Both the position numbers and the translations under genes were made by a program. Positions 1 through 64,000 of a DNA stretch of 64,000 bases are shown here, one piece after another. The stretch lies in IMG/VR virus record IMGVR_UViG_3300031920_000373, positions 758-64,757 of that record; one strand, written 5' to 3'. Numbering within the stretch: position 1 is the stretch's first letter; each line of letters opens with the position of its first letter. This DNA comes from a virus. Below the pieces are notes generated by a model. It saw nothing but the letters and a program-made list of their open reading frames with translations, was not told the origin of the DNA and ran no database searches.

Positions 1-1311
1 GGCAGAGGGGAAGATACGCGGTATCCACTTCTTAGTTTTCGTGATAACATCCCCCAATTCTGTTGTCGCCTCTCGTAAGAGGAGTCCTTTATAGTCAATT
101 CCATGTCCCATTCCCACTTCTTGTAAATAATCCATTATAAGAACATCTGTATTATGGGTTACTATAAAATCCTTTGTAATAAACAATCTATTGGGATTAT
201 TTACAAGAATACATATTGTTTTCTTTTTATCCTTAAGTTTATTAATTGAAGTGACTGTTCTTACAAGTCTGCCATGCACAAAATTTTTATTGTAGACCCT
301 TGCTTTTTTCCTTTTTAATCGAAAAAGATCAACTTTATTTGGAAATTGAATATACAGTTCATATGCTGTTTTTCCCTCTTTAATTTCCTCTTTGTATGTG
401 TATCTTGGAAAAATTTCTGAAATTGTGCCCCATCCCCCCAAACTCAATACAAGGGCTCTAACATCCCTCACTAATTGCTTACTTACTGAAGTATAAAAAC
501 AAGATCCATCTTTTCCCGCGTATCCATCCGTATCCATCAAACCTTGTAAAAGAGCTTTTCTTTCCTCTATGGTGCCTCTTAACAATCTAAGAGGTATAAA
601 CTTAGTATGAGAATAGGTGCCCCTTAATCCTAATTTATTTATTTGTTCTGCTATATCTGAATTAGTGGAAAAAGAACACTCATCAGTATATCCTTTATAA
701 GAATGAAGAACTGCTCCTTTTCCCATAAGATGATCAATTATTTCTTTATCTCCAGATGTTATCCTTGTCTCTGCTTTAGACACATTGCCATCACCAAGAA
801 TCAGTCCTATTATATATGCATCGAATTTGCTTTTCCAATTCTGTTGATACTTAATAGGATCAGGGCAGGGGATTAAAGGACGTTTATCCGGATATTTTTG
901 TATTAACTTATATAAATCCTCTGTTCTATGAATACTTCCATAAAAATTCAAAGGAGTGAATTTTCTAATAGTATCTCCTTTAATTCTATTTGCAATTTTT
1001 GCAAACCATAAATGATCTTCATCACAGTCTATTGAAGCACCATCAGAAAAAGATAACCTATACATTTGCTGTTTACTTCTATCAAATGTTTGAATAACAG
1101 ATTGAGATGTTCCATCAGGATTTGAAATTACTGATCCTGTTTTTAATTCTCCAATAGTGGTCCACCCTCTTGGCGTCAGTACTTTTTCTTCTGGAAGTAA
1201 ACCTTTGCCCCCGCCTCTGTTTCCGTGCAAAAGGGTCTCCCACACAGGGCAGGACATAAATCTATTTTGGGATCCGGGATAAGGACTCCATATCTCTTTA
1301 CGATCAACCAT
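1..1311 (-). CDS. terL: Terminase large subunit (5' part, runs off the window edge), intein-containing
   Basis: Manual translation from ATG at 1311: MVDRKEIWSPYPGSQNRFMSCPVWETLLHGNRGGGK|intein|TDVLIMDYLQEVGMGHGIDYKGLLLREATTEL. Walker A GNRGGGKT is restored after splicing. Lies downstream of terS. Absent from the ORF track because it is open-ended. Confidence 0.92.
   Translation of the reverse strand, partial: MVDRKEIWSPYPGSQNRFMSCPVWETLLHGNRGGGKGLLPEEKVLTPRGWTTIGELKTGSVISNPDGTSQSVIQTFDRSKQQMYRLSFSDGASIDCDEDHLWFAKIANRIKGDTIRKFTPLNFYGSIHRTEDLYKLIQKYPDKRPLIPCPDPIKYQQNWKSKFDAYIIGLILGDGNVSKAETRITSGDKEIIDHLMGKGAVLHSYKGYTDECSFSTNSDIAEQINKLGLRGTYSHTKFIPLRLLRGTIEERKALLQGLMDTDGYAGKDGSCFYTSVSKQLVRDVRALVLSLGGWGTISEIFPRYTYKEEIKEGKTAYELYIQFPNKVDLFRLKRKKARVYNKNFVHGRLVRTVTSINKLKDKKKTICILVNNPNRLFITKDFIVTHNTDVLIMDYLQEVGMGHGIDYKGLLLREATTELGDVITKTKKWIPRIFPSA
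151..1203 (-). mobile_element. Class 3 intein with LAGLIDADG homing endonuclease in TerL Walker A (351 aa)
   Basis: Starts GLLPEEKVLTPRGW; block B DCDEDHLW; LAGLIDADG motifs YIIGLILGDG and LLQGLMDTDG; block F/G TICILVNNPNRLFITKDFIVTHN followed by +1 Thr. Confidence 0.9.
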
Positions 1312-1804
1312 ACATTCTATCCTCACGCACTACTCCACAGAAATTCTTTTTCCGGGGAACGTCCAATTCAATTATATTATTCAGTTTATCAGTTCCTACC
1401 AGTTTGCTGAACATCTTCTTCCTTTCCTCAGGAGTGTGTGTGTACCATTCTTTCTTACGGCCCGCTCCTCGTTTGGCAAGAATCCTTTCTCTTTCCTCTC
1501 CTTCAAGAGATAGTTGATACTGCCTTGATAGATATTGTCTATATTTCTTTTCTTCCCTGCCCTCATCCGTCTCAAAGAACCTCTTCCTTCCTATTGACTG
1601 ACGGAGATATTTTAACTCTGCATCCTCTTCTTTCCTCTGAGCATAGAATATTTTCATACTGGCAGATATCTTGTCAGAATAAGCCTTTTTCTCTGCTTCC
1701 GTACGTGTCCTGTGCCACATACTCTGGTTGGGATGAGATCCCTTCTTGCCCTTGTCTATTCTGACTTTTTTAATGGGAATTTTCTTTAGAAAGGAAAATA
1801 GCAT
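1304..1804 (-). CDS. Basic K/R-rich protein with NUMOD3-like motifs, between terS and terL
   Basis: ORF track, overlapping terL start by 8 bp; HTPEERKKMFSK and RTEAEKKAYSDKISASMK resemble NUMOD3 repeats. Confidence 0.55.
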   Translation of the reverse strand: MLFSFLKKIPIKKVRIDKGKKGSHPNQSMWHRTRTEAEKKAYSDKISASMKIFYAQRKEEDAELKYLRQSIGRKRFFETDEGREEKKYRQYLSRQYQLSLEGEERERILAKRGAGRKKEWYTHTPEERKKMFSKLVGTDKLNNIIELDVPRKKNFCGVVREDRMYG

Positions 1805-1807
1805 AGT

Positions 1808-2449
1808 TTAATCCTTTTTAACTCCACTGGCTTCCCATTCATCCATTGACTGTTTAGTAGGTACTACAAGTACTCCGCATGTATTCATATTAAGATTCTT
1901 GGTTTCCACTTTATCAGCATAACCAAGTTTATTGCCAGTCAAGAATTTGAATAAGGATGTATTGAAGTTCCGTTGATCAAGTCCTGTCTTACCTTTCTGC
2001 AACCACCAACTTTCATGCAATGCTTGTCCTATCTCATATGCAAGACTGAACTCCTCGTATTGATCTGCCCATCCTCGTAAAGTGCCTACCCCAACGCCTA
2101 TTTCTGCCGCAATCTCCACGTCACTCATACCTTGCCTACTTAAATCAATCATCTGTAAAGGATGGATACCTGGATTGAACTTTATGGAATGGCCCTTAAC
2201 TGCAAGGTACAACTGAGTGGCTTCAGGACTTAAAACGTTTGTAAGGTCTCGCTCACCACCATGCAGTTTACAGAGTTGCCCATTTCCAATGGCGTTCCGA
2301 GTACAACGAATACCCCCTTCATGGTAATGGCACTTCTCCTTGACGTATATCTTTTTCCGTTTTAATTTCCGTTTAACCAAAGGCTTTTTGGCTTCCTCTA
2401 TCTTTTTCTTCTTAACCTTGATTATACGATATTTGGCTCGGGTGTTCAT
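1808..2449 (-). CDS. terS: Terminase small subunit
   Basis: C-x-C-KLHGG zinc motif, then HTH (GMSDVEIAAEIGVGVGTLRGW) and DNA-packaging-gp3-like segment FNTSLFKFLTGNKLGYADKVE; located upstream of terL. Confidence 0.8.
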   Translation of the reverse strand: MNTRAKYRIIKVKKKKIEEAKKPLVKRKLKRKKIYVKEKCHYHEGGIRCTRNAIGNGQLCKLHGGERDLTNVLSPEATQLYLAVKGHSIKFNPGIHPLQMIDLSRQGMSDVEIAAEIGVGVGTLRGWADQYEEFSLAYEIGQALHESWWLQKGKTGLDQRNFNTSLFKFLTGNKLGYADKVETKNLNMNTCGVLVVPTKQSMDEWEASGVKKD

Positions 2450-2451
2450 TC

Positions 2452-2667
2452 CTATTCTCCCTTAACCATATAGGAATATTCACAAAAATACTGAACCCTG
2501 TAGGCTTTTGGAATTGGAAATTCAGGAGAGCCTTCAAAACACTTAACGCATATAGCGGTAATGTTAATTTTCCTTTTCGCTGTATCGAATTTCAACAACT
2601 GCCCAATAAAGGTATCGACTTTCTTCTTTGCCGCTTTTTCTGTTGGTCCGTAAAAATAGACTTTCAT
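2452..2667 (-). CDS. Hypothetical protein
   Basis: ORF with GGAGG SD, tightly packed with neighbours. Confidence 0.6.
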   Translation of the reverse strand: MKVYFYGPTEKAAKKKVDTFIGQLLKFDTAKRKINITAICVKCFEGSPEFPIPKAYRVQYFCEYSYMVKGE

Positions 2668-3041
2668 ATTTCCTCCTTAACAAGGTACTCACAGGTTATT
2701 TCGTATTGTTTCTTAAAAGGATTATCCCTCCAAACTACCCATGTAGTTGTGGTTTGAATCAGCATCCGTCCTTTTAAATATAAATAAAGATTAAGCCCGT
2801 TCACCATAAATAACTCTGAATCATCATACGCATCACCTAATTGATCTATACAGGCAATCGTCATGGGACAAATATGAATGTTATGAACAAAAATACCTTT
2901 ATTATCTCCCATAACACATCTATTAACATAGATGAACTCATCCTTCCTTGGATCTAATTGTTTAATCAGTTCGGAAACCTTTTTCTCAACAAAGATGTCT
3001 ACTTCCTCTTTGGTCAAGTTTTCGTGGTTTTCTGATTTCAT
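2664..3041 (-). CDS. Hypothetical protein
   Basis: ORF with GGAG SD and 4-bp overlap with neighbour. Confidence 0.65.
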   Translation of the reverse strand: MKSENHENLTKEEVDIFVEKKVSELIKQLDPRKDEFIYVNRCVMGDNKGIFVHNIHICPMTIACIDQLGDAYDDSELFMVNGLNLYLYLKGRMLIQTTTTWVVWRDNPFKKQYEITCEYLVKEEI

Positions 3042-3307
3042 AATGTCTCCCTCTTCTGAGAATGTTCAATTCCTTTCTCGTACCAAATTTTGTGCATGGA
3101 TCTTACTGTCCCACCACAATTACTGCATTTATATATCCTACTCATGAAGGGACTTTTGATTGGTTCAAAGATATGGTAAGAACAACTATCCAATAATTTA
3201 TTATTTTCAATGACACCTTTTGCAATGTCCTTTATGGCATCCTTAGATAAACCACTTATTTTGGACAATGCGTCATACCCTGTATTCTTCTTTTTTAGTT
3301 TAGGCAT
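3038..3307 (-). CDS. Hypothetical protein with Cys cluster (CSYH...CSNCG)
   Basis: ORF track; start refined to ATG at 3307 after AGGGA. Confidence 0.6.
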   Translation of the reverse strand: MPKLKKKNTGYDALSKISGLSKDAIKDIAKGVIENNKLLDSCSYHIFEPIKSPFMSRIYKCSNCGGTVRSMHKIWYEKGIEHSQKRETL

Positions 3308-3467
3308 CGGTATCCCTATATTCACAGGTTATAGTATAAAAACCTGATGAAATGCATTGCATGGAACTTACACTTACTAATTGTCCTGAAGATAGACTGG
3401 ACACAAAATTGTCAAGTTCCTCTTCCAGATCATCTATGGCCATTGCTTTGAACTCTTTAATTTTCCA

Positions 3468-3626
3468 TTAAAAAATCACTAACTGTTCGTCTTCAACACC
3501 TATGATTATATCCTGATTAATATCCATCACTCCAGCACTGATATCAATGCAATCTATTTCAGGATCTTGTACGTCATTGTTTTCCAATACTTCATCAACC
3601 ATTATTTTAAATTCTGACCATTTCAT
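3468..3626 (-). CDS. Small acidic protein (52 aa, MKWSEFKIMVDEVLENNDVQDPEIDCIDISAG...)
   Basis: Manual translation, GGAGA SD; below the ORF-track length cutoff. Confidence 0.55.
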   Translation of the reverse strand: MKWSEFKIMVDEVLENNDVQDPEIDCIDISAGVMDINQDIIIGVEDEQLVIF

Positions 3627-3657
3627 ATTATCTCCAGTTATCTTCGGTTATCTTCTT

Positions 3658-4239
3658 TTACGCCTTTGTATGGCTCATTATCATCTGGTAAATAGAGTGA
3701 TCTTCCATTTCAAGTGCATCCTCTATCATAAGCTCGGTAACAAAATCAGATAATCCTTTACCTGTATCGTGATCCCAATCATTAAGGCTCCTGTATACAA
3801 AACGTGTTACCATTTCCTTTATGGTATCCTCTTTGACAGGCAGTCCTTCTTCAATCAAGCTCACTACCTGTTCGGGATCTGATTTAAGAGGTGTTCTGTA
3901 TAGTATCCATATAGCAATGATATTCTTCTTTATGGTCAAAGATGTTACAATGCCTCTTGGTAGACGGACTGATATTTTGATATGTTGGGAAGTGGGCAAG
4001 GACTTAACAAGAGTGCTTTGAACAGTGGAGCCGGTGGAGCCCGTGGAGCCCTGAAGGTCTGGTGGTGCGGAGTCTTGATTGTATTGCTCCTTGAAACCCT
4101 TTTTATAGTCCGACTGTTCTGGGACAGGTGAAGTGGCAATGGTCTTAACAATGGTCTTAACAACCTTCTTACGGTTGTTTGCACGGCTGACTGGGTTTTG
4201 GAATTCAAACTTGTTTTGGAGATTGTTGATACTGTTCAT
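3658..4239 (-). CDS. Hypothetical protein, first gene of the leftward operon
   Basis: ORF with AAGGAAGG SD, just downstream of a leftward promoter; contains low-complexity GSTGSTGST. Confidence 0.7.
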   Translation of the reverse strand: MNSINNLQNKFEFQNPVSRANNRKKVVKTIVKTIATSPVPEQSDYKKGFKEQYNQDSAPPDLQGSTGSTGSTVQSTLVKSLPTSQHIKISVRLPRGIVTSLTIKKNIIAIWILYRTPLKSDPEQVVSLIEEGLPVKEDTIKEMVTRFVYRSLNDWDHDTGKGLSDFVTELMIEDALEMEDHSIYQMIMSHTKA

Positions 4240-4281
4240 AGGTGCCCTTCCTTGTTAGTTGTGTCTGGTCATACAATACAT

Positions 4282-4310
4282 AAGATAGACGGCTTTAATT
4301 GGTTTGTCAA
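4282..4310 (-). promoter_or_regulatory. Leftward sigma70-type promoter for the packaging operon
   Basis: Minus strand TTGACA-N17-TATCTT. Confidence 0.6.
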
Positions 4311-4540
4311 GAACTTTTTTATAATCATACTACGCAGGGGTCCAATTCAGTATAGCGAAATAGGCGCGGTACAGAGGTCGGGATACAGCTTTCAGTATTC
4401 AGTGGTTCAGTGTGGAGTGGTTGCGGGGTTCAGTACTACATGGGACGGGATCTTATGATACTACTTAGGGGTTGGTAAATATTTATGATGTGAGAAAGGG
4501 CCCCCTGCCATTTTCAGAAAAGGGGTTCCCGCCGCCTTTG

Positions 4541-4840
4541 GTGATATCATTGTTATCCTCAGTGAACAACCGTGGCAGGATGTATATATCGTTGGCAGGA
4601 TGTATACATTGTTTGCCTAATAATAACAATGTTCTGCCCATGATAACAATGTTTATTCTCCTATAACGTTGTTCTGCCTATGATGCATGTGTTTATCCTA
4701 TGATAACATTGTTTAGCCTATAGTTACATTGTTTAACCTATGATAACATTGTTCATCCTATGAGGCATACGTGTAGCCTACGCCACTCATGTATAGCCTA
4801 TGAGGCATACGTGTAGCCCATGATAACATTGTTATTGTAT
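4541..4840. repeat. Degenerate 20-bp-period tandem array, consensus about TGATAACATTGTTTAGCCTA
   Basis: 13 in-register units at 4581-4840 (e.g. tgataacattgtttagccta, tgataacattgttcatccta, tgaggcatacgtgtagccta) plus degenerate upstream units. Confidence 0.9.
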
Positions 4841-5338
4841 AGTGAACGCCGTTCGGTAGGTGATAGTGTTGTTATTACGATATAAACAAGGATCTACGAT
4901 ATGAATGGCATACCATCCTGTGTGGGCGTCTATGCAAGTACCGTGCTAAGGCGTATATTTCCTGCCCTTGATATAAGACGCTTTATGGGTGATATAAGAG
5001 CGGTATATGAGGGACAGGACCACTCACCCAGGCAAAGTCTGAATCTCAATATTCGGTTTTTATCCTATGATATCGGTACTTTATATAGGCAGGTTTAGTA
5101 TAGGCTTATATATCGGTAGGTTACAGTGATTTAGGCAAAGTCAAGGAAATAATGCGGTTTCTATCATATGGCTGAATATTTGTGGCCGGACTTATATCAA
5201 GGCAGACTTATATTGTTAGGCAGGCATAACTATAAGGCGAGGACGGATGTGGCAGATATCGAGGCACGGACTGAGGCAGATATGATCCGGCATATTTGAG
5301 TCAATCAAACGACAATAAAACGCCGTACAAGACAAATC

Positions 5339-5422
5339 CTTGCTGTTTTTACGCTGTTTTAGTGTATTGCGTATATAATCGCCGGCATTTGATATAAACA
5401 GCGTTTAAATAGCACTAAAAAC
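5339..5422. repeat. Phased T-tract/A-tract element (member of dispersed family)
   Basis: ttgctgtttttacgctgtttt...tagcactaaaaacg; shares motifs with 8923 and 32686 elements. Confidence 0.5.
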
Positions 5423-6150
5423 GATTATTAATGAATATGGCGCGGATATTGCTTAAAATAACAATGTTATCGGTAAAAAAACAATGTTAATTAGGCAAAA
5501 CAGCGTTATTTGCACTCCAATAGCGGTATTTCAACATTTATTTTGCCCTGTAAATAGCCGTATTCATTACATTATTTGAGAAAACGCCGCAAATCGCCGC
5601 ATATGTATGCTAATATTATGTATTATTATGTATTATTATGTATAAAGCAATTGACAGTGCCTATTCATGGCACTCTTGACTGATAATTTATTTTCATTTA
5701 TCTTTCAGGGTGGGCACTAATTGCCTATCATGGGCACTTAATTGCCTATAACGGAGTTTTACTGCTATCCGGTTCTATTATAGATTGAAATCGAACAACA
5801 AACGGGACGGCGCATCTGGCGCAACAGGCAACAAAGTAAACGCCGACGCAGGCAACAACATGCACCGCATATGAGGCAGCGGGTTATGATCTTTGAAAAT
5901 TTGTAAAATCGGACGTAAAGGCGGGACGCCATTTGGGATGCTCGGAAGAGTTCTTAAAAATCAAGGAAAGTGGTTGATCCAGGAAAACAAGCCAGTCCGT
6001 AGGTGCTATATAGAATCGAAGGAAGGTAGGCGCCTTGAAGGAACATAAAAAAAGATTAATTACAAAAACGTAGGTTTTAAGGAAAAGGTTAAAATAGGAC
6101 TTAAAGCGTAGGTTTTTGTGCTTAATAACTGATAAAAAAGGAGATTTAAA

Positions 6151-6237
6151 ATGAATTTATGCAAATTGATAGGATACGGACTTGTTTGGGGAACGGCAGT
6201 AAACGTGGCAATTATTTTGATTCTGGCTGGGATGTAA
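6151..6237 (+). CDS. Small hydrophobic peptide (28 aa, MNLCKLIGYGLVWGTAVNVAIILILAGM)
   Basis: Strong AAGGAG SD; single TM-like stretch. Confidence 0.4.
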   Translation: MNLCKLIGYGLVWGTAVNVAIILILAGM

Positions 6238-6499
6238 TACAAGAAATTCAGGAGAACATGAGAAAAAATGGCTATTTTTAGCCCAATCCATGTCGACCAA
6301 AGGCAGAGTAAGCGATCCAGCAGAGTATAGCCTAATAGGAAATATTGTAGGATAGGCTTATCTTATATAATCTTATAGCTTTTTTTTAATGAAGGTATAA
6401 TGAAGGTAGGTTGTATATACAAGGTAGGATGGTAAAGATAATGAGGATAAGGCGGTCTTGTTCTTAATAGTCATATAATCGAATGAAAAGGAGTAAATC

Positions 6500-7009
6500 A
6501 TGGGAAATCTTAAGGATGTTGTAACTGTTGATTGTAAGTCATTTGGCAAAAAAAGTGCTAATTTTAAAAAATGTTTGACCTGTGAGGATGAGGTGAAGAA
6601 GGCCTGCCAGGATGCTTTTATTGCATTAAGTGCCGAAAAAACTGAAGTAAAAGGAACTGAAGTAAAAGAAATTACCAATAATCAGGAGAATCAAAAGAAT
6701 CAGGAGATTAAAACAATGAAAAACTTGAAAAATTCCACAAATTCAACAACTGCCGCAACAAATGCAAAAATTGGAAAAGCCCAGATGGTTAAGGATATGA
6801 TCTTTAGCCTCGCAAGAAAAGCCGAATATACTCGGAAAGAATTGGGACAGGCTATTCAAGCTTCCTTTCCTGAGTATAAAAATTCTACTTTGTCCACTTA
6901 TATCTCTGATTCGTTTAATGTGAAATATGCAGGAGTTACAGGATGTGGCGCCCATCGGATGTTGTCATATGTCCAGACTGGCAAGAAAAAAATCATAGTA
7001 GTAAGATAA
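6500..7009 (+). CDS. Early protein with C-terminal winged-helix-like domain; paralog of 35761..36330
   Basis: AAGGAG SD; YTRKELGQAIQASFPEYKNSTLSTYISDSFNVKY aligns with HTKKEIVDEVAPKFPDVTVSTISTFVQDCMNVKY. Confidence 0.75.
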   Translation: MGNLKDVVTVDCKSFGKKSANFKKCLTCEDEVKKACQDAFIALSAEKTEVKGTEVKEITNNQENQKNQEIKTMKNLKNSTNSTTAATNAKIGKAQMVKDMIFSLARKAEYTRKELGQAIQASFPEYKNSTLSTYISDSFNVKYAGVTGCGAHRMLSYVQTGKKKIIVVR

Positions 7010-7021
7010 AATGAACAGGTG

Positions 7022-7052
7022 GGAAGGGCGTCGGTTGTGATGGCGTCCTTCC
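7022..7052 (+). terminator. GC-rich hairpin, possible terminator or processing site
   Basis: GGAAGGGCGTC-N9-GGCGTCCTTCC directly after the stop of 6500..7009; U-tract weak. Confidence 0.45.
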
Positions 7053-7140
7053 TCTTAGGTTTCATTGTTTTAAGTGTTTATATGGGTTCTGAAATATTCA
7101 GGACGGATATAAGTATTTAAACAATAAAAGGAGATATAAA

Positions 7141-7332
7141 ATGGAAAAAATAACTATTAAGAAGATCGGTCCCTTTACGGATACGGAATGTCCTAATGGG
7201 CAAAAAGAGTACAATATTTCCGGAGCTGAAAAAATTGTAATGGCTGGATCAGGAACCTGCAGGCGCTGTAAATATTATACTTTTTTACCTCTGGCAGGAG
7301 CGGATACTTTCGGTTGTACTTTCAAATCCTAA
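7141..7332 (+). CDS. Small Cys-rich protein
   Basis: AAGGAG SD; CP...CRRC...C. Confidence 0.65.
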   Translation: MEKITIKKIGPFTDTECPNGQKEYNISGAEKIVMAGSGTCRRCKYYTFLPLAGADTFGCTFKS

Positions 7333-7527
7333 AACGGATCGTAATATCAAGAAAAGGGGGTTGGTTTGAGGACATTTTTGGCAATAATTGTGGTGCCTTT
7401 CTTGAAAGTATCTGGCTGGAGATTCGGCAAGGATTTCAGGAATGCGGATAGTGGTTGGAAGTTGGTTGTTTATTCGTGTATCAATACAGTCCAGGCGAAT
7501 ATCTGGGCAAATTAAAAGGAGATAGAT

Positions 7528-7785
7528 ATGGACCCGAGAATGGAAGAAATTTACGGAAATCCGGATATCGGAATGGAGTGGATTGGTGAGGCTATTTGTG
7601 TGGAACCTGAGATTGAAGTGGAAGAGGATGATTCGGAAAAGGATCTTGTTTGTCTGTTTAAAGGGTGTACGCCAATTAATTCCTTGCTTGCAAAAATGCA
7701 AGAGGATGCGGAGGCTATGACGGCAGAGGAAAGGGAAGTTTATTTTGACGATCTTGACCAGGCCATTGTCCGTCTATGTGATTAA
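7528..7785 (+). CDS. Small highly acidic protein
   Basis: AAGGAG SD; D/E-rich sequence. Confidence 0.7.
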   Translation: MDPRMEEIYGNPDIGMEWIGEAICVEPEIEVEEDDSEKDLVCLFKGCTPINSLLAKMQEDAEAMTAEEREVYFDDLDQAIVRLCD

Positions 7786-7845
7786 TTTGATTAAAATCGA
7801 AAATGGGTTTAGGAATCCTATTATAAGAAAAGGGGGTTAATTTTT

Positions 7846-8145
7846 ATGAGGAATGGAACAAAGTTTTATCGGACTTCTGGCGGCAAAAATATCAGGATGA
7901 AGGAGCTGGTTTTCCGTGGGGAGAATCTTGCAATTTGTCCGGCCTGTGGAAGTGGGAATGCCATGTTGTCTGGGAGCCGAAAAACCAGTGCCACAACGGT
8001 TTGCGATTCCTATAAATGCAGGGATTGTGGATTCAAGGTGGATGATCAGGATGCTGTCAAGATTTATACCGAATTGGATAAGCCCGGAATGGGCAATAAT
8101 AGCACCTATTCGGAAGTGAGGCGGGCCATTGGTCTTGGAAATTAA
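7846..8145 (+). CDS. Zinc-ribbon protein
   Basis: CPACG...CRDCG pairs. Confidence 0.65.
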   Translation: MRNGTKFYRTSGGKNIRMKELVFRGENLAICPACGSGNAMLSGSRKTSATTVCDSYKCRDCGFKVDDQDAVKIYTELDKPGMGNNSTYSEVRRAIGLGN

Positions 8146-8199
8146 TTCATTATCAGGTGATATAATTCGAGGATTGTGTCGCCGAATAAGGTGTTAATT
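8140..8199 (+). ncRNA. Conserved structured RNA hairpin, copy 1
   Basis: GGTGATATAAT-TCGAGG-ATTGTGTCGCC-GAATAAGG, with lower stem AATTAA/TTAATT. Confidence 0.6.
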
Positions 8200-8247
8200 T
8201 GTTAATTTATAAAGGAAATATAAATTGTTTATAACAGGAGGAAGCCA

Positions 8248-8403
8248 ATGAAATGGTTTTCAATTATTTGTTGGGCAATAGGTATTGGTACGTATATCCA
8301 TATCTATTCAATTCATACGAAAAATACAGATTATCCGACCTTCTTGGAGTTCTGTGGAATGACAATCAAGGCTGTATTTGAAAAATGGTTTATGTTCTCA
8401 TAA
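8248..8403 (+). CDS. Small membrane protein (51 aa)
   Basis: Manual translation MKWFSIICWAIGIGTYIHIY...; AGGAGG SD. Confidence 0.55.
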   Translation: MKWFSIICWAIGIGTYIHIYSIHTKNTDYPTFLEFCGMTIKAVFEKWFMFS

Positions 8404-8424
8404 TGAAAAAAAGGGGGTTATTAA

Positions 8425-8622
8425 ATGGGCAAGAAAATTGACCATCGTCCTTACCGGACAAACTCTCCTGGGATATTTATTATCCAGGATGTGGAGTTAA
8501 TTGAAACCACTGGTTGTGATAGTGATTATGTGATAAGGTTGAAATGTGGTGATGATCATTATTACCGTTGTTCCTGTGCTATCACATTTGAAAAGTCAGG
8601 TAAATTTCTAACTATAAAATAA
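8425..8622 (+). CDS. Hypothetical protein
   Basis: ORF with AAGGGG SD. Confidence 0.6.
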   Translation: MGKKIDHRPYRTNSPGIFIIQDVELIETTGCDSDYVIRLKCGDDHYYRCSCAITFEKSGKFLTIK

Positions 8623-8635
8623 GGGGGGGTCAAAA

Positions 8636-8908
8636 ATGTATGAGGATTGTCAATTACCAGAAGATTATAAACCATTGCCTGAGTGGGTTTCGGGGTGGGG
8701 ATGGTCTGACCAAAGGAATCATGAAACGTGGTATCTGTTTGATACAATGCCTACCGACTGGATAGAAATTGGGGATTACCATATCTGGGTCGATTTCCAC
8801 ATGTCCGCCAGACTCGTTCTTTTCCACGAAAAAAAGATGAGGAAGGAAATGAAGGCTTTTGAGGAATACCGAGACCTGATGGGTGAACTCCACGGAAGGA
8901 ATTATTAG
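8636..8908 (+). CDS. Hypothetical Trp-rich protein
   Basis: ORF with SD. Confidence 0.65.
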   Translation: MYEDCQLPEDYKPLPEWVSGWGWSDQRNHETWYLFDTMPTDWIEIGDYHIWVDFHMSARLVLFHEKKMRKEMKAFEEYRDLMGELHGRNY

Positions 8909-8922
8909 GAAGATCGTTTTAA

Positions 8923-8996
8923 TTGCTGTTTTAAGCGGCTTTTTTAATACTGATATCATAGTACTAAAAAACTTTAAAAAGCCGTTAAAACAGCAA
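8923..8996. repeat. Long imperfect inverted repeat with phased T/A tracts
   Basis: TTGCTGTTTTAAGCGGCTTTTTTAA ... TTTAAAAAGCCGTTAAAACAGCAA. Confidence 0.75.
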
Positions 8997-9065
8997 GGTT
9001 TTGACTCACAATTGATGGGTTTAATTAATATTGATCTATAAAGCAGAACAAAGGGAGATTTAAAA

Positions 9066-9398
9066 ATGGCAGAAGGAATTATCATGGGCAGAATGGACAA
9101 GGATTTGATTGATCATGGAATCCTGGCTGAAGGAGAGGTTGACAATGCCTCTCATGGAATAATCTTATTGAACCAATGGGCAATTCCACACTTTGATTGG
9201 GCCATAATAGTCAGAATAGGAGCGGTAAAAGTAAGTAAGACTACCTCAGAATACCTAATTGGAAGATTGAAGGAACTTTTGCCTGATCAAACTCGGGAAG
9301 TAATGATGCTCTGGCTAAACTATGGGTGGTCAATCAAAGAGGACATGCCTGATTGGCAGTGCTGGATTGACTTTTCCAAAATTGATTATAAATCGTAA
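9066..9398 (+). CDS. Hypothetical protein
   Basis: ORF with AAGGGAG SD. Confidence 0.7.
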   Translation: MAEGIIMGRMDKDLIDHGILAEGEVDNASHGIILLNQWAIPHFDWAIIVRIGAVKVSKTTSEYLIGRLKELLPDQTREVMMLWLNYGWSIKEDMPDWQCWIDFSKIDYKS

Positions 9399-9437
9399 AC
9401 CTAAATTAAGGGGGTATACCAAAAGGAAAACTATATA

Positions 9438-9499
9438 AGTTAAGGATTCTTATCAGGTAGCATAAATTGAGGTTTGTGCTACCGAATAAGGTGTTAACT
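9438..9499 (+). ncRNA. Conserved structured RNA hairpin, copy 2
   Basis: GGTAGCATAAA-TTGAGG-TTTGTGCTACC-GAATAAGG, with lower stem AGTTAA/TTAACT. Confidence 0.6.
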
Positions 9500-9516
9500 T
9501 TAAAAAGGAGGATGTT

Positions 9517-9741
9517 ATGGTTTCATTTCCAGGAATGAAAGGAATGATAAAGAGGAAGACTTCTTTTTACGACAGGGAGTTGCAAGGACTGGTACCAAAA
9601 AAGGGTATTAAACCTGAGATCAAGATCAAACTGGCAAATGAGGATAATAAATCCACTAAATGGATGAACCTTAATCTTGATAGTATTGAGAGCCTCCAGG
9701 CTTTCATTGACATAATCAAGGAAGACTTAGAAGGAGAGTAA
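9517..9741 (+). CDS. Hypothetical protein
   Basis: AGGAGG SD. Confidence 0.65.
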   Translation: MVSFPGMKGMIKRKTSFYDRELQGLVPKKGIKPEIKIKLANEDNKSTKWMNLNLDSIESLQAFIDIIKEDLEGE

Positions 9742-9929
9742 TGGCAGACGTATTCAAGGAATTAGAGGAGACTCATTCCCAAGGAGTTATCAGTATTGAA
9801 ACCGTTCCTGATATTGGTGTTATGAATGGTGATCTGGGAATCCAAATTGCACCCGATGGCCGTGTTTGGGTGTGCATTAATGGTATAGCATTCCTTAGGT
9901 TTAATCCAAATGTCAAATTGAAGGAGTAA
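9741..9929 (+). CDS. Hypothetical protein
   Basis: TAATG coupling to upstream gene. Confidence 0.65.
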   Translation: MADVFKELEETHSQGVISIETVPDIGVMNGDLGIQIAPDGRVWVCINGIAFLRFNPNVKLKE

Positions 9930-10107
9930 AAATTGCATATCTTCAAATTATTGAGGTGGTTATATTCTTATAGGTACCCCGTGGTGCCCCCAATTAAGGT
10001 TATGAATATCAAACCTAAAACAGGCATCTTGAATCGTAAACCAAATACCAATATCAAACAACCCACAAGTAGGGCAGGGTTTAAAAGAGGAAACAGGAGA
10101 AATTAAG

Positions 10108-10431
10108 ATGGAAAAACTGTTCGGAATGCAGAAGATGGAAAACATGACTGACCTTGAGTTTGCAAAATATCTCAAGGCTAAGGATCCAAATTGGACTTGG
10201 GATTCAATTAATGACTTTAACAGGTTCATGGCACATGGGAAGGTGGTTGCTGTTGTCAAGTACCATAACAGCTATCCCGTTGGAAGAGTGATCTGGGTTG
10301 AAATTGAAAAGAAAGTCAAGAAGGAACGAGAAAAGACAAATACGGACGGGTGTCCTGAATGTGGAAGACCTTTAAAGATGGTGGCAAGTGGAGTCAGGTG
10401 TGATGGTTGTGGGTATGCATTCTGTTTTTAA
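10108..10431 (+). CDS. Hypothetical protein with C-terminal zinc ribbon
   Basis: CPECG...CDGCG; AGGAG SD. Confidence 0.7.
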   Translation: MEKLFGMQKMENMTDLEFAKYLKAKDPNWTWDSINDFNRFMAHGKVVAVVKYHNSYPVGRVIWVEIEKKVKKEREKTNTDGCPECGRPLKMVASGVRCDGCGYAFCF

Positions 10432-10484
10432 TTAATTATAAGGTGATATGATTTAAGGATCGTATCGCCGAATAAGGAATTAAA
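10428..10484 (+). ncRNA. Conserved structured RNA hairpin, copy 3
   Basis: GGTGATATGAT-TTAAGG-ATCGTATCGCC-GAATAAGG, with lower stem TTTAATT/AATTAAA. Confidence 0.6.
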
Positions 10485-10503
10485 TTATATTTTTTAAAGG
10501 ATA

Positions 10504-10538
10504 TTGACTATTACGTTTTTTTATGTAATAATGTGTAT
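10504..10538 (+). promoter_or_regulatory. Class I (early-type) promoter
   Basis: TTGACT-N17-AATAAT with conserved TTATGTAATAATGTGTAT. Confidence 0.75.
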
Positions 10539-10581
10539 GTAGGATGAAGTTTGAGTAACCGCTCATAAAAAGGAGGCAAAT

Positions 10582-11745
10582 ATGCCCACCTATGAAGCAA
10601 AGGTAAGTGATTACAAGTGGACCAAATTCAAAAAAAAGTTCAAGGATTACAAAAAGAGGGCTGAAAAACTTGGCTTTCCTGAACCTACTTACAAGATCAT
10701 CAAAGATTTTGGAGAGCCTGCAAAGGGTTGTACTCCTCTTTCCCATGTTTATCGTTTCAGGATTCTTGAAATTACCTATGAAATGCCGATCATTGATGGC
10801 TGGGAAGTAGTAGGAAACAGAGAGAGAATTGACGGGAAAATCTTTACCAACGTAGTAACGGGTGATGATTGCACTAACTTTCATAAATCAGATCTAATAG
10901 GGTGCGGTCATTGCCATACAAATCGGTATAGGAACAAGTCAATCTTGCTGAAAAACAAAGTAGATACCATTATGGAAGTTGGATCTACATGTGTAATTGA
11001 CTTTTTTGGACACAAAGTAACCAACCTTGATTGGTTCGTGGAAAGGCTCTTTGAAGGTAATGAGTGGAGCAACGTCGGCGGTGGAACATATAGTTTCAAT
11101 CTTGAGCAGGTTCTTGAATATGCATCATTCTATATACGAAAATTCGGCTATCAAAAGGCCAGCGGAGAAGGTGAAGGAACATACAATACCAAAGAAAGAG
11201 TTTGGGATTGTCACCTTGAACCTCATTTCAGGAGTACACAATTTATCAAACCTGATGTGTCCGTGGAAGATGAAAAAATGGCTCTTGATACGATATGTCA
11301 CTGGAAGGGGATGAATGCTGAGGAGAATTACTCCAATTCATATATTACCAATCTGATAAAAATTTCCCAGGAAGAAACAATGAATCCCAAATTACTTGGG
11401 TATGCAGTATCAATGGCATCCTCTTATCAAATGTATCTGGAAAAAAGGGCCGCAATGAATGCTCGTATTCAGCTTTCCAAATATCAAGGACAGATCAAAG
11501 ACAGAATAAAGGGTGTTCCTGTCAAGCTGACATTCAAGAAGGGATGGGAAACAATGTTCGGATGGACTGACCTGATGTCATTCACTGACCTTGATGGAAA
11601 CGTGTATGTCACATTCTATAAAGGAACAAAGTCAACTCCCGAACAAGGACAGAACATTGTACTTGATGGCACCATTGTTGATCATACGGAATATAAAAAC
11701 GTGGAACAAACAATCGTTAACAGAATAGCCTGGAGGAAAGTTTAA
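10582..11745 (+). CDS. Phage protein with Cys pair (CGHC) and C-terminal OB-fold-like domain
   Basis: 387 aa; beta-rich C-terminus (SFTDLDGNVYVTFY...IVLDGTIVDHTEYKNVEQTIVNR). Confidence 0.6.
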   Translation: MPTYEAKVSDYKWTKFKKKFKDYKKRAEKLGFPEPTYKIIKDFGEPAKGCTPLSHVYRFRILEITYEMPIIDGWEVVGNRERIDGKIFTNVVTGDDCTNFHKSDLIGCGHCHTNRYRNKSILLKNKVDTIMEVGSTCVIDFFGHKVTNLDWFVERLFEGNEWSNVGGGTYSFNLEQVLEYASFYIRKFGYQKASGEGEGTYNTKERVWDCHLEPHFRSTQFIKPDVSVEDEKMALDTICHWKGMNAEENYSNSYITNLIKISQEETMNPKLLGYAVSMASSYQMYLEKRAAMNARIQLSKYQGQIKDRIKGVPVKLTFKKGWETMFGWTDLMSFTDLDGNVYVTFYKGTKSTPEQGQNIVLDGTIVDHTEYKNVEQTIVNRIAWRKV

Positions 11746-12173
11746 TGCCTGTATCCAAACGCCAAACAACCTTATATAATAAGGCAGATAGAGTGGAACA
11801 AGCCATACGTGATTGCTTCCAAAGAACAATAACTTACCATGCATCATTCGATCAGTATCTGGAGTGGAGTAAAAAGACATATGAACATCCTGACAGGAAA
11901 GGATTGACTTCTTACTATGTGGGATATTTACATGGTGTCTCCTCAACCCTCTTTGACCATATTCAAAGGGATTGTGTGGAATGGATGATGTATTACACCA
12001 ACAGAAGGGGCAGGGTCGTTTATGTCCGAAGATGGGAAAGGTTGCCGGCGTATATCAAAGACTCTGGAAACTTTAACGGGAATCACTTCTGGAAAAACAA
12101 AAGAGGACATAAACGAACTGGGAATCCTAAACCTTTCGGGAATAGTCCTTCTAAAGGAGTTGGAAGAAAATGA
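11745..12173 (+). CDS. Hypothetical protein
   Basis: Translationally coupled ORF. Confidence 0.7.
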   Translation: MPVSKRQTTLYNKADRVEQAIRDCFQRTITYHASFDQYLEWSKKTYEHPDRKGLTSYYVGYLHGVSSTLFDHIQRDCVEWMMYYTNRRGRVVYVRRWERLPAYIKDSGNFNGNHFWKNKRGHKRTGNPKPFGNSPSKGVGRK

Positions 12174-12619
12174 AATCCAATATCATCTACTTTGGGAAAG
12201 AGGTAGTTTTGAGTTGTGATGGTGAATGTTCCAAAGCATGGGGCAGGAACTGGCATGGTAAGAAATGTGGGGAAGCTCCTTCAGACCCCGGCATATACGA
12301 AGGGAGTAATGCGAAACCTACCGATAAAACACACAATAAATGGTGTGCAAGATCGTGTGAAAGGTCACACTTGATTGGTACGAAACCCCTGGACAGTGTA
12401 GCAGGAGTGAAGGAATGTATCAACACTATTTATGGTGATACATTCCTAACTCCTGATATTGTAATGCCTGATCCTTGGGTATCCTGTGTTTGGATAGCAA
12501 TTGACACCAAGAAAGAAAAGGCAATCGTTGTGTATCTTAAAGAAGAGGGTGCCGAAGAAGTGCCTTATAAAGGTGCTGATTACCAAAACTATTTATCAAT
12601 AAGAGGGAATAATGAATAG
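12170..12619 (+). CDS. Hypothetical Cys-containing protein
   Basis: 4-bp overlap, GGAAG SD. Confidence 0.65.
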   Translation: MKSNIIYFGKEVVLSCDGECSKAWGRNWHGKKCGEAPSDPGIYEGSNAKPTDKTHNKWCARSCERSHLIGTKPLDSVAGVKECINTIYGDTFLTPDIVMPDPWVSCVWIAIDTKKEKAIVVYLKEEGAEEVPYKGADYQNYLSIRGNNE

Positions 12620-13046
12620 ATACCTTGATCTAAAAAAACAACAGGAAACGGAATTTAATGCATTCCCAATGTTCTTTGCCTTTAACAAGGAACAGTTTGC
12701 AGATGGAATGAAAAAACTGGGACTGCTTCCTGATCAGCTTGACATGATCTATAAATTTAATGGTGGTGGATATTACAGAAGGTCCGATGCTAAGGACTTT
12801 CATGCTCTCCTCGGGAGACACACAGAGGAAGTGGAGGACGCCATCGTTGCTGATATTAAGGGTGATGGTTATATCTATGAAATGTTCAGGTATGAACTTG
12901 CCAATCATGAATATGGGTATACCTGTGACGATTCTGATACCCTTAATGCGCTGGGGTTGTCCCTGGAAGAGATTGAGGCAAATCCCGCTCTTAAAGAAGG
13001 ATTGAAGAATGCCAAAATAACCTGTCATTCTGAATTTATAGGATAA
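12612..13046 (+). CDS. Hypothetical mobile-element/phage-type protein
   Basis: FPMFFAFNKEQF and YEMFRYELANHEYGYT segments; coupled ORF. Confidence 0.65.
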   Translation: MNRYLDLKKQQETEFNAFPMFFAFNKEQFADGMKKLGLLPDQLDMIYKFNGGGYYRRSDAKDFHALLGRHTEEVEDAIVADIKGDGYIYEMFRYELANHEYGYTCDDSDTLNALGLSLEEIEANPALKEGLKNAKITCHSEFIG

Positions 13047-13058
13047 GGGGGTTCTACA

Positions 13059-13433
13059 ATGAAGGATTTTAATGGAAACGTATTGAAACGGGATGATACT
13101 GTGGTGTTTGCTGATAGCAAAGGGAAGTTATTATTAGGAAAAATAGATTGCCTACGTAAAGATAACATTGGCATAATCAGTGAACAATCCGCTGGAAACA
13201 TCACTTACTGGAGAAAGGAAAAAGAGATAGTAAAAATCATTGAGATTCCCCAGGTGGAGAAAATATACATAAAAGCTGACATGTATCCCACTGGTTGTGA
13301 GCCTGAATGTTTGATCCACGAAGATGAAAAGGGAACTTATTACCTCAGGGATGATGTAAATAAATGGAGAAAGAAAAAATACAATCCTCTAAGGGTATCA
13401 AAGAAATTGCGGGAGGAAAAATTAAGTGACTAA
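13059..13433 (+). CDS. Hypothetical protein
   Basis: AAGGGGG SD. Confidence 0.65.
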   Translation: MKDFNGNVLKRDDTVVFADSKGKLLLGKIDCLRKDNIGIISEQSAGNITYWRKEKEIVKIIEIPQVEKIYIKADMYPTGCEPECLIHEDEKGTYYLRDDVNKWRKKKYNPLRVSKKLREEKLSD

Positions 13434-13587
13434 AACAGAAAAGGTAATCATGTGTGTTATCATAGTTCTGGTAATGCTTTCTATTACCATGATAAGTTAT
13501 TCCATTATTACAATCAAAAGGCACGGAGGCGTTAATCGGGTCATTATTGAAACGGGAAAAGAAATCATAACCATCAAAAAGCCATAG
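13426..13587 (+). CDS. Small membrane protein (53 aa)
   Basis: Manual translation from GTG, GGAGG SD; hydrophobic VIMCVIIVLVMLSITMISYSII. Confidence 0.5.
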   Translation: MTKTEKVIMCVIIVLVMLSITMISYSIITIKRHGGVNRVIIETGKEIITIKKP

Positions 13588-13608
13588 AAAAAAGTTGAAA
13601 AAAAACTC

Positions 13609-13646
13609 TTGACAGGTTACGTATTTTTATGTAATAATGTGTATAG
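13609..13646 (+). promoter_or_regulatory. Class I promoter
   Basis: TTGACA...TTTTATGTAATAATGTGTATA. Confidence 0.75.
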
Positions 13647-13684
13647 TTGAGTATGGAACAAATCATAAGAAAAGGAGATCGAAA

Positions 13685-14539
13685 ATGTCCGATAAAGTTT
13701 ATACAATTTTACAGGAAAAGATTTTGCAGAAACTTGCCGAGGGAGTTATTCCTTGGAAGAAAAATTGGAACGAATGCGGTGGGTTTCCCAAGAACATCAT
13801 TTCCAATAAAGCTTACAAAGGTTTCAACCACATCATGCTTATCTGCCAGGGATTTGCATCCCCTTACTGGATGACCTTTAATCAGATCAAACAGCTTAAA
13901 GGTAAGTTGAAAGAGGGTGAAGGTAAGAACTATGCCATTATCACTTACTGGAAGTTGCTCAAGAGTGAAGACAAGGAAACGGGTAAAGAAAAGAGTTTCC
14001 CAATGATCAGATATTACCGAGTTTACAACTTGGATCAAACTGAGGGGATCACTCCTAAATGGAAAGTTGAAATTCCAAAGTATAATAATGACCCAATTGA
14101 AAATTGTGAACGGATGCTGGCCGAAATGAGGGAACCCGCCGAAATCATATGGGGAATGAAACCCTGTTATATCTCTGCCAAAGATAAAATCGGAATGCCT
14201 GAAATGGATCAATTCAAAACTGCCAGTGATTTCTATGATGCCTTGTTTCATGAAACCGCACATAGCACCAAATCAATGCAAAGGATGAATCGTGACAAAC
14301 ATTCCTATGCCAAAGAGGAATTGATTGCTGAAATGACATCTTGCTTCCTGTGCGGAATGGCTGGAATTAATCAAGCTGTTATAGACAACCAGGCCGCTTA
14401 CTTAAAAGGATGGGTGGAAAAGATTAAAGGCGAAAACGTAAAGATGATCGTCCAGGCGGCCAGTGAGGCTCAGAAAATTAGTGACTGGATACTTAATATA
14501 AACGAATTTACCGAAATGAAAAAGGGGGCAGCGGCTTGA
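13685..14539 (+). CDS. ardC: ArdC-family antirestriction / ssDNA-binding protein with zincin-like domain
   Basis: N-term YTILQEKILQKLAEGVIPWKKNW, YKGFNHIML, WMTFNQIKQLKG; HETAHST (HExxH) and EELIAE; start refined to ATG after AAGGAG. Confidence 0.88.
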   Translation: MSDKVYTILQEKILQKLAEGVIPWKKNWNECGGFPKNIISNKAYKGFNHIMLICQGFASPYWMTFNQIKQLKGKLKEGEGKNYAIITYWKLLKSEDKETGKEKSFPMIRYYRVYNLDQTEGITPKWKVEIPKYNNDPIENCERMLAEMREPAEIIWGMKPCYISAKDKIGMPEMDQFKTASDFYDALFHETAHSTKSMQRMNRDKHSYAKEELIAEMTSCFLCGMAGINQAVIDNQAAYLKGWVEKIKGENVKMIVQAASEAQKISDWILNINEFTEMKKGAAA

Positions 14540-14655
14540 GTCCTATTTTAGTTATCCTGGGGATTGTTGGGGCACTTGTTGCCTCAGCATTCATCCTCAT
14601 TTACGTAGTTGCCACCGCCAATGACGATATAGACTTTATCCTATAAGGAGTAGCT

Positions 14656-15039
14656 TTGAAGGAATTTAATAACATTCAAATCACTGTCCTAAGAAAGGAC
14701 ATGGAGACGGCCTTAAAAGAGGTAGCCAATAAACATGACATCATTATCAACTTGGGAAGGATTACGTATTCCTCCTTTGAATGTCGCGGAAGTTTTACCA
14801 GTGTATGCCAGAAGGATGAGAAAGAGAATATTATCTCTCCAATGGAAAAGGCATACATTGATAGACAGAAATCATCATCAGGAATGTTAAATCTGGGTGA
14901 TACTTTTGAGAGCCGGCGGAGTACTTATACCATCGCTGGATGGAAACCGAAGAATACAAAGTATCCTTTGATTGCAAATAATGAAGTTGGTCAATCCTAT
15001 AAATTCGCTGGGAGGTTTGCAATTAAAGATGGCTACTAA
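14656..15039 (+). CDS. Hypothetical phage protein
   Basis: AAGGAG SD, TTG start. Confidence 0.65.
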   Translation: MKEFNNIQITVLRKDMETALKEVANKHDIIINLGRITYSSFECRGSFTSVCQKDEKENIISPMEKAYIDRQKSSSGMLNLGDTFESRRSTYTIAGWKPKNTKYPLIANNEVGQSYKFAGRFAIKDGY

Positions 15040-15214
15040 GGTAAAAAGTAAATGTTGGTTTTGCAAGACTTCCGTTGTGTTGGTACTGAAAACTCCTGAA
15101 AAATACAAAGGAAACGATACGGAATACTATATATGTACTTCTTGCAATGCCGCAAATTCAACTGGTAGAGTAGATGGTGAAATCAAATCAGGTAAATCAA
15201 AAAGGGTGATCTAA
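15029..15214 (+). CDS. Small zinc-finger protein
   Basis: CWFC...CTSC; start refined. Confidence 0.55.
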   Translation: MATKVKSKCWFCKTSVVLVLKTPEKYKGNDTEYYICTSCNAANSTGRVDGEIKSGKSKRVI

Positions 15215-15435
15215 TGGATCTCAAAACTGCTAAGGGACTAAAACAGGGGCAGGAAATCTGGCACAAGACTTTAAAGAACGCGGATGGTACGGCCAGAAAG
15301 GCAAAAGTCACATCTGTTAAAACCTGGAAAACAAGACCAGATGAAGTTCTCGTAAATACCAAACGAGGCCTTTATGAATATGGTGCTGTTGATGAAAAGG
15401 AAATACATCTTATTACCAACGTGAAGCCCAAGTAA
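15214..15435 (+). CDS. Hypothetical protein
   Basis: TAATG coupling. Confidence 0.65.
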   Translation: MDLKTAKGLKQGQEIWHKTLKNADGTARKAKVTSVKTWKTRPDEVLVNTKRGLYEYGAVDEKEIHLITNVKPK

Positions 15436-15446
15436 GGTTCGCTGTA

Positions 15447-15522
15447 TTTTGTCTATTTTAGATCGTTTTGAATTGTTTGATAGTATGACATTCAAATAAT
15501 TCAAAACGATGTAAAAGTGACA
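15447..15522. repeat. Long imperfect inverted repeat with phased T/A tracts
   Basis: TTTTAGATCGTTTTGAATTGTTTGA-N11-TCAAATAATTCAAAACGATGTAAAA. Confidence 0.75.
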
Positions 15523-15705
15523 AGGTTTCAACTCAAAATCGAAAGGATATAACATTATGAAAAGACTTTTTGAACGGTTTAGAAAACAATGTGAGGTGTG
15601 CTGTTGTTATTCAGGAAATGCAGAAGGGGAAGAAATTGATCCTGATAATGAATGTTCTTTGGGCCATAATATCACAGGTAACACAGAATGTGAGGATTTT
15701 TCAGA

Positions 15706-15930
15706 ATGAGTGATAGTACCGAAAAAGTAGAAAAGGCTATTGACCTAATTGAGCAAGCAAGGGAATTGATGAATGATGTGGTATCGGGACCATTAGCAGA
15801 TTACCGAATATGTTCTGAATACTACGCCTATGGTGAGTTTGGTATCCGACAAGCTGGGGGGGGGAAAGGAAATCCCAATGATGGTAAGTTACAGGACATC
15901 ATAGACAAACTGGAAGAGGAGGGACTTTGA
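15706..15930 (+). CDS. Hypothetical protein
   Basis: ORF track, coupled. Confidence 0.6.
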   Translation: MSDSTEKVEKAIDLIEQARELMNDVVSGPLADYRICSEYYAYGEFGIRQAGGGKGNPNDGKLQDIIDKLEEEGL

Positions 15931-16142
15931 AGGATTATAAAAAGAAGTATTACAGGGTGCTTACTACCTTGTGGGTAGTTATGATAATTGGTGGTATCTT
16001 CCTTTGGAACATTCACAGCACTCTGGATGAAATTGATCAGGAGATTGTTAAAATGGAACAAAGGAAGGAACAAGAACTCATCCAGGCATATCATGATGCC
16101 GGATGGTTACCTTACGAAAAAACAAAAAGGAATAAAAAATGA
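15927..16142 (+). CDS. Single-pass membrane protein
   Basis: Hydrophobic VLTTLWVVMIIGGIFLWNI. Confidence 0.6.
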   Translation: MKDYKKKYYRVLTTLWVVMIIGGIFLWNIHSTLDEIDQEIVKMEQRKEQELIQAYHDAGWLPYEKTKRNKK

Positions 16143-16402
16143 AATTCGATTTTTATGCAGATCCGGGACATGGATGGGTAAAGGTCCCAAAAAAACTACT
16201 AAAAACACTGGTAATTGAAAAGGATATTAGTACCTTTTCTTACATGAAGGGAGTTAATGCTTACCTTGAAGAAGACGGGGATCTTAAAAAATTCCTTGAT
16301 GCAATGAAGATAGCCGGAAAGATTGTTGAGTTCAGAGAACACCACACCGATAAGTCATCTAAAATCAGAAATTATAGAACCTATAATAAAAATGAAGAAT
16401 AA
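16139..16402 (+). CDS. Conserved phage/plasmid-type protein (DPGHGW motif)
   Basis: FYADPGHGWVKV ... AYLEEDGD. Confidence 0.7.
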   Translation: MKFDFYADPGHGWVKVPKKLLKTLVIEKDISTFSYMKGVNAYLEEDGDLKKFLDAMKIAGKIVEFREHHTDKSSKIRNYRTYNKNEE

Positions 16403-16578
16403 AATTTAGGATTAATAGTGCCAGGAAAATTGATCCCAAATATAACATATTTACATCTGGCATAGAATTGCCTGGATAATTAACGAACACGTAAAGGAGG
16501 AGTGAATGAATTGGACGATCAGAAGAATAAACCCTAATTGGGGGAGGGGGTGTTTCGCTCCCTCTCCCGGAGATTCCT

Positions 16579-17154
16579 ATGGATAACGAAGGACACAAAG
16601 ATTCTATAATAAATAAGGGCACTATATCCTGTAGAAGTGATTCAACCAAATGCAATATATCCCAAATAAGCAAAAACGAAGGATACAAAAAAGGACAGAT
16701 GGTTATGATAGTGGGGTCAGGTCGTGGTACAAGTGATATCCATGAAAGAGTCAAGGAACATGTTAAACAAATGCAGAAAGACATGGATAAAATGAAAGTT
16801 ACCCTGATTAATCTCGGTGAAGCGGGCAGAGCGGGAGCATCCGCTGGACTTGCATTATCAGAAGCCTTAAAAAAGATGCACCTTATTTGTCCTGATGATA
16901 TGATCCACGTTATGGACAATATGGATTTCAGCAAAGTGGAGCAAACCGTTCTTGACTCATTTGGAGGGTATGGGGGTCCTAAATTTCCTGGACGATGCTA
17001 TGATGAATCAGGTCCTATTTCAAAGAAGGCATATAAAAAATTAAAACAACTGGCAAAGAAGAGGGACAGGGCTAACGCAAGAAGCCACAAACAAGATCAA
17101 ACAGACCGTTGGTGTAATAAATGGGATAAAAAAATAAAAAGGAAACTGAAATGA
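16579..17154 (+). CDS. Hypothetical protein
   Basis: GGAG SD. Confidence 0.6.
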   Translation: MDNEGHKDSIINKGTISCRSDSTKCNISQISKNEGYKKGQMVMIVGSGRGTSDIHERVKEHVKQMQKDMDKMKVTLINLGEAGRAGASAGLALSEALKKMHLICPDDMIHVMDNMDFSKVEQTVLDSFGGYGGPKFPGRCYDESGPISKKAYKKLKQLAKKRDRANARSHKQDQTDRWCNKWDKKIKRKLK

Positions 17155-17714
17155 AATTAATGCAGGATTTTATTATCATATACGCGGTTGGGTGTTTGTT
17201 TTCATGGGGGTGCCTTTATTTCTGTATAATGATTGGAGGACAGGAAAAGTTAAAATCACCTGTGATACGTTTGGGTGCAAGTCTTTCCTGGTTGGTAGTC
17301 ATTTACTTTTTCATTCTCCTAATCAGGGGATATTTTATAAAAAAGGCAGAAAATAATAAAATAAAAGAGTTTGAAGGTGGAGGGATTGTACCAAAATTAT
17401 CTAATGCGGAAATGATAAAAGAGACCATTGATAATTACTGGGTGTATGCTGTTGGGGATGATTTGTTTGATCAAAATGCATCCTTGCCTATCAAAGATTC
17501 TCCTCTTTGTGTCGTTTACTATTATACTGAAAGGAGAAGTACCTGTGAATCGTGTCCTATTCATAAATTAGGATTTGGATGCACATTACAGGGATCACTG
17601 TGGAGCAAATATGCCGCTATGTGTGGCACAGGCACTCCAAGACAGGATATGGCTATTAAAATGGCAAGACTGTTTGAAAGTATATATAAGGAAGAACTTT
17701 TAGGTAGAAAATAG
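17151..17714 (+). CDS. Membrane-anchored protein with Cys cluster
   Basis: Two N-terminal hydrophobic segments; C...CESCP...C. Confidence 0.6.
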   Translation: MKLMQDFIIIYAVGCLFSWGCLYFCIMIGGQEKLKSPVIRLGASLSWLVVIYFFILLIRGYFIKKAENNKIKEFEGGGIVPKLSNAEMIKETIDNYWVYAVGDDLFDQNASLPIKDSPLCVVYYYTERRSTCESCPIHKLGFGCTLQGSLWSKYAAMCGTGTPRQDMAIKMARLFESIYKEELLGRK

Positions 17715-17717
17715 TTA

Positions 17718-17752
17718 TTGACTTTTACGTTTTTTTATGTAATAATGTGTAT
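17718..17752 (+). promoter_or_regulatory. Class I promoter
   Basis: TTGACT-N17-AATAAT with TTATGTAATAATGTGTATA. Confidence 0.75.
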
Positions 17753-17778
17753 ACATAATAAAACAAAGGAGTCACACA

Positions 17779-17982
17779 ATGAACAAGATCACGGGCAAGT
17801 TTACGGGCACCGCATATTTTAACAGCAAGTCACAAGCCATAGCCTACTACGCCAAGCAAGATACCGACAAACAATCTGTGGAAACATACATAAAGGAGGA
17901 TCTGATTCACATCGGTCCTCCTAAAGGTGTTTCTGAGCTTGATCTGGAAATTGACGTTGACGGCAGATATTGGAGGAAATAA
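17779..17982 (+). CDS. Hypothetical protein
   Basis: AAGGAG SD after class I promoter. Confidence 0.7.
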   Translation: MNKITGKFTGTAYFNSKSQAIAYYAKQDTDKQSVETYIKEDLIHIGPPKGVSELDLEIDVDGRYWRK

Positions 17983-18152
17983 TGGATCTTTTCGGAATGT
18001 TCGATAAATACAAAAACCGGATAGTTGTCATTGTTCTATTGCTTGTCCCGTACTATTTTCGTGAAGGTTTTTATCATTTTTTAACGTTTTAAAGATTTTG
18101 TATAGTAGACATTGCTTTTTACTTAAAACACGCTTAAAAGATAGATTTTGAA

Positions 18153-18440
18153 ATGCCAAAAATTAATAAAAACACGGACCTAAAGCCTTTAGAGGAGTTC
18201 TTCTTGGGCAAGGGAACAATTGAAATATTTCCTTTACCTGGAAAAAAATTAAATGTATCTGATTTAGGCGAATATTATCATTGGATTAAATTAGATCAAG
18301 CTCCTCCATTTCATATTGAATGTAAGGATGTGAAATGTCCAATCTGTGAAATGCTGAAACCTAAAACAAGATGGCAGAAATTTAAAATAAGGATATCAAA
18401 ATTATGGAAACACTTGAATCCCTTCACGCAAACACCTTAA
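18153..18440 (+). CDS. Hypothetical protein
   Basis: ORF track; CKDVKCPIC. Confidence 0.5.
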   Translation: MPKINKNTDLKPLEEFFLGKGTIEIFPLPGKKLNVSDLGEYYHWIKLDQAPPFHIECKDVKCPICEMLKPKTRWQKFKIRISKLWKHLNPFTQTP

Positions 18441-18874
18441 ACTATAACCATATTAAAAAGTATGGGATAAGTGAAAAAGACCTTGAAGACGTTAACTGGA
18501 CAATTGCTATAATTGAAACATCCAGACGAAAAAATACCCCCTGGACTGGTGATATTATTGAATGTTCCTCTCCTCAAGATGGTATGATCAGATATCCTAA
18601 TGGGCATCTTGACCAACAAATTCATACAGAATTTGCCTCAATATGTGTTCAAGGGGCCACTCCTTTTGTATTTCATAATGGTAGAGAAATTACATCTTTT
18701 TCATGCTCAGGCGGTTATTGGACAAGGGAACAGGAATTAGAAATGTATACGTATCAAGGTCAAAAAGAAAAGATGTTTTGTCAGTGGGGATCATGCGGGA
18801 TGGCCCATAGCGGCGCAATCTATTTCCGGGCTATCGTAAATGTCTGGAGACTTATAAAGGAGGGCATTTACTAA
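18404..18874 (+). CDS. DUF4121-like protein
   Basis: Recalled similarity: SCSGGYW and FCQWGSCGMAHSGAIYFRAIVNVW. Confidence 0.5.
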   Translation: METLESLHANTLNYNHIKKYGISEKDLEDVNWTIAIIETSRRKNTPWTGDIIECSSPQDGMIRYPNGHLDQQIHTEFASICVQGATPFVFHNGREITSFSCSGGYWTREQELEMYTYQGQKEKMFCQWGSCGMAHSGAIYFRAIVNVWRLIKEGIY

Positions 18875-19137
18875 TGGCGGAAAGAATAGGAAAAGGACCT
18901 CCTGCTATTGTTAGAAACATTGAATTTAGTGTGGACGTTCCGACTCTGTTGAATTTGATGGCTACGGGGGAGGAACATGTTAAACACGTCCAAGCTATTC
19001 AGATTTTTTCTGCCCTTCTTGATGCTGTAGCTAAAAAGGCAATAGATATAAATAATCCTGAATTAACTGAATTGATGTTTAAAATGAAACTTTTAAAGGT
19101 CATGAATAATGAAGGGGATAATTTCAGTGACATATAA
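18874..19137 (+). CDS. Hypothetical protein
   Basis: TAATG coupling. Confidence 0.6.
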   Translation: MAERIGKGPPAIVRNIEFSVDVPTLLNLMATGEEHVKHVQAIQIFSALLDAVAKKAIDINNPELTELMFKMKLLKVMNNEGDNFSDI

Positions 19138-19271
19138 AAAGGAATACTTAACTTTGTTAGCTTTAAAGTATAGACCTTGGCAATTTAAATGGTGTAGCCA
19201 AGAATCAGGTTCTGTTGATGTCAGTTGGGTGGAAATTGATGAATGGCTATATAAATACAAGGAGATTTAAA

Positions 19272-19631
19272 ATGCCCACTTTTTGTAATTGCGAAACTTG
19301 TAGGAAATTAAAAAAAGAAATGGAAAAAAGAACGAAAAATCCTTTTTGTTTATACTGTAAGGAAATTCTGGAAGAAACTTCAAACTACTTTCTGGATGTG
19401 GCAGATAATAAATATTCTGTATACCAGAATAAAGATGGATCATTACACGCCTTAAGGCACGGAGTATATTGGCAAGATCTGACAGGGAATAATTTAGTGT
19501 TCAACCTAATGATTGAGTTACTTGAAGCCAAAGAAAAAATTCAAAAAGTTTTAAATGAATTTCCTGATATTGATTGTGATGCAAATGATAAAAATTATCT
19601 TACTCTAATCTTAAAAGGAGAAATAAAATGA
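19272..19631 (+). CDS. Hypothetical protein
   Basis: Start refined after AAGGAG. Confidence 0.6.
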   Translation: MPTFCNCETCRKLKKEMEKRTKNPFCLYCKEILEETSNYFLDVADNKYSVYQNKDGSLHALRHGVYWQDLTGNNLVFNLMIELLEAKEKIQKVLNEFPDIDCDANDKNYLTLILKGEIK

Positions 19632-19870
19632 ATCTTGCATCCTGTAAAAATTGCGGCAATGTAATAGATCTGGATAAGGTTAAATTCATCAATATGGATA
19701 ATCCTGATGATCCTGGAGATGAAAAATTCAGGGACAAAGATGGTTACTTTGATATGGAAATAGATTGCCATTATAATTCTGACTGTGTATGGAACGGCGT
19801 TGGCTGCTATCCTCTTGATACGTGGCAATGTACGATCTGTAAAGAGTTTAATGGAAAGGAGGAAGAATAA
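19628..19870 (+). CDS. Acidic zinc-finger-like protein
   Basis: CKNCG...CTIC. Confidence 0.6.
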   Translation: MNLASCKNCGNVIDLDKVKFINMDNPDDPGDEKFRDKDGYFDMEIDCHYNSDCVWNGVGCYPLDTWQCTICKEFNGKEEE

Positions 19871-19949
19871 TATGAGGGCTTTAAAAGCTGACCAGATTAG
19901 GGGTGTTGCCTCAGAACTCCAAACACTGGGCTATTAAAAGGTGATAAAA

Positions 19950-20303
19950 ATGACCAAAAAAGATGCACAGGAAGGAGTTTTATACCTTCTCTCATTGATG
20001 GAAGATAAAGGATGGGAATCCAGGGTTTGGGAAAATTTAGGGTGGCATTATAGTATCAACAAGGCTGGAATGACTATTTACACCGCACACACTACTCCGG
20101 GTGAAGTTCAAAAATACCATTCACTTTTTACCCGGAGCCAAACACATAAAGGTTATGGGGATGTATTTTGGGAAGATATTAATTCCAACATAAATCCAAA
20201 TAAACTGGTAAAAGAGCAGGTGAGAGTGGTTAAAGAGTACATTGAACAATTCAATAAGGAATGTGAGATTGCGTTAAAAGGGTTAACAAATGAAAATCCT
20301 TAA
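19950..20303 (+). CDS. Hypothetical protein
   Basis: ORF track. Confidence 0.6.
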   Translation: MTKKDAQEGVLYLLSLMEDKGWESRVWENLGWHYSINKAGMTIYTAHTTPGEVQKYHSLFTRSQTHKGYGDVFWEDINSNINPNKLVKEQVRVVKEYIEQFNKECEIALKGLTNENP

Positions 20304-20670
20304 AAGTAAATTCAAAAAGATTATAATCAAAAGGACACAGGAAGGGATTGTAATTAAACCCCAAAATAATACACACAAGACACCTTTGAAGCCGATCAAG
20401 ATTAAAAAGAAACTCGGTCGTTGGTGTGAGTATTATGAAGGTAGACTACCCTATCCCATTGAATGTAGTAACAACAAGTCAATGCCAACCTCATATATGT
20501 TTAAAGGTGAAGAGAAAACTAAGGTAAGGGACAATTCTAACTGTCCTAACTGTAAAAGGGCCCCCTCATTCATTGCATGGAAACGTGGAGTGTGGGATAA
20601 GATAAAAAATGCTATTACAAATGGTGAAGATCTGACTGACATGGATTCTCCTCAAGATGTGAGAATGTGA
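20290..20670 (+). CDS. Hypothetical protein
   Basis: ORF track. Confidence 0.55.
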   Translation: MKILKSKFKKIIIKRTQEGIVIKPQNNTHKTPLKPIKIKKKLGRWCEYYEGRLPYPIECSNNKSMPTSYMFKGEEKTKVRDNSNCPNCKRAPSFIAWKRGVWDKIKNAITNGEDLTDMDSPQDVRM

Positions 20671-20808
20671 TGGACGTTAAACCTTTGTTTATAAAGATTG
20701 TAAAAGGCAATACAAGTTCAGAAGTCCTTGAACGTATTCAGGAAATGAAACATGGGCATGTTTCCGATGGCTGGACACTATGAATTGAATATGGATTAAA
20801 AATAGTTG

Positions 20809-20843
20809 TTGACTTTTATGTAAAATTATGTAATAATGTGTAT
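20809..20843 (+). promoter_or_regulatory. Class I promoter
   Basis: TTGACTTTTATGTAAAATTATGTAATAATGTGTATA. Confidence 0.8.
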
Positions 20844-20868
20844 ATAATAAATTAGACAAGGAGATTAA

Positions 20869-21018
20869 ATGAGAAAGGTAAGAGTTAGTTTTTCGTTTCC
20901 ACAAGAAATGAAAAAAACCTTAGAAAAATTAGCCAAAAAGTCAGGATTCAAGCTTATGGGGTATATTAAGCTGATAATGAATCAGGAAGTAAAAAGGCTA
21001 AAAGGGGAGGGCAAATGA
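20869..21018 (+). CDS. Ribbon-helix-helix DNA-binding protein 1 (49 aa)
   Basis: Manual translation MRKVRVSFSFPQEMKKTLEKLAKKSGFKLMGYIKLIMNQEVKRLKGEGK; AAGGAG SD; alternating beta strand then two helices. Confidence 0.7.
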   Translation: MRKVRVSFSFPQEMKKTLEKLAKKSGFKLMGYIKLIMNQEVKRLKGEGK

Positions 21019-21179
21019 GTTCCGCAAGAATTACAATACCCTATCCCGAAGAGGGTGCCGAACTACTGGTAAAAGAATCCAAAGCCCAGAATAGAACGTT
21101 TTCTGGGTATATGCAAAATGTCATAACCAATTACATCAAAGAGAAGAAGGAGGAAAAAGATGGGTCTGATGTCGAATAG
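21015..21179 (+). CDS. Ribbon-helix-helix DNA-binding protein 2 (54 aa)
   Basis: Manual translation MSSARITIPYPEEGAELLVKESKAQNRTFSGYMQNVITNYIKEKKEEKDGSDVE; ATGA overlap. Confidence 0.65.
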   Translation: MSSARITIPYPEEGAELLVKESKAQNRTFSGYMQNVITNYIKEKKEEKDGSDVE

Positions 21180-21633
21180 AAAAAGGGTTTTAATAAAGGA
21201 AGAAACAAAGAAGACTACCAAAAAACTGCCGATCAAAAAGATTCCGCAGAAAAAAGAAGTATCCGCAGATGACGGCAGGTCCATCCTTCTTGAAGGTGAT
21301 CGGGCTTTATTACTGGCTGAGGCCTGCAAGCTAAACAAGACAAAAAAGGCGGCAGAGAAAAGGCTTAAGGCAATCAAAAAGGAGATGGATCTTACAGTTG
21401 CCTCTGATTATGAGAACAAAGCGGGTGATACTCTTGCTCTAACCTTCTCTGACAAGTTCACCGATGTTGAGCCTGAAAAGCTGTTTAACCTGTTTGTTAA
21501 GAACAGGAAAAAAGCAAAGTTCTGGGGTATTGTAAAAGTGCAGTTAGGTGAACTGGTAAAAATAGTTCCGGAATCATCTATCAAAAAGATGAGGGAAAAA
21601 CTTGATCCCACAGCAAAATGGACATTTAAATAA
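21160..21633 (+). CDS. Hypothetical basic coiled-coil protein
   Basis: AGGAGG SD. Confidence 0.65.
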   Translation: MGLMSNRKRVLIKEETKKTTKKLPIKKIPQKKEVSADDGRSILLEGDRALLLAEACKLNKTKKAAEKRLKAIKKEMDLTVASDYENKAGDTLALTFSDKFTDVEPEKLFNLFVKNRKKAKFWGIVKVQLGELVKIVPESSIKKMREKLDPTAKWTFK

Positions 21634-21833
21634 TGGATTTTATTATAACGGGACTTATTTATTGGATATTCAATATCTTTTGTCCCAAAAATCCTGTGCA
21701 GAAAAATGTCCAGTCACATAAACCAGTAAACGAATGGGGTTATTTCATCTTTAGTGAGGAACGGGGTTGTAATCAATCAGATAATGATCCGTTCCTCAAT
21801 GAAGATTACAACGAAGGGGGGCCTGATTGGTAA
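21633..21833 (+). CDS. Hypothetical protein
   Basis: TAATG coupling. Confidence 0.5.
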   Translation: MDFIITGLIYWIFNIFCPKNPVQKNVQSHKPVNEWGYFIFSEERGCNQSDNDPFLNEDYNEGGPDW

Positions 21834-23200
21834 ATATGAAACCTATAATTACCATAGGGAAGGGAGTCGTGGGTGAAAACTTGCCCACGGCTCTGATTAA
21901 AAAGATCAAGAAGGATCTTACCTTCAAAAATCCTGACTATGAAAATGCCATGAAATTCGGGAAATTTATTTCTGCGGATATGCCCTCCCATCTTCATTTA
22001 TTTGATATTGAGGATGACAATGCATGGGTGCCAAGGGGTTATATTCACTGGTTAATGAAGTGGATGCATAACAAAAAAGTTAAATTCACTTTGAGGGATA
22101 AAACCCTGCTCTTGAAACCACTGAATCTGAAATTTATAGGAAAACTCAGAGACTATCAAGATGTAGCCATGACGCCTCTATCAAGGTATCCTTGTGGAGT
22201 TTTGGAAGCCGCAACAGGATCAGGAAAAACGGTTATAGGCATAAATATGATCGTAAAAAGACAGCAACCTACACTTGTAATTGTTCATAGCAAAGAATTA
22301 ATGTACCAATGGAAGGATCAAATAAAATCTTTTATAGGATTGGAGGCAGGGTTAGTAGGGGACGGTAAATTCAATATACAACCTGTGACTATAGGAATAA
22401 TTAACACAGTCAGAAACAAGGTAGAGCAATTAGAACCTCATTTTGGTCATATAATCTGTGACGAGGTACATAGGATAACCTCAGAGTCATGGGCAGGAAC
22501 TATGCAAGGGTTCAGAGCGAGGTACACACTTGGACTTACTGCTACTCCCTTCAGGGCTGATGGACTCGGAAACGCTATCTTTGCATCTATTGGTCCGCTA
22601 AGATGCACAATAAATAAAAAAGAATTACAAAAAAGAGGAACAGTTCTTACTCCTGATATTTACAGAATAAAATCAAAGTTTAATTATATGTTCCTAAATG
22701 ATTATTCAACTATGATCTCAAGTCTTATTGAAGATACACAAAGAAACAATCTTATAGTCAGAGGAATTGCCGCAGATTTCAATAAGCACAATGAACATAT
22801 ACTGATAGTATCAGACAGACAGAAACATCTTAAAATCATGCAGGAAATGCTTCATAAAAAATATAATATTTTCGGACATATATTAACAGGAAGTGTTGCG
22901 GATAAAAAAAGAAAAACAATAATTGAGGAAGTAAAATCGGGTAAATGTAAAATACTATTTGCAACTACTTCTTTAATTGGTGAAGGGTTTGATCTTGACA
23001 AATTAAATTGTTTGTGTTTAGCTACTCCTATAAAGTACAGTGGCAGATTAATTCAAGCAATTGGGAGGATACTTCGTCCCGATAAAGATAATAAACGAAA
23101 AACTCCAAGAGTTTATGATATTAGGGATGAAAATGTAAGTGTCTTACAATATTCTGGGTATAATCGTGATAGGATTTATAAAAAGGAGTGGAATAGGTGA
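21827..23200 (+). CDS. Superfamily 2 (DExD/H, UvsW/ResIII-like) helicase
   Basis: ATGSGKT, ICDEVH, GLTATP, GEGFDL, QAIGRILR; alternative start at 21836. Confidence 0.92.
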   Translation: MVNMKPIITIGKGVVGENLPTALIKKIKKDLTFKNPDYENAMKFGKFISADMPSHLHLFDIEDDNAWVPRGYIHWLMKWMHNKKVKFTLRDKTLLLKPLNLKFIGKLRDYQDVAMTPLSRYPCGVLEAATGSGKTVIGINMIVKRQQPTLVIVHSKELMYQWKDQIKSFIGLEAGLVGDGKFNIQPVTIGIINTVRNKVEQLEPHFGHIICDEVHRITSESWAGTMQGFRARYTLGLTATPFRADGLGNAIFASIGPLRCTINKKELQKRGTVLTPDIYRIKSKFNYMFLNDYSTMISSLIEDTQRNNLIVRGIAADFNKHNEHILIVSDRQKHLKIMQEMLHKKYNIFGHILTGSVADKKRKTIIEEVKSGKCKILFATTSLIGEGFDLDKLNCLCLATPIKYSGRLIQAIGRILRPDKDNKRKTPRVYDIRDENVSVLQYSGYNRDRIYKKEWNR

Positions 23201-23851
23201 AAAGATTAAATCTAAAAGGAATAAAAAGAGGGAAATTAACTTTTATTGAATTTTCACATATTGAAAATAAAAGTACATATTGGAAATGTCGATGTGATTG
23301 TGGTAATTTTATAACGGTAAAAGGAGCAGGAAAAACAAAATCATGTGGGTGTTTGGCATTAAAAGCAAGAAGTATTAATGGGAAAAATAATGAAAATAAA
23401 CAGTCTCCTATTGATTTCATAAAAACAAGGATAAAAACAAATGATAAAACAGGTTGCTGGGAGTGGGCGGCTTCTCTTTTAGAAGGATATGCACGAATAT
23501 CAGACAAAAGGGGGTCGTAAATCAGAAATAGCATCCAGGTATGTTTATGAACATATAAAAGGGATTGATCCGGGAAATAAATGTGTTTGTCATACTTGTG
23601 ATAATCCCAAATGTGTTAATCCCAATCATTTGTTTTTAGGAACATATCTTGATAATTTTGAAGATATGAAAAATAAAAAAAGATCAGCATGTGGGATAAA
23701 AAATTTCAAAGCCAAATTAACTGAAAAAGAAGTGCTTCAAATTAGAAGATTACATAGGAAATTAAATATAAAAGAATTAATAGACATTTATGAGGTGGAT
23801 GAGTCAACTATCCGGAGAGTAATTAAAAGAGAAACATGGAAACATATATGA
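23197..23851 (+). pseudogene. HNH homing endonuclease split by a +1 frameshift
   Basis: ORF1 has CRCDCG and GCWEW...GY; ORF2 has VCHTCDNPKCVNPNHLFLGT; frames switch at the AAAAGGGGG run near 23507-23515. Confidence 0.75.
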
Positions 23852-24103
23852 TCCACGGGATGATCGTGTTTCCGTTCTTCAATATTCAGGGTATAACAGG
23901 GACAGAATCTATAGGAAAAAAGGATGGTAAATGAGCCTAAATGAAGAGTATCACCTGGAGACGGGATTGCATTCCCATTATTTGGCAAAGGGAGGATCAC
24001 ACAAATACGGAACAAAAGGGTTAATATACACCCGTAAATATGTTTGGTGGTTGGAACTAAAAATTAAAAAACTCAGAAAAGAAAAACAGGATAAAAACAA
24101 TTC

Positions 24104-24140
24104 TTGACTTTTATGTAAAATTATGTAAGAATATGTATAG
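24104..24140 (+). promoter_or_regulatory. Class I promoter
   Basis: TTGACTTTTATGTAAAATTATGTAAGAATATGTATA. Confidence 0.75.
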
Positions 24141-24174
24141 TTAAAAACGCTCACAAATAAACAGGAGGAAGACA

Positions 24175-25698
24175 ATGAGTTTTAAAGAGAGAATGCAGGC
24201 CAGAAAGCAGAAACCAGTAGAAGTGCCTACGGAGTTTAAAGGGCACAAAATGACTGAGGAACAACTATTTGCCATTGAGTGCATTATCAGTGGGTATGAT
24301 ACAAAGGCACAGGCTCCTGCTGGTAGCGGAAAGACTTTCACTCTGGAGGCGGCTGCAAGCCAAAAGAATAGAGAACTGGGCCTTTACCTCGCATTCAACA
24401 AAGCCATTGCTGATGAAGCTGGCAGAAAATTTGGTAACAATACTGATTGCAGGACGGGTCATAGTCTTGCTTTTCGTGGTGTTGGGTACAAATACAAAGA
24501 TCGTCTGGGAAAAATCACAGGGATGATGATAGCCAATAGCGGTAATATGGGTGATCTATCTTCATATCCCACAAAGTCAAATAAAGGATATGTCGTCCTG
24601 GATACAATTCGGAGATTCTGTTATTCAGATGATCCCGAATTTAAATTTCACCATGCTCCCGTCATCAAAGGACCATACTCTGATCTCCAGGTCAAACAGA
24701 TGCGGGAAGAAGTCTACCCTATTGCCGCAAAAGTCTGGGAAAAGATCCGTGATGAGAAAGGAAGTCTTCCTATAACTCATGATCACTATTTGAAAATGTG
24801 GGCCCTGTCAAATCCTCAGATAAGCAAAGGATACATCTTGTTTGATGAGGCGCAGGATGCCAATGCGGTTATTCTTGGAGTTGTTAAACGCCAGAAGAAC
24901 TGCCAGAAAATCTACGTTGGTGATAAATATCAACAAATCTATTCGTGGAGAGGTGCTGTCAATGCAATGGACTCCATTGAAACCAAACATCATGCCTTTA
25001 TCACCCAGTCTTTCAGATTCGGGCAAGGTGTTGCTGATATGGCAAATAAGATTCTGGGATGTTACATGCATCCTTCTGAGGCTCCGCCTGCTATCATTGG
25101 TTTCCAGGAAAAAGAAAGTATTGTTTCACGGAAAGCGATTGATGATCCAGATGTTCTTATCTGCCGGACCAATACAGGCGTGATTACCAATGTATTCAAG
25201 TACCTTGAGGAGGGCAAGGCAGTCTATGTCCAAGGGGGTGTGACTACAATGATGAACATGCTCCGTGGTGCTGATGACTTGATGAACGGGAAAAGAACAT
25301 ATGTTCCTGACCTTACACTATTCAGCAATTGGGCAGAGGTTGTGGAATGCTCTGAAACAGAATCAGGTGCTGATCTCAGAACACTGGTAAGCATGATAAA
25401 GGATCATGGAATACCCAAACTCCTGGAAGCTTTGAACTGCACTCACAAATCGCACTTTGGTGCTGATATAACCATTACTACTGCTCACAAAGCAAAAGGT
25501 CTTGAATGGAGTAGGGTTAAACTGTACAATGATTTCCTGAGTCCATCCACAAATGATGCCGGTGAGGTGGTACCCATGCAACAAGGTGAAATCAATGTCC
25601 TATATGTGGCTGCGACGAGAGCGTTGGATGTTCTTGATATTTCAGCTTGTTCCGCTTGCCGTGACGAGGTTCTTTTCAGTTCAAAAAACTCTTTCTAA
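24175..25698 (+). CDS. Superfamily 1 (UvrD/Rep-like) helicase
   Basis: APAGSGKT, LFDEAQD, VGDKYQQIYSWRG, QSFRFG, TAHKAKGLEW, YVAATRA. Confidence 0.92.
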   Translation: MSFKERMQARKQKPVEVPTEFKGHKMTEEQLFAIECIISGYDTKAQAPAGSGKTFTLEAAASQKNRELGLYLAFNKAIADEAGRKFGNNTDCRTGHSLAFRGVGYKYKDRLGKITGMMIANSGNMGDLSSYPTKSNKGYVVLDTIRRFCYSDDPEFKFHHAPVIKGPYSDLQVKQMREEVYPIAAKVWEKIRDEKGSLPITHDHYLKMWALSNPQISKGYILFDEAQDANAVILGVVKRQKNCQKIYVGDKYQQIYSWRGAVNAMDSIETKHHAFITQSFRFGQGVADMANKILGCYMHPSEAPPAIIGFQEKESIVSRKAIDDPDVLICRTNTGVITNVFKYLEEGKAVYVQGGVTTMMNMLRGADDLMNGKRTYVPDLTLFSNWAEVVECSETESGADLRTLVSMIKDHGIPKLLEALNCTHKSHFGADITITTAHKAKGLEWSRVKLYNDFLSPSTNDAGEVVPMQQGEINVLYVAATRALDVLDISACSACRDEVLFSSKNSF

Positions 25699-25900
25699 GG
25701 AGTATTAAATTGGATTATAAATTTGCCATAGTCAATCATACCACGTTACACATTTCCAAGTTCATGTCACGGGATGAATTATCGGATGCAGTTATTTCCT
25801 TTAAACACAAGGATATTGAATTTACTGCATTAAGGTATTATGAAAATATTAAAAGATGGGTTGCCTTTGACAAATGGGAATAACTGTAACAAACAGCACT

Positions 25901-26047
25901 ATGCCGGGAGGGTACACTCCTATTTGTGAAAAATGTGGAGTGTGCCTTTGCTGGGATATCTCAGAAGAGGAATACCAAGAACGCCCATTATTTTGGGATA
26001 ACTGGACTTGCAAAGAATGTAGGGAGTATCATGAAAATAACAATTAA
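25901..26047 (+). CDS. Small zinc-finger protein (48 aa)
   Basis: Manual translation MPGGYTPICEKCGVCLCWDISEEEYQERPLFWDNWTCKECREYHENNN. Confidence 0.55.
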   Translation: MPGGYTPICEKCGVCLCWDISEEEYQERPLFWDNWTCKECREYHENNN

Positions 26048-26456
26048 TGGACATGTATACACCGAGGCGGAGATTATGACGGTAAAATCAGCTTTAACTA
26101 ATTTTACCAGTGATTTAAATCATGGTGCAATGGGAGAAGATGAACGTGGAGAAGCGATAACCAAAGGGTATATAAGTAATATCAAGAGTTTACTCCAAAA
26201 ACTCCAAACCAAATGTGACAAGGTAGATAGAATCAAGTCACATAAAAATATCACACAATTTCCTGGAGTATTGTTAAAAGAGGATGGGGATCCTAATGTA
26301 ATTATTTCTGGAGTATACGATGAGGTGGATTCAGTAATAATTATGGGAGATGGAAAAGATGGGGAGCCCTACTTTGCTTCATCTATTGCTGACGGTGCTG
26401 AAATCTTGTGGTTATTGAAAAAACTGGAACTCAAATTGTTGACAGATTTCACATGA
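26031..26456 (+). CDS. Hypothetical protein
   Basis: Start refined after AGGGAG. Confidence 0.6.
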   Translation: MKITINGHVYTEAEIMTVKSALTNFTSDLNHGAMGEDERGEAITKGYISNIKSLLQKLQTKCDKVDRIKSHKNITQFPGVLLKEDGDPNVIISGVYDEVDSVIIMGDGKDGEPYFASSIADGAEILWLLKKLELKLLTDFT

Positions 26457-27421
26457 AGATGAAAAGACAAGTCCAACTCCGCAAAGAGAATAAAGGCAAG
26501 GGAAAAGTTCAACTAAATTTCGATGCCATTGATATGCGGGAAGTCCTTTCTCATTGTGGAATAGAGTACGATGAAACAGGAAAAAACGTATCTAATGGAT
26601 GGCTGGGCACACAATGTCCTTTTCCTGGATGTGACGATCATTCAAACCATATGGGTATTTGTCTGACAAGTCCAGTTGTGACTTGTTATAAGTGTGGTGG
26701 AAAAGGAAACTATCTCACCTATCTGGGTGTACAACTTGGTAATTTTGGACAAGCTATTGATATCCTTCAAAAATTCACTCCCAGAGAATTACGCCTGTAC
26801 AAGAAAGAGGAAAATGAGTTCAATGTGGTTCACGTTGATCTGCCTGAGGAAGCTGTAAAAGAAATCCCAAGGGCTCATTATGACTATATCAGAGGACGCG
26901 GATTTGATCCTAAAGAGTTAACCTTAATGTACGACCTATACTTTTGTGAATATGGTGATTGGGCAGATAGAATTATTGCTCCCATTTACAATAGGAACAG
27001 ATTGATCACTTTCACCAGTATTGATATCAATGAGGAGTCTGATTTAAGGTACAAACATCTTAGAAAAGAGGATTCAATAACTCATTGCAAGAATTACCTA
27101 TATGGGCTTGAGCAATGTACTGGCAGGACTATTGTGGTAGTTGAGGGGTATTTTGATAAACTCAGAATAGGCCCTGGGTGTGTTTGTACATTCGGGACCA
27201 AAGTGACTGCTCATCAAAAGAGGTTATTAGTTAAGTTTAGTAAATCCATTATTCTATTCGATGGGGATGAGGCTGGGTGGGTAAATGGCAAGAAGCTTGC
27301 TCATGATATGAGTTCCCATCAAGAGGTGGAACTGATAACACTTGAAGAAGGGATGGATCCCGATAAGTTACCAAAAGAAGATGTTAAGTATTTAAAACAG
27401 TTACTTAGAACGAGGTGGTAG
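26453..27421 (+). CDS. dnaG: DNA primase (zinc-binding domain plus TOPRIM)
   Basis: CPFPGCDDH...CYKCG; VVEGYFD; LFDGDEAG. Confidence 0.85.
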   Translation: MKMKRQVQLRKENKGKGKVQLNFDAIDMREVLSHCGIEYDETGKNVSNGWLGTQCPFPGCDDHSNHMGICLTSPVVTCYKCGGKGNYLTYLGVQLGNFGQAIDILQKFTPRELRLYKKEENEFNVVHVDLPEEAVKEIPRAHYDYIRGRGFDPKELTLMYDLYFCEYGDWADRIIAPIYNRNRLITFTSIDINEESDLRYKHLRKEDSITHCKNYLYGLEQCTGRTIVVVEGYFDKLRIGPGCVCTFGTKVTAHQKRLLVKFSKSIILFDGDEAGWVNGKKLAHDMSSHQEVELITLEEGMDPDKLPKEDVKYLKQLLRTRW

Positions 27422-27508
27422 TATTCGGTATTTGCGAATAGCGAATACAGAGTGCCTTGTAATAAATTCGGTGTGTTAAGTACTCAAAACACATAAAAGG
27501 AGAAAAAA

Positions 27509-27742
27509 ATGTCAACAAAAAGATTAAGGAGAAAGATAAAAAAATCCGCGGTTTCTCAAGCATATACGGAAATGAGTGCCACTAAAAAAGTTATGAGGCA
27601 ACAAGCTCATGGATTCGTGTGTCACGGGTTTATTTCCGAACCTGAGTATAAAAAGGTTATCAAGAGAATCAGTGAATATTATGATCCATTATTAAATGCA
27701 TTCAGGAAAAAAATGGAAAAGGAGAAAGATGGCAGTTCCTAA
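27509..27742 (+). CDS. Hypothetical basic protein
   Basis: AAGGAG SD. Confidence 0.6.
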   Translation: MSTKRLRRKIKKSAVSQAYTEMSATKKVMRQQAHGFVCHGFISEPEYKKVIKRISEYYDPLLNAFRKKMEKEKDGSS

Positions 27743-27953
27743 AAGTATCATAGAAAAGTATCTTCCACAGGATAAGGAATCTCTTATGTACGGAGTCCCT
27801 GTCCCAGAACTGACAAGAGAGGAGCTTGAATCACTGTTGGTGTTTTCAGAAATAAAAGGCAGTAAACAAAGTGAAACCCGAAGATCAAGGAGAAATTACA
27901 ATGAAATGTCCCGCATGTGGTGGAAAGGGCTATCTTATTCCGGACGATCCTGA
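27729..27953 (+). CDS. Hypothetical protein
   Basis: Start refined after AAGGAG. Confidence 0.5.
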   Translation: MAVPKSIIEKYLPQDKESLMYGVPVPELTREELESLLVFSEIKGSKQSETRRSRRNYNEMSRMWWKGLSYSGRS

Positions 27954-28320
27954 TATAGATATCTATAATATCTATATTTGCCCTGTTTGTAGAGGTGATG
28001 AAAAAGAAAAAGTAAAACCTTATGCAAACAGGAGCCGAGACGGCGAAAGAGTAACACATTACAGGAGAAAATATCCAGATTCAGCCTACCATAATATAGT
28101 GACAAAGAAGGCAAAATTCTTTGGACATTTGATGTACTGCATTTTGATTGCGGGGGGTGCTCCAAGTTGTTTCACTTATATGAGGCTGAGAGATAGAACA
28201 ATGGAAGAGATTCTGGACTCACTTCTGCCAAATGGTGTAAATTTTACTGTAACATACGATGGACCAAAAGAAAGTTTATCCAAGTACAGAAAAAGTGTTG
28301 ACAATGACATAAGCCCGTAG
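27901..28320 (+). CDS. Protein with DnaJ-type CxxCxG repeats
   Basis: CPACGGKG...CPVCRG; AAGGAG SD. Confidence 0.6.
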   Translation: MKCPACGGKGYLIPDDPDIDIYNIYICPVCRGDEKEKVKPYANRSRDGERVTHYRRKYPDSAYHNIVTKKAKFFGHLMYCILIAGGAPSCFTYMRLRDRTMEEILDSLLPNGVNFTVTYDGPKESLSKYRKSVDNDISP

Positions 28321-28326
28321 TATAGT
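28297..28326 (+). promoter_or_regulatory. sigma70 promoter for the replication operon
   Basis: TTGACA-N17-TATAGT. Confidence 0.7.
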
Positions 28327-28331
28327 TGAAT

Positions 28332-28497
28332 TTCATTGATTATAAATGCTGTTCAGCGTGGTTGCTTTACAGAGCTATTAATGAATCGGGTAAAGATTGA
28401 AAGGGAGTAAAAAGACTCTTTTTAAAAAAAAATGGTCTTGATTGCCCATTGAATGTTACCAGCATTCGCCCTTTCAAGATCGGGATCATTTTTTTTT
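28332..28497 (+). promoter_or_regulatory. Structured 5' leader with alternative terminator and antiterminator pairings
   Basis: Stems TTCATTGAT/ATTAATGAA and GGGTAA/TTGCCC; terminator-like A8-TGGTCTTGAT/ATCGGGATCA-T9 ending just before the SD. Confidence 0.45.
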
Positions 28498-28510
28498 AAA
28501 AGGAGTTTTT

Positions 28511-29209
28511 ATGTTTATTGACATTAATAATCTTTCTATATTGGATTTAACTGGCCTACGGGAAATTAAAACCAATATAGAAAGAGAAATTAAACTAAGG
28601 GAAAAAACATTAAAAGAAAAAAGAAAAAAGATTCAAGAAGAAAAAGATAAAATAACCATAAAAAAAGAAAATAAAACAGAAAAAAAACGGCAAGACTGTA
28701 AAAAACACAAACTGTATCTTCCCCTCCCCATAAATGGACATTATTGTAGATGTCTGTCATACCTTCCTTACCTACTTAGTCAAGATTGGACACATCTGTA
28801 TAAAGATGCCTGGTTAGATGATGAAAAAAAATACTATGTATATGCCCACACAAATCCTTTAAAACAAAATACACACATAACAAGTAGGTTAATAATACCT
28901 GGTATTCCTTTTTATATAGGAAAAGGTACAGGAGATAGAGCATGGGATTTAAAAAGAAATCAAGGGCATGGTAAAGAAATAAAAAAAATATCACTATTTG
29001 TACCTGAAAACGATATTGTTTTTATAGTTAAAGATAATCTTACAGAGGAACAGGCATTTATATTAGAATCAAAACTTATATATTTCTTTGGTACTATATA
29101 TGGATTAAGAAAAAAAGGTATATTATATAATTTAAATGAAGAAAGAACTCCTTTGTTTAGTGAACAAAAATTTGTGTTACGAAAAAAACAAAATAGGGGT
29201 GTGGTATGA
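28511..29209 (+). CDS. GIY-YIG (LEM-3/Ankle1-like) endonuclease
   Basis: YYVYAH...PFYIGKGTGDRAW...LTEEQAFILESKLI; start refined to ATG after AAGGAG; AT-rich. Confidence 0.8.
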   Translation: MFIDINNLSILDLTGLREIKTNIEREIKLREKTLKEKRKKIQEEKDKITIKKENKTEKKRQDCKKHKLYLPLPINGHYCRCLSYLPYLLSQDWTHLYKDAWLDDEKKYYVYAHTNPLKQNTHITSRLIIPGIPFYIGKGTGDRAWDLKRNQGHGKEIKKISLFVPENDIVFIVKDNLTEEQAFILESKLIYFFGTIYGLRKKGILYNLNEERTPLFSEQKFVLRKKQNRGVV

Positions 29210-30576
29210 AACATGGTGAAGAATTTAATCCTAGAATAAAGTTCTACGGACTTTTTGTTCCTAATTGCATAGCTATGAATGATAAAATACTTGATGCTCC
29301 TAAGTTACTGTTAGGAAGATTAATGCAGTTTGCAGGAAAAGATGGAAAAGCTTATCCTACTGTGGGCAGATTAGCTATGGAGCTTGGATGGAGCAAAAAG
29401 AAAAGTCAAAGAAATATAAAGGTCCTGAAAGACATGGGCTTAATAAATGTAAGTAAATTAGAGCCTGACAACCCTATCTCTCCGAATATATACGCATTCC
29501 CATATAGCCCACTATACGACTTTGAACCGGGTGACAATGTTGACACCGGGTGTGATGGAGAAGACGATGGAACCTCTATACCGGGTGACACGGATGTCAC
29601 CGGGCCGGTGTCACGGATGTCACCACATATAATAGAATCAGAAATAATAGAATCACCTATTTGTAATTCTTCTAAAGAAGAATATGCTCCTGCGGAGCCT
29701 ACCTCTGCGAGTGATAGTCCTCTTGATTACAATGGCTTACTTTGTTCAATGTGTAATGAACCTCAATTCTCTTGTAAATCAGGAGATACCTGCAAGAATG
29801 GGCATGGAGGAGTTGAAGGCATTGAAAAAGAAGAAATTGCTCCTATATCAATATTTCCTACTAAGTTAAAAAGGATTATTAAAACTCCGAATCCTTTCAA
29901 ATATTCCCCTAAGACATTGAAAATCATTGTTCATTGGGAAAAACGTGGAGGTAAAGTTCATTATAAAACAACATCAGGCAATGGGCTTGATAAAATCAAA
30001 AATATGATTGATTATGAATTATTAACTCCTGGATTAAACTCTTGCTATTCCCGACATACGAAAAATGATGACCTTAAAAAGAAACAGTGGACTGTAAATG
30101 AAATTTTGCAGTCAATTGATTTTTATACCCAAACTTTGAACAAAGATGTTTCCAAAATGTATTTCAGTCAGTTTGTGTGGATAGAGTATTTTGGACCCGC
30201 ATCCCGTCATCTTAGAAACCACTCACCTTTGCTTGACAGCTTTAGAAATCTTCCCGATGAAGCTACAGAAAAATGGCAAGCATTGCTCAGGAAGAAATTC
30301 AATAAACTGTTTCCTTCAGTTGATATCAACTCCACAGTTCTTCTCAATACTGCCGCCTATCTTGTTCAACAAGATATAGAGTTTAAGGTTGTTGATAGTG
30401 GAGTACTTGGCAATCATATGGTGAATCTATATGTTGCCTATATGAGAAGGATAGTAACTGCTAAAGGTGATTATGAATCCTTAAAATATATGTCGGGACA
30501 AAAGAATCTGGATGATTTCGTCACATACTTCCTAACTAAATCAGTAAAGCTGAGAAAGAGGTCAAAACTTGCTTGA
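29206..30576 (+). CDS. Replication initiator / replisome organiser with N-terminal wHTH
   Basis: KLLLGRLMQFAGKDGKAYPTVGRLAMELGWSKKKSQRNIKVLKDMGLI; lies immediately upstream of the helicase; internal DNA repeats. Confidence 0.7.
   Translation: MKHGEEFNPRIKFYGLFVPNCIAMNDKILDAPKLLLGRLMQFAGKDGKAYPTVGRLAMELGWSKKKSQRNIKVLKDMGLINVSKLEPDNPISPNIYAFPYSPLYDFEPGDNVDTGCDGEDDGTSIPGDTDVTGPVSRMSPHIIESEIIESPICNSSKEEYAPAEPTSASDSPLDYNGLLCSMCNEPQFSCKSGDTCKNGHGGVEGIEKEEIAPISIFPTKLKRIIKTPNPFKYSPKTLKIIVHWEKRGGKVHYKTTSGNGLDKIKNMIDYELLTPGLNSCYSRHTKNDDLKKKQWTVNEILQSIDFYTQTLNKDVSKMYFSQFVWIEYFGPASRHLRNHSPLLDSFRNLPDEATEKWQALLRKKFNKLFPSVDINSTVLLNTAAYLVQQDIEFKVVDSGVLGNHMVNLYVAYMRRIVTAKGDYESLKYMSGQKNLDDFVTYFLTKSVKLRKRSKLA
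29526..29625. repeat. Iteron-like repeats and palindromes inside the initiator gene
   Basis: CCGGGTGACA x2, CACGGATGTCACC x2, palindrome GGTGACA-cgga-TGTCACC. Confidence 0.6.
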
Positions 30577-32083
30577 TACTAAAACCATTTCTTCCACAGA
30601 AGAAAAGCGGATTGTGACGGGTATGATTGTCTCCACTGAATTTATGCAGGCCATCAAGCCCATCTATTCTCTGGACTACTTCAAAAATTCTTATTTAAAA
30701 ACAGTCGCCGAATGGGTGGATATATTCTTTGAGGAATACGGTAAAAGCCCTTTCCTGCATATAAAAGATATATTCGAGGCAGAGTCACATTATCTGGATG
30801 AAAATGATGTGGAAATGATTGAAATGCTTCTCGGTGATCTGGATGATAAATTCGATGAAGGAGAGATAAATCTAAAGTATTGGACAGACAGTGCAAATGA
30901 TTATTTCCGTTCCCGGGAACTTGAGATAACGGTCAACAATATTTCCGTATTAAATGAGAAAGGAGATCTTGAAGGTGCTGAAAAGGAAATAGAGAACTTC
31001 AAGAAAGTTACCCTTGAGATTGATCAGGGGGCACTTATTAATCCTGGTGACTTAAATCAACAGGAGAGAATCTATGAAAAGAGGGAAAAGGATGATAAAA
31101 ACTTTTTTCAACTTCCAGGGGATCTGGGAAAATATCTTGGTAATCAGAAACGTGGTGATGTTGTTGCTTATTACGGACCCGCCAAACGTGGTAAAACTTT
31201 CACCCTAATCAATCAATTCAAACATGGTGTCCTGAATAGACGTAAAACCTTATTCTGGTCCATAGAAATGACGGATACAGAATGTCTCCCAAGAGTAAAC
31301 AAATCCTTCTATCCTATGATAGACAAAGAACCCGGAATATATAAATTTCCTGTATTTGATTGTGTTCACAACCAGACTGGGGATTGTGGGGATGGCTTGT
31401 CCCCTGCTATTCTTTATCAAGATGGAGATTTCGTAGACGACCCTACTCATATTCCTTGTACAAAGTGCCGAAAACATCCTGATAATGCTGAATCAGTAAG
31501 GTATGAAATGGCAGTATATCAGGACTCTATTTATAGGGAACATGATGATATTTTTGCTATTCGTGAAGTCCATAAAAAATATAAGAGGATGTTTGATAAA
31601 TATGGCAGATTATCAATTCATCCCAAGTACACACTTACCTATGAAAAGATGATGCGTGATCTGGATGTTTTTTGGAGAACTCAGAAATGGTTTCCTGATA
31701 TCCTGATCATTGATTATATTGACATTCTTGGAATTAATTCAAGCTTTGATGATTACAGGCTTGAAGATGAAAGATGGAAGTTACTCGCTAAGATTGCAGG
31801 TGAAACAAACACACTGGTAATCACAGCGACACAGGCAAATAAAGCGGGCCATACTACTGATGTCTTGGACGCAACTCACCAGGGTGGATTTTATGGCAAG
31901 AACAGGCACGTTAACTTAATGGTTGGCTTAAATCAGCCAGCAGAAGACAAGGCACGGGGAATAATGAATTTTGGTATAACCGAAGCAAGGGACAAGGAAT
32001 ATATCCCAGGTCAAACATGTGCTGTATTACAGGACTTTAAGACCGGCCAAGCTTACTTAGATTCATATTACGCCTACGTGTAA
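30569..32083 (+). CDS. dnaB: DnaB-like replicative helicase
   Basis: GPAKRGKT, WSIEM, LIIDYID, ITATQANK. Confidence 0.88.
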   Translation: MLDTKTISSTEEKRIVTGMIVSTEFMQAIKPIYSLDYFKNSYLKTVAEWVDIFFEEYGKSPFLHIKDIFEAESHYLDENDVEMIEMLLGDLDDKFDEGEINLKYWTDSANDYFRSRELEITVNNISVLNEKGDLEGAEKEIENFKKVTLEIDQGALINPGDLNQQERIYEKREKDDKNFFQLPGDLGKYLGNQKRGDVVAYYGPAKRGKTFTLINQFKHGVLNRRKTLFWSIEMTDTECLPRVNKSFYPMIDKEPGIYKFPVFDCVHNQTGDCGDGLSPAILYQDGDFVDDPTHIPCTKCRKHPDNAESVRYEMAVYQDSIYREHDDIFAIREVHKKYKRMFDKYGRLSIHPKYTLTYEKMMRDLDVFWRTQKWFPDILIIDYIDILGINSSFDDYRLEDERWKLLAKIAGETNTLVITATQANKAGHTTDVLDATHQGGFYGKNRHVNLMVGLNQPAEDKARGIMNFGITEARDKEYIPGQTCAVLQDFKTGQAYLDSYYAYV

Positions 32084-32097
32084 AAGGAGGCATTACT

Positions 32098-32694
32098 ATG
32101 CCAGAAAAAATGTGGGAACCTGTAGAAGGTGTGAAAAGAGAAAAAGAGTGGATTGGTGTTAATCTTGATGGAACTCTTTCCGTTTACCATAATGAAGAAT
32201 TTTATGGTAAATACGGTCCAGAAACAATTGGCGAACCTATCCCTGAAATGGTTGAAAGAGTAAAGTGGGGGGTCATGAACGGAAAGAGAGTAAAAATCTT
32301 TACTGCTCGGGCCTCTTTTAAAACAGCCAAGCATCTGGGAACTCAATCCTGGAAAATGAAAAAAGCTGTTCATCAATGGTTGCTTGACAATCTTGGATTT
32401 GATCTTGAGGTAACAAATGAAAAAGACTTTGCAATGGTTGAACTCTGGGATGATATCAGTCTTGTCTGTGTAGAACGTAATACAGGAAAAGTATGTAATA
32501 CTAATTTGGTAGAAAACCACACGGTTGTTAAAAAGGGAACTTTCATCTTGCGTTGTGAGCCTTCCGTTCCTATTGAGTTACGCCACCAAATGGGAGAATT
32601 GATCGGACAGCATGGATTTGATGTGCATGGATCTGGTGAAAGGCTTAACGGTAAATCATGTGATATCTCCTTTTCAAAAAAACAGTTGATTTAA
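32098..32694 (+). CDS. HAD-fold / polynucleotide-kinase-phosphatase-like protein with altered motif I
   Basis: WIGVNLDGTL, IGEPIPEMVERVK, IFTARA, VTNEKDFAMVELWDD. Confidence 0.65.
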   Translation: MPEKMWEPVEGVKREKEWIGVNLDGTLSVYHNEEFYGKYGPETIGEPIPEMVERVKWGVMNGKRVKIFTARASFKTAKHLGTQSWKMKKAVHQWLLDNLGFDLEVTNEKDFAMVELWDDISLVCVERNTGKVCNTNLVENHTVVKKGTFILRCEPSVPIELRHQMGELIGQHGFDVHGSGERLNGKSCDISFSKKQLI

Positions 32695-32765
32695 GCTCTT
32701 TTAAACACAAAGCAGTATCATAGCACTAAAAACGCTTAAAACGCTTAAAAAGCATCAAATCCTTG
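32686..32765. repeat. Phased A-tract element (dispersed family)
   Basis: gtatcatagcactaaaaacgcttaaaacgcttaaaaagcatcaaatccttg. Confidence 0.55.
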
Positions 32766-32773
32766 TACACGGT

Positions 32774-33001
32774 TTGAAAGGATTAAAAACAATGATCATA
32801 CGAATGAATCAAACAGAAGTAAAAATGGCGGAAACTTTTTTAGAAAAAGTAAAAACGGGTGAAGTGACTCACGGAGTTGTTTGCTACAGAGATAAAAAAG
32901 GAACAGTTTCTTATCAATTGTTTAGTCCTGAACATGTGACATATATAATAGGCATGATGGAAAGATGCAAGCATAAAATCATGAATGATTTCGGAGAATA
33001 A
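32774..33001 (+). CDS. Hypothetical protein
   Basis: ORF track. Confidence 0.55.
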   Translation: MKGLKTMIIRMNQTEVKMAETFLEKVKTGEVTHGVVCYRDKKGTVSYQLFSPEHVTYIIGMMERCKHKIMNDFGE

Positions 33002-33185
33002 ATTTATGAAGGCATTTAAAAAAGATGAAAATTTTGGGGAAGCAGGTGAATGGCAAATTTGTGCTAAAGATAGAAGGGAAGTTGAATTAGCCTTTCAAGA
33101 ATATTCTGATTTCTATATACAGGATGAAGCAATTGATGATATGATAGTGGTTCTTGAAAAATTAGGATATGTGAAAATTGAATAA
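32985..33185 (+). CDS. Hypothetical acidic protein
   Basis: ORF track. Confidence 0.55.
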   Translation: MISENKFMKAFKKDENFGEAGEWQICAKDRREVELAFQEYSDFYIQDEAIDDMIVVLEKLGYVKIE

Positions 33186-33296
33186 ACAAAAGGAATTTTT
33201 TAATACACCGACAATCGCAAGTAGCATTTACCAGGAGGAAGAGGATCAGGCAAGAAGGCTCACCCTTTGTTCATGAAACCATTAAAGGAGACTAAA

Positions 33297-33791
33297 ATGA
33301 AGTATTTTCAAATTGAAGATCATTGGGATGAATTACTTCCCATTTATACTTGTAATCAGGCAACTGAAATTTGGTATAATGAAATGGAAGCCTATGGTAG
33401 AGGGAAAGATGAAGATTATGGATTAACAAACTGCCGTACAAACCCATTAACACCCGAATTAACACCTATGGATTATGATAGCTGTGATTGGAGACTTAAT
33501 ATAAACGAGGATGGTAGTTGTGGTCCTGTCATAGTAAGACCCGAATTTTGGAAATATGTTTGCCATAGTGCTTGTCATTGGCTGGTAAATTTAAGTTTAT
33601 TTGTAGCACAACAATATACCCCTGAGAAACAATGGAGAATTGTTTCGGGTAAAGAACATTCTACTGTTTGGGATGGAGAAGACACTTTATGGGATGCTAA
33701 TTTTTTAGCTTTAGGTATTGATGCTGATGAAGCATGGAAGTTAGCTAATGATGTGCATTATCAACCAAATGAGTACATGCAACACCTTTAA
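33297..33791 (+). CDS. Hypothetical phage protein
   Basis: YVCHSACHW and GKEHSTVWDG segments; AAGGAG SD. Confidence 0.65.
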   Translation: MKYFQIEDHWDELLPIYTCNQATEIWYNEMEAYGRGKDEDYGLTNCRTNPLTPELTPMDYDSCDWRLNINEDGSCGPVIVRPEFWKYVCHSACHWLVNLSLFVAQQYTPEKQWRIVSGKEHSTVWDGEDTLWDANFLALGIDADEAWKLANDVHYQPNEYMQHL

Positions 33792-33825
33792 GAAGTTTTT
33801 AAAATCGGTTAAAAGGAGGTAAATT

Positions 33826-34938
33826 ATGAAAGCATCCATAACTAATGTAATAAAATTTGAGACCGCTCACCAGTTGACTGACTCTTACTCTGAGGAAGAT
33901 AATACCTATACTTGCCCTGTGTGTAATAAGGAAGGAATAAAAAGCATATTTTCTCATTGCAGTAATACAGGTGATAGTGTTCATTTAAACTGGATACAAA
34001 AATTAAACGATGAAATAAATGAAGAAATTGACAATCTTTTTCCTGATTATATGCAAATGGAAATAAATTTGAAATTGCAGGAGATTTTACCCACCCTGTC
34101 TCCTAATATTATTGCAAATAAGATCAGAAGCAGAGCAAAGGAAACAGGTATAAATACCAGAAAAGTATTAGGGAAATGTAGAACTGGGTTAAATAATCCT
34201 GTACATACGAAAGGAACAAAGGATAAAATATCTAAATCAGTCAAGAAGAAGTGGGAAGAAGGTTCTTATTCAGATAGAATAAATGGAATGCAAGGGAAAT
34301 TAGGGCCTTTATCAGGAAGATACGATCCATCAATTCATACCATAGAACATAAAGGTCTATATTATTTTAATTCTTTTTTATCTGAATTTCAAGATATTTC
34401 AGTGTGTTCAAGATGTAAGGGTGTTGAAAATAAAATTAATGTACACCACATTGACGAGGACCATAAAAACTTTCTACCGTCAAATCTTGAGCCCTTGTGT
34501 GTGCTCTGTCATATGTCCAATCACTACAAACAAGTTAAGAAGCCATTCGTTACTATAGGAAAAGAATTTACATTTGCGGCGGCACATCAATTACCAAACC
34601 ACCAAGGGATGTGTCAATATCTCCATGGACATGAATGGAAGCTTAGAATTGAGTTGAAAAAGAGGGTAGATTTTAAAACAGGAATGGTAATGGACTTTTC
34701 TGATTTGAAAAAAATAGTGAAGGAGCATGTAATATCTATACTTGATCATAACACCTTAAATGAGATAATATATAATCCGACAGCCGAGAATATCCTAATA
34801 TGGATCTGGGAAAAACTAATGTTTGAAGGCCTGCTCAAGGGAATTTATAAAATTCATTTATGGGAATCATCCGATAGTGTAGCAGTACTTGACCAGAAAG
34901 GGATGTTATCCGTTTTTACTGAAAAAGGAGTAAAATAA
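33826..34938 (+). CDS. queD: QueD (6-carboxy-tetrahydropterin synthase) fused C-terminal to an HNH endonuclease
   Basis: FTFAAAHQLPNHQGMCQYLHGHEW, VMDFSDLK, LDHNTLN, NPTAEN, LWES; HNH CSRC...VHHIDEDHKNFLPSNLEPLCVLCH. Confidence 0.9.
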   Translation: MKASITNVIKFETAHQLTDSYSEEDNTYTCPVCNKEGIKSIFSHCSNTGDSVHLNWIQKLNDEINEEIDNLFPDYMQMEINLKLQEILPTLSPNIIANKIRSRAKETGINTRKVLGKCRTGLNNPVHTKGTKDKISKSVKKKWEEGSYSDRINGMQGKLGPLSGRYDPSIHTIEHKGLYYFNSFLSEFQDISVCSRCKGVENKINVHHIDEDHKNFLPSNLEPLCVLCHMSNHYKQVKKPFVTIGKEFTFAAAHQLPNHQGMCQYLHGHEWKLRIELKKRVDFKTGMVMDFSDLKKIVKEHVISILDHNTLNEIIYNPTAENILIWIWEKLMFEGLLKGIYKIHLWESSDSVAVLDQKGMLSVFTEKGVK

Positions 34939-35597
34939 TGTTTGTAGCTGATATATTTGAATCATTCCACGGAGAAGTGAATGGACATCACCAAGGACGA
35001 ATTGTCACATTCATACGCCTCTCTGGATGTAATCTTAGATGTTCCTATTGTGATACCAAAGAAACATGGGATAAACTTTATGGGGAAAATCTTAGCCCTC
35101 TTCTAATCCTTAACAGAGTTAAAGAATTAGGACATAAACACGTTTGTATTACAGGTGGCGAGCCTTTACTGGATAAGGCGGCAGTACTGGATTTAATGCA
35201 TATATTATCAGAGGAAGGGTATCGCATATCCGTTGAAACAAATGGCACTATCAGTATCACTCCTTTTGTTAGATTTGTGGATAGCTTTATTATTGATTGG
35301 AAAATACCCCCCAGACCGTTTAAAGGAAAGAATCTATTCCTTGAATCTAATTTGGTAAATTTAAGGAATACAGATATTATCAAGTTTGTGGTTATGGATG
35401 AAGATGATGTTATACTGGGAATAAAACTAACGGAAATAATTATCAGAGACAAATATAAATCAAATACTCTGGTTGCTTTTTCTCCTATTATTTCAGAAGA
35501 TTTTTTACCAAAGCACTTAGCAAACGCATTGCTTTACCATAAAGCTAAAAACTGTATTTTATCTGTCCAGATTCATAAACTTATTGATTTCAAATAA
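34938..35597 (+). CDS. queE: QueE radical SAM 7-carboxy-7-deazaguanine synthase
   Basis: IFESFHGE, FIRLSGCNLRCSYCDT, ITGGEPLL, VETNGT, SVQIHKLI. Confidence 0.93.
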   Translation: MFVADIFESFHGEVNGHHQGRIVTFIRLSGCNLRCSYCDTKETWDKLYGENLSPLLILNRVKELGHKHVCITGGEPLLDKAAVLDLMHILSEEGYRISVETNGTISITPFVRFVDSFIIDWKIPPRPFKGKNLFLESNLVNLRNTDIIKFVVMDEDDVILGIKLTEIIIRDKYKSNTLVAFSPIISEDFLPKHLANALLYHKAKNCILSVQIHKLIDFK

Positions 35598-35636
35598 TGG
35601 TCCTGTGCAACATGCCGATATTACACGGATTTAATC

Positions 35637-35690
35637 TTAATGATTTTTTATTAAAAAGTGCTTGACTTCTCATTCATTTTTCATTAAGAT
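35637..35690 (+). promoter_or_regulatory. Class II promoter with upstream palindrome
   Basis: TTAATGA-TTTT-TTATTAA, 7 bp, TTGACT-N17-TAAGAT. Confidence 0.75.
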
Positions 35691-35760
35691 GTATTTAAAT
35701 TGTTCAAGAGTGAAAAAGCAGTTCAAGAGTAAATTTAATTAATTTTTAAGGAGAAAGAAA

Positions 35761-36330
35761 ATGGCAAAACTGACAGACGCCCAGAAAGCAGAAATGGCAA
35801 AATTAAAAGCGATTCCCAATGATTTGATGAAATTATCCATTGCATCCCTCAATACCTTCTTGACCAGCAAGGAAAAAGACAAAATGCCCAAAGCAAAATC
35901 CAAGGGCGAAGCCGTAAAACTTTTTACCGATGCAATTGCAGGCCTGCTTGAAGCTGACCTGGGTGAAGAAATTCCGGAAGATGTTGCAACTTTTTATAAC
36001 GACCATGTTGTGGGTGACGATGCAGAGGCTGGTGATACAGGTGCTGATGATGGAAAAGCCGCCCCCAAGCCCAAAGCTGACAAGACCAAAACAACCAAAC
36101 CCCGGAAAACCAAAGCGGAAATACAAGCCCGGTATGATGCAATCTCTGCCATGATCGTCACAGGTAAACATACCAAAAAGGAAATCGTGGATGAAGTTGC
36201 TCCCAAGTTTCCGGATGTCACGGTCAGCACCATCTCCACATTTGTGCAGGACTGTATGAATGTTAAATACAACAAATTGCCCAAGTTGACGGTTAAGGCC
36301 GAAGACGGAAAACTCTCCTTCGCCAAATAG
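35761..36330 (+). CDS. Lys/Ala-rich protein with C-terminal winged-helix-like domain; paralog of 6500..7009
   Basis: AAGGAG SD; shared T.KE...FP....ST.ST...D..NVKY pattern. Confidence 0.75.
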   Translation: MAKLTDAQKAEMAKLKAIPNDLMKLSIASLNTFLTSKEKDKMPKAKSKGEAVKLFTDAIAGLLEADLGEEIPEDVATFYNDHVVGDDAEAGDTGADDGKAAPKPKADKTKTTKPRKTKAEIQARYDAISAMIVTGKHTKKEIVDEVAPKFPDVTVSTISTFVQDCMNVKYNKLPKLTVKAEDGKLSFAK

Positions 36331-36363
36331 TCCTGCCCCTATGACATTTAATGAGTAACCCCG

Positions 36364-36410
36364 AAAAGGCGGAGCGTCCCTCAATTCCAACAGCTCCGCC
36401 TTTTTTATTT
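36364..36410 (+). terminator. Intrinsic (bidirectional-type) terminator just upstream of queC
   Basis: AAAAGGCGGAGC-N17-GCTCCGCC-TTTTTTATTT. Confidence 0.75.
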
Positions 36411-36425
36411 CAAAAGGAAAACGAT

Positions 36426-37100
36426 ATGAATGGAGCCGTTGTATTGTTAAGTGGAGGACAAGATTCTACCACGTCATTATTTTGGGCTTTGTCCAAATAT
36501 GATGACGTTTTTGCCTTGATTCTTGACTATGGACAGAGGCACAGGATAGAAATAGAATCAGCAAAGAAAATTGCTGAATTGGCTGGTGTCGAGTATATGG
36601 TAATTGACCTTAACTTCTTTAAAGAAATAGGCAACTCTGCCTTGATTGGGGATGTATCAGAAGTAAATGAACCGCATTCCTGTGATTCAAATCTGCCCGC
36701 ATCATTTGTCCCTGGAAGAAATCTGATTTTTATCACTATCGCCTCTATGGTAGCATATAAGAGAGGACTGAACGCTGTTGTTACTGGTGTTTGCCAAACA
36801 GATTATTCGGGATATCCTGATTGCAGGAACGCCACAATGAGGGCATTAAATGAGGCAATCGTGAAGGGCTTGGATAAAGCTATCTTGATCAGTACACCTT
36901 TGATGTGGTTGACAAAAGAGGAAACTGTCAGACTGGCTCAGTCATTTGAAGGCTGTATGGAAGCTCTGGCATATTCTCATACTTGTTATAATGGAGAGTA
37001 TCCTCCCTGTATGCATTGTCCCTCATGCTGTTTAAGGACAAGAGGATTCAAAGAAGCAGGTGTAAGGGATCCACTGATTGTGAGGTACTATGATAAGTAG
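36426..37100 (+). CDS. queC: QueC 7-cyano-7-deazaguanine (preQ0) synthase
   Basis: LSGGQDSTT, DYGQRH, FVPGRN, SGYPDCR, TPLMWLTK, CYNG...CMHCPSC; start refined. Confidence 0.95.
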   Translation: MNGAVVLLSGGQDSTTSLFWALSKYDDVFALILDYGQRHRIEIESAKKIAELAGVEYMVIDLNFFKEIGNSALIGDVSEVNEPHSCDSNLPASFVPGRNLIFITIASMVAYKRGLNAVVTGVCQTDYSGYPDCRNATMRALNEAIVKGLDKAILISTPLMWLTKEETVRLAQSFEGCMEALAYSHTCYNGEYPPCMHCPSCCLRTRGFKEAGVRDPLIVRYYDK

Positions 37101-37701
37101 AAAATATCCAGGTGCCATTCTTGCCAATGCATCAAAGCATGACCGAATCAAAGCATTGGTACATGATCTTTTGGTGGAAATCAATGAAAATCCAAATAGA
37201 ACGGGATTGAAAGATACCCCTGAACGTGTTGCCAAAATGTACTCTGAAATATTCAGAGGATACGATGATTCACAGAAACCGAACCTTACTGTTTTTCCAA
37301 ATGACGATGATGGGCTTTCCTTCAAAGGTATGATAATTGATCAAGGATACTTTTTCAGTCATTGTGAGCATCATATGGTTCCCTTCTTTGGTCATTATTA
37401 CTTCGGATATATTCCCGATAAAACACTGATTGGCGCCTCAAAGATTGGTAGATTGATCAATTTCCATTCAGCCAAATTGCAGATAGCGGAGCGCCTGTGT
37501 CGTGTTGTGATAGATGACATTGAGGAGGCTGTGAAACCTCAGGGTTGTATTCTCATAATGACTGCCCGCCATTTGTGTAAAGAAATGAGAGGAGTCAAGA
37601 TGTTTAACAGCCCGTTTGAGGCGGACGATGCACGTGGTTGCTTCCTTGAAAATCATGCAGGATGTAAAGATGAATTTATTAGCAGAATAGGAATTAAATA
37701 A
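37090..37701 (+). CDS. folE: GTP cyclohydrolase I
   Basis: GLKDTPERVAKMY, SHCEHHMVPF, GASKIGR, LQIAERL, HLCKEMRGV. Confidence 0.95.
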   Translation: MISRKYPGAILANASKHDRIKALVHDLLVEINENPNRTGLKDTPERVAKMYSEIFRGYDDSQKPNLTVFPNDDDGLSFKGMIIDQGYFFSHCEHHMVPFFGHYYFGYIPDKTLIGASKIGRLINFHSAKLQIAERLCRVVIDDIEEAVKPQGCILIMTARHLCKEMRGVKMFNSPFEADDARGCFLENHAGCKDEFISRIGIK

Positions 37702-38166
37702 ATGAAACATAAACATCTTGGATCAAACAAAACGGACTATCAGTTCTCCGAGCCCTCGGCTGATCTTCTGGACACATTCAAAAACAAACACCCTAATATC
37801 TATCTGGTACCATTTGTTATGCCCCGGGATGAGTTCACAAGTCTTTGTCCCGTCACGAATCAGCCTGACCAGGCAAAGATTGAAATAATCTATGTGCCTT
37901 TCGATGATATGGTTGAAAGTAAGTCCTTGAAACTGTATCTTTTCTCCTTTAGAAATAACGGAGAGTTTCATGAGGATGTTATTAACAGAATAGCCAAGGA
38001 TCTGTATTCAGCAATGAAGCCCTTGTATATTCGTGTTTATGGTGACTTTGCTCCACGTGGGGGTATTGCAATCAAACCCATGGTTGAATTGTGGAATTCC
38101 AATGACCCTCATGATACAAAGCTGATTGAAAATTATGTGAAAATGTGGGACAGGAAAAGGAATTAA
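37702..38166 (+). CDS. queF: NADPH-dependent preQ0 reductase (short, type I)
   Basis: [13 protein letters not shown], QueF motif [19 protein letters not shown]. Confidence 0.92.
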
Positions 38167-38167
38167 T

Positions 38168-40081
38168 ATGAAAACTCCAGGCAGAGAAGATGTTTCTCTA
38201 ATGCTTGATTCCGGTGCTTTCTCTGCCTGGATGAAACAAGAGGAGATATCAGTCGAGGACTACGGTAAGTTCCTTCAGCAACATGGAAATGATTTTGATC
38301 TGATTGTTAACCTTGATGTAATTCCGGGCAAATTCGGGCAGAAGGAAATACCCGAAGCTGAAATGATCAAGTCCATTGAACAAGGCTGGAGAAATTATTA
38401 CAGACTAATTGAAATGGGAGTCCCTAAGAATAAGCTCCTTCATGTATTTCACCAAGGAGAGCCCTTTCACTATCTTGAAAAAATGGTAAAGGAGATGGAA
38501 TATATAGGAATCTCTCCTGCAAATGATAGAACCACAAAAGAAAAGAAAAAGTGGCTGGACGAGTGCATGAAATATATTGTGGATAGTAAGGGAAAAGCCC
38601 AAATCAAATTCCACGGGTTCGGTATGACTTCTTTGCACTTGATCTGGCGTTATCCTTGGTTCTGTATGACAGAAGAGGATCATGAGGTATTAACAAAAAC
38701 TGGATGGAAATTTAGAGAAGATTTATCCATAGGGGAGGAGGTATTAACATTCGATAAAGGAGCATCTAAGTGGGAACGTATTTTAGATATTCCTACATTT
38801 CCAGTAAAAGATATTGATATCAATGTAATGGAAAATAGAAACTTTTGTGCCAAAGTTACAGATAATCATAATTGGATTACTTGTCCTCAATATAATAGAG
38901 GAAATAATTGGAAGTGGAAAACAACACACACACTGAACTCCAATGATTGTATACCTAGAATAGGAAAATACACTTTCCCTGAAACTAAAATATATATGGA
39001 CAGTTTCATTGAATTATTGGCTTGGTTTTGGACTGATGGAACAATCAACAAAAGGGAAAAATATAATCAGGATAGTATTTCTATTTATCAATCTGAAAGT
39101 GCTAATTCCGATAAATGTAAGATGATCCAGGATTTGTTAAATTACAGTGGAGAACCGCATTGTAAAAGTGTGTCAAAAGAGGACAATTTAGCAAATTTTG
39201 AAATGTATGGAGACATTACTAAGGCTATATTAGAATTTGCTCCATTTAAAAAACTACCTTTAGATTTTATATTTGATCTTACTAAGGAACAGTTACAGAA
39301 ATTTGTAGATATTTGTGTCCTGGCTGATGGCACAGACACAAAACTGGTAAGACGTGATTCATTTAATATTACAGTTTCAAGACAGGTGAAAAAAGACAAT
39401 CTTGAGGTTCTCCGTATAGCTTGTTTATTGTTGGGTATACCTACTTCTATTTCTTATGGAAACCAAGGGTATAAGACTTTACAATCATCCTCAGTTGATT
39501 ATGTGTATAATCATTCACTTAAAAAACACAAGGAAAAATATACAGGAAATATATGGTGTTTACAGGTGCCAAGTAAAGCTTTTTTTACAAGATGTGACAA
39601 TAAGATATATGTCACAGGAAACTCAATTGACAGTACTACATGGGTTTTGGTTGGTGCTATGGGGGGTGTTATGATGCCTAAAATTAAGTATGGCAGATAC
39701 ACTTACAGGCAATCACCAATCATACTTCCCATCACCACAAAGAACGACATAAAAAAACCTTTCCATTATCAAAATCTATCAGAAATAGAACAAAGCAAGG
39801 TGCAACGATACTTTAATGATCGTGGCTTTGATGTCAAAACCCTGGAAACGGAAGGAATGGAGAGAGACAGAGCCAACATGAGGTTCTTTCTTGATCTTGA
39901 ACAAACCTTGACTGATACAAAGGTGTACTTTGCTGGTAACTTTCCCATGCTTCATAAGATGGAGAGAGAGTTCAAGACAATGGATTTGGCTTTAAAAATA
40001 ACTGATAAGTGGAGAAGGCTGGGCTCTTATTATCACCAGAACTATCTCCTTAAATTACTTGATCTAAAACGGAGGAAATAA
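38168..40081 (+). CDS. dpdA: DpdA-like DNA 7-deazaguanine transglycosylase (TGT fold), intein-containing
   Basis: LMLDSGAFSAW, NLDVIPG, HVFHQGE, FHGFG, RYPWF|intein|SIDSTTW; located in the que cluster. Confidence 0.85.
   Translation: MKTPGREDVSLMLDSGAFSAWMKQEEISVEDYGKFLQQHGNDFDLIVNLDVIPGKFGQKEIPEAEMIKSIEQGWRNYYRLIEMGVPKNKLLHVFHQGEPFHYLEKMVKEMEYIGISPANDRTTKEKKKWLDECMKYIVDSKGKAQIKFHGFGMTSLHLIWRYPWFCMTEEDHEVLTKTGWKFREDLSIGEEVLTFDKGASKWERILDIPTFPVKDIDINVMENRNFCAKVTDNHNWITCPQYNRGNNWKWKTTHTLNSNDCIPRIGKYTFPETKIYMDSFIELLAWFWTDGTINKREKYNQDSISIYQSESANSDKCKMIQDLLNYSGEPHCKSVSKEDNLANFEMYGDITKAILEFAPFKKLPLDFIFDLTKEQLQKFVDICVLADGTDTKLVRRDSFNITVSRQVKKDNLEVLRIACLLLGIPTSISYGNQGYKTLQSSSVDYVYNHSLKKHKEKYTGNIWCLQVPSKAFFTRCDNKIYVTGNSIDSTTWVLVGAMGGVMMPKIKYGRYTYRQSPIILPITTKNDIKKPFHYQNLSEIEQSKVQRYFNDRGFDVKTLETEGMERDRANMRFFLDLEQTLTDTKVYFAGNFPMLHKMEREFKTMDLALKITDKWRRLGSYYHQNYLLKLLDLKRRK
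38663..39622 (+). mobile_element. Intein with LAGLIDADG endonuclease in DpdA (320 aa)
   Basis: CMTEEDHEVLTKTGW; VTDNHNW; LLAWFWTDG and ICVLADG; IWCLQVPSKAFFTRCDNKIYVTGN followed by +1 Ser. Confidence 0.9.
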
Positions 40082-40263
40082 TGACTGAGGAAGAATTTAA
40101 ACTTTGGGCTACATTAAAAATCCTAAAACTCAGGGAAATGTTAGATTTTGATAATTCATTATTCACCACAACTGAATTAGATATGTTGTTCGCAATAAAG
40201 GAGCAACACAAAAATGAAGATAGGAAAAAAGAAAAAGGAAAAATCGTACAATTATTCCAATAA
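40081..40263 (+). CDS. Hypothetical protein
   Basis: TAATG coupling. Confidence 0.55.
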   Translation: MTEEEFKLWATLKILKLREMLDFDNSLFTTTELDMLFAIKEQHKNEDRKKEKGKIVQLFQ

Positions 40264-40275
40264 AGGAGCAGAATA

Positions 40276-41292
40276 ATGGATAGGAAAAAGTTACTGGATG
40301 TCTTAAAGAAAGTTAAACCCGGAATAGCAGAAAAGGACATAGTTGAGTCAATGACCTATTTCTATTTTTCTGGGAAAGAAGTTGTAACCTATAATGACAA
40401 GATATCAATCTTGCATCCTCTTGAAACTGACTTCAATCTGTTTGTGAAGGCGGCTGATCTATACAAGATTGTCTCCTTGTCAAAAGCGGATGTTCTTAAA
40501 ATTGAGGAAAAAGGGAATAATCTCAATATCAGATCACCCAAAATGAATGTCAATCTCACTACTATTATTGATGAGGAGATAGTTGATAGGATTGGACTGA
40601 TTGATAAATCCCTTAAAGATGTTAAGTGGAAAAAACTCCCTGCAAACTTCATGGAAAATGCTGTTCTTTGTGCATTTGCGGCGGCCAAGGTAGAGGCTGA
40701 ATCAACTCTTTCCTGTGTATATTTCAACGGAGAGAACAGCATGGCGTTTGATAATGACCAGTTTGCTTCTGCCAAGCTTGCTGGCAAGGTAGATGAAATG
40801 TTCATCAAAGCTTCCCAGCTTTCAAACCTTTCGTCAATCAATCCTACGATGTATGTCCGAACAAAAGCTTGGATCCATTTCAAGAGTACAGATGGATGCA
40901 TCTTTTCTATAAGAAGAATTGATGGAGACTTTCCCCAAAAAGACATGGAAGATGCTCTTGACTTTGAGGGAAGGACTGTTGATCTATCAGAGGATATACT
41001 TGAAGGAACTGATATTGCTTCCATCTTTGTTGATACAATGGAACCCGTGGTTACTATCAAGATCACAAAAGGCAGATGTATTGTATCGGTAAAATCTGAA
41101 GGAGGGGGATCACAACATAGATCCAAGATCGAATATGAAGGTGCGGATATAGAGTTCAACTTAAACCCTGATTTTCTAAGGGAAATGCTAAATCATTCCA
41201 CGACCATCACCATTGATGATGAGTCCACAAAGGCAAAGTTGTCCACTGAAAACTTCACTATGATGACCAGTTTGAAATCAATACAGGAGTAA
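40276..41292 (+). CDS. DNA sliding clamp (beta-clamp-like)
   Basis: About 340 aa with three-domain beta-clamp-like pattern (RRIDGDFP, IEFNLNPDFLREML); next to the polymerase. Confidence 0.8.
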   Translation: MDRKKLLDVLKKVKPGIAEKDIVESMTYFYFSGKEVVTYNDKISILHPLETDFNLFVKAADLYKIVSLSKADVLKIEEKGNNLNIRSPKMNVNLTTIIDEEIVDRIGLIDKSLKDVKWKKLPANFMENAVLCAFAAAKVEAESTLSCVYFNGENSMAFDNDQFASAKLAGKVDEMFIKASQLSNLSSINPTMYVRTKAWIHFKSTDGCIFSIRRIDGDFPQKDMEDALDFEGRTVDLSEDILEGTDIASIFVDTMEPVVTIKITKGRCIVSVKSEGGGSQHRSKIEYEGADIEFNLNPDFLREMLNHSTTITIDDESTKAKLSTENFTMMTSLKSIQE

Positions 41293-41296
41293 TTCT

Positions 41297-44200
41297 ATGG
41301 GATTTTTCACTAAATCCCAGTTATCTAAGCGGTCCGAGGTCAAGGTTGATGTCAATGACTTGGAATCGGATTGCTTGGCTTGTGGGTTATTCAAAGACAC
41401 AATCCATCCAAAGATGGAATACTCAGGACAAGGTCAAAAGAAGATTCTCATTATAGGTGAATTTTCAAGTGACGAAGATGACCAATATGGTCAACATTTC
41501 TATGGAGAACGAGGCGATCCATTAAGACAGCAATTAAGGTTCAATAATGTCAATATGAACAAGGATTGCTGGAAAGTTAACGCTGTTCGATGCAATCCTG
41601 ATGGACTTAATTTACCCAGTCCTGGCCAGGTTCAAAACTGCTTCCCGTATATCAAAAAAATGATCAAACAGTTAAAACCTAAATTGATACTTCTTCTGGG
41701 TGATTTGGCTATTTCTTCATTGTACGGAAAGGATTTTTCAAACAGAAGCATACACAGATGGAGAAAGTATGTTATACCCGATCAAGAGTTCAGTTGTAAT
41801 GTTATTCCTCTATATCATCCCTATCATCTTTTCCGTCAATCCAAGAAAAAGAAGAAGAAAGACAAAAACCTCGAAAGTGTATTCAATCGGGATCTAAAAT
41901 TTGCTCTCAGACAGTTGGAACGCCCGGTTTTAACGACAAAGAACTATGAAAGCAATGTCACACTGTTAACAGACTTCAACCGCGTTAAAAAGCTGTTAAA
42001 TCGAATCCTCAAGCGTAAATCAAAAATCTATTTTGATTATGAGTCCACAGGACTAAAGCCTTTCAGAAAAGGCCATAAGATTGTGACCATTGGTGTTGCT
42101 GTATCTGCCTCAAAAGCGTTTGCGTTTCCTTATCAGTGGAAAAGTTTCTGGACTCCCTCTGAATTAAAGGTTATAAAGAAACTCTGGAAAAAGATTCTCA
42201 GGGATGATGAAATCCTAAAGATGGCGCACAATTGCTTTTCAGGTGATACAAAATATATAACTAAAGAAGGATTGAAGTCCTTTATTGATACAGAGAACAC
42301 TACCCAAACAGTGTGGACAAAGGAAGGATGGAAGGATGCTAAAGTTAAATGTTATGGAAAAGATCATCTTTCTAAAATAGTAGTAGGCCCTGAACTTAGA
42401 AGTAGATCCAAGATTAAAAGAACTATTCACAGCACTGAAAATCACCGTTGGATTGTAAAAAGAAAATTCAATCATTGTTACCCTAATCCCTCTACCTTTA
42501 AAACTATAGAGGTTACCACAGACCAATTGAAATTAAGGGATAATATAATTTCGGAAATGCCCGAATTCACAATTGATCAAAATACAGAGGCTTTTAGACA
42601 TGGATTAATCCTTGCGGATGGAGGTCGTTCCAGTAAACATTCCCTTCATTTTCAAATCAGACTATGTGGTAAAAAAGAAAAGTATAAAGACATTTTTCCT
42701 AAATATACGTACCCCCTTTCTGCTAATGGTGATCCGGTTGTGAATTACTATAAAGCCTCTTGTGATATGAAGAAAGTTCCTGAGAATCCTACGGCAGAGT
42801 ATGTAGCAAACTTTATAGCAGGATGGGATGCTGGTGACGGCACAGATTCAGCAACTGGAAGATCAAGAGTCATAACTACCTTTAATAAAGAACACGCTAC
42901 ATGGTTAAAGGACAATGCAGAACTTGGTGGATGGAAATGTACTGGATTTTCAGAACATATTAATTCGAAAGACTTTGATGGGAATTATATAGACCCGCAC
43001 CCTTACTGGATGATAATATTAACAAAGGAGAAAGTAAACTGGACAGTAAAAGAAATAAAACACAAGGATAGATACGAGAAAGTGTACTGTGTTTCTTTAC
43101 CAAAAGAGGAATTTACTCTCCAATATGGTATTTACACAAGGAATTGCAAATTTGAGCAAGTGTGGTCAAAGGTTATGTTCAATGTAATGCCTAAGATTCA
43201 CTTTGATACTATGATGGCAGAACATATCTTGGACAATAGATCAGCCTCAACAGGTTTGAAATTTCAGACGTTCATAAGGTTCGGTGTTAAGCCCTATGAT
43301 AAAGATATTGCTCCCTTCCTAAAAGCAAAGAATGGAGAATTTAATACCATAGAAAAAGCACCATTCAAAGAGTTATTAACATACAATGGACTTGACTGCA
43401 TTTATGGATGGATGGTATACGATAGACAGATCCTTGAAATAACCAAAAGACGGGACGTAAAGGATGCAATGAAAAGCGTTCTCGGTGAGGTTGATGCTCC
43501 CGAAAAAAGCCTACTTGGTGCTTACAATTTCTTCATGCGTGGTAACGAACAGATGGCTATTATCCAGCTTAACGGGATCAATATGGATTCCATTTATTAT
43601 CAAAAAGCTGAAAAGAATCTGGAAAAGAAAGTCAAGGAGTTAAAGCACGGATTGGAGAATGGTCGTGAAGCGGAAATGTTTCATAAAATGTTCGGACGAC
43701 CAATCAGGATCACATCCAATCAAGATCTCGGAAAACTATTCTATGAAGTTCTGGGAAAAGATCCCGTCTATACTGCTAAAGGGGGGTATAAGACAGATAA
43801 AATGACTCTGGAGAGTTTGAATCTACCTTATGTAAAAAACCTCCTTAAAATGAAAAAGTACGAGAAAGCCAAGGGAACTTATCTTGGTCAGTTTGCAAGA
43901 GAGATATTTAGGACAAAGATGTATCCATTCTGGGATCTTAATATTCCTGTCAGTTATAGGAGTTCATCATCAAAACCAAACTTTCAGAATATTCCTAAAC
44001 GTGATGCAGAGATAAAGGCAATCATTAGAATGGGAATTGTTCCGAAAAAGGGATGTGTGTTAAGTGAAATTGATTTTTCAGGTGCGGAGGTTATAACTTC
44101 CGCCACTTACCACAAGGATCCAACATTTATTGCCTACTTGACAGAAAAAGATGCATCAGGTGAGTTGATAAATGATATGCATAGAGATAATGCAACTGAC

Positions 44201-44974
44201 CTTTTGATGTTACCTCCTGATATGCTTGAGAATCCTAAGTATTCAAGGGACCAGAAAAAGTTAATTAAAAAGATTCGATTCTTTGCCAAGAACAATTGGA
44301 CTTTTGCTCAGTTCTACGGTGATTGGTTTGGTTCGTGTGCTCCTATGTTCTGGGAGAATGTTATTGAGGTGGACTTAGAACTTCCTAATGGCATGACTTG
44401 CCGAGAATGGCTTGAAGAAAAAGGCATCTATGAACTCGGAGAAGTAAAAGATGGAACTCCCACAGAGGGAAGCTTCATGGAGCATTGTGCCCATGTCCAA
44501 GAAAAGATGTGGAATGAACGATTTCCTGTATATACTCAGTGGAAGAAGGATATAGTTGAGAAATATAGAGAACATGGTTTTATTCCCAATCATTTCGGTT
44601 TCAGATTCACAGGATATATGTCCGATAATCAGTGTACAAACTATCCCATCCAGTCAGCAAGTTTCCATCTGTTGGTTCATACTCTGATTGAGGTACAGAA
44701 GTTCATTGATAAAAATAACCTGAAAACAAAGATAGTTGGGCAAATTCATGATAGTATTATCAGCAATGTTCCTGAAAATGAGATCAAATTCTACCATGCA
44801 GGTGTTAACAAGATTGTAAAAGGCCTGATGAATGAATTTAAGTGGTTGATAATTCCAATGGAAATCGAAGCTGAAATAACCAAGTTAAGAGAAGATGGAG
44901 GAAACTTTTCTGACCTTAGAGAAGGTGACCCTGATAATATGGATTATGAAACAATCTGGAAGGAGGCAGCATGA
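41297..44974 (+). CDS. polA: Family A DNA polymerase with N-terminal uracil-DNA-glycosylase family 4-like domain, 3'-5' exonuclease and intein
   Basis: CLAC...IIGE...NAVRC...YHP (UDG4-like); YFDYESTGL, HN|CKFE, YNGLDC (exo I-III); PNFQNIP, EIDFSGAEV, AKNNWTFAQFYG, NYPIQS, QIHDS. Confidence 0.93.
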   Translation: MGFFTKSQLSKRSEVKVDVNDLESDCLACGLFKDTIHPKMEYSGQGQKKILIIGEFSSDEDDQYGQHFYGERGDPLRQQLRFNNVNMNKDCWKVNAVRCNPDGLNLPSPGQVQNCFPYIKKMIKQLKPKLILLLGDLAISSLYGKDFSNRSIHRWRKYVIPDQEFSCNVIPLYHPYHLFRQSKKKKKKDKNLESVFNRDLKFALRQLERPVLTTKNYESNVTLLTDFNRVKKLLNRILKRKSKIYFDYESTGLKPFRKGHKIVTIGVAVSASKAFAFPYQWKSFWTPSELKVIKKLWKKILRDDEILKMAHNCFSGDTKYITKEGLKSFIDTENTTQTVWTKEGWKDAKVKCYGKDHLSKIVVGPELRSRSKIKRTIHSTENHRWIVKRKFNHCYPNPSTFKTIEVTTDQLKLRDNIISEMPEFTIDQNTEAFRHGLILADGGRSSKHSLHFQIRLCGKKEKYKDIFPKYTYPLSANGDPVVNYYKASCDMKKVPENPTAEYVANFIAGWDAGDGTDSATGRSRVITTFNKEHATWLKDNAELGGWKCTGFSEHINSKDFDGNYIDPHPYWMIILTKEKVNWTVKEIKHKDRYEKVYCVSLPKEEFTLQYGIYTRNCKFEQVWSKVMFNVMPKIHFDTMMAEHILDNRSASTGLKFQTFIRFGVKPYDKDIAPFLKAKNGEFNTIEKAPFKELLTYNGLDCIYGWMVYDRQILEITKRRDVKDAMKSVLGEVDAPEKSLLGAYNFFMRGNEQMAIIQLNGINMDSIYYQKAEKNLEKKVKELKHGLENGREAEMFHKMFGRPIRITSNQDLGKLFYEVLGKDPVYTAKGGYKTDKMTLESLNLPYVKNLLKMKKYEKAKGTYLGQFAREIFRTKMYPFWDLNIPVSYRSSSSKPNFQNIPKRDAEIKAIIRMGIVPKKGCVLSEIDFSGAEVITSATYHKDPTFIAYLTEKDASGELINDMHRDNATDLLMLPPDMLENPKYSRDQKKLIKKIRFFAKNNWTFAQFYGDWFGSCAPMFWENVIEVDLELPNGMTCREWLEEKGIYELGEVKDGTPTEGSFMEHCAHVQEKMWNERFPVYTQWKKDIVEKYREHGFIPNHFGFRFTGYMSDNQCTNYPIQSASFHLLVHTLIEVQKFIDKNNLKTKIVGQIHDSIISNVPENEIKFYHAGVNKIVKGLMNEFKWLIIPMEIEAEITKLREDGGNFSDLREGDPDNMDYETIWKEAA
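42233..43144 (+). mobile_element. Intein with LAGLIDADG endonuclease in the polymerase Exo II motif (304 aa)
   Basis: CFSGDTKYIT; STENHRW; FRHGLILADG and IAGWDAGDG; KVYCVSLPKEEFTLQYGIYTRN followed by +1 Cys. Confidence 0.9.
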
Positions 44975-45000
44975 AAATAATAACCGCAGAATCGGCAATG

Positions 45001-45054
45001 TTAATGATTTATCATTAAAAAATACTTGACTTTTCATTGAAATTAGAATACTGT
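45001..45054 (+). promoter_or_regulatory. Class II promoter with upstream palindrome
   Basis: TTAATGA-TTTA-TCATTAA, 7 bp, TTGACT-N17-TACTGT. Confidence 0.75.
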
Positions 45055-45096
45055 ATAAAAATAAATGAAAATCAATACGTATATAGAGGAAACATT

Positions 45097-45411
45097 ATGG
45101 GCAAAACAATCAGCGTTACAATTCCTGAGCCTTTGGAAGCCTTATTGCAAAATAAGGCTGATATAGCAGGGATGTCAAGATCAAGGTTTATATGTAACAT
45201 TCTATTAAAGTGGGAAGAAAAGATGAAACAACCAAGAAGGCCCACTGAAATACCGGATAATATGGACATGGACACTGTTCCGAATGATTGTCCGAATCGG
45301 GATTCTGATGGGTTTTGTGTAGTGTTTGATCTTGTATGTAATGCTCCGCAACCTGAAGCAAATACATGTGTGGGTTGTCCGCGTGATGGTGACAAAGGGG
45401 GTGGCTCTTGA
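45097..45411 (+). CDS. Ribbon-helix-helix protein with Cys-rich C-terminus
   Basis: MGKTISVTIPEPLEALLQNKADIAGMSRSRFICNIL; CPNR...C...C...CVGCP. Confidence 0.7.
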   Translation: MGKTISVTIPEPLEALLQNKADIAGMSRSRFICNILLKWEEKMKQPRRPTEIPDNMDMDTVPNDCPNRDSDGFCVVFDLVCNAPQPEANTCVGCPRDGDKGGGS

Positions 45412-46388
45412 GTTTGCAAACTGTTTATAGACCATCAACATTGAAAATGCTGGCAGGAAACCCTGATATCAAAAACAACCTCGAGACTATGTTAAAGAGA
45501 GACCAGCCTCCGGCTGCATTCTTAATTGTTGGACCTTCTGGATGCGGTAAAACTACTTTGGGAAGAATTATAGCCAGAGGGCTTGGGTGCTCCAAATCAT
45601 CATTTAAGGAAATGAATACTGCAAATGACAGAGGACTTCCTGCAATACGAAAAGTTCTTGAAAAATTACATTATCTTCCTTTAAAAGGAAAGAAAAAGGT
45701 CGTATTGTTTGATGAAGCTCACCAAATAACACATGCATCACAGGAAGCATTATTGAAAGCATTGGAAGAGCCTCCCAAGCATGTTCATTTCATAATCTGC
45801 ACCACAAATCCCGAAGCTCTTAAAGACACATTTAAACGGCGTTGTCACATTTATGAAGTTGCACTATTGACAAGCAATGAACTCTTAAAAATGATGCGGC
45901 GGATCTTATCTAATGAGTTCAAAAAGACTCCCGACAAAGCAAAGAACTTTCCGATTGACATTCTTGACAGGATAATTGAACTATCAGGTGGATCCGCAGG
46001 AATTGCTCTGAAAAATTTAGATATGGTAATTGATATGAGTGATGACATTAAGGGAGCTTTGAAAACCCTAAAATCATCAGGCACTACTGAGGCAGAAGTT
46101 CTGGACATTTGCCGTGCCATTCTCAATTTCGGTATCTCAGATAAAGCAAGATGGACCAGAGTTCGTAAACTCCTCACCTCTCTAAAAACAGATGGAGAAT
46201 CAGCAAGACGGCCTATCATGGGTTATCTTTCCAAAGTACTCATCAATAATTCTATGGACAACAATAATGACCTCATTGCAGAGATCATGATGGAGTTCCG
46301 TAAAAACTTCTATGACAGCGGAAAGGACGAACTAAGGTTAGCTTGCTATGCCGCCTGCTCTGCAGGAGAAGAGGAGGAGGAGGAGTAA
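45408..46388 (+). CDS. Clamp loader AAA+ ATPase (DnaX/RFC-like)
   Basis: GPSGCGKTT, LFDEAHQIT, ALLKALEEPP, FIICTT. Confidence 0.88.
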   Translation: MSLQTVYRPSTLKMLAGNPDIKNNLETMLKRDQPPAAFLIVGPSGCGKTTLGRIIARGLGCSKSSFKEMNTANDRGLPAIRKVLEKLHYLPLKGKKKVVLFDEAHQITHASQEALLKALEEPPKHVHFIICTTNPEALKDTFKRRCHIYEVALLTSNELLKMMRRILSNEFKKTPDKAKNFPIDILDRIIELSGGSAGIALKNLDMVIDMSDDIKGALKTLKSSGTTEAEVLDICRAILNFGISDKARWTRVRKLLTSLKTDGESARRPIMGYLSKVLINNSMDNNNDLIAEIMMEFRKNFYDSGKDELRLACYAACSAGEEEEEE

Positions 46389-46392
46389 TAAA

Positions 46393-46917
46393 ATGCCTGA
46401 ACTTAGGAATTATAATATTGATATTGAGGTTGATGAGAATGACCTTGAGGGTGAATGGATAACTCATGCCTCCCTTTACATGCATTACGCAAAGATCCTT
46501 GCAGATTCCATTGCCAACCGTGATGAAGCAAAATTGAAGATGGACTGGGTTGCTGCTAATATTGACCTTGATGTTAGAAAACATTGGCAATCAAAATACG
46601 GTCTGGAGAAGTTAACTGAAGGTGCCGTAAAAAACATTACTATGATCAATAAAAAATATCTTAAGGCATATAGAAAATTCAATAAATGTGTTAAGATAGT
46701 TAATTCCATGACCGGAGTTAGAACGGCTTTTGAGCATAAGAAACATGCTCTCGGAAACCTTGTCTCAATGCAGATATCGGGTTTCAATTCGGAGCCGAGA
46801 AACAAGGTCAGGGACTTACAGAAAAATATCAGTTCTGGCGATAATTTTAGACACAAAAAGGATCTGAATACGAGGATGAAAAACAGGAGTAAAAAAAAGG
46901 AGGAGACAAGTGAATGA
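46393..46917 (+). CDS. UvsY-like recombination mediator
   Basis: Helical protein (IEVDENDLEGEWITHASLYMHY...AFEHKKHAL) between the clamp loader and SSB/RecA. Confidence 0.55.
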   Translation: MPELRNYNIDIEVDENDLEGEWITHASLYMHYAKILADSIANRDEAKLKMDWVAANIDLDVRKHWQSKYGLEKLTEGAVKNITMINKKYLKAYRKFNKCVKIVNSMTGVRTAFEHKKHALGNLVSMQISGFNSEPRNKVRDLQKNISSGDNFRHKKDLNTRMKNRSKKKEETSE

Positions 46918-47095
46918 AACACAGGCACAAATTTTATTAGATTTTGTTGATGAAAATTGGGCAAATTTTGAATTAAGATGTTCTGAGAAAAATGAGGACC
47001 CAGAACACATACGGAGTGAACTTGAAAAAATTGCTATAGGATAGGATTAAAGGGCTTAGACCCGTATTTCATTAAAACAGTAAGGAGAAAGTATT

Positions 47096-48016
47096 ATGAG
47101 TTTCAGGGACAGAATGAAACAACGCAAAGGTGGATTGAAAAAGAGGCACAATACGGCACCCAAGAAAAGTGGAGGCAGGTATCCAACAGTATTTAATAAG
47201 AAGAACATTCCCGAAGGAGTGAACTTCTTTTCCTGTAAAGAAGGACAGCACATTGTTGATATCCTCCCCTGGGAAGCCGGGCCTGATATGCCTCTTGATG
47301 ATCAGGGCCAGCCTGTCGTGGAAGAAGGCGGATTTGACTATGTTCTGGATTTGTATGTCCATCAGAATGTGGGTAAGATGCAGAAGCCCTACGTTTGTCC
47401 TTTTGAAAACTTTGGTGAATCATGTCCCATTTGTGAGTACATTAAAGCGAACAGATTGCCCAAAAAAGAATGGAGCAAGATTCGGGCAAAAAGGCGTTCC
47501 ATATATCTGTTATGGGACAGAACTACTCCAGAATCGGAGAAAAAAGGTGTCCAGATTTTTGATGCCGCTCATTTCTTCATGGAAGAAAAAATCCTCGAAA
47601 TCGCAAAGCTTCCCAGAGGTGGAGGATATGAAGTCTTTTCCGATCCTGATACAGGGAAAAGTGTATGCTGGACTCGTAAGGGTTCGGGGCAGGAAAATAC
47701 ACAGTACTTGGGCCACAGATTCATTGACAGGGAAGCACCAATCCCTGAAAGGATCCTTGACCAGGGCTTTGCTCTTGACCAGTGTATCAATATGCACCCT
47801 ACTTATGAAGAAATCGCAGAAGAAGCGAAGGAATTACTTAGTAAGGGAAATCAAGCAACAGAAACGGATGACGATGTACCATTTAAGGGTGATGAAGATA
47901 TTCCGGATGATCATGTTCGGACGAATCGAAACCAAAAACAGGACAAAAAGGCGGGGGCAAAAAGTCCCAAAGCTGGCTTGAATAAACGTGTGGTCCGCAG
48001 AGTTGTGAAAAAATAA
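47096..48016 (+). CDS. Single-stranded DNA-binding protein (gp32-like)
   Basis: VHQNVG...CPFENFGESCPICE zinc motif, FSDPDTG, acidic tail DDDVPF. Confidence 0.75.
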   Translation: MSFRDRMKQRKGGLKKRHNTAPKKSGGRYPTVFNKKNIPEGVNFFSCKEGQHIVDILPWEAGPDMPLDDQGQPVVEEGGFDYVLDLYVHQNVGKMQKPYVCPFENFGESCPICEYIKANRLPKKEWSKIRAKRRSIYLLWDRTTPESEKKGVQIFDAAHFFMEEKILEIAKLPRGGGYEVFSDPDTGKSVCWTRKGSGQENTQYLGHRFIDREAPIPERILDQGFALDQCINMHPTYEEIAEEAKELLSKGNQATETDDDVPFKGDEDIPDDHVRTNRNQKQDKKAGAKSPKAGLNKRVVRRVVKK

Positions 48017-48030
48017 AGGAGCATTGAAGA

Positions 48031-49212
48031 ATGAAAAAGAAGATCATCCTCAAAAAAAAGACTCCCATAAAGTTGCCCGTGAAGCTACCTGTTAAAAAGC
48101 TACCCGTCAAAAGTGAGTCGGAAGCAGTGGCAGAACAGTTTGACGAGCAACGGGAGGCAGAAGATTTCTATGATTATGAAAAGGAATCGTTTGTGGATCC
48201 TCTTACTCTAATTCCGACGGGCTCAACAACTTTCAATCTTGAATGCTCCGGACGTATCGAAGGGGCATTCAGGACTGGAAAAATGGTCAATCTAATAGGA
48301 GATTCTCATGCTGGCAAAACTCTTTTTGCCTTTACAGTATTTGCGGAATGCGCCCTGCTGGAACGATTTGATAACTATAGGTTTATCTATGATGATGTTG
48401 AGGCCGCCAATGAGTTTAACCTTGCTTTATTATTCGGTAAGAAATGTGCCGACAGGATAGAGTTGGTCCGTTCCAAAACAATTGAGGACTATAATGACAA
48501 TATTGCCCGATACTTGGATGAGGGTCGTCCTTTCATTCATGTGCTGGATTCCTTTGATGCCTTGACTTCTGAGGCCGCCATGGAAAAAGATGCAGAGAAC
48601 CGAAAAGCAAGAGAGAAGGGGAACAAAACCAAAGGAGATTATGGTGATGGTAAACCTAAGACATTCTCCCGTTTCTGTTCTCAAAGAATACAGGACCTAA
48701 GTGACAATGGATCCGCTTTAATCATTATCTCACAAACAAGGGATAACATAGGCTTTGGTGCTATGTTTACTCCCAAAACCAGATCAGGAGGGAGGGCTCT
48801 AAAATTCTACGCCTTTCATGAAATTTGGCTTGCATGTCAGAAGAAGGAAAAAGAAGGGAAACGCACCATCGTTACAAATGTCCAGGCAAAAATCACCAAG
48901 AACAAATTGACTGGAAATCATGGTGAAGTTTATTTCCCTATACTACGTGATTATGGCGTTGATAACCTAAAGTCCTGTATACACTTCTTACAAGATGAAG
49001 GAGACTGGACGGGTACTGACGGAGCAATCAATACAAAAGGGTTTCTGGCACCCGATTTAACTTCTACCAATAAAAAGAAACACCCATCCATTAAAATGAT
49101 CATTGATGATATTGAACAAAATGACCGAGAATTGGAAATGTTCCGTCTCTGTCAAAGAACATTTGATCAAATTATGGAAAATCTTAAACCTAAACGTAAA
49201 CGAAAGTACTAA
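48031..49212 (+). CDS. recA: RecA/UvsX-like recombinase
   Basis: GDSHAGKT, VLDSFDAL, IISQTRDNIG, SGGRALKFYA. Confidence 0.88.
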   Translation: MKKKIILKKKTPIKLPVKLPVKKLPVKSESEAVAEQFDEQREAEDFYDYEKESFVDPLTLIPTGSTTFNLECSGRIEGAFRTGKMVNLIGDSHAGKTLFAFTVFAECALLERFDNYRFIYDDVEAANEFNLALLFGKKCADRIELVRSKTIEDYNDNIARYLDEGRPFIHVLDSFDALTSEAAMEKDAENRKAREKGNKTKGDYGDGKPKTFSRFCSQRIQDLSDNGSALIIISQTRDNIGFGAMFTPKTRSGGRALKFYAFHEIWLACQKKEKEGKRTIVTNVQAKITKNKLTGNHGEVYFPILRDYGVDNLKSCIHFLQDEGDWTGTDGAINTKGFLAPDLTSTNKKKHPSIKMIIDDIEQNDRELEMFRLCQRTFDQIMENLKPKRKRKY

Positions 49213-49229
49213 AGCCCTTGGAGAGAAAC

Positions 49230-49820
49230 ATGACTGGAAAGAAAACTGTAGTAAAAGACAATGGCGCCTTGAGCAGAATAATCAGGGTAATGGTATCAAG
49301 ACAAATTGATTATGCAAAGGTCAAAATTGAGTTTGAAGTGACTGAAAGCCTGTCGGAAGATCAGGAATGTGTAGAGGCGTTGACAGGACTCTGTGAAGAA
49401 TTGGAAACCCTTGCTGATAAGCGTATTGCCACTTATGATGAAGATTATGATCCCGATTCTGAACCCGATGCGGGAACAGACAAACCCGATTCTGAACCCG
49501 ATTCTGAACCCGATGACACAGGTGACGACACGGGTGATGACACAGGAGCCGAGGAAATTGAACTTTCTGAGGATCTGATCAATTCAATGAAAAAGGATGA
49601 GTTGATTGAACTCTGTGAAACTACAGAAGGCCTGGAAAATGTCGATACTTCCAAAAAAGTTACCCTTCTTAAAATGCTCATTATTGATGCCCTTTTTGAT
49701 GAAGAAGGGGGAGATGATACAGGCGGAGAAGATGACAACGGCACCGAAGAAGGTGATAGTGATGCCGGTGACAAAAGCGGTGACGATGAGTGGCAGGATG
49801 ATGACTGGCAAGATGATTAA
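49230..49820 (+). CDS. Very acidic D/E-rich protein with central helical (Rho-N/HeH-like) motif
   Basis: PDSE and GDDT repeats; INSMKKDELIELCE...KKVTLLKMLII. Confidence 0.65.
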   Translation: MTGKKTVVKDNGALSRIIRVMVSRQIDYAKVKIEFEVTESLSEDQECVEALTGLCEELETLADKRIATYDEDYDPDSEPDAGTDKPDSEPDSEPDDTGDDTGDDTGAEEIELSEDLINSMKKDELIELCETTEGLENVDTSKKVTLLKMLIIDALFDEEGGDDTGGEDDNGTEEGDSDAGDKSGDDEWQDDDWQDD

Positions 49821-49852
49821 TGCATGATCAAAGTAATTTGACCACATAAATA

Positions 49853-49890
49853 AGAGATTCCCTGAGTTCTGCTTAGGGAGTCTCCTTCAC
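49853..49890 (+). terminator. Hairpin, likely terminator
   Basis: GAGATTCCCTGAG-TTCTG-CTTAGGGAGTCTC followed by CTTCACTT. Confidence 0.55.
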
Positions 49891-49903
49891 TTAAGGAGAT
49901 CAG

Positions 49904-50785
49904 ATGGCACGGAAAAGGATTCTGTTAATGGACACCTCAAGTGTCCTACACATTGTAAAACACGCAGGAGGTAAACACCTCAAAGAAAAGGATAAGTCCA
50001 CTTATATCATTCTTGGCTTTCTTTTTAAACTTCAATTATTAATGCAAAAAACCAAGCCTAATGTTTGTGCTTTTGCAACTGACAGTCTTCCGGAAGATTC
50101 TGTCAGGAGAAAAATGTATCCAGGCTATAAGTTCAAAAGAAATACCCGAGAAAAGTCGGAGGCTGATCTTGCATTGGATGCAATAGCATGGCCACAATTT
50201 GATGCTATGGAACAAGAAGTGTTGCCTATGATGGGATACTCTAATATATTCCTCACAAAGGGTCTTGAAGCTGATGACATAATCGGAAAAATCTGTAAGT
50301 CCTACAAAAACTGTGAAATCATCATAGTAACCTCAGATCAAGATATGTATCAATTATTAACTCCCACCACATGCATCTTGAAACCCAAAACCTCCACGTA
50401 TTATACAAAGGCAATGTTTTTGAAGGAATATGGAATTGAGCCTTATATGTGGAAAAGAGTAAAAGCAATCGGGGGTTGCTCAACTGATGAGGTTAAGGGC
50501 GTTCAAGGAGTTGCTGAAAATACTGCTTTGAAATATATTAAAGGTGAATTACCCGAGCATTGGAAATCATACAAAGCCATAATCAGTAAGGAAGGAAAGA
50601 GAGTAATCAATCGAAACAAGTCCCTTGTGATACTTCCGTTTAGAAGAACACCTGAATACGATGTTCAACCTGATAGGGTAAGCAAGATCAGAGTTCAAGG
50701 AATGGCCAAACAATATGGATTCAAAGCAATATTGTCTGACCTGGAAAACTGGACAAGAATATTAAAAGGATGGGGATCGGTATGA
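49904..50785 (+). CDS. 5'-3' exonuclease / flap endonuclease (RNase H-like)
   Basis: LLMDTSS, YKFKR, GLEADDIIG, TSDQDMYQL, GCSTDEVKGVQGV. Confidence 0.9.
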   Translation: MARKRILLMDTSSVLHIVKHAGGKHLKEKDKSTYIILGFLFKLQLLMQKTKPNVCAFATDSLPEDSVRRKMYPGYKFKRNTREKSEADLALDAIAWPQFDAMEQEVLPMMGYSNIFLTKGLEADDIIGKICKSYKNCEIIIVTSDQDMYQLLTPTTCILKPKTSTYYTKAMFLKEYGIEPYMWKRVKAIGGCSTDEVKGVQGVAENTALKYIKGELPEHWKSYKAIISKEGKRVINRNKSLVILPFRRTPEYDVQPDRVSKIRVQGMAKQYGFKAILSDLENWTRILKGWGSV

Positions 50786-51312
50786 TAAAATTAACCCATA
50801 AAGAGTTATTAAGACAATTAATGTACAATCCTTGGAATGGTTTGTTTTATTGGAAAGTATCTAATTATTGGTCTGTAAAAGTTGGAAGTATTGCGGGAAG
50901 TTCAGATAAAGATGGGTATATCATAATAGGCATTAATGGAAAATCATATAAAGCACACAGGCTTGCTTGGTTTTATGTTTATAATTGCTGGCCTGGAAAA
51001 AACTGTCATCATCGGGATGAGATAACATATCACAATTGGATTAGTAATTTAGGTGATGTATCACGTTCTGTCAATAACAGAATCTCAGGAAATAATAAAA
51101 ATAATACGAGTGGAGTAAAAGGTGTAAAATGGGATAAACAATCAAACAGATGGGAAACAGAAATTCATATAGATAGCAAATGTGTATATCTTGGTCGCCA
51201 CAAAGATTTTGATGAGGCTGTTTGTCATAGATTAGCCTGTGAACAATGTATAGGTGATGAAAATTCTGAATCAACCAGTCCTGCTTATTTATACGTACAA
51301 GGAATGCTATGA
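50782..51312 (+). CDS. HNH homing endonuclease with AP2-like C-terminus
   Basis: YKAHRLAW...CHHRDEITYHNWISNL; NNTSGVKGVKW...VYLGRHKDFDEA. Confidence 0.85.
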   Translation: MIKLTHKELLRQLMYNPWNGLFYWKVSNYWSVKVGSIAGSSDKDGYIIIGINGKSYKAHRLAWFYVYNCWPGKNCHHRDEITYHNWISNLGDVSRSVNNRISGNNKNNTSGVKGVKWDKQSNRWETEIHIDSKCVYLGRHKDFDEAVCHRLACEQCIGDENSESTSPAYLYVQGML

Positions 51313-51911
51313 AGAAAATATCAATAAGACAACCAAGACAACCAAGACAACCAAGACAAATTAAGCAGGAAGAATTAATCAAAATAAGGAAATTTTTTCA
51401 TAAGAAACAAAATGGAATTTGTCCTATACTTAAATTACGTTTTAATGTATCTAAAATGTGTGTGGATCATGCTCATACTGCAAATTCAAATAATCTGGGT
51501 AGACCAGAGGAGGCGGGATTGATTCGTGGAGTTATACACAGACAAGCAAATACAATGGAAGGTAAGATAACAAATTCCTTCATTCGTTGCGGTCTGCATA
51601 AGTTTGATATCACTATGCCTGACTTCCTTAGGCATCTGGCTGACTTCATTGAAAAACCTACTATGACTCATTTGGGATACATTCATCCGAATGAAGTGCC
51701 CAAAGGTAAATATCTCGGAAAAACTTGTATGAATAGATTGGTAAAAGCATACAATCACAAATATCCTGGAAGAAATATTCCTGACGTTATGATATACAAA
51801 AAATGGAAAAAAGGAAAGAAAAAAGGAAAAGAAAAAGGCAAGAAGTTAACAGCAGGACTGGAGCGATTGTTCGAGGAGTTCAGTATAGAACCCAGTTTTT
51901 TAAAAGGATAA
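51309..51911 (+). CDS. Endonuclease VII-like Holliday junction resolvase
   Basis: QNGICPIL...CVDHAH...GLIRGVIHRQANTMEGK. Confidence 0.8.
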   Translation: MKKISIRQPRQPRQPRQIKQEELIKIRKFFHKKQNGICPILKLRFNVSKMCVDHAHTANSNNLGRPEEAGLIRGVIHRQANTMEGKITNSFIRCGLHKFDITMPDFLRHLADFIEKPTMTHLGYIHPNEVPKGKYLGKTCMNRLVKAYNHKYPGRNIPDVMIYKKWKKGKKKGKEKGKKLTAGLERLFEEFSIEPSFLKG

Positions 51912-51912
51912 T

Positions 51913-52287
51913 ATGATAAACACGGATGAAATAACCAAACGAATCAATCAGCATCATTGCAAAATGTTTGGAGTTGATACCTTCAGTTCAGAAATGAGGC
52001 TTGATTATAAGCCCACAACTAAGAAAGAAATAAATTATTTTAAGGTATTCTTCTTCTTTGAGTTTTGTTCCGAACATGTGAAGTCTTTTTATCCATGGCT
52101 ATTTAAATGGACAGTGGATGGCAAAAGTTGGGAAGGGCTTATTGATCCTATAATTAAAATTACACAAGATGGTAAAAATATCTCTTATGATTTGGATGAA
52201 CATGCAATGAGAGAATCGGTATATAAGTTAATCCAAGCAAAAAAAGCAAATAATAACTATGGAGAATTACACAATGAATTACACTGA
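51913..52287 (+). CDS. Hypothetical protein
   Basis: ORF track. Confidence 0.55.
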   Translation: MINTDEITKRINQHHCKMFGVDTFSSEMRLDYKPTTKKEINYFKVFFFFEFCSEHVKSFYPWLFKWTVDGKSWEGLIDPIIKITQDGKNISYDLDEHAMRESVYKLIQAKKANNNYGELHNELH

Positions 52288-52849
52288 GGCTATAATAGTA
52301 CTGGCACAACACCACATGACTCCCGAAGGATTTGATTTGTTGATGAAAATAGAAGGAAGAATGCCTGATATCTGGAACAAGCCCTCATCAAGCACAGGGA
52401 AATATCACAAGAAAGAGGATGGATCAGTTCCCACAATTGCTCATCATACCTATGAAATGCTTTATGCAGGAGCAAAGATCATCCGCATGTTTGGCGGCAA
52501 AGTTGTTTCCATTCAAAATGATGCGTATATTATGGCGATTATTCTCCATGATATTCAGAAGTATGGCCCCAAAGGTAATATGCCTCACACAAATAATTAT
52601 CATGATCGTTCAATGGCAGATCTGCTTGAGAAAAACAAGAGTGCCCTTAAAACACATTTCACAACCACTCAGGCAGATCTTGTTATTGCAGGAGTAAGAT
52701 ACCACAGTGGTAGATGGAGCAAGAGTGTCCCGAACATGAACGATTTCACCTTTGAACAATACCCTTCCGTTGTTATGTTTCTGCATATGCTGGACATGAT
52801 GAGTACTGCGGACGTTTTGAAATTTCCTGATGTAAATAATGGGAGATAA
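52274..52849 (+). CDS. HD-domain phosphohydrolase
   Basis: GKYH, IAHHT, ILHDIQKYG, RYHSGRW, LHMLDM. Confidence 0.8.
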   Translation: MNYTEAIIVLAQHHMTPEGFDLLMKIEGRMPDIWNKPSSSTGKYHKKEDGSVPTIAHHTYEMLYAGAKIIRMFGGKVVSIQNDAYIMAIILHDIQKYGPKGNMPHTNNYHDRSMADLLEKNKSALKTHFTTTQADLVIAGVRYHSGRWSKSVPNMNDFTFEQYPSVVMFLHMLDMMSTADVLKFPDVNNGR

Positions 52850-52894
52850 TGTCTTTAAGGATAAAAAATTATACCACTATAGGAGAATGCAGTT

Positions 52895-53188
52895 ATGTTA
52901 AAAAAGATCCTTGTTAAAAAATACAAATATAAAAATGGCTGGGATGGTACAATTAAGAAGGTTGAAATAATAAGAGAAACAGACCGTAGTGTTTTCTTTT
53001 TGGGGGGAGGTAGATCTCCTAAAAATTCCAATAGTACAGTTTTCAGAGATACCCCCAATGAGGTTTTCCTTTGGCTTAAAGAACGTCTTGAAAATGAAAT
53101 GGATAGAGCGCAAAAGGAGTATATACGCAGAAAAGGAAAATATGATACACTGATAAACATGGGAACAGGATGGGAACAGGGGGCATAA
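52895..53188 (+). CDS. Hypothetical protein
   Basis: AGGAG SD. Confidence 0.6.
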   Translation: MLKKILVKKYKYKNGWDGTIKKVEIIRETDRSVFFLGGGRSPKNSNSTVFRDTPNEVFLWLKERLENEMDRAQKEYIRRKGKYDTLINMGTGWEQGA

Positions 53189-53482
53189 ATGATACCGTTC
53201 ATAAATCTAAAGTGGAACAAAGAGAACGTATGGGTCGGTGATGCAGTTATCAAGTTCTATCATGGACAGAAATGTCCTTATTGCAGTTTTGCAGGAAAAG
53301 GCTACAATGATCTTGATAGTGAAGGCCCTTGGGATTTTGAATGCTATAACTGTAAACGGGAATGGTCAGTTGTTATGGATGAAGATGCTAAGGAAAAGAG
53401 AAAGTATCTTCTTGACACCCTCCATGAAATTGATTTTCTAATTGGAAGTGCCAAAGCGGTAAGGGGGTTTAAAAAAAGATGA
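53189..53482 (+). CDS. Zinc-ribbon protein
   Basis: CPYC...CYNC. Confidence 0.6.
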   Translation: MIPFINLKWNKENVWVGDAVIKFYHGQKCPYCSFAGKGYNDLDSEGPWDFECYNCKREWSVVMDEDAKEKRKYLLDTLHEIDFLIGSAKAVRGFKKR

Positions 53483-53784
53483 TTGAATTTTCCTGTAAAG
53501 ATTGTGGAAGACTTCTGACAATTGATAGCTCATTAACTATTACCAGCCACACTATGATCAAAATCGGACCCTGTGAAAACTGTGATAATAACAGGTGTAT
53601 AAAAGATACCTGTGATAAATTTACTGAATTAAAAGACGAACTCCAAGAAACAATTACCCAGCAACAAATTGATATTGAGGGTAATGATGAAATGCTCCAA
53701 GGAGTACAAAAATTGTCAGAAAGATGGGGCGGTTTAATAAAAAGGGAAATAAATGAAATCCTTGAAGGAGATAAAAATAAATGA
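53479..53784 (+). CDS. Zinc-finger plus coiled-coil protein
   Basis: CKDCG...CENC. Confidence 0.6.
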   Translation: MIEFSCKDCGRLLTIDSSLTITSHTMIKIGPCENCDNNRCIKDTCDKFTELKDELQETITQQQIDIEGNDEMLQGVQKLSERWGGLIKREINEILEGDKNK

Positions 53785-55154
53785 GTCTTAAAATCGTACA
53801 TCAAAACATGATCAAAATTAAAGATACAAAGTCTACGAATGCAAAGATATCAATGCTTGCTGAAATGCTCAAAAATGATACATTCCGCTCAGTTATCACA
53901 CTAATGTATGATGATGCGAAGCATTTTAAAGTGAACAAGCTTCCAAATAAAATGAAAGTGTCAGGAGGCCTTCTGGCTCCATCAAGTTCTAACCATAATC
54001 AAGAGTTGTTTGCCTATCTGGAAAAATTAGCCCTACAAAAGGGTACGTCCAATTTGGATAAACAGAAATTGTGCAAACTCGCCTCAGTGGATACAGAAAC
54101 ATTTGAGGTGGTTACTCGGATTATAAACAAGGACGCTAAGTGTGGAATCGGTGGGAAGTCTATCAACAAGGCAATGTCTGATCTTCTTTTCCTTATGCCC
54201 TATTGTCGATGCAGTACAGAAAAGGCGAAGATGGGGAATATTGATTATGAAAGAGGCGCCATTGGCCAAGAGAAAGCGGACGGAATGTTTGATAATATCA
54301 TTATCGACCGCAATGGAGGTGTGTTATTCAGAACCAGAAATGGCAACATTATCCACCAGTTAGACCACCTTAAGGAGTTCTTACAGAAAGCTCCTGAAAA
54401 ATACAGGGATACTGTTTACATGGGGGAACTCCTTGTTAGTGTTGGAGGAAAGATTCTCCCCCGAAAAACAGGAAACGGGATTCTATCTTCATGTTTACAG
54501 AATACAGCGGATCCAAAAATGGCAAGGCAAGTCATCATAAAATTGTGGGATGCTGTTCCTCAAAAAGACTTCTGGGCGGGATCATCTGAAATAGCCTACA
54601 CGTATAGACTCAGTAGAGTGTCCACGTTCGTAAGGGAAATGGCAACTATTCAGCTATTTGAACAATCTCCTATAGAAACATTCTGGGTGCATAAAATAGA
54701 GTCCGTAATGTTACATTCCTTAGAAGAGGCACAAGCGTTTTACAAAAGATTGAGAGGTGAGGGAAAAGAAGGCGCCATTATAAAGAACATCCTTGCTAAA
54801 TGGAAGGATAACACTTCTCCCGATCAAGTCAAAATGAAAGCTTGCAAGGATGTTGAACTTAGGATAGTAGGCTGGAAGTATGGCAAAGCTGATACAAGGT
54901 TCCATGATTGTATGGGTTCTGTTCAGTTGAAATCCGATGATGATCTTATCTTTGTTTCCGTAAGCGGATTCACCGACGATGAGAGACTCCTTGATTGGGA
55001 TGCAAGAATAGGAAAGATAGCTACCCTTGAGTGTGACGGAATCATTTCTGACAAAGGCAAACCAGGCGTATACTCTCTTTATCTTCCCAGAAATCTTGAA
55101 ATGCGCCCTGATAGATCCAATACAGATAACTTAAAAAGCTTAAAAAAGAGGTAA
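53781..55154 (+). CDS. ATP-dependent DNA ligase
   Basis: QEKADG (KxDG), MGELL, LWDAV, EGKEGAIIK, VKMK; C-terminal OB domain SLYLPR. Confidence 0.9.
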   Translation: MSLKIVHQNMIKIKDTKSTNAKISMLAEMLKNDTFRSVITLMYDDAKHFKVNKLPNKMKVSGGLLAPSSSNHNQELFAYLEKLALQKGTSNLDKQKLCKLASVDTETFEVVTRIINKDAKCGIGGKSINKAMSDLLFLMPYCRCSTEKAKMGNIDYERGAIGQEKADGMFDNIIIDRNGGVLFRTRNGNIIHQLDHLKEFLQKAPEKYRDTVYMGELLVSVGGKILPRKTGNGILSSCLQNTADPKMARQVIIKLWDAVPQKDFWAGSSEIAYTYRLSRVSTFVREMATIQLFEQSPIETFWVHKIESVMLHSLEEAQAFYKRLRGEGKEGAIIKNILAKWKDNTSPDQVKMKACKDVELRIVGWKYGKADTRFHDCMGSVQLKSDDDLIFVSVSGFTDDERLLDWDARIGKIATLECDGIISDKGKPGVYSLYLPRNLEMRPDRSNTDNLKSLKKR

Positions 55155-55157
55155 AAA

Positions 55158-55544
55158 ATGAAAGAGGGTTATTACCATTTATACAGTCCTGATGAAAAAG
55201 AACCTACATTGGTTCATGGATACTATTGTACTGACGAAGGAGGACAATTCGTCTTTGGGTTTAATACACATGACGGCGGAGGATTGGTACGTCTTGACGA
55301 TTTACGCAAAGAGTCAACTGTAATTCCTGTAACATTGAAGGAGCCCAGACTTGACTCTGTAAAAGATGAAAACAAAGAAAAAGGAATGAAGTATCTTTGT
55401 GAAGAAAATGATAATACCATTGAATACAGGCCTCTGGACAGTGAATTTTATATTGGACATGAATCAGGAGTTGGTGGTTACTGGGTTATCGGGGAACAGG
55501 ACTTGAAACTTGCCCTGATGGAATTCGGCATTACCATTGAATAG
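55158..55544 (+). CDS. Hypothetical protein
   Basis: GAGG SD. Confidence 0.6.
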   Translation: MKEGYYHLYSPDEKEPTLVHGYYCTDEGGQFVFGFNTHDGGGLVRLDDLRKESTVIPVTLKEPRLDSVKDENKEKGMKYLCEENDNTIEYRPLDSEFYIGHESGVGGYWVIGEQDLKLALMEFGITIE

Positions 55545-55557
55545 GGAAGTATAAAAG

Positions 55558-55611
55558 TTAATGATTTATCATTAAAAAACGCTTGACTTTATTTGTCGTG
55601 TGTAGTACGAT
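55558..55611 (+). promoter_or_regulatory. Class II promoter with upstream palindrome
   Basis: TTAATGA-TTTA-TCATTAA, 7 bp, TTGACT-N17-TACGAT. Confidence 0.8.
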
Positions 55612-55617
55612 CATAAA

Positions 55618-55827
55618 ATGAAAAATTACAAAAAAAGACGGCTTTACAATAAGAATGAATTTTGCAAATCAGTTTCCTGTTCTTGGCTTCACCCGATTAC
55701 AAAAACGTGTGGAGACAAGGACGGGAATTGTTGTTTTACGGCAAAGGAATTTCACCATTGGTTAATTAAAAATAACTTTAGGATTGTAAAAGATGAAAAA
55801 GATAGTAACCAAGACGTCAATTCGTAG
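55618..55827 (+). CDS. Small Cys-rich protein
   Basis: ORF directly after class II promoter; no SD visible (possibly leaderless). Confidence 0.5.
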   Translation: MKNYKKRRLYNKNEFCKSVSCSWLHPITKTCGDKDGNCCFTAKEFHHWLIKNNFRIVKDEKDSNQDVNS

Positions 55828-56059
55828 GAAATTAGAACAGAAGGCAAAAGTATTGATGATCTGTAATGCCAAGAAAAAGTTTGATCATTGCCTTACTTAT
55901 TGCACTCATGGGATTTATCATGAAAAAGAAGTAGGAAGAGATGCCTGCCATAATAATACCGAAATCTGTAAAATACAACCCAGGATAGTTAGAGTCACTT
56001 GTCGGCATCTTACCGCTCAGGAAAAGCGAGATTGGATTGAAAAGGAAATAAACAAATGA
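55793..56059 (+). CDS. Small Cys/His-rich protein
   Basis: ORF track. Confidence 0.55.
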   Translation: MKKIVTKTSIRRKLEQKAKVLMICNAKKKFDHCLTYCTHGIYHEKEVGRDACHNNTEICKIQPRIVRVTCRHLTAQEKRDWIEKEINK

Positions 56060-56505
56060 AAGCTGACCACAATATGTTAATGAAGCTGGCTGAATTGGGA
56101 ATTTTAAGAAGTATGCCTGATTTTCTTGGGGAACCTCTGAAACCAGGAAGACTCAGAGCAAGATTCATGGAAATTGAGTTCATTGTGGATAATGAACTCA
56201 AACGTGTATTTGCCAATGATCCTAATATTTACAAGGACAATCTATCCGAGATTACTGCATATCTTGAAAAATTCGGTAAAATAATGAATGTGGATAATCT
56301 TGAAAAGGCGGATATCCATGTTGCTTCTGTGGTTTGCTTCTGTATGAGCTTCCTTGAGACAACCAAAACAAAGTATCCCAAAAAGCTGTATGAATACCTC
56401 AAGGACATCATTGATTATTATGAGCGGGCCGATAACATAAAACATAGTGATTTTATGAGTGGCAGAACCTTTCATAAAGAATGGGAGAGAATTAACAATG
56501 GATGA
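56056..56505 (+). CDS. Hypothetical helical protein
   Basis: ATGA overlap. Confidence 0.6.
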   Translation: MKADHNMLMKLAELGILRSMPDFLGEPLKPGRLRARFMEIEFIVDNELKRVFANDPNIYKDNLSEITAYLEKFGKIMNVDNLEKADIHVASVVCFCMSFLETTKTKYPKKLYEYLKDIIDYYERADNIKHSDFMSGRTFHKEWERINNG

Positions 56506-56689
56506 AAAAATGCTGGAGTTCACTGGCGAAGTTAAACAGATTGGAAAAAATGCAGTTCTTATCAATGTTGATGGTATAACTGGATGGGTTCCAAATTCTG
56601 AAGCTGACTACATTGATGAACCAACACGAAGAGGTGAAATTACATTTCTTATTCCAAAATGGTTGGCAATCAAAAAAAGGATTTATTAA
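56498..56689 (+). CDS. Small beta-barrel-like protein
   Basis: AVLINVDGITGWVPNS...FLIPKWLAIKK. Confidence 0.55.
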   Translation: MDEKMLEFTGEVKQIGKNAVLINVDGITGWVPNSEADYIDEPTRRGEITFLIPKWLAIKKRIY

Positions 56690-56907
56690 TGAATAAAAAA
56701 ATACTCAGAAGATTGGCCAATGATGTTATAAATGATCACATAACGGATATTGAGATAATAGGACAAGCAGTCAACGAACTACTTCCAAAAGAGACAAGTA
56801 GATTGCTGTTCAAAGCCGTCAATATGTGCATATCAAATAAAGGCATCAGACACAGAGCATTCAATGCGTACCAAATACGTAATAATGGATATTCAAGAAT
56901 AAATTAA
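56689..56907 (+). CDS. Hypothetical protein
   Basis: TAATG coupling. Confidence 0.5.
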   Translation: MNKKILRRLANDVINDHITDIEIIGQAVNELLPKETSRLLFKAVNMCISNKGIRHRAFNAYQIRNNGYSRIN

Positions 56908-56917
56908 AGAGGGATAT

Positions 56918-57217
56918 ATGTTATTTTTCGTATTTGGCGGAGAACAATTTTATGCGAACGGTGGATCAAGAGATTTTATATTCAGAACCTGTGATAAACA
57001 ACTTGCTGAATCCACTGCACGAAGTCTCGTAGGTCAGAAAGTTCCAATGGTTGAATCTTGGATGGAAGAAGATGACTGGTTAGATATGACTATTGAATGG
57101 ACACAAGTCATGGATGAAACTGGCAAGACTGTTTTTGAATTTGGAAAACCATACGGAAAGGTTGGTTACTTTGAGTTCAAAGGCTTAAATCGTATTAAAT
57201 ATATTAAGGAAGAGTAA
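56918..57217 (+). CDS. Hypothetical protein
   Basis: GAGGG SD. Confidence 0.6.
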   Translation: MLFFVFGGEQFYANGGSRDFIFRTCDKQLAESTARSLVGQKVPMVESWMEEDDWLDMTIEWTQVMDETGKTVFEFGKPYGKVGYFEFKGLNRIKYIKEE

Positions 57218-57218
57218 A

Positions 57219-57611
57219 ATGGCAGATGATACTTTGAAAATTTATCTTTGGCCTGATGGAAGCTGGGAGAGTGAAGATGAAATTGATGACATGGACTGGT
57301 ATCTTTCCGGCTCTGGTAAAAGTGATGATTACGCTATTTACAATGTTCCCCTTGATCTTGAATCTGAGGATATTGAGGAGCTTATAGGATTAAACGCCTT
57401 ACCCGGAATGTTGTCGGATCCCATCTCTTTTGAAGGAGTAATAGACTCCAACACAATAGCGTCGGCAGGGGAAATCAAAATAGGAGAGGATGATATTATT
57501 ATCGTATCGCATTCTAAGGACGTGAATTATAATGCGGTAACTATACTCGATGATAGGGTGATAATAAATGCCCCTGGTATGATTCTGAAAGTGGTAAAAG
57601 GTAAAAAATGA
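57219..57611 (+). CDS. Acidic hypothetical protein
   Basis: IYLWPDGSW; D/E-rich. Confidence 0.6.
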   Translation: MADDTLKIYLWPDGSWESEDEIDDMDWYLSGSGKSDDYAIYNVPLDLESEDIEELIGLNALPGMLSDPISFEGVIDSNTIASAGEIKIGEDDIIIVSHSKDVNYNAVTILDDRVIINAPGMILKVVKGKK

Positions 57612-58102
57612 AAAAACTTAAAAGACCTACTTGGCAAGAGTACTTCTTTAACATAATGGCAGTAATTGCAACTCGTAGTTCTTGCATGAGAAGGCAAATA
57701 GCAGCCATAGCTGTTAAGGACAAGAGGATACTGGCAACAGGGTACAATGGAGCTCCAACTGGAATCAAACACTGTGTTGATCGTGGTGGTTGTATGCGGG
57801 AACAATTGAATATTCCTTCTGGAGAAAAACAAGAGAAGTGCCTTGCCGTTCATGCTGAAGAAAATCTTATTGTTCAGGCTGCTATTCATGGCATTAGTTT
57901 GAGAGGATGTGATATTTACTGCACTCACCAACCTTGTATTATGTGTGCCAGAAAAATAATAAGCATTCAACCTAAAAACCTTTTCTACACCAATCATTAT
58001 CCCGATCAAGATGCCTTTGATTTATTTAATGAAGTAGGCAGATACGGTGAAAGTGTTAATAAAATAAACGACAAAACGGTATCACATTGGGGATTTAAGT
58101 AA
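57608..58102 (+). CDS. dCMP deaminase
   Basis: RSSCMRRQIAA, TGYNGAP, HAEEN, PCIMC. Confidence 0.93.
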   Translation: MKKLKRPTWQEYFFNIMAVIATRSSCMRRQIAAIAVKDKRILATGYNGAPTGIKHCVDRGGCMREQLNIPSGEKQEKCLAVHAEENLIVQAAIHGISLRGCDIYCTHQPCIMCARKIISIQPKNLFYTNHYPDQDAFDLFNEVGRYGESVNKINDKTVSHWGFK

Positions 58103-58308
58103 TGACAATCCCAATTGATATGGATGGAAATAAACTTACACTTGGTACAAGAGTTGCGGCGGCTGATAATATTTGCGGAATTAAAATAAAAATTGGTAAG
58201 GTTGTGGGGTATACTCCAACAAGAGTCAAGATTGATTTTGAAGGAGAAGTGAAAACATCCACAAAGGCACCCCGCACAATTGCGAAGATTTTTAATCAGG
58301 AGGAATAA
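58102..58308 (+). CDS. Small SH3/KOW-like protein
   Basis: Coupled ORF. Confidence 0.55.
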   Translation: MTIPIDMDGNKLTLGTRVAAADNICGIKIKIGKVVGYTPTRVKIDFEGEVKTSTKAPRTIAKIFNQEE

Positions 58309-58508
58309 TGGAACTTTTATTTCATGTAGCATTTCCCGTATCAATAACTATACTTATTGGTTGTGGTATGTTATTAGGTGTTTTGTGGAAAGGATTTAAA
58401 AATTATGAATTGTATAAAGATGACAGTGAATATTTTGCATCCAGTATGGCAGATGTCAACAAAGGCGCGGCACATGTCATTGTGAAGATTTTTAACCAGG
58501 AGAAATAA
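58308..58508 (+). CDS. Small membrane protein
   Basis: Hydrophobic N-terminus. Confidence 0.55.
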   Translation: MELLFHVAFPVSITILIGCGMLLGVLWKGFKNYELYKDDSEYFASSMADVNKGAAHVIVKIFNQEK

Positions 58509-58509
58509 A

Positions 58510-58689
58510 ATGGAAATCCTTGAAAATGTTAAACTAAAGGGAGCCAAACATCCTGATGTAATTTTGATGATCACGTATAAAGAGGCAAGAGTTTTTAATG
58601 ATGCTATGGAAGCTTATGTGCAAGCCAACAAAAGGAAAAAGATAGCCAAAGCATTATACAAACAAATGTATGATGATTTACCTTATTAG
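58510..58689 (+). CDS. Hypothetical protein (59 aa)
   Basis: Manual translation; AGGAG SD. Confidence 0.5.
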   Translation: MEILENVKLKGAKHPDVILMITYKEARVFNDAMEAYVQANKRKKIAKALYKQMYDDLPY

Positions 58690-58700
58690 GAGTAAATAAA

Positions 58701-58883
58701 ATGGGAGATGGTGCAGATCAAGCATTGGAAAGGGCCGCAGAAAAATGTGAACATTTTAACGGGTTCAGGGATTCATTTGCTACTCAGTATGAAGAAGGCT
58801 TAATTGATGAATCAGGATCAATCATAGGAAATCCAGGATCAATTCCCGGAAATACTATTCCTTCTTTTCTGGGTGACTTCTAA
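58701..58883 (+). CDS. Hypothetical protein
   Basis: AGGAG SD. Confidence 0.55.
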   Translation: MGDGADQALERAAEKCEHFNGFRDSFATQYEEGLIDESGSIIGNPGSIPGNTIPSFLGDF

Positions 58884-59107
58884 TGGATATTACAATAGAA
58901 AATTTGCAAAAGGTAGAACTCAAGAAAGGTGAAATTCTCATTATTACTTTTGATGACGAAAAAATGACAGAGGATGATATGAAAGACGCACATATAGCCT
59001 GTAAAGCTGTATTCACCAACAATAAAGTCATATTTGTCCCTAAACATATGAAATTATCTGTGATTCGAGATCCCGACACTATTCCAATAGGCGGGAATGA
59101 TGATTAA
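58883..59107 (+). CDS. Hypothetical protein
   Basis: TAATG coupling. Confidence 0.55.
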   Translation: MDITIENLQKVELKKGEILIITFDDEKMTEDDMKDAHIACKAVFTNNKVIFVPKHMKLSVIRDPDTIPIGGNDD

Positions 59108-60197
59108 TTCCCTTACAGGTAAATTCTTTGAAACACACATTGATACCCATATTGAATTTGGACCTGGTGTCAATGTCATTATTGGTGAATCTGATGAAGG
59201 TAAATCGGGCATTATCAGACAGTTAAAGTGGAATGCCGAGAATAGACCCCAAGGTGACTATTACAGAAATGACCAACTTGATCCTAAGAAAAAAGAGGAC
59301 AAGTTAAAACTCACTGAGGTTTCCGTTGATTACAAAGATTCAGGTATTATTACAAGGGCAAGGGACGGATTCTCAGGAGGAGTCAATCATTATCAGATAG
59401 ATGATGGGGAGCCTTTACGTGCCCTAAGGACGGATGTTCCTGATGAGGTAAAAGACGTTTCAAAAATGAAAGCTGTCAACATCCAGACACAACATCCCAC
59501 TGAACAGTATTTCCTTCTTGCTGATAAACCAGGACAGGTTGCAAAAGAGTTCAATAAGGTTGCGGGTTTAACTATCATGGACAAAGCAATCAAGGACATA
59601 AACTCACAAGTAAGAACCTGTAACACTGAAATAAAAGTGGCAAAGGAAGAAATAGAGACCAAACAAAAGGAGATAGAAGAAACTACATGGGTTGATGACG
59701 CGGAGAAACTTGCAAACAAGCTCAAGGCGTTCAAAGCTCAGGTAAATAAAGAGCAAGCGGAATACAATGATCTCCATGATAAGATAAACCATGTCCTGGG
59801 AATTGAAGATGTTCTGGAAACACATTATAACGGAGTGGACGATGCTTTAAATGCTCTTGAAGCACTCGGCAAAGAAAAACAGTCAATTGACGATGAAAAG
59901 CACACTGTGGAGCAGATAGAGGACTTGATCTCTGCTATGACGGACGTTGATTTACAGTTAAACGCCACTACTGACATTGACAAAGCTTTAAAAGCTCTTG
60001 AAACGCTTTATTTAGAGCGGCAGAAAATTGAAAAGCTCAAGAAGGAGCACAAGGAATTAGATTACTCCTTGTGTATGCTTGAAAAGAATAGAATGGAAAG
60101 AACTGAGGCTGATATTGAACTGATAGATGCCAAAAAGGAGTACGTGAAAATCTTTAAAGAACAAGAATGTCCTACATGCGGGAGGAAAGGAATATGA
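59097..60197 (+). CDS. sbcC: Rad50/SbcC/gp46 N-terminal half (Walker A, coiled coil, zinc hook)
   Basis: IEFGPGVNVIIGESDEGKSGII; Q-loop region; about 200-aa coiled coil; ends ECPTCGRKGI-stop. Confidence 0.88.
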   Translation: MMINSLTGKFFETHIDTHIEFGPGVNVIIGESDEGKSGIIRQLKWNAENRPQGDYYRNDQLDPKKKEDKLKLTEVSVDYKDSGIITRARDGFSGGVNHYQIDDGEPLRALRTDVPDEVKDVSKMKAVNIQTQHPTEQYFLLADKPGQVAKEFNKVAGLTIMDKAIKDINSQVRTCNTEIKVAKEEIETKQKEIEETTWVDDAEKLANKLKAFKAQVNKEQAEYNDLHDKINHVLGIEDVLETHYNGVDDALNALEALGKEKQSIDDEKHTVEQIEDLISAMTDVDLQLNATTDIDKALKALETLYLERQKIEKLKKEHKELDYSLCMLEKNRMERTEADIELIDAKKEYVKIFKEQECPTCGRKGI

Positions 60198-60388
60198 GTG
60201 TAAAGGCATATAACACATGTGAAACTTGCCCCTCTTGTAATTCTCACCAATCTGTAGTTTATGTGGAAATGAGAAAAATAGGAGAACATATAGATTATTC
60301 TAATATGGAGAACAGTACAGTAACATACAAAAGGATTGAAAATTTCAGGTGCAAAATCTGTAAACATGAATGGAGAAAAGGGAAATGA
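60194..60388 (+). CDS. Small zinc-ribbon protein
   Basis: CETCPSC...CKIC. Confidence 0.55.
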   Translation: MSVKAYNTCETCPSCNSHQSVVYVEMRKIGEHIDYSNMENSTVTYKRIENFRCKICKHEWRKGK

Positions 60389-60783
60389 AATTAATAATTG
60401 CCGGAAGTAGGCCTATAACGGGAACTTCTTTCATTTATGAGGCATTAAAAAAGTTTAAGATTACCAAAAAAAGTGTATCTGAAATTGTAAGTGGTTGTGC
60501 AAAAGGACCTGATACCGGAGGGAAGGAAGTAGCAGAAGAACACCAAATAAAAGTAAAATCATTCCCTGCTGATTGGAATAAATTTGGAAATGGCGCAGGA
60601 TACAAGAGGAATATAGAAATGGGGAATTATGGAGATAAACTTCTTGCTATATGGGATGGCAGTTCAAGCGGCACCGAACACATGATAAATACAATGAAAG
60701 AAAGAAAGAAAGAAACCTGTGTTTGTTTTCAATATATTCAAAGACTCCAAACTCACAATCGTAAAAACATTAATAGGGGATAA
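60385..60783 (+). CDS. SLOG-family (DUF2493/YspA-like) protein
   Basis: LIIAGSR, IVSGCAKGPD, FPADW...AGYKRN, AIWDGSSSGTEHM. Confidence 0.78.
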   Translation: MKLIIAGSRPITGTSFIYEALKKFKITKKSVSEIVSGCAKGPDTGGKEVAEEHQIKVKSFPADWNKFGNGAGYKRNIEMGNYGDKLLAIWDGSSSGTEHMINTMKERKKETCVCFQYIQRLQTHNRKNINRG

Positions 60784-60956
60784 TTTTCATATAATTAGAG
60801 ATTTTCATTCTGAACCTATAGACGATGCTTATTTGTATCCTAAAGTAATTCCTTCTTCTGTAAGGAAACAATTAATTAAATATGCAAATGATAAGAATAT
60901 GCCGGAATTACTTGCAATAGTGGATATAATAATCAATAAATTCGCAGGAGGAAATA

Positions 60957-61145
60957 ATGGTAAAAAAAGAAATGATGGATCCTTTATTTCAGAAAAGGAA
61001 AGAATTAAATGCAGAATCCCTGAAAATTGATAATGCCATAAAGGCTCTTCAGGATATATGTGATCATGATTATGTTAGTGATGGGCATGATTCACACAAA
61101 AGCCATTACAAATGTAAAATGTGCAGGTACACTGACTCATGGTAA
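60957..61145 (+). CDS. Small coiled-coil plus zinc protein
   Basis: AGGAGG SD; CDH...CKMC. Confidence 0.6.
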   Translation: MVKKEMMDPLFQKRKELNAESLKIDNAIKALQDICDHDYVSDGHDSHKSHYKCKMCRYTDSW

Positions 61146-62092
61146 AAAAACAATGGGAATACATAGTGGCCGCGGCGGATCTTCACATACACTCCAAAGT
61201 GCCCGAAAATAGAAAGGGCGATTATTATGGTCAAGTTATTGAAAAATTTAGAAAACTCCTTGATATTACAGTTAAATGGTCCTCTCCCAAACTCCTTCTC
61301 ATTGCTGGGGATTTCTTTGATTCTCCTAATGTTCCATATAAAGTTGCCAGGCTTGTTCTTGCAATGATAAAAGAAAGTGGAGTGAACATCCTCGTTGTAC
61401 CCGGCCAGCATGATCTTAGGTACCATGTCAGTGGTCTTGATAATACCCCTCTTGGTATTCTTGAAACATCGGGACAAGTTGAGATTCTTACTCCTAAAAT
61501 GTCAAAAACCACATATGGCGGAACAACTTTTGTAGGAGCAGGATGGAATGAAGAACCAGAGGATGAGGCTGATATTCTTGTAATGCATAGAATGATTACC
61601 AAGAAAGGTGAACTCTGGCCAGGTCAAACAAACTATTCCTCCGCTCATGCGATTATGAGGAAATACCCCTGGGCTCAGTGCATAATAAGTGGAGACAATC
61701 ATGCTCCACATGCATTGAGAATAGAGGGAGAAAGAGAAGGACACAGGCTTCAAGTAAACTGCGGATCTTTGGTTCGATCAACAAAGGATCAAATAGGATT
61801 TCAGCCCAGAGCGTACTTGATAGATGTATTCCAATGGAAAGCAAAACCGATAAAGATTCCGTGTTTGCCCGATGAGGAAGTTTTTGACTTCAATAAGATT
61901 GCCATTGAGGAAGTCAAGGAAGCTTCTAAAAAAGAAGCGGAAGCAAAGATAGCGGAATTTATAAACCTCTTGCCGCAGACTGACAGAGAACGTCCTAATT
62001 TCAAAAAGATCCTGAATAGTGTGGTAAAACATGTGAATCCAAATAAAGGTGTAATAGATATAATCAATAAAACAATGGAGAGGGTGGCGTAA
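61139..62092 (+). CDS. sbcD: Mre11/SbcD/gp47 metallophosphoesterase nuclease
   Basis: ADLH, AGDFFD, PGQHD, MHRM, SGDNH. Confidence 0.9.
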   Translation: MVKKQWEYIVAAADLHIHSKVPENRKGDYYGQVIEKFRKLLDITVKWSSPKLLLIAGDFFDSPNVPYKVARLVLAMIKESGVNILVVPGQHDLRYHVSGLDNTPLGILETSGQVEILTPKMSKTTYGGTTFVGAGWNEEPEDEADILVMHRMITKKGELWPGQTNYSSAHAIMRKYPWAQCIISGDNHAPHALRIEGEREGHRLQVNCGSLVRSTKDQIGFQPRAYLIDVFQWKAKPIKIPCLPDEEVFDFNKIAIEEVKEASKKEAEAKIAEFINLLPQTDRERPNFKKILNSVVKHVNPNKGVIDIINKTMERVA

Positions 62093-62322
62093 TGGATTTG
62101 ATTCAAATGACAAAGGCAGTACAAGCTAAGGAAAAAACAAGAAATAAGCTCCTTGGACAAAAGGATATGCTGATGGAAGGACTGAAAGATTTAGGATTTG
62201 AGAATACTGGAGAAGCAAAGAAAGCGCGGACCCAAAAGAAAAATGCACTGGTAAAGATGAATGATCACTATACAAAGGGTGAGGCGACATTCAAAACAAA
62301 ATTTGAGCATTTACTCCAATGA
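62092..62322 (+). CDS. 76-aa coiled-coil protein (candidate middle piece of split Rad50)
   Basis: Heptad-like helical sequence, translationally coupled between sbcD and the sbcC C-half. Confidence 0.6.
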   Translation: MDLIQMTKAVQAKEKTRNKLLGQKDMLMEGLKDLGFENTGEAKKARTQKKNALVKMNDHYTKGEATFKTKFEHLLQ

Positions 62323-62936
62323 AGAAATTATTGGAAAATCTTAAAGACAAAATCCAAGATAGGAAAACATCCAAAAAGATCCTTGAACTCACTGAGACAA
62401 AGATGGATAAATATCTCCTGCATCTGGAGAATCTTGAGGAAGCCCGTGCCATCTTCCAAAAGGCATCACAGGTAACCCAAACCAGGCTATCTGAACAAAT
62501 AGAAAAAATTGTATCCAGTGCATTGGCGGCAGTATTCGAGGATCCTTATAAGTTCAAAGTTGGATTTGTTCTCCGAAGGAATACAACCGAATGTGATCTG
62601 CAATTTGAGAAAAATGGCAAAAGAAAGTCACCACTTGCTTCTTGCGGATACGGGGCGGCTGACATAGCATCCCTTGCTTTACGTGTGGCTTATTGGAAAT
62701 TAGACGGCGAGTCAAGGAATGTGTTGGTATTGGATGAACCACTCAGGAACTTAGATAAAGAAAGGCAAGTGCTTGCTTCCATGATGATAAAGAACCTGAG
62801 CAGAATGAAAGGTGGGTTGCAATTTATCATTGTGACACATAATACCGCACTTGCTAAATCAGCGGATAGACAATTTAGCGTTATCAAGGAGGATGCGGTA
62901 AGTCACGTAACCATGATAGAATCAAAGGTTGCATAA
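62319..62936 (+). CDS. sbcC: Rad50/SbcC/gp46 C-terminal half
   Basis: Coiled coil, atypical signature SCGYGAAD, Walker B/D-loop VLDEPLRNLD, H-loop IVTHN. Confidence 0.88.
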   Translation: MKKLLENLKDKIQDRKTSKKILELTETKMDKYLLHLENLEEARAIFQKASQVTQTRLSEQIEKIVSSALAAVFEDPYKFKVGFVLRRNTTECDLQFEKNGKRKSPLASCGYGAADIASLALRVAYWKLDGESRNVLVLDEPLRNLDKERQVLASMMIKNLSRMKGGLQFIIVTHNTALAKSADRQFSVIKEDAVSHVTMIESKVA

Positions 62937-63042
62937 AATGAAACGGCGTAATTTCTTAAAATATGATAAAACCCTCCATGCAGAAATTGGCGGATGCAAT
63001 TGATAAGGATTTACTGGACAAAATATTAAAAGGAGAAATCGA

Positions 63043-63354
63043 ATGCCCTTAGACGTGATCTTAAAAGGCCTGGGAGAAGAATTTGAAAGAATGAAGAGAC
63101 TCTTTGATAAGGATGATTGGAAATTCTATAAATTCGGAAGAGGAGGCCCTTACAAAAGGACTCTCACTAAATTAATGGAAAAATCCAAAGAATATGATCA
63201 GACTCTATTTGACCATTTTGGGGCTGGAGAAGAAACTGCATCCTATAATAAATTGATTGTGCTTTGCCTTTCAGTGGCAGACACGCCTAAGGAAAGATAT
63301 AAAAATATAGACACCTTCAAAAGACAAATTGAAAGAATGAAGGTGATTATATGA
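63043..63354 (+). CDS. Hypothetical protein
   Basis: AAGGAG SD. Confidence 0.6.
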   Translation: MPLDVILKGLGEEFERMKRLFDKDDWKFYKFGRGGPYKRTLTKLMEKSKEYDQTLFDHFGAGEETASYNKLIVLCLSVADTPKERYKNIDTFKRQIERMKVII

Positions 63355-63626
63355 GAGAGGGAATGTCCACTGCAACCTCTTATGGTAATGAATGCGTGAT
63401 TCATTATTGTAAAGCCTGTGGAGGAGATAGAGATTTCTGTGCGTGTGGGGTAGATTTTATGTCCAGTTTGGATAGAGTCATTGCCCTAAAATTGAAACTG
63501 GAAATCTATAAGTGTCTGAAAATAAAGAAAGGCATAATTAGGATTGTCGATTTGATCCGAAGAACTCCCACAAGTATCTCAGGAATGAGAGGTCTTGCGC
63601 TTCTTAAAAGAGAGGACAAAAGATGA
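63351..63626 (+). CDS. Hypothetical protein
   Basis: Coupled ORF with Cys cluster. Confidence 0.5.
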   Translation: MREGMSTATSYGNECVIHYCKACGGDRDFCACGVDFMSSLDRVIALKLKLEIYKCLKIKKGIIRIVDLIRRTPTSISGMRGLALLKREDKR

Positions 63627-63766
63627 CAAGGAAGGAAGCAATAAAAGTCATGCAAAGGATCCAGAAACATTTCATGGACATTCATTATCCATTAAAACAC
63701 GCCATGTATGACAGGACACACACTGTTGGTCAAATGTTTAACAGGGTTCTGGAGGTGTTAAAGTGA
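63623..63766 (+). CDS. Small hypothetical protein (47 aa)
   Basis: Manual translation; ATGA overlap. Confidence 0.45.
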   Translation: MTRKEAIKVMQRIQKHFMDIHYPLKHAMYDRTHTVGQMFNRVLEVLK

Positions 63767-64000
63767 GTGATTTTATAGAAAAAATGTTCTCTGAACAAGG
63801 GAAAAGTAAACCCATTATGGGCAATCCTCTTGAAATGGGTGCTTCAGGAGTTGAAGTATTTAATACTCCCAGACTAAAAATCATATCCTTTACTTTTAAA
63901 GCTATCTGGGAAATGAATGCCAGTGGAACTGTTGAAGAATACGATGAAATCCATAAAATTGCCTTAGAGGCTCTCAAAAGAAATGTGTATGACGAGTTTT
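63763..64000 (+). CDS. Hypothetical protein (3'-truncated by window)
   Basis: GGAGG SD, GTG start, open to the window end. Confidence 0.55.
   Translation, partial: MSDFIEKMFSEQGKSKPIMGNPLEMGASGVEVFNTPRLKIISFTFKAIWEMNASGTVEEYDEIHKIALEALKRNVYDEF

Follow-up and report, generated by a model that had tools for sequence, protein, structure and literature searches.

A repeated intercistronic RNA hairpin in the early genes of an uncultivated marine-sediment phage, a candidate RNase III-type processing signal

Introduction

The closest described counterparts of the element reported here are hairpins and short repeats in the early regions of phages. For phage T7 and SP82 substrates with internal loops, PMC1935012 describes one cut, on the downstream side. 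Several RNase III sites in SP82 early mRNA are mentioned in PMC4838370 (through its refs 19 and 20), and stabilisation of SP82 mRNA by a sequence resembling a ribosome-binding site is mentioned in PMC7509114, which cites Hue 1995. In T4-like phages, short intergenic repeats called PeSL cassettes (promoter-early stem-loops) occur where small early genes form a plastic region (PMC2839356, PMC4122927). For comparison, we folded the T7 early RNase III sites R0.3, R0.5, R1, R1.1 and R1.3. As folded, they have a variable 9–13-bp upper stem with a small loop and a 4–9-bp lower stem, and the sequence around the internal loop is conserved; R1.3 has no internal loop.

Here we analyzed IMGVR_UViG_3300031920_000373, an uncultivated phage from a marine sediment metagenome, whose record is 101,489 bp long and 76% complete. 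The window is the whole stretch of 64,000 nucleotides of this record that was analyzed. A DNA search of a phage database gave no match to this phage, and the proteins that it has in common with cultured phages are distant (about 24–28% identity). The lineage consists of ~100-kb phages with 7-deazaguanine DNA-modification genes and has no cultured relative.

Results

Three copies of one hairpin in the window

The copies are held in a block of small early genes, most of them without family matches.

7846..10431, + strand: small early gene block holding all three copies (genes of 99, 51, 65, 90, 110, 74, 62 and 107 aa)
8139..8200, + strand: copy 1, whole (covariance model 74.5 bits, E 2e-15; folding)
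8139-8146/8193-8200, 8150-8153/8186-8189 and 8156-8167/8172-8183, + strand: copy 1 lower stem, UUAU/AUAA helix and upper stem, with a CA/GA internal loop
9437..9500, + strand: copy 2, whole (covariance model 72.8 bits; folding)
9437-9443/9494-9500, 9448-9453/9486-9491 and 9456-9467/9472-9483, + strand: copy 2 lower stem, middle helix and upper stem
10427..10484, + strand: copy 3, whole (covariance model 73.6 bits; folding)
10427-10433/10478-10484 and 10442-10453/10458-10469, + strand: copy 3 lower stem and upper stem, with a UUAU/AUAA helix and an AA/GA internal loop

A sequence-only reading had reported three copies of about 60 nt at these positions, and all three were found there with the same three-helix hairpin on the + strand. 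The common fold (3/3 copies) consists of a lower stem of 7–8 bp, an internal loop, a UUAU/AUAA helix of 4–6 bp, a 2x2 loop and an upper stem, the last comprising 11 bp under a hexaloop or, where a U-G pair closes it, 12 bp under a tetraloop; the 2x2 loop, the UUAU/AUAA helix and the lower stem had all been described beforehand. For copies 1, 2 and 3, respectively, the + strand minimum free energies are -21.3, -26.2 and -22.2 kcal/mol, with folding z-scores of -4.6, -7.1 and -6.8 (0/200 shuffles as good), and the minus-strand values are only -5.9, -19.1 and -11.7 kcal/mol. All core pair cells among the three copies are paired (48/48) and five pairs are changed on both sides, in line with the earlier remark that the upper stem varies in sequence while pairing is kept. 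Within the window and the whole 101,489-bp record, the exact sequence CCGAATAAGG is confined to the three copies, at 8182, 9482 and 10468. A degenerate fourth copy that had been suspected at 9962-10009 was not supported: its fold is no better than that of shuffles (z = -1.0), and both covariance models left it unreported even at E <= 5-10 with filters off.

Two other readings of these stretches were rejected. Reading frames that cross the copies meet a stop after a few codons, which disfavors a hidden peptide, read-through or frameshift signal. The 5' arm of several copies resembles an extended -10 promoter (TGnTAYAAT) and several other copies have no match; this reading was set aside because a transcript begun there could not form the covarying hairpin.

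Copies in related phages and covariation

Rfam 15 at the gathering threshold gave no match in the window, and the best sub-threshold matches at E <= 10 were miRNA or snoRNA models with E about 1, none of them relevant. A custom covariance model run on relatives, as had been proposed as a check, identified ten further copies, all distinct, in five metagenomic contigs from related phages, for a total of 13 distinct copies in six phage genomes or contigs (the window, L006/L066, L010, L011, L065 and L070). Close copies score 61–75 bits, and any accepted copy at least 24 bits. Matches from two IMG/VR pattern scans were confined to the phage's own record, and scans of JGI metagenome contigs and GTDB genomes returned 31 and 15 loci, respectively, all of them chance matches with model scores of at most 22 bits. 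There is no copy in the IMG/VR relatives L004 and L005, which were found via the DNA polymerase and cover other genome parts, in L064, a distant relative by a 387-aa protein, or in the short contig L063.

When all 13 distinct copies are aligned, pairing holds in 99.5% of the 201 pair cells and 10 of the 16 pairs carry two-sided changes, so that covariation is upheld in the enlarged set. None of 500 shuffles reached this level, and slid controls paired at only 35–59%. The alignment contains 27 G-U cells and no A-C cells, from which it follows that the sense strand, read as RNA, is the folding strand; consistently, the + strand is more stable than the minus strand in every copy folded, by 4–15 kcal/mol. 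In each of the 12 copies folded, the three coaxial helices add up to 21–25 bp; the upper stem is mostly of 11–13 bp (8–9 bp in two copies). Two unpaired features are invariant, an A-G mismatch beside the upper stem (13/13 copies) and a G after AUAA. RAGG closes the loop in most copies, and the loop motif is absent in L065. We conclude that the RNA structure is under selection and that the hairpin element is a real RNA motif absent from Rfam. Its original description as an uncharacterised structured RNA cis-element fits the missing Rfam match, the folding of the sense strand and the covariation in 13 copies.

Placement between small early genes

All copies are in the sense orientation (13/13) and lie in spacers between small early genes. 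Two copies had been said to begin on a stop codon, and this was confirmed: the TAA of the 99-aa Zn-ribbon gene (7846-8145), at 8143-8145, is inside the lower stem of copy 1, and that of the 107-aa gene (10108-10431), at 10429-10431, is inside the lower stem of copy 3. Zn-ribbon-like genes directly precede both of these copies. Downstream of copy 2, the Shine-Dalgarno sequence (SD) of the gene at 9517-9741 begins 3–4 nt past the lower stem, and upstream of it lies the remnant of a gene.

9399..9445, + strand: remnant of a 113-aa gene lost by deletion, consisting of its SD and final ~22 nt, with the relic stop in the copy 2 lower stem (from alignment with L006)

Alignment of the window with L006 reveals a clean 322-nt deletion upstream of copy 2, which removed the 113-aa gene and so explains why no live stop codon adjoins copy 2. 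Among the first 12 copies, the upstream stop codon, which usually falls inside the lower stem, is 0–4 nt from the core in nine and the next start codon is 18–22 nt past the core in six; the distance from the lower stem to the next SD is 3–8 nt in half of the copies. The gene at 9517 has no room for a promoter of its own, so transcription must pass through copy 2. Each phage has about 15 early junctions, and the element is present at only 2–4 of them; the copy-3 slot is empty in L010 and L063, which indicates that the element is dispensable at a given junction.

The genes that flank the element differ between phages, and copies are about 92% conserved, compared with 50–66% protein identity for flanking genes. 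Together with the presence/absence polymorphism at the copy-3 slot and a lower stem built on TTAA...TTAA, these patterns are what would be expected if the element acted as DNA and served to move or swap cassettes of early genes, whether as a module for recombination or as a small mobile element (a PeSL-like shuffling point, an attC-like site or a MITE with TTAA ends). We regard this as very improbable. The excess of G-U over A-C cells and the uniform sense orientation indicate RNA rather than duplex or bottom-strand DNA, and compensatory stem changes are unexpected for transposase-bound ends. The sole precisely mapped indel, the 322-nt deletion, has its breakpoints at a CAAAA microhomology and not at the element. 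With regard to attC sites, which are characterised by a bottom-strand fold, GTTRRRY and a tyrosine recombinase, the core here is GTTAAY, the top strand folds, and a PF00589 search found no tyrosine recombinase in the 76%-complete record. With regard to PeSLs, a promoter stands next to a single window copy and the corresponding copy of L006.

Promoters and terminators near the element

Five repeated promoters occur in the window, and the one listed here lies outside the hairpin.

10504..10532, + strand: sigma-70-type promoter, TTGACT-17-AATAAT with TG

It begins the next transcription unit 20 nt past copy 3. Only window copy 3 and the L006 copy at 5954 adjoin a promoter; a scan of the window found no hairpin in front of the other four repeated promoters, and the element is behind none of the five. 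This distribution bears on the proposal of a nut/put-like antitermination site, which was not sustained. Lambda nut and HK022 put sites would be expected once, shortly downstream of each early promoter, whereas the copies follow stop codons inside one polycistronic block. The anatomy also differs, as the element is neither a small boxB hairpin nor a two-stem put RNA.

An intrinsic terminator would have a G+C-rich stem followed by a U-tract. The basal stem here is A-U-rich and a terminator scan calls none of the copies, in agreement with the earlier statement that there is no ordinary terminator; the accompanying claim that a U-tract is missing holds for the most part, with U-rich runs a few bases beyond the A-U-rich lower stem of copies 1 and 3. 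U-runs are found 5–8 nt past the stem in window copy 3 and L006 5954 and directly after the stem in L006 2578, and copy-2-type members have none. In the relative L070, a conventional terminator made of a GC-rich hairpin and a U-run lies at 7026-7082, and in the window a GC-rich hairpin resembling a terminator lies at 7021-7053, so that another signal appears to serve for termination.

These U-runs could be accommodated if the element were a passive, REP-like barrier to 3' exonucleases that protects the upstream cistron, with weak, leaky termination at copies 1 and 3 and no endonucleolytic cut. A stable hairpin starting at the stop codon in most copies would suit such a barrier, as would the position of window copy 3 and L006 5954, which close a small-gene block before a strong promoter. 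We nevertheless consider it quite unlikely, given that a barrier needs a stable stem alone and not an invariant internal loop and flanks, that any U-run stands beside an A-U-rich stem, that copy-2-type members must be read through, and that the four other repeated promoters have no preceding hairpin.

Comparison with RNase III sites and other phage elements

Of the three options raised by the sequence-only reading, an RNase III or processing signal fits the anatomy and placement best when the folded T7 sites are used for comparison; nut/put fits poorly, and a translational operator or protein site stays a rival. Like the T7 early sites, the copies form a repeated set of similar hairpins that separate the cistrons of a polycistronic early mRNA. 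In both, a small loop caps a variable upper stem, the internal loop has conserved surroundings, and a lower stem completes a hairpin of about two helical turns. A hairpin of this length with an internal loop between stems was found in the 12 copies folded, and the sense-strand intercistronic position in all 13. Unlike the T7 sites, with which it has no sequence similarity, the element has an extra middle helix of 4–6 bp and a longer upper stem (mostly 11–13 bp). Its 2x2 loop is small and symmetric and contains an invariant A-G mismatch, in contrast to the larger, asymmetric loop of T7; cleavage here is predicted for an element known from its sequence. The Bs-RNase III sites of the Bacillus phage SP82, compared via secondary citations and not as sequences, are likewise internal-loop hairpins in early mRNA (PMC1935012, PMC4838370). 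The purine-rich, RBS-like stabiliser mentioned for SP82 (PMC7509114) may have a counterpart in the conserved GAAUAAGG tract 3' of the loop, if the element is cut and then protected.

PeSLs resemble the element as conserved short intergenic repeats whose neighboring genes differ among related phages. In contrast, a PeSL is a unit of strong promoter and terminator, with a strong early promoter joined to each stem-loop, whereas here only the copy-3 type adjoins a promoter, no terminator is called, and the mapped deletion did not use the element. CsrA/RsmA binding hairpins would carry one GGA in the loop and have another as a second site; here the loop has GGA in most copies, AGGU in window copy 2 and no GG in L065, the 3' tract is mostly AAGGU, and there is no csrA in the phage record.

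Discussion

We propose, with middling confidence, that the element is a signal of the host RNase III type through which the long early mRNA is processed and stabilised. It would act in cis, as a structure in the sense-strand RNA of a polycistronic early transcript. Its three coaxial helices and small conserved internal loop would make it a substrate for a double-strand-specific endonuclease, most likely host RNase III, and a single cut would be expected on the 3' side near the conserved loop, as at the T7 and SP82 sites with internal loops. After such a cut, the upstream cistron would end in a protective 3' hairpin and the downstream cistron would carry at its start the GAAUAAGG tract, which is purine-rich and resembles a Shine-Dalgarno sequence, just before its own ribosome-binding site. 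The fold, its covariation, strand specificity and placement and its conservation across relatives are observed; from these we infer which enzyme acts, where it cuts and that the RNA is stabilised. The phage record was searched for RNase III, dsRBD and CsrA homologues and none was found, which makes a host enzyme the economical actor. A search of the record for RegB gave no match, although its control matched nowhere either.

Two points count against this proposal: the element is found at few early junctions and is dispensable at a given one, and its sequence constraint exceeds what RNase III is generally thought to need. Its invariant unpaired residues could mean a sequence-specific protein, but T7 sites are similarly conserved. 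We consider it fairly unlikely that the element is the site of a dedicated sequence-specific RNA-binding protein, from the phage early genes or the host, be it an operator or regulator of the next gene or the target of a phage endonuclease not known so far. Several observations would suit such a site. While the stems vary freely, no variation is seen in the A-G mismatch, in the UUAU/AUAA helix or in the 3' purine tract and its G. Half of the copies have the next SD 3–8 nt past the lower stem. The deletion that removed the gene upstream of copy 2 left this copy and its downstream gene together, and copies 1 and 3 come directly after Zn-ribbon-like genes. Against this, a search of the neighbors and of the record found no known RNA-binding family, the downstream genes vary among phages, and the loop motif is missing in L065. 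In addition, a promoter separates window copy 3 and L006 5954 from the next gene, whose main mRNA would therefore lack the site.

A further reading, which we think rather improbable, is a two-part cut-and-protect cassette or the target of a sequence-specific factor not described so far. In the cassette, the A-G mismatch and the UUAU/AUAA helix would position one cut, and the invariant Shine-Dalgarno-like GAAUAAGG, perhaps with the RAGG loop, would recruit a 30S subunit or another protein that shields the new 5' end. Alternatively, the whole motif may be the operator of an uncharacterised early phage protein, for example one of the adjacent Zn-ribbon proteins.

The element by itself opens no long-standing question. 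It enlarges the small set of phage signals for intercistronic processing or stability by a motif that covariation supports and Rfam lacks, and its compact cassette of stop codon, hairpin and SD could serve as an insulator part in synthetic operons. If cleavage by RNase III holds true, the shaping of early mRNA seen in T7 and SP82 would be reused, with unrelated sequence, in distant phages.

A repeated hairpin among small early genes

A structured RNA of about 60 nt, thrice repeated, had been claimed from the sequence alone, and the positions given for the three copies proved exact. CCGAATAAGG has three perfect matches in the window, at 8182, 9482 and 10468, and the whole IMG/VR virus record (101,489 bp, estimated to be 76% complete, the window being its bases 758-64757) holds three copies of the hairpin and no more. 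The + strand of each copy gives the same hairpin, as claimed, with z-scores from -4.6 to -7.1.

Copies in the window and elements of the + strand fold
8139-8200, + strand: copy 1; -21.3 kcal/mol (z = -4.6), minus strand only -5.9
9437-9500, + strand: copy 2; -26.2 kcal/mol (z = -7.1), minus strand only -19.1
10427-10484, + strand: copy 3; -22.2 kcal/mol (z = -6.8), minus strand only -11.7
Lower stem: 7-8 bp, based on UUAA/UUAA
Internal loop above the lower stem: variable
Middle helix: UUAU/AUAA, 4-6 bp
2x2 loop: CA or AA facing GA
Upper stem: 11 bp capped by a hexaloop, an equivalent reading being 12 bp, closed by U-G, with a tetraloop

The compensatory changes reported in the sequence-only reading are real: all 48 core pair cells are paired in the three copies, with two-sided changes in five pairs. 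A fourth copy, suggested at 9962-10009, was rejected because its fold does not surpass that of shuffles (z = -1.0) and both covariance models miss it with filters off. The 5' arm of the upper stem resembles an extended -10 box (TGnTAYAAT) at 8158-8166, at 10444-10452 and in the copies of the related contig L006, and the likeness, absent in others, is probably a by-product of composition.

The hairpins are located in a + strand block of small genes (99, 51, 65, 90, 110, 74, 62 and 107 aa) that have hardly any family matches. Upstream is a region without genes that carries a 20-bp repeat array, and downstream is the first member of a family of strong, near-identical sigma-70-type promoters. The family has five members in the window, is kept across relatives, and opens successive transcription units past the block.

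Promoter family
TTGACT...TATGTAATAAT: window 10504, 13610, 17718, 20809 and 24104; L006 ~6030, L010 3452, L070 ~12005

Marine-sediment metagenome runs contain DNA of the virus record. No resemblance to a cultured phage was found at the DNA level, and the DNA polymerase shares ~24% identity with T5-like phage polymerases.

Relatives and covariation

Related uncultivated phage contigs were found via neighbouring proteins: the 387-aa protein (10582-11745) led to L006-L009, L010, L011 and L063, the 110-aa protein to L065-L068, and a 212-aa protein of L010 to L071 and to L070, which belongs to a 103-kb contig. The sequence-only reading had proposed a custom covariance model, and model R1, built from the three window copies, gave 61-75 bits for three copies in L006/L066 and two in L010; divergent copies, found in L010, L011 and L065, reached 24-33 bits. 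A later model, R2, added two copies, both in L070. A weak variant at L006 3605-3651 (15-18 bits) has its loop motif in common with a variant at L010 1673, and both precede homologous genes. Chance matches (<=22 bits) were all that pattern scans found in IMG/VR, in JGI metagenome contigs and in GTDB, where each species was represented by a single genome; thus, as far as these collections show, the family is restricted to one small clade of phages, all uncultivated.

Across 13 distinct copies, in an alignment fitted to the model, which favours structure, standard pairs fill 99.5% of 201 pair cells and both sides change in 10 of 16 pairs (29 cells). Column shuffles, 500 in all, never reached any of the five measures used, and pairing falls to 35-59% when the partner is slid by 1-3 columns. 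Minimum free energy folds with flanks, which are independent of the alignment, give the same three helices in 12 of 12 copies.

There are 27 G-U cells versus no A-C cells, the + strand is the more stable by 4-15 kcal/mol in every copy, and every copy has the orientation of its flanking genes; the folded species is therefore the sense strand, most simply mRNA. A recombination or mobile module acting at the DNA level is very improbable, given that this asymmetry and uniform orientation indicate RNA, that no tyrosine recombinase was found in the virus record (76% complete), and that the sole mapped indel, of 322 nt, did not involve the element. An attC-like site was tried for this locus as well and failed, and a ribozyme arm has only the absence of Rfam matches against it.

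Three unpaired residues never vary across the 13 copies: an A and a G facing each other beside the upper stem, and the G that follows AUAA. RAGG ends most loops, and the loop of L065 is UCU. This invariance makes a site for a dedicated RNA-binding protein, as an operator or for an unknown nuclease, the main rival reading, albeit an unlikely one. It is left unexplained by a passive exonuclease barrier or leaky terminator, which we consider rather improbable.

Placement and neighbouring signals

In nine of the first twelve copies the upstream stop codon is 0-4 nt from the core, i.e. within the lower stem. Copy 2 is a seeming exception: aligned with L006, the window shows the 322-nt deletion, between CAAAA microhomologies, in a 113-aa gene.

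Relic of the deleted gene
Window 9399-9445 (versus L006 4652-5014): Shine-Dalgarno (SD) sequence, last ~22 nt and relic stop, left before copy 2

The start codon of the next gene is 18-22 nt past the core in six of the twelve, so the SD begins 3-8 nt after the lower stem; SD and ATG also follow closely in both L070 copies. Gene 9517 (9517-9741) thus has no space for its own promoter, and its transcription must pass through copy 2. A promoter follows copy 3 and its L006 counterpart, and no hairpin precedes the other four promoters of the family in the window. The copy-3 slot is vacant in L010, where the stop is directly followed by the promoter, and in L063. A nut/put-like antitermination site, one option of the sequence-only reading, does not fit this placement. 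An ordinary terminator, which that reading excluded, is indeed unlikely, as the basal stem is A-U rich, a terminator scan calls none of the copies, and copy-2-type members are without any U-run. Conventional intrinsic terminators are present in the phage group, as the classic hairpin of L070 indicates.

Other RNA signals nearby
L070 7026-7082: conventional GC-rich hairpin with U-run
Window 7021-7053: GC-rich 13-bp terminator-like hairpin after a 169-aa gene, counterpart of L070 7026-7082
Window 8923-8996: ~70-nt A-U-rich hairpin/palindrome in the 157 nt that separate genes 8636-8908 and 9066-9398, kept at L006 3947-4012; each strand has terminator-like stem and T-run matches (z = -3.4, -3.2)
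L010 130-175 and 1722-1760, L070 7330-7372 and 7885-7929, L006 3655-3699, weak at window 7786-7845: second repeated 5'-UTR motif (consensus ~AATTCGGTTTTGGATTYG.AATT..AATAAAGGRGG), immediately upstream of the SD in several small early genes of the relatives

The genes flanking the copy-2-type element vary on both sides among phages, and the element is ~92% identical versus 50-66% for neighbouring proteins. The downstream genes are mosaic (L070 10001-10876, L065 464-901, L010 2798-3436, window 9517-10431), with a common C-terminal Cys-rich module, fused to unrelated N-terminal parts in some phages and divided over separate genes in others. The promoter-early stem-loop cassettes of T4-like phages are crossover points (PMC2839356, PMC4122927), and the conserved 50-nt repeats may by analogy serve incidentally in the same way.

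A candidate processing signal

We folded five T7 early RNase III sites at positions that we take to be those of Dunn and Studier 1983 and that are not annotated in the T7 record. They have a variable upper stem of 9-13 bp, a small loop, a lower stem of 4-9 bp and conserved sequence around the upper-stem base, with an internal loop there in four of five. The phage hairpin likewise combines variable upper stem, internal loop and lower stem, and it is predicted to be built like a phage RNase III substrate. Passages in the literature describe T7 and SP82 substrates with internal loops as cut once, on the downstream side (PMC1935012), several RNase III sites in SP82 early mRNA (PMC4838370, refs 19, 20), and stabilisation of SP82 mRNA by an RBS-like sequence (PMC7509114, citing Hue et al. 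1995). No genes for RNase III, a dsRBD or CsrA were found in the virus record (76% complete), and a RegB search gave no match, its control being likewise silent. On the strength of this build, the published sites and the lack of such phage-encoded proteins, we give an even chance to the hairpin being a processing signal for a host RNase III-type enzyme; we infer all three of enzyme, cut site and stability effect.

The hairpin is a new RNA motif without an Rfam match, with 13 distinct copies and strong covariation, and most likely belongs to an already known kind of element. If it is such a processing signal, the upstream message would end in a 3' hairpin after cleavage, and the downstream message would have a purine-rich 5' end.

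Follow-up and report, generated by a model that had tools for sequence, protein, structure and literature searches.

The window analyzed here, a stretch of 64,000 nucleotides from an IMG/VR virus record (IMGVR_UViG_3300031920_000373), carries on its + strand an uninterrupted reading frame of 370 codons (33826..34938) that encodes a protein of 370 aa. The QueD-like stub at its N-terminus is followed by a zinc finger, then by a helical module and a NUMOD3-like segment, and finally by an HNH motif and a complete QueD. A sequence-only reading of the locus had already placed the zinc finger, NUMOD-like segment, HNH and full QueD in one frame, and this order was confirmed by Pfam, PHROGs and residue conservation. 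A strong Shine-Dalgarno sequence, AAAGGAGG (33812..33819, + strand), lies 6 nt 5′ of the ATG. Downstream, and on the same strand, are found a QueE-like radical-SAM gene (34938..35597), whose ATG shares 1 nt with the stop codon of the fusion gene, followed by queC (36351-37100), folE (37090-37701) and queF (37702-38166) of the preQ1 pathway. The fusion gene gave the sole match to PF01242 in a profile search of the 101-kb viral contig. Being the only QueD amid the genes of a complete preQ1-type 7-deazaguanine pathway, it therefore has to supply QueD activity. No match to PF01702 (TGT/DpdA) was obtained in the same genome by profile search. Among the sequencing runs, the stretch was present in its source sample only and no RNA run was among those listed with it; no alternative allele or joint at the gene was seen in the contigs from these runs.

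The C-terminal part of the protein (34543..34935, + strand) was identified as a complete QueD (6-carboxytetrahydropterin synthase) of the HGHEW type by Pfam, structure and active-site residues. The Pfam PTPS/QueD family (PF01242) matches aa 244-356 with an E-value of 1.5e-29 and 102.8 bits (cut-off 22.4), over profile positions 2-119 of 121. H254, C263, H267, H269, D307 and H308 are invariant in an alignment of 90 family members; by analogy with E. coli QueD, we take H254, H267 and H269 to be the zinc-ligand histidines, the Cys preceding HGH to be catalytic and D307/H308 to be the Asp-His pair. In the AF2 model this part adopts a T-fold (pLDDT 96-98), which Foldseek superimposes on E. coli QueD (4ntk_C) with a TM score of 0.90 and an rmsd of 1.6 Å over 121 columns. 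The C-terminal 130 aa thus match stand-alone QueD/PTPS proteins in fold, zinc triad, catalytic Cys and Asp-His pair, and the gene likewise sits in a queE-queC-folE-queF cluster, but the protein carries an additional N-terminal nuclease and DNA-binding extension of 240 aa. Residues 240-370 are therefore predicted to form a complete and catalytically intact QueD, fused to a nuclease module, and to supply the only 6-carboxytetrahydropterin synthase for the 7-deazaguanine (preQ1) pathway of this phage. The earlier suggestion that queD function is kept by sequence carried on the inserted element agrees with these intact active-site residues.

Residues 30-235 have the predicted organization of a homing-endonuclease-type module, in which a zinc finger, a helical DNA-binding module and a NUMOD3-like segment precede a C-terminal HNH. 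The zinc finger (CPVC ... H ... H; 33913..33993, + strand) stands at the start of the protein in most family members, with most homologues beginning 1-8 aa ahead of its CxxC. C30 and C33 are invariant, and H44 and H53 are at least 90% conserved. The following module (aa 57-120; 33994..34185, + strand), modelled by AF2 as helices with pLDDT >90, is probably a DNA-binding three-helix bundle of winged-helix/HTH-like type; its structural matches are weak (Z 5-6.7) and correspond to small helical and winged-helix/HTH-type DNA-binding domains, such as those of MecI and DpnI. Residue conservation then delimits a segment (G..NP......K.S.S...W, followed by a conserved RINGM motif; 34186..34305, + strand) that we presume to be NUMOD3-like. 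It is common to free-standing HNH proteins of 160-290 aa; N124 and W143 are invariant, and G121, P125 and R151-M155 at least 90% conserved.

The HNH nuclease motif itself (aa 190-235; 34393..34530, + strand) was recognized from conservation, from PF01844 matches within the family and from the AF2 model. The window protein contains the pattern HH..D...N....N...H with two CxxC zinc pairs on a beta-beta-alpha element (strands at 204-208 and 221-225, helix at 226-231). Its own match to HNH_3 (PF13392) reaches 11.6 bits, short of the cut-off of 24.8 (E = 0.22), and its zinc-finger match is also weak; PHROGs HNH families align with aa ~190-240 at E-values of about 1e-3. PF01844 is matched by 34 of 55 N-terminal modules of the family at E ≤ 0.01 (best 7.5e-6), and aa 115-240 match free-standing HNH proteins of ~85-290 aa (E 1e-4 to 1e-9), most of which have their HNH near the C-terminus. 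With the family alignment, the whole AF2 model is confident (pLDDT 91.8). No solved HNH or homing-endonuclease fold appeared among the Foldseek and VIA matches of the whole N-terminal model, the lists being filled by the helical module, and a PDB sequence search with the window protein returned no match. In the alignment of 90 sequences, which extends down to 39% identity, C194, C197, H208, N220 and C225 are invariant and H207, D210, N215, C228, H229 and H233 are at least 90% conserved. An inactive HNH had been envisaged; with these residues conserved, the HNH looks intact.

An endonuclease module between two QueD-like segments could in principle belong to an intein or to an intron of group I/II; alternatively, the N-terminal similarity could be due to chance combined with an annotation or assembly artefact. 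The genes neighbouring the locus in this phage group are rich in inteins; nevertheless, such explanations are highly improbable here. The frame is continuous, no intein Pfam domain is present in the window protein, and no Shine-Dalgarno sequence precedes the second copy of the QueD N-terminus, all as previously described. Furthermore, the segments flanking the nuclease module are overlapping duplicates of a QueD N-terminus and not two halves of one protein. Rfam gave no match at E ≤ 1 in 33000-36000, and none at gathering score in five related loci (L011, L013, L018, L023 and L033). For the chance hypothesis, the stub was scored with purpose-built HMMs with the HMMER filters off. The alignment is in register from the initiator Met onward and pairs residues 2-19 with positions 3-20 of a stand-alone QueD HMM built from 107 sequences, with 10.0 bits, a score reached by 0/1000 shuffles (maximum 6.1). 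The reading frame does begin, as first proposed, with a QueD first strand and its first zinc-ligand His. Homologous stubs of relatives score 11-18 bits with the same HMM, and the same fusion occurs in many independent assemblies. Intein, intron, chance similarity and artefact are thus effectively refuted.

The stub (aa 1-24; 33826..33897, + strand) comprises the first strand, the first zinc-ligand His and the loop motif SYSEE, and ends just before the position of the catalytic Cys. It had been interpreted as one of two copies of the same strand, the endonuclease having supplied a recoded replacement. The two copies do differ in DNA as reported, with 45% identity over 69 nt, and share 26% amino-acid identity, so that the stub does not represent a recoded version of the first strand found in the same gene. 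HMM comparisons place it in another QueD subfamily: it scores 15.1 bits with a family of stand-alone QueD proteins of 144-149 aa, 7-8 bits with other QueD types and 6.7 bits with the QueD domain of the fused family, and stubs of relatives reach up to 28 bits with the 144-149-aa family. That family is a small set (P0320-P0327 and P0333) whose N-termini match the stubs through the loop motif ending at the catalytic Cys, and the loop reads SYSEE in the window stub and SYSKAC in the 144-149-aa family. These comparisons indicate that the stub is the start of a different, resident queD of the 144-149-aa type. The Shine-Dalgarno sequence would likewise be inherited from this displaced gene; the same arrangement of Shine-Dalgarno and ATG precedes the stubs of L009, L011 and L018.

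These data bear on the alternative in which a bare HNH gene inserted into this queD after its first strand and brought only a recoded strand copy, the downstream body being that of the original resident. Besides the type difference between stub and fused domain and their low identity, the fused body is of the short HGHEW type, which also disagrees with this scheme. In two relatives, L018 and L023, stub and fused QueD are on the other hand of similar type (50% amino-acid and 53-62% DNA identity), and the L033 stub scores similarly with both QueD types. We consider this alternative improbable for the window gene, although it may hold at the loci with canonical-type stubs (L018, L023 and L033) and may describe how the fusion first arose.

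Immediately after the stub, a linker (aa 25-29; 33898..33912, + strand) marks the former junction and aligns with the spacer that holds the Shine-Dalgarno sequence and ATG in L011. Within the 13 proteins with an in-frame stub, mean identity is 0.59 for the stub and 0.49-0.62 for the DNA-binding modules, compared with 0.27 for the adjacent linker. AF2 models the stub as a confident helix and not as a QueD strand. Conservation of the stub without that of the linker, together with the helix model, therefore suggests that the relic has acquired a role, since a pure scar would not match functional modules in conservation.

The fusion is widely distributed. A word-indexed search identified at least 147 clusters with the same HNH-QueD fusion (203-648 aa, 38-76% identity), which derive from numerous independent metagenome assemblies. 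When 1.84 billion representatives were searched exhaustively by HMMER with aa 1-240, 86 matches were obtained, of which ~33 were HNH-QueD fusions with either a zinc finger or an HTH as first module, the rest being free-standing HNH proteins. The HNH-QueD fusion is thus an old and widespread family rather than a recent private event, and would most simply have originated when a free-standing endonuclease gene of homing type became joined to the queD lying next to it downstream. Among 50,697 deposited phage records, megablast with 10 kb around the gene found no match, and tblastn with the protein found matches to the QueD domain only (aa 229 onward, ≤44% identity) and none to the HNH module. The fusion was therefore not found in these records, and no description of it was found in the literature on QueD with HNH or with homing endonucleases. 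Searches for related loci with QueE and with the 149-aa QueD as queries produced no further loci.

We compared the history of the two halves. Pairwise identities of the HNH and QueD parts are moderately correlated (Spearman 0.39), and the window clade requires one change on the QueD-body tree, where it is monophyletic, versus three on the HNH-part tree. Strict co-inheritance of HNH and QueD across the whole family is therefore unproven. Monophyly on the QueD-body tree nevertheless argues against insertion of a bare HNH gene into the resident body, and is at odds with the earlier proposal that only a replacement strand was carried.

In-frame stubs were present in 15 of the 120 homologues listed, with truncated versions in two more. 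In a tree of 115 proteins they all fall within one 21-member clade, alongside four apparently stub-less members. However, a six-frame HMM scan of 38 loci revealed that HNH-QueD genes classed as "stub-less" are often preceded directly by the stub in the form of a separate mini-ORF, as observed in L011, L013/L026, L018/L019, L023/L024 and L033. L011 belongs to the window clade; its stub is out of frame, with a stop overlapping the ATG of the HNH-QueD gene. L018/L019, L023/L024 and L033 belong to other clades, in which the N-terminal DNA-binding modules differ, and carry stubs of the canonical QueD type (17-26 bits). In L033 a short C-terminal QueD remnant is also found immediately 3′ of the fusion gene. 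Alignment of the window and L011 DNA runs through the stub and is then interrupted by an 11-nt difference where L011, longer and out of frame, retains a Shine-Dalgarno sequence and the second ATG. The same junction thus exists in an unfused form elsewhere, and the in-frame fusion of the window is one of its states.

All stubs, from two QueD types and at least five lineages, end 0-3 codons ahead of the catalytic Cys codon, which places their ends three to four codons short of the HGH zinc site. The homologous position has thus been interrupted in at least two kinds of target, namely the 144-149-aa and the canonical type of QueD. No stub could be detected at about 16 of ~25 distinct loci. The canonical-type stubs (L018, L023 and L033) could share one event, and the number of independent insertions that can be firmly deduced is therefore only two or three. 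The sequence-only reading had proposed that a homing endonuclease invaded the 5′ end of queD: the landing of an element that left ~24 codons of the resident gene agrees with these scars, whereas a recent private event does not, given the breadth of the family and the lack of an in-frame stub in most of its members. In the window, the body of the displaced resident queD is absent and queE lies directly 3′ of the fusion.

A filled and an empty version of the same site were found in a relative. In L013 a complete HNH-QueD ORF (5001-6068) lies between direct repeats of 65 nt (4909-4973 and 6086-6150; 64/65 identical) that correspond to nt 1-65 of an intact resident queD of 149 aa located immediately downstream. 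L039, from a sister sample, is without this 1177-nt unit. It is identical to L013 over 2097/2097 nt on the left, up to queD nt 65, and over 769/770 nt on the right, from the ATG of the resident queD onward. The sole mismatch falls in the right-hand repeat copy, and the left copy is therefore the native one. An independent assembly (L026/L038) shows the filled arrangement as well, making an assembly artefact less likely. Comparison with related queD alleles had been put forward at the outset as a means to define the insertion; it gave the insertion point ahead of the catalytic Cys codon and this pair of alleles. Such presence and absence at one site between otherwise identical genomes was observed in L013/L039 and not in the window's own lineage, for which no cassette-free allele was found among the relatives examined. 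The 27 nt to the left of the L013 cassette ATG were compared with a decayed continuation of the resident gene through the HGH codons, with no significant result (159/2000 shuffles reach the score).

The order in L013 is a native 5′ relic, the endonuclease-QueD ORF, a new Shine-Dalgarno sequence and then the native body, headed by a duplicate of the 5′ segment. The geometry originally imagined for the window gene, with relic, endonuclease, replacement 5′ segment and native body, is thus seen literally in L013, for the resident queD downstream. In this respect L013 speaks for the insertion of a bare HNH gene with a strand copy; however, the repeat-flanked unit encloses a complete HNH-QueD ORF, which speaks against it and indicates that the whole QueD travels with the HNH. 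The L013 arrangement would be the expected product of one-sided or classical double-strand-break repair from a cassette-bearing donor. Homologous recombination alone, without a nuclease, could also move the unit, and the difference between L013 and L039 could reflect either a gain or a loss by recombination between the repeats, which would regenerate exactly L039. In L013 the right-hand repeat continues without a break into the gene body, and the sequence across the insertion point is that of the empty allele. L013 therefore keeps an intact presumed target, and classical immunity through target disruption fails in this genome; the immunity that the sequence-only reading had ascribed to a recoded strand finds no support here. 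The resident queD of the empty allele L039 is itself without the catalytic Cys.

On balance, we favor as the probable reading that the window gene is an HNH-QueD self-complementing homing-endonuclease cassette, the stub being an in-frame insertion scar in a resident queD of the 144-149-aa type; that the cassette is a widespread mobile unit is a probable part of the same reading. The cassette would land in queD immediately 5′ of the codons that specify the catalytic Cys and the HGH zinc site, leaving the 5′ end of the resident gene as a stub, and its own QueD would restore function. Expression would use the ribosome-binding site and ATG of the resident gene. In some lineages the stub would persist as a mini-ORF whose stop overlaps the cassette ATG, and in the window lineage loss of the spacer would have produced a direct in-frame fusion; with the resident start fused in frame, the cassette would therefore be translated from the old ribosome-binding site. 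We infer that queD alleles free of the cassette are cut by the HNH and receive a copy of the cassette during double-strand-break repair (homing). The resident queD body of the window lineage would have been deleted later, and the stub may now have some structural role.

The intact target of L013, the two possible directions of the L013/L039 difference and the conservation and helix model of the stub make a domesticated, modification-linked nuclease a live rival or complement to the homing cassette. The protein would then be a bifunctional enzyme whose nuclease has a job tied to 7-deazaguanine modification, mobility being historical and the stub an exapted structural element; candidate jobs are the degradation or nicking of unmodified host or competitor DNA, with the phage's own modified DNA spared. 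The invariant or at least 90% conserved catalytic and zinc residues of the HNH in 90 sequences, unlike what is expected of decaying selfish endonuclease genes, agree with this scenario, although an element that keeps moving would also be expected to conserve its catalytic residues. The position of the fusion as the only QueD of a complete pathway and the stub, as conserved as the DNA-binding modules and modelled as a helix while the linker has diverged, point in the same direction, and domestication would account for the tolerated intact target copy in L013. Scars at one codon position and the filled/empty polymorphism, in contrast, point to continuing mobility. We regard domestication as a minority possibility, compatible with the homing-cassette reading and not exclusive of it.

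A more speculative proposal, to which we give a low probability, makes the two halves of the fusion a selfish pair resembling a restriction-modification system. QueD would secure the 7-deazaguanine modification that protects the carrier, including the L013 target, from the HNH. In co-infecting phages, queD alleles with little or no modification would be cut by the nuclease at the Cys/HGH codons, and the cassette would thereby be driven in. If this were true, the Cys-less queD of L039 would leave its phage poorly modified and cuttable.

Intron-encoded enzymes offer a useful comparison for the homing cassette. I-HmuI and I-HmuII of SPO1 and SP82 combine an HNH with NUMOD-type modules. ORFs of the I-HmuI type are often in frame with the upstream exon and use its translation signals, and the insertions occur at codons for conserved active-site residues. 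Both are nicking enzymes that also cut intron-containing DNA, a behavior which, if alike here, would ease the immunity problem posed by L013. Unlike these systems, the window gene involves no ribozyme, and gene function would be restored by a carried protein-coding copy and not by RNA splicing.

The free-standing homing endonucleases of T4-like phages, Seg and Mob (reviewed in Edgell, Gibb and Belfort 2010, PMC2988022), are also phage genes of HNH or GIY-YIG type with NUMOD-type DNA-binding modules, located beside or inside conserved genes and spread by double-strand-break repair. However, they are separate ORFs, and the host gene is left intact alongside or split into two working pieces, as by mobE in nrdA of Aeh1 (Friedrich et al. 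2007, as presented in PMC2988022). No element in what the review presents is said to form one translation product with an entire replacement copy of the gene it targets while a 5′ stub stays behind. One-sided repair with illegitimate junctions has been shown experimentally for T4 intron homing (Parker et al. 1999, as cited in PMC2988022).

As far as we could find, the only close precedent would be the mobile ORFs (mORFs) of fungal mitochondria, which form gene hybrids in atp6, atp9, cox2 and nad3 of Glomus (Beaudet et al. 2013, PMC3630166) and in atp6 of Allomyces macrogynus (Paquin et al. 1994, as cited in PMC3630166). In both the fungal and the phage cases, an endonuclease ORF lies inside a conserved gene and brings a foreign copy of the displaced gene end, often in phase; the native end remains as a nearby relic, and closely related genomes are without the insert. 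The orientation is mirrored, the 5′ end being displaced here and the 3′ end there, and this mirror image lends some credit to the bare-HNH alternative. The phage elements differ further from the mORFs in using an HNH instead of LAGLIDADG or GIY-YIG nucleases, in carrying a whole or nearly whole enzyme that forms one polypeptide with the nuclease, and in residing in phages, in a gene of a DNA-modification pathway. In L013, moreover, the 5′ copy brought in shares 98% identity with its native counterpart, and the target is unaltered.

Homing endonucleases normally spare their host gene through a self-splicing intron or intein, or through an intergenic seat. The element described here seems to use a third route in phages, namely a full working copy of the disrupted gene fused to the nuclease. 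We found no earlier description of such a gene-carrying, self-complementing homing-endonuclease cassette in phages. L013 and L039 provide a rare pair of filled and empty alleles for addressing homing, immunity and the sensitivity of the nuclease to DNA modification. If the homing-cassette reading is true, it would account for the odd "long QueD" annotations in more than 100 uncultured phage lineages, and would add a natural, probably sequence-specific HNH nuclease whose predicted target is the active-site codons of queD. A dedicated selfish element would then be reshuffling the 7-deazaguanine DNA-modification pathway between phages.

Two phage contigs that come from sister samples and are nearly identical carry alternative alleles of the cassette, an HNH nuclease-QueD unit: the filled one on L013 (L013:4909-6535) and the empty one on L039 (L039:2033-2482). 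The 1177-nt unit in L013 is bracketed by a 65-nt direct repeat corresponding to the 5′ end of the resident queD gene. At a further relative, L033, a short QueD C-terminal remnant (L033:3901-3951; HMM positions 128-144, 14 bits) lies directly 3′ of the fused gene and a 5′ stub lies upstream of it, which suggests that a displaced resident queD has left both of its ends there.

In the source sample, one contig of 169 nt corresponds to window positions 33231-33291 and beyond them continues straight into a start of the stub type (MKTSVTKI). The 174-aa ORF at 33267-33791 thus appears to be missing from a relative that occurs alongside.

Downstream of the fusion gene, a 189-aa Lys/Ala-rich ORF (35761-36330), located between queE and queC, has no Pfam match, and at the equivalent position in the relative L011 an ORF with a weak HC2 (histone-H1-like) match is present. 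The 637-aa ORF following queF (38168-40081) likewise gave no Pfam match, and PF01702 has no match anywhere in the genome. The ORF at 41297-44974 encodes a family A DNA polymerase, with a uracil-DNA-glycosylase-superfamily domain at its N-terminus (aa 45-192).

Homing elements heavily colonise this phage group. Intein-bearing genes adjoin the cassette in relatives (L004:2887-5604, L009:3804-5813 and L007:1115-6004); they encode a DnaB-like helicase, whose intein is of the LAGLIDADG type, and an intein-containing gyrase/topoisomerase fusion.

The resident 149-aa QueD of L013 (P0320, L013:6086-6535) and its L039 counterpart (P0321) are devoid of the catalytic Cys, which is present just before the HGH motif in their relatives P0322-P0327. 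Judged by this residue, the resident QueD may be inactive; if so, the phage would benefit from the QueD brought by the incoming cassette.

Follow-up and report, generated by a model that had tools for sequence, protein, structure and literature searches.

The dpdA locus

The window, by which we mean the whole analysed stretch of 64,000 nucleotides, belongs to an uncultured phage from marine sediment and carries a DpdA-like gene whose reading frame is divided by an intein into two exteins (Table 1). DpdA, a DNA-guanine transglycosylase which exchanges guanine in DNA for a 7-deazaguanine base, is the enzyme by which hypermodification of this type is recognised, and such modification serves phages as a defence against restriction. 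The genes for the 7-deazaguanine precursor lie upstream; queD, queE, queC, folE and queF are intact, with Pfam E values between 8e-16 and 4e-70, and the synteny of que and folE genes with dpdA recurs in 13 IMG/VR loci. No dpdB was found near the dpdA of the window. As for the phage itself, a 6-kb megablast query had no match among 50,697 phage records and the C-terminal half of its PolA matched only T5-like polymerases at about 24% identity, so that neither a cultured relative nor a host can be named. None of the sequencing runs containing the locus is from RNA, and DNA of the locus occurs only in the runs of one marine-sediment sample, which may be its source. Altogether three inteins are present in this phage, in DpdA, PolA and TerL; the one in TerL is a textbook class 3 intein with Asp at B:7, and neither it nor the PolA intein shows significant similarity to the DpdA intein in BLAST and profile searches.

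Table 1 Features of the intein-bearing dpdA locus (positions refer to the window; block positions are numbered after PMC2807308; fractions refer to the 81 DpdA inteins)
Feature	Position	Strand	Residues, evidence or conservation
7-deazaguanine precursor genes, upstream of dpdA	33826-38166	+	Pfam
queD with long N-terminal insert	33826-34938	+	Pfam PTPS
queE	34938-35597	+	Pfam Radical_SAM
ORF between queE and queC	35761-36330	+	
queC	36351-37100	+	Pfam QueC
folE	37090-37701	+	Pfam GTP_cyclohydroI
queF	37702-38166	+	Pfam QueF
DpdA-like gene with intein	38168-40081	+	637-aa ORF
N-extein of DpdA, aa 1-165	38168-38662	+	phrog_887, E 1.4e-38
N-extein active-site residues			Asp14 and Phe18 (DSGAF), Asp50 (NLDVIP), His95 (VFHQGE)
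Intein, 320 aa	38663-39622	+	HINT splicing domain with inserted double-LAGLIDADG homing endonuclease
Block A Cys1, N-terminal nucleophile	38663-38665	+	81/81
Block B T66-D-N-H69-N-W71	38858-38875	+	Thr B:7, His B:10, Trp B:12
LAGLIDADG motif 1, LLAWFWTDGT	39014-39043	+	intein residues 118-127, acidic Asp125
LAGLIDADG motif 2, FVDICVLADGT	39302-39334	+	intein residues 214-224, acidic Asp222
Block F position 4, Cys299	39557-39559	+	81/81
Block G Thr318-Gly319-Asn320	39614-39622	+	Thr G:5, non-His penultimate residue, terminal Asn
C-extein of DpdA, aa 486-637 and stop	39623-40081	+	phrog_887 profile positions 205-284
Ser+1	39623-39625	+	
Catalytic Asp488	39629-39631	+	SIDSTT aligned to TSID256STT of 7UI4

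The geometry of the insertion can be read directly from the translation. Positions 38663-39622 give 320 codons without a stop, which begin with CMTEEDHE and end with YVTGN, and the residues at the junctions are RYPWF before the intein and SIDSTTW after it, with Gly as the penultimate residue and Ser at +1. The intein is thus inserted two residues before the catalytic Asp, between Phe165 and the Ser of S-I-D-S. On the phrog_887 profile the exteins are contiguous, since residues 10-165 of the N-extein cover about positions 56-204 and residue 486 onward resumes at position 205, which makes a clean in-frame insertion with its junction between 204 and 205. Moreover the segment RYPW[YF]SVDS is unbroken in 127 intein-free homologues, and an occupied allele (L018) and an empty one (L019), 84% identical in aa and 75% in nt, both come to exactly 954 nt once the intein is left out, as a precise insertion demands. 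The insertion is precise and in frame, and its identification lies far beyond chance. A sequence-only reading of this DNA had already placed a LAGLIDADG intein here, and the translation, phrog_887 and the homologues agree with its coordinates and junctions to the base.

The host enzyme and its catalytic aspartate

The only family model that matches the exteins is phrog_887, annotated as queuine tRNA-ribosyltransferase. The Pfam TGT model (PF01702) and the PADLOC Dpd models match neither the exteins nor nine intein-free homologues; a profile of 22 sequences (A1) found nothing relevant among PDB sequences, nor did single bacterial relatives; and when A1 and a 213-row alignment were compared with E. 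coli Tgt by hhalign, the DSG motif alone was aligned, at less than 1% probability. It was only the broader family profile A3, built from 53 sequences, that reached the S. Montevideo DpdA, with 7ui4_A as best PDB sequence at E 0.037, a value marginal when taken alone. In this alignment D14 falls on D95, F18 on F99, D50 on D130, H95 on H181 and D488 on D256, and what makes the mapping of Asp488 convincing is that all five functional residues fall into register, in agreement with the fold search. In fact the predicted model of an intein-free homologue (P0076) retrieves ArcTGT 1iq8 (Z 13.6), DpdA 7ui4 (Z 13.2) and bacterial TGT 3unt (Z 12.0) ahead of the next unrelated fold at Z 8.1, which points to a TGT-type (beta/alpha)8 barrel.

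The hexapeptide SIDSTT around the nucleophile is identical in the window and in Salmonella DpdA. Among the 53 diverse relatives, the Ser, Asp and Trp of S-x-D-S-x-x-W are invariant, and D14, D50 and D488 are the only invariant Asp residues, which agrees with the three active-site Asp of the DpdA/TGT superfamily that act as general acid/base, in base recognition and as nucleophile. The alignment equates the Asp beside the intein with Asp256 of the Salmonella enzyme, in which D256A, like D95A, abolishes guanine exchange (PMC10164549), and the earlier suggestion that the intein lies two residues before the DpdA nucleophile is accordingly upheld, with the four other active-site residues in agreement. 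The C-extein contains no Cys and hence no Zn site of the kind formed by a Cys/His cluster after the nucleophile, and the DpdA of phage 9g likewise lacks two of the four Zn ligands (PMC5699537). Only 13 residues precede the DSGAF motif, and the C-terminal 55 residues are modelled poorly by AlphaFold2.

Intein features conserved across the family

Homologous inserts at the identical position were collected in 81 metagenomic protein clusters (90% identity), with lengths from 308 to 362 aa, and 13 IMG/VR contigs also carry an intein at exactly the same site of dpdA. Cys1 is kept throughout this set and likewise in 20/20 related inteins of other host proteins. In block B, His69 and Trp71 are invariant, and position 66 is Thr in 68 copies and Ser in the other 13. 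The acidic residue of the endonuclease is Asp or Glu in 78/81 at motif 1 and Asp in 79/81 at motif 2. Block G is Thr in 80/81, Gly in 81/81 and Asn in 81/81, while Cys299, which lies 21 residues before the terminal Asn, is as invariant as Cys1, and a third cysteine, Cys311, is kept in at least 90% of the copies. The +1 residue is Ser, Thr or Cys in all 81, mostly Ser or Thr. At F:4 class 3 inteins carry their branch-point Cys, where class 1 inteins usually have Asp (PMC2807308); W71, C299 and T318 together form the Trp-Cys-Thr (WCT) triplet of class 3, which in the DpdA inteins is combined with Cys1.

The penultimate His expected of an intein is absent, as it is from about 5% of functional inteins (PMC4031507), and Gly319 is invariant in its place. 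The sequence-only reading had remarked on the Gly-Asn end, and correctly so. It is however no peculiarity of one copy, being invariant in 81/81 and having a precedent that splices well (PMC5050341), and it belongs to the Trp-Cys-Thr signature, which that reading had missed.

The predicted structure points in the same direction. The AlphaFold2 model of the precursor has a pLDDT of about 97 over the insert, whose best structural matches in the PDB by Foldseek are the endonuclease-bearing inteins TliVMA (7qsu, E 2e-13), PI-SceI and PI-PfuI, with I-DmoI as a further match (E 1e-7). In tblastn the insert finds, along its whole length, inteins in phage genes for portal, TerL, methylase and PolA, the E values being as low as 4e-35. 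Pfam and NCBIfam, by contrast, gave no intein model such as Intein_splicing or Hint on the protein or the insert and only a sub-threshold LAGLIDADG_3 hit (E 0.008), whereas the site-b intein of P0074 matches PF14890. Taken over 81 diverged copies, the predicted splicing residues are conserved, and the modelled fold is that of an endonuclease-bearing intein.

Distribution and mobility

Some 80 other lineages of uncultured phages carry this intein at the identical site; it is common but apparently unreported. The literature searched contained no description of an intein in DpdA or TGT, in keeping with the earlier reading, which knew of none. That reading had also taken a site both catalogued and common as grounds against itself; common it proved to be, by 81 clusters and 13 IMG/VR contigs, and a catalogued entry was not found. 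Besides, two further and unrelated inteins lie near the same Asp, one directly after it and the other 8 residues after it, and both are of the ordinary class 1 type. The S-x-D-S segment is therefore an intein hotspot, with three independent insertion sites within 12 residues around the nucleophile. Long matches in Streptomyces and Paceibacterota loci were considered as further insertions and rejected, being tandem dpdA paralogues in different frames. The site-a intein was absent from the 185,579 representative prokaryote genomes searched, a result which says nothing of prophages in general.

The intein and its host gene differ in their degree of conservation. The window intein has 55-61% identity to inteins from host proteins whose exteins reach only about 39%, and yet the nearest extein relatives of the window DpdA, at 49-52% identity, are intein-free. 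Across the 13 IMG/VR loci the score of the intein always exceeds that of either dpdA extein, and most often it is the best-conserved segment compared; its GC content is 0.32 against 0.39-0.41 in the exteins. By these sequence comparisons the intein is better conserved than the host gene, and the DpdA lineages that bear it are scattered among others that are intein-free. Along the tree of the exteins, however, presence of the intein changes only 6 times among 208 rows, compared with about 65 times in shuffles, so that most copies are inherited vertically and recent homing is at most putative.

Splicing mechanism and alternative explanations

In our view it is quite probable that the insert is a genuine, probably active and mobile intein in the active-site strand of DpdA, which splices by the class 1 route, moves by homing and behaves as a selfish passenger. 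The 637-aa precursor would be inactive, for its nucleophile strand would be separated from the rest of the barrel. After translation the intein would excise itself and join the exteins into a 317-aa DpdA, and this enzyme would insert into phage DNA a preQ0 or preQ1 base supplied by the adjacent queD, queE, queC, folE and queF. The activities of splicing, endonuclease and DpdA we infer from sequence. Since the insert splits the active-site strand, DNA modification would have to depend on splicing, and to this extent the earlier argument was sound; its companion, which takes the intein as a sign that DpdA is essential, is not valid, as inteins track conserved DNA target sites and not essentiality.

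The class 1 route would start with an N-S acyl shift at Cys1 and a transfer to Ser+1, to be followed by cyclisation of Asn320 without the help of a penultimate His and by an O-N shift, and two invariant residues, the Cys of block F and the Trp of block B, may act as helpers in the active site. The endonuclease would cut the intein-free dpdA of co-infecting relatives at the DNA for W-[YF]-S-x-D-S, into which homing would copy the intein. It is best read as a selfish passenger, which may persist as only exact splicing restores the conserved active site, and not as a regulator.

Class 1 chemistry is the most likely by sequence, but it is not secure, because Cys299 in block F and Trp71 in block B, both invariant, are hallmarks of class 3. 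A less likely possibility is that Cys299 attacks the N-terminal junction itself, as in class 3, or receives the N-extein from Cys1 in a two-cysteine relay, the block F branched intermediate being passed to Ser+1 and Cys1 being dispensable or auxiliary. In fact the class 3 signature is full, with Trp B:12, Cys F:4, a near-invariant Thr G:5 (80/81) and, for the most part, Ser or Thr at +1; the Cys-to-Asn spacing of 21 residues recurs in three class 3 inteins, those of MP-Be, Msm and Mle DnaB; the terminase of the same phage bears a textbook class 3 intein; and with Ser at +1 the transfer from thioester to ester becomes harder, which is a situation that class 3 inteins cope with. Moreover, an N-terminal Ser or Cys is kept in 3/37 WCT inteins (Tori et al. 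2010, PMC2807308). Against this route stands the invariance of Cys1, in 81/81 DpdA inteins and 20/20 of other hosts at 40-60% identity, for a dispensable residue should drift as it does in true class 3. Position B:7 is Thr or Ser (TxxH) as in class 1 and not Asp as in Msm DnaBi1 and the TerL intein of the same phage; class 1 inteins with Cys at F:4 form a recognised polyphyletic group (PMC3196547); and the related Bethlehem RDF intein was classed as class 1 by Kelley et al. (PMC5050341). As class 3 requires that position 1 be no Cys, Ser or Thr, the DpdA intein with its invariant Cys1 is not filed there. WCT inteins with an N-terminal Ser or Cys were reportedly tested by Tori and Perler in 2011.

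A wider form of the relay appears to us rather unlikely. It proposes a large phage-borne lineage with Cys1 plus WCT, to which this phage would contribute its DpdA and PolA inteins and metagenomic giant proteins many more, and which would splice by passing a Cys1 thioester to the block F Cys and then to Ser+1, either as a surviving intermediate on the way to class 3 or as a fourth mechanistic variant. The pair of cysteines in the active site would then place splicing, and with it the 7-deazaguanine modification of phage DNA, under redox control.

It is similarly unlikely that the intein serves as a conditional switch, by which oxidising conditions or some other stress would hold back splicing and hence DNA modification. 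Disulfide bonds formed reversibly between Cys1, Cys299 and Cys311 could time or gate the hypermodification of phage DNA, and the DpdA inteins do have these three conserved cysteines, the first two invariant and the third kept in at least 90%. By analogy, H2O2 drives the block F Cys of Msm DnaBi1, a class 3 intein, into an intramolecular disulfide by which splicing is blocked reversibly (PMC6195587), and disulfide-bonded precursor conformers have been seen for the RDF intein (PMC5050341). However, most DpdA lineages, including the nearest extein relatives of the window, are intein-free, so that the pathway does not need such regulation; the two unrelated, ordinary class 1 inteins at neighbouring sites fit the targeting of a conserved DNA site better than regulation; and the Bethlehem RDF intein, a related one with the same Gly-Asn end, splices fast and completely. 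Conditional splicing finds no support here.

Very improbable, finally, is a decayed intein that no longer splices and leaves dpdA dead or working through cleavage products or the DpdA of a co-infecting phage: curated intein models do score the insert nowhere, the penultimate His is missing, the precursor model is uncertain at residues 486-488 and inactive intein pseudogenes such as Arsp-FB24 Arth_1007 exist (PMC3196547), but that dead Arthrobacter intein lacks His B:10 and Cys F:4, both of which the DpdA intein has, the frame is open across 637 codons amid intact que genes, and the known catalytic positions are all or nearly all invariant in 81 copies diverged to about 40% identity, with the endonuclease acidic residues kept in 78-79/81, a pattern that would require purifying selection on splicing.

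Significance

Inteins are catalogued mainly in proteins of replication, repair and packaging, and DpdA would be a new host family for them. The three independent sites within 12 residues independently mark S-x-D-S as the most constrained segment of DpdA. There is also a practical side, since an intein-bearing DpdA of about 600 aa is read as "hypothetical" by gene callers and family models; Pfam, NCBIfam and PADLOC all fail on it, so that entire lineages of phages will escape surveys of deazaguanine systems. Moreover, the endonuclease must find its target in genomes whose guanines are possibly replaced, which offers a test of homing against hypermodified DNA, and the active site with Cys1 and Trp-Cys-Thr is a test case for the evolution of class 3 splicing. 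Should the ordinary reading be true, we have a well-documented new intein allele and not a new mechanism.

Comparison with known systems

On the side of the enzyme, the DpdA of S. enterica Montevideo (7UI4), which inserts preQ0 into DNA as part of the Dpd system, shares with the window DpdA the five active-site residues and the predicted barrel of TGT type, the model of P0076 giving an rmsd of 4.3 across 245 residues. It differs in that it has no intein, bears a Zn site and large insertions and needs the DpdB ATPase within a restriction-modification system, while the phage enzyme here has a C-extein free of Cys, a very short N-terminus and no dpdB nearby. The phage DpdA proteins of Enterobacteria phage 9g, Streptococcus phage Dp-1 and Pseudomonas phage Iggy match the N-extein by tblastn at 37-42% identity, and their type of locus likewise places dpdA beside folE, queD, queE and queC, with queF as in preQ1-type clusters. 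Their role is an anti-restriction modification of DNA (Hutinet et al. 2019; Cui et al. 2023); they carry no intein, and none is mentioned in these two papers.

On the side of the intein, PI-SceI, TliVMA and PI-PfuI share its two-domain architecture (Foldseek E 2e-13 to 1e-10) at about 10% sequence identity, but they are class 1 inteins of archaeal or yeast hosts with Asp at F:4 and a penultimate His. The class 3 inteins, for example MP-Be DnaB, Msm DnaBi1, Mch DnaB1 and MP-Catera gp206, resemble it in the WCT triplet, in Ser or Thr at +1, in the 21-residue spacing (Cys320 to Asn341 in MP-Be DnaB) and in their association with phages; they differ in having no N-terminal nucleophile and often Asp at B:7, in place of the Cys1 and the Thr or Ser of the DpdA inteins, and most of them keep the penultimate His (His340 in MP-Be) that the DpdA inteins lack. 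Its nearest relatives outside DpdA are the intein of Mycobacterium phage Pinkcreek gp135 and those of metagenomic giant multi-intein proteins (P0133, P0134, P0146 and others), which match at E 4e-35 and at profile E 1e-50 to 1e-72 with the same Cys1, T..H.W, W-C and T-G-N; they sit in other host proteins and at other sites, and none of them is characterised. The RDF intein of mycobacteriophage Bethlehem, whose host protein is a metallophosphoesterase numbered gp51 by Kelley et al. 2016 (PMC5050341) and gp52 in AY500153, is a distant homologue, a LAGLIDADG intein of about 317 aa with profile E 1e-34 and 24% identity over residues 9-320. It differs in its host protein and site, in the actinobacterial host and in Val at B:12, so that it is without the full W-C-T, but it shares with the DpdA inteins Cys1, TxxH, Trp-Cys at F:3-F:4 and an ending in L/V-T-G-N, and is likewise phage-borne and placed beside an invariant catalytic motif. 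This intein splices completely in vitro, its endonuclease is toxic in E. coli and hence active, and the substitution Gly316His slows its splicing (PMC5050341).

The insertion in dpdA

The sequence-only reading had placed an intein in the gene of the DNA-guanine transglycosylase DpdA, and translation of the segment reproduces its coordinates, length, Gly-Asn end and Ser at +1 exactly (see table). A single PHROG family, annotated as phage "queuine tRNA-ribosyltransferase" (DpdA), covers both flanks: precursor residues 10-165 fall on positions 57-204 of its profile, and from residue 486 the match is taken up again at position 205. Since the exteins, namely the DpdA parts flanking the intein, are thus contiguous on one profile, the 320 residues are a clean insertion. 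The short N-terminus of the window's DpdA is common to the 66 intein-bearing homologues of our alignment, while many intein-free relatives are 40-50 residues longer.

Coordinates of the features discussed (window positions, except in the last line)
Feature	Position	Strand	Length	Description
DpdA precursor ORF	38168-40081	+	637 aa	
DpdA intein	38663-39622	+	320 aa	open segment; start CMTEEDHE, end YVTGN; RYPWF before, SIDSTTW after
DpdA N-terminus	38168-38209	+		only 13 residues ahead of DSGAF motif
DpdA C-terminus	39911-40078	+	last 55 residues	model pLDDT 37-59
PolA gene	41297-44974			N-terminal UDG-superfamily domain (Pfam PF03167), residues 45-192
PolA intein	42233-43144	+	304 aa	between MAHN and CKFEQ
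Terminase ORF	1-1326			
TerL intein	151-1203	-	351 aa	within Walker A (GNRGGGK/G...VTHN/T)
QueD ORF	33826-34938	+	370 aa	QueD (PTPS) domain only at residues 244-356; about 240 residues of other sequence ahead
ORF between dpdA and clamp	40081-40263		60 aa	only ORF there
Gene between dpdA and clamp, contig L018	2382-2765		127 aa	precomputed Pfam Acb2/Tad1-hairpin match (anti-CBASS/Thoeris sponge fold)

Searched alone by tblastn, the insert matches 149 phage records with 98% or more of its length covered (E down to 4e-35), and every match falls in a gene of a classic intein host: portal, terminase, DNA methylase, RDF/phosphoesterase, PolA or RNR. Moreover, an AlphaFold2 model of the precursor (66 homologues) has a mean pLDDT of 85.8, and about 97 for the insert, whose best PDB matches by Foldseek are the endonuclease-bearing inteins TliVMA (7qsu, E 2e-13), PI-SceI and PI-PfuI, followed by I-DmoI-type LAGLIDADG enzymes. 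The curated Pfam and NCBIfam intein models give the insert no score, and the DpdA intein is a divergent lineage.

The catalytic aspartate and neighbouring insertion sites

The model of an intein-free metagenomic homologue, P0076 (pLDDT 81), matches four TGT-family structures, namely ArcTGT 1iq8 (Z 13.6), S. Montevideo DpdA 7ui4 (Z 13.2), QTRT2 (Z 12.8) and bacterial TGT 3unt (Z 12.0), with the next unrelated fold at Z 8.1. By sequence, narrow DpdA profiles did not reach the TGT-family structures; for a 53-sequence profile including 43 diverse relatives from prokaryote assemblies, the best PDB sequence is 7ui4_A, with an E-value (0.037) that is weak on its own. In this alignment, after the 20-residue tag of the deposited chain is subtracted, Asp14, Phe18, Asp50, His95 and Asp488 of the window's protein fall on Asp95, Phe99, Asp130, His181 and Asp256 of 7UI4, exactly the residues named as the active site in the structure paper, where guanine exchange is abolished in both the D95A and the D256A mutant (PMC10164549). 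The counterparts of Asp14, Asp50 and Asp488 are the only invariant Asp in the 53 sequences. Locally, the family string Y-S-V-D-S-t-s-W faces T-S-I-D-S-T-T-P in Salmonella, and the window's SIDSTT is identical to Salmonella DpdA over six residues. As the five functional residues coincide and the fold matches, the predicted assignment of Asp488 to the nucleophile Asp256 is sound, and the intein lies two residues ahead of the nucleophile, at the point between Thr253 and Ser254 in the numbering of Salmonella DpdA.

This segment is occupied elsewhere as well. In the metagenomic DpdA P0074 (718 aa), an unrelated 413-aa class 1 intein (residues 158-570; Ser1, VYDLEV, Asp at F:4, end VHN/S; Pfam Intein_splicing, E 1e-15) directly follows the catalytic Asp (SVD/S), three residues past the site occupied in the window. 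Another, P0129 (1117 aa), bears two inteins (residues 299-634 and about 646-1009), one being that of the window's site and the other a canonical one (CLTGGSL...VVHN/C), starting 11 residues past the end of the first. Three independent insertion sites therefore lie within 12 residues, and the catalytic segment of DpdA is an intein hotspot. The tandem dpdA-like pairs on Streptomyces and MAG contigs (L085, L086, L094, L097, L078 and L087), about 400-900 bp apart, were ruled out as insertions, being two genes in different frames.

Distribution and inheritance

Word-indexed searches over 5.8 billion proteins and exhaustive HMMER searches over 1.84 billion cluster representatives yielded 81 proteins (535-1117 aa) with a 308-362-aa insert at exactly the window's site, interrupting a DpdA profile at position 193, and 127 intein-free homologues (about 270-420 aa) with an uninterrupted RYPW[YF]SVDS..W. 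The occupied allele is found on 13 IMG/VR contigs, which share one gene order (queD, queE, sometimes queC, folE, dpdA, clamp, polA). Among 185,579 prokaryote species, one genome each, no copy of this intein was found, and intein-free relatives are encoded in 102 of the genomes. The window's record itself is a 101-kb contig from marine sediment, estimated as 76% complete, for which no cultured relative was found. A literature search, with InBase outside its scope, found no description of an intein in DpdA or TGT. DpdA is a well-supported and widespread new intein host with a new site.

Mapped on a tree built from the exteins of 208 DpdAs, intein presence switches just 6 times, whereas shuffled labels give about 65 switches; the intein is mostly inherited vertically, within two large clades. 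Among intein-free lineages, four intein-bearing proteins, the window's included, are nested singly. The nearest relatives of the window's extein (49-52% identity) are intein-free, while its intein is 55-61% identical to those of proteins whose exteins are only about 39% identical to its own. At each of the 13 viral loci, the intein (40-58% identity) exceeds both dpdA exteins (26-40%) in conservation, and in most of them it is the best conserved of the compared segments. GC content is lower in the intein, at 0.32, than in the exteins, at 0.39-0.41. Moreover, L018 (occupied), an SRA-assembly contig related to the window, and L019 (empty) form a natural pair directly showing the insertion event, as their DpdAs share 84% identity and, once the intein is taken out of the occupied copy, each gene measures exactly 954 nt. 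Taken together, the tree, the identity contrasts, the GC difference and this pair point to occasional lateral invasion, probably by homing, on top of vertical descent.

Splicing residues and chemistry

Across the 81 inteins, Cys1, His69 (B:10), Trp71 (B:12), Cys299 (F:4), Gly319 (G:6) and Asn320 (G:7) are invariant. Thr318 (G:5) is present in 80 of them, 68 have Thr and 13 Ser at position 66 (B:7), and the two LAGLIDADG acidic residues are retained in 78 and 79. Such conservation in copies diverged to about 40% identity implies that splicing and endonuclease activity are both under selection. The combination of Cys1, T..H.W, W-C and T-G-N, shared with 20 related inteins of other metagenomic proteins and with that of Mycobacterium phage Pinkcreek gp135, is a lineage trait.

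The sequence-only reading was right that the penultimate His is absent, yet it missed the context, namely a Trp-Cys-Thr triplet and a +1 residue that is Ser or Thr in most copies. This triplet (Trp B:12, Cys F:4, Thr G:5) defines class 3 inteins; among 37 inteins with the triplet, Tori et al. counted 3 that have an N-terminal Ser or Cys (PMC2807308). The block F Cys lies 21 residues before the terminal Asn, just as in the class 3 DnaB inteins of MP-Be, Msm and Mle. However, the DpdA inteins lack the other trait that defines class 3, as their Cys1 is invariant, and their block B motif, T/SxxH, resembles that of class 1. Splicing by class 3 chemistry or by a relay via Cys299 is rather unlikely, and class 1 chemistry is favoured by the invariant Cys1 and the block B TxxH.

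The window's PolA intein has Cys1, Trp at B:12 (TENHRW), Cys at F:4 (VYCVSL), Thr at G:5 and a non-His penultimate residue (T-R-N/C); its TerL intein is a textbook class 3 one (Gly1, DxxH-x-W, Cys at F:4 in TICIL, T-H-N). All three inteins have the triplet, and neither of the two pairs compared, DpdA with PolA and DpdA with TerL, shows significant sequence similarity.

The reading with most support is that the intein is active and selfish and that its exact removal would restore the DpdA active site, after which spliced DpdA would insert a preQ0 or preQ1 base supplied by the adjacent intact queD, queE, queC, folE and queF. Conditional, redox-gated splicing, for which a class 3 intein offers a precedent (PMC6195587), is unlikely here; most DpdA lineages manage without an intein. 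For an active intein, a precedent is the Bethlehem RDF intein, a detectable homologue (profile E 1e-34) which likewise has Cys at F:4 and ends in T-G-N, but carries Val at B:12. It spliced to completion, its endonuclease was toxic in E. coli, and changing its penultimate Gly to His slows splicing (Kelley et al., PMC5050341); by this analogy the Gly-Asn terminus of the DpdA intein is no argument against activity and, if anything, would speak for it.
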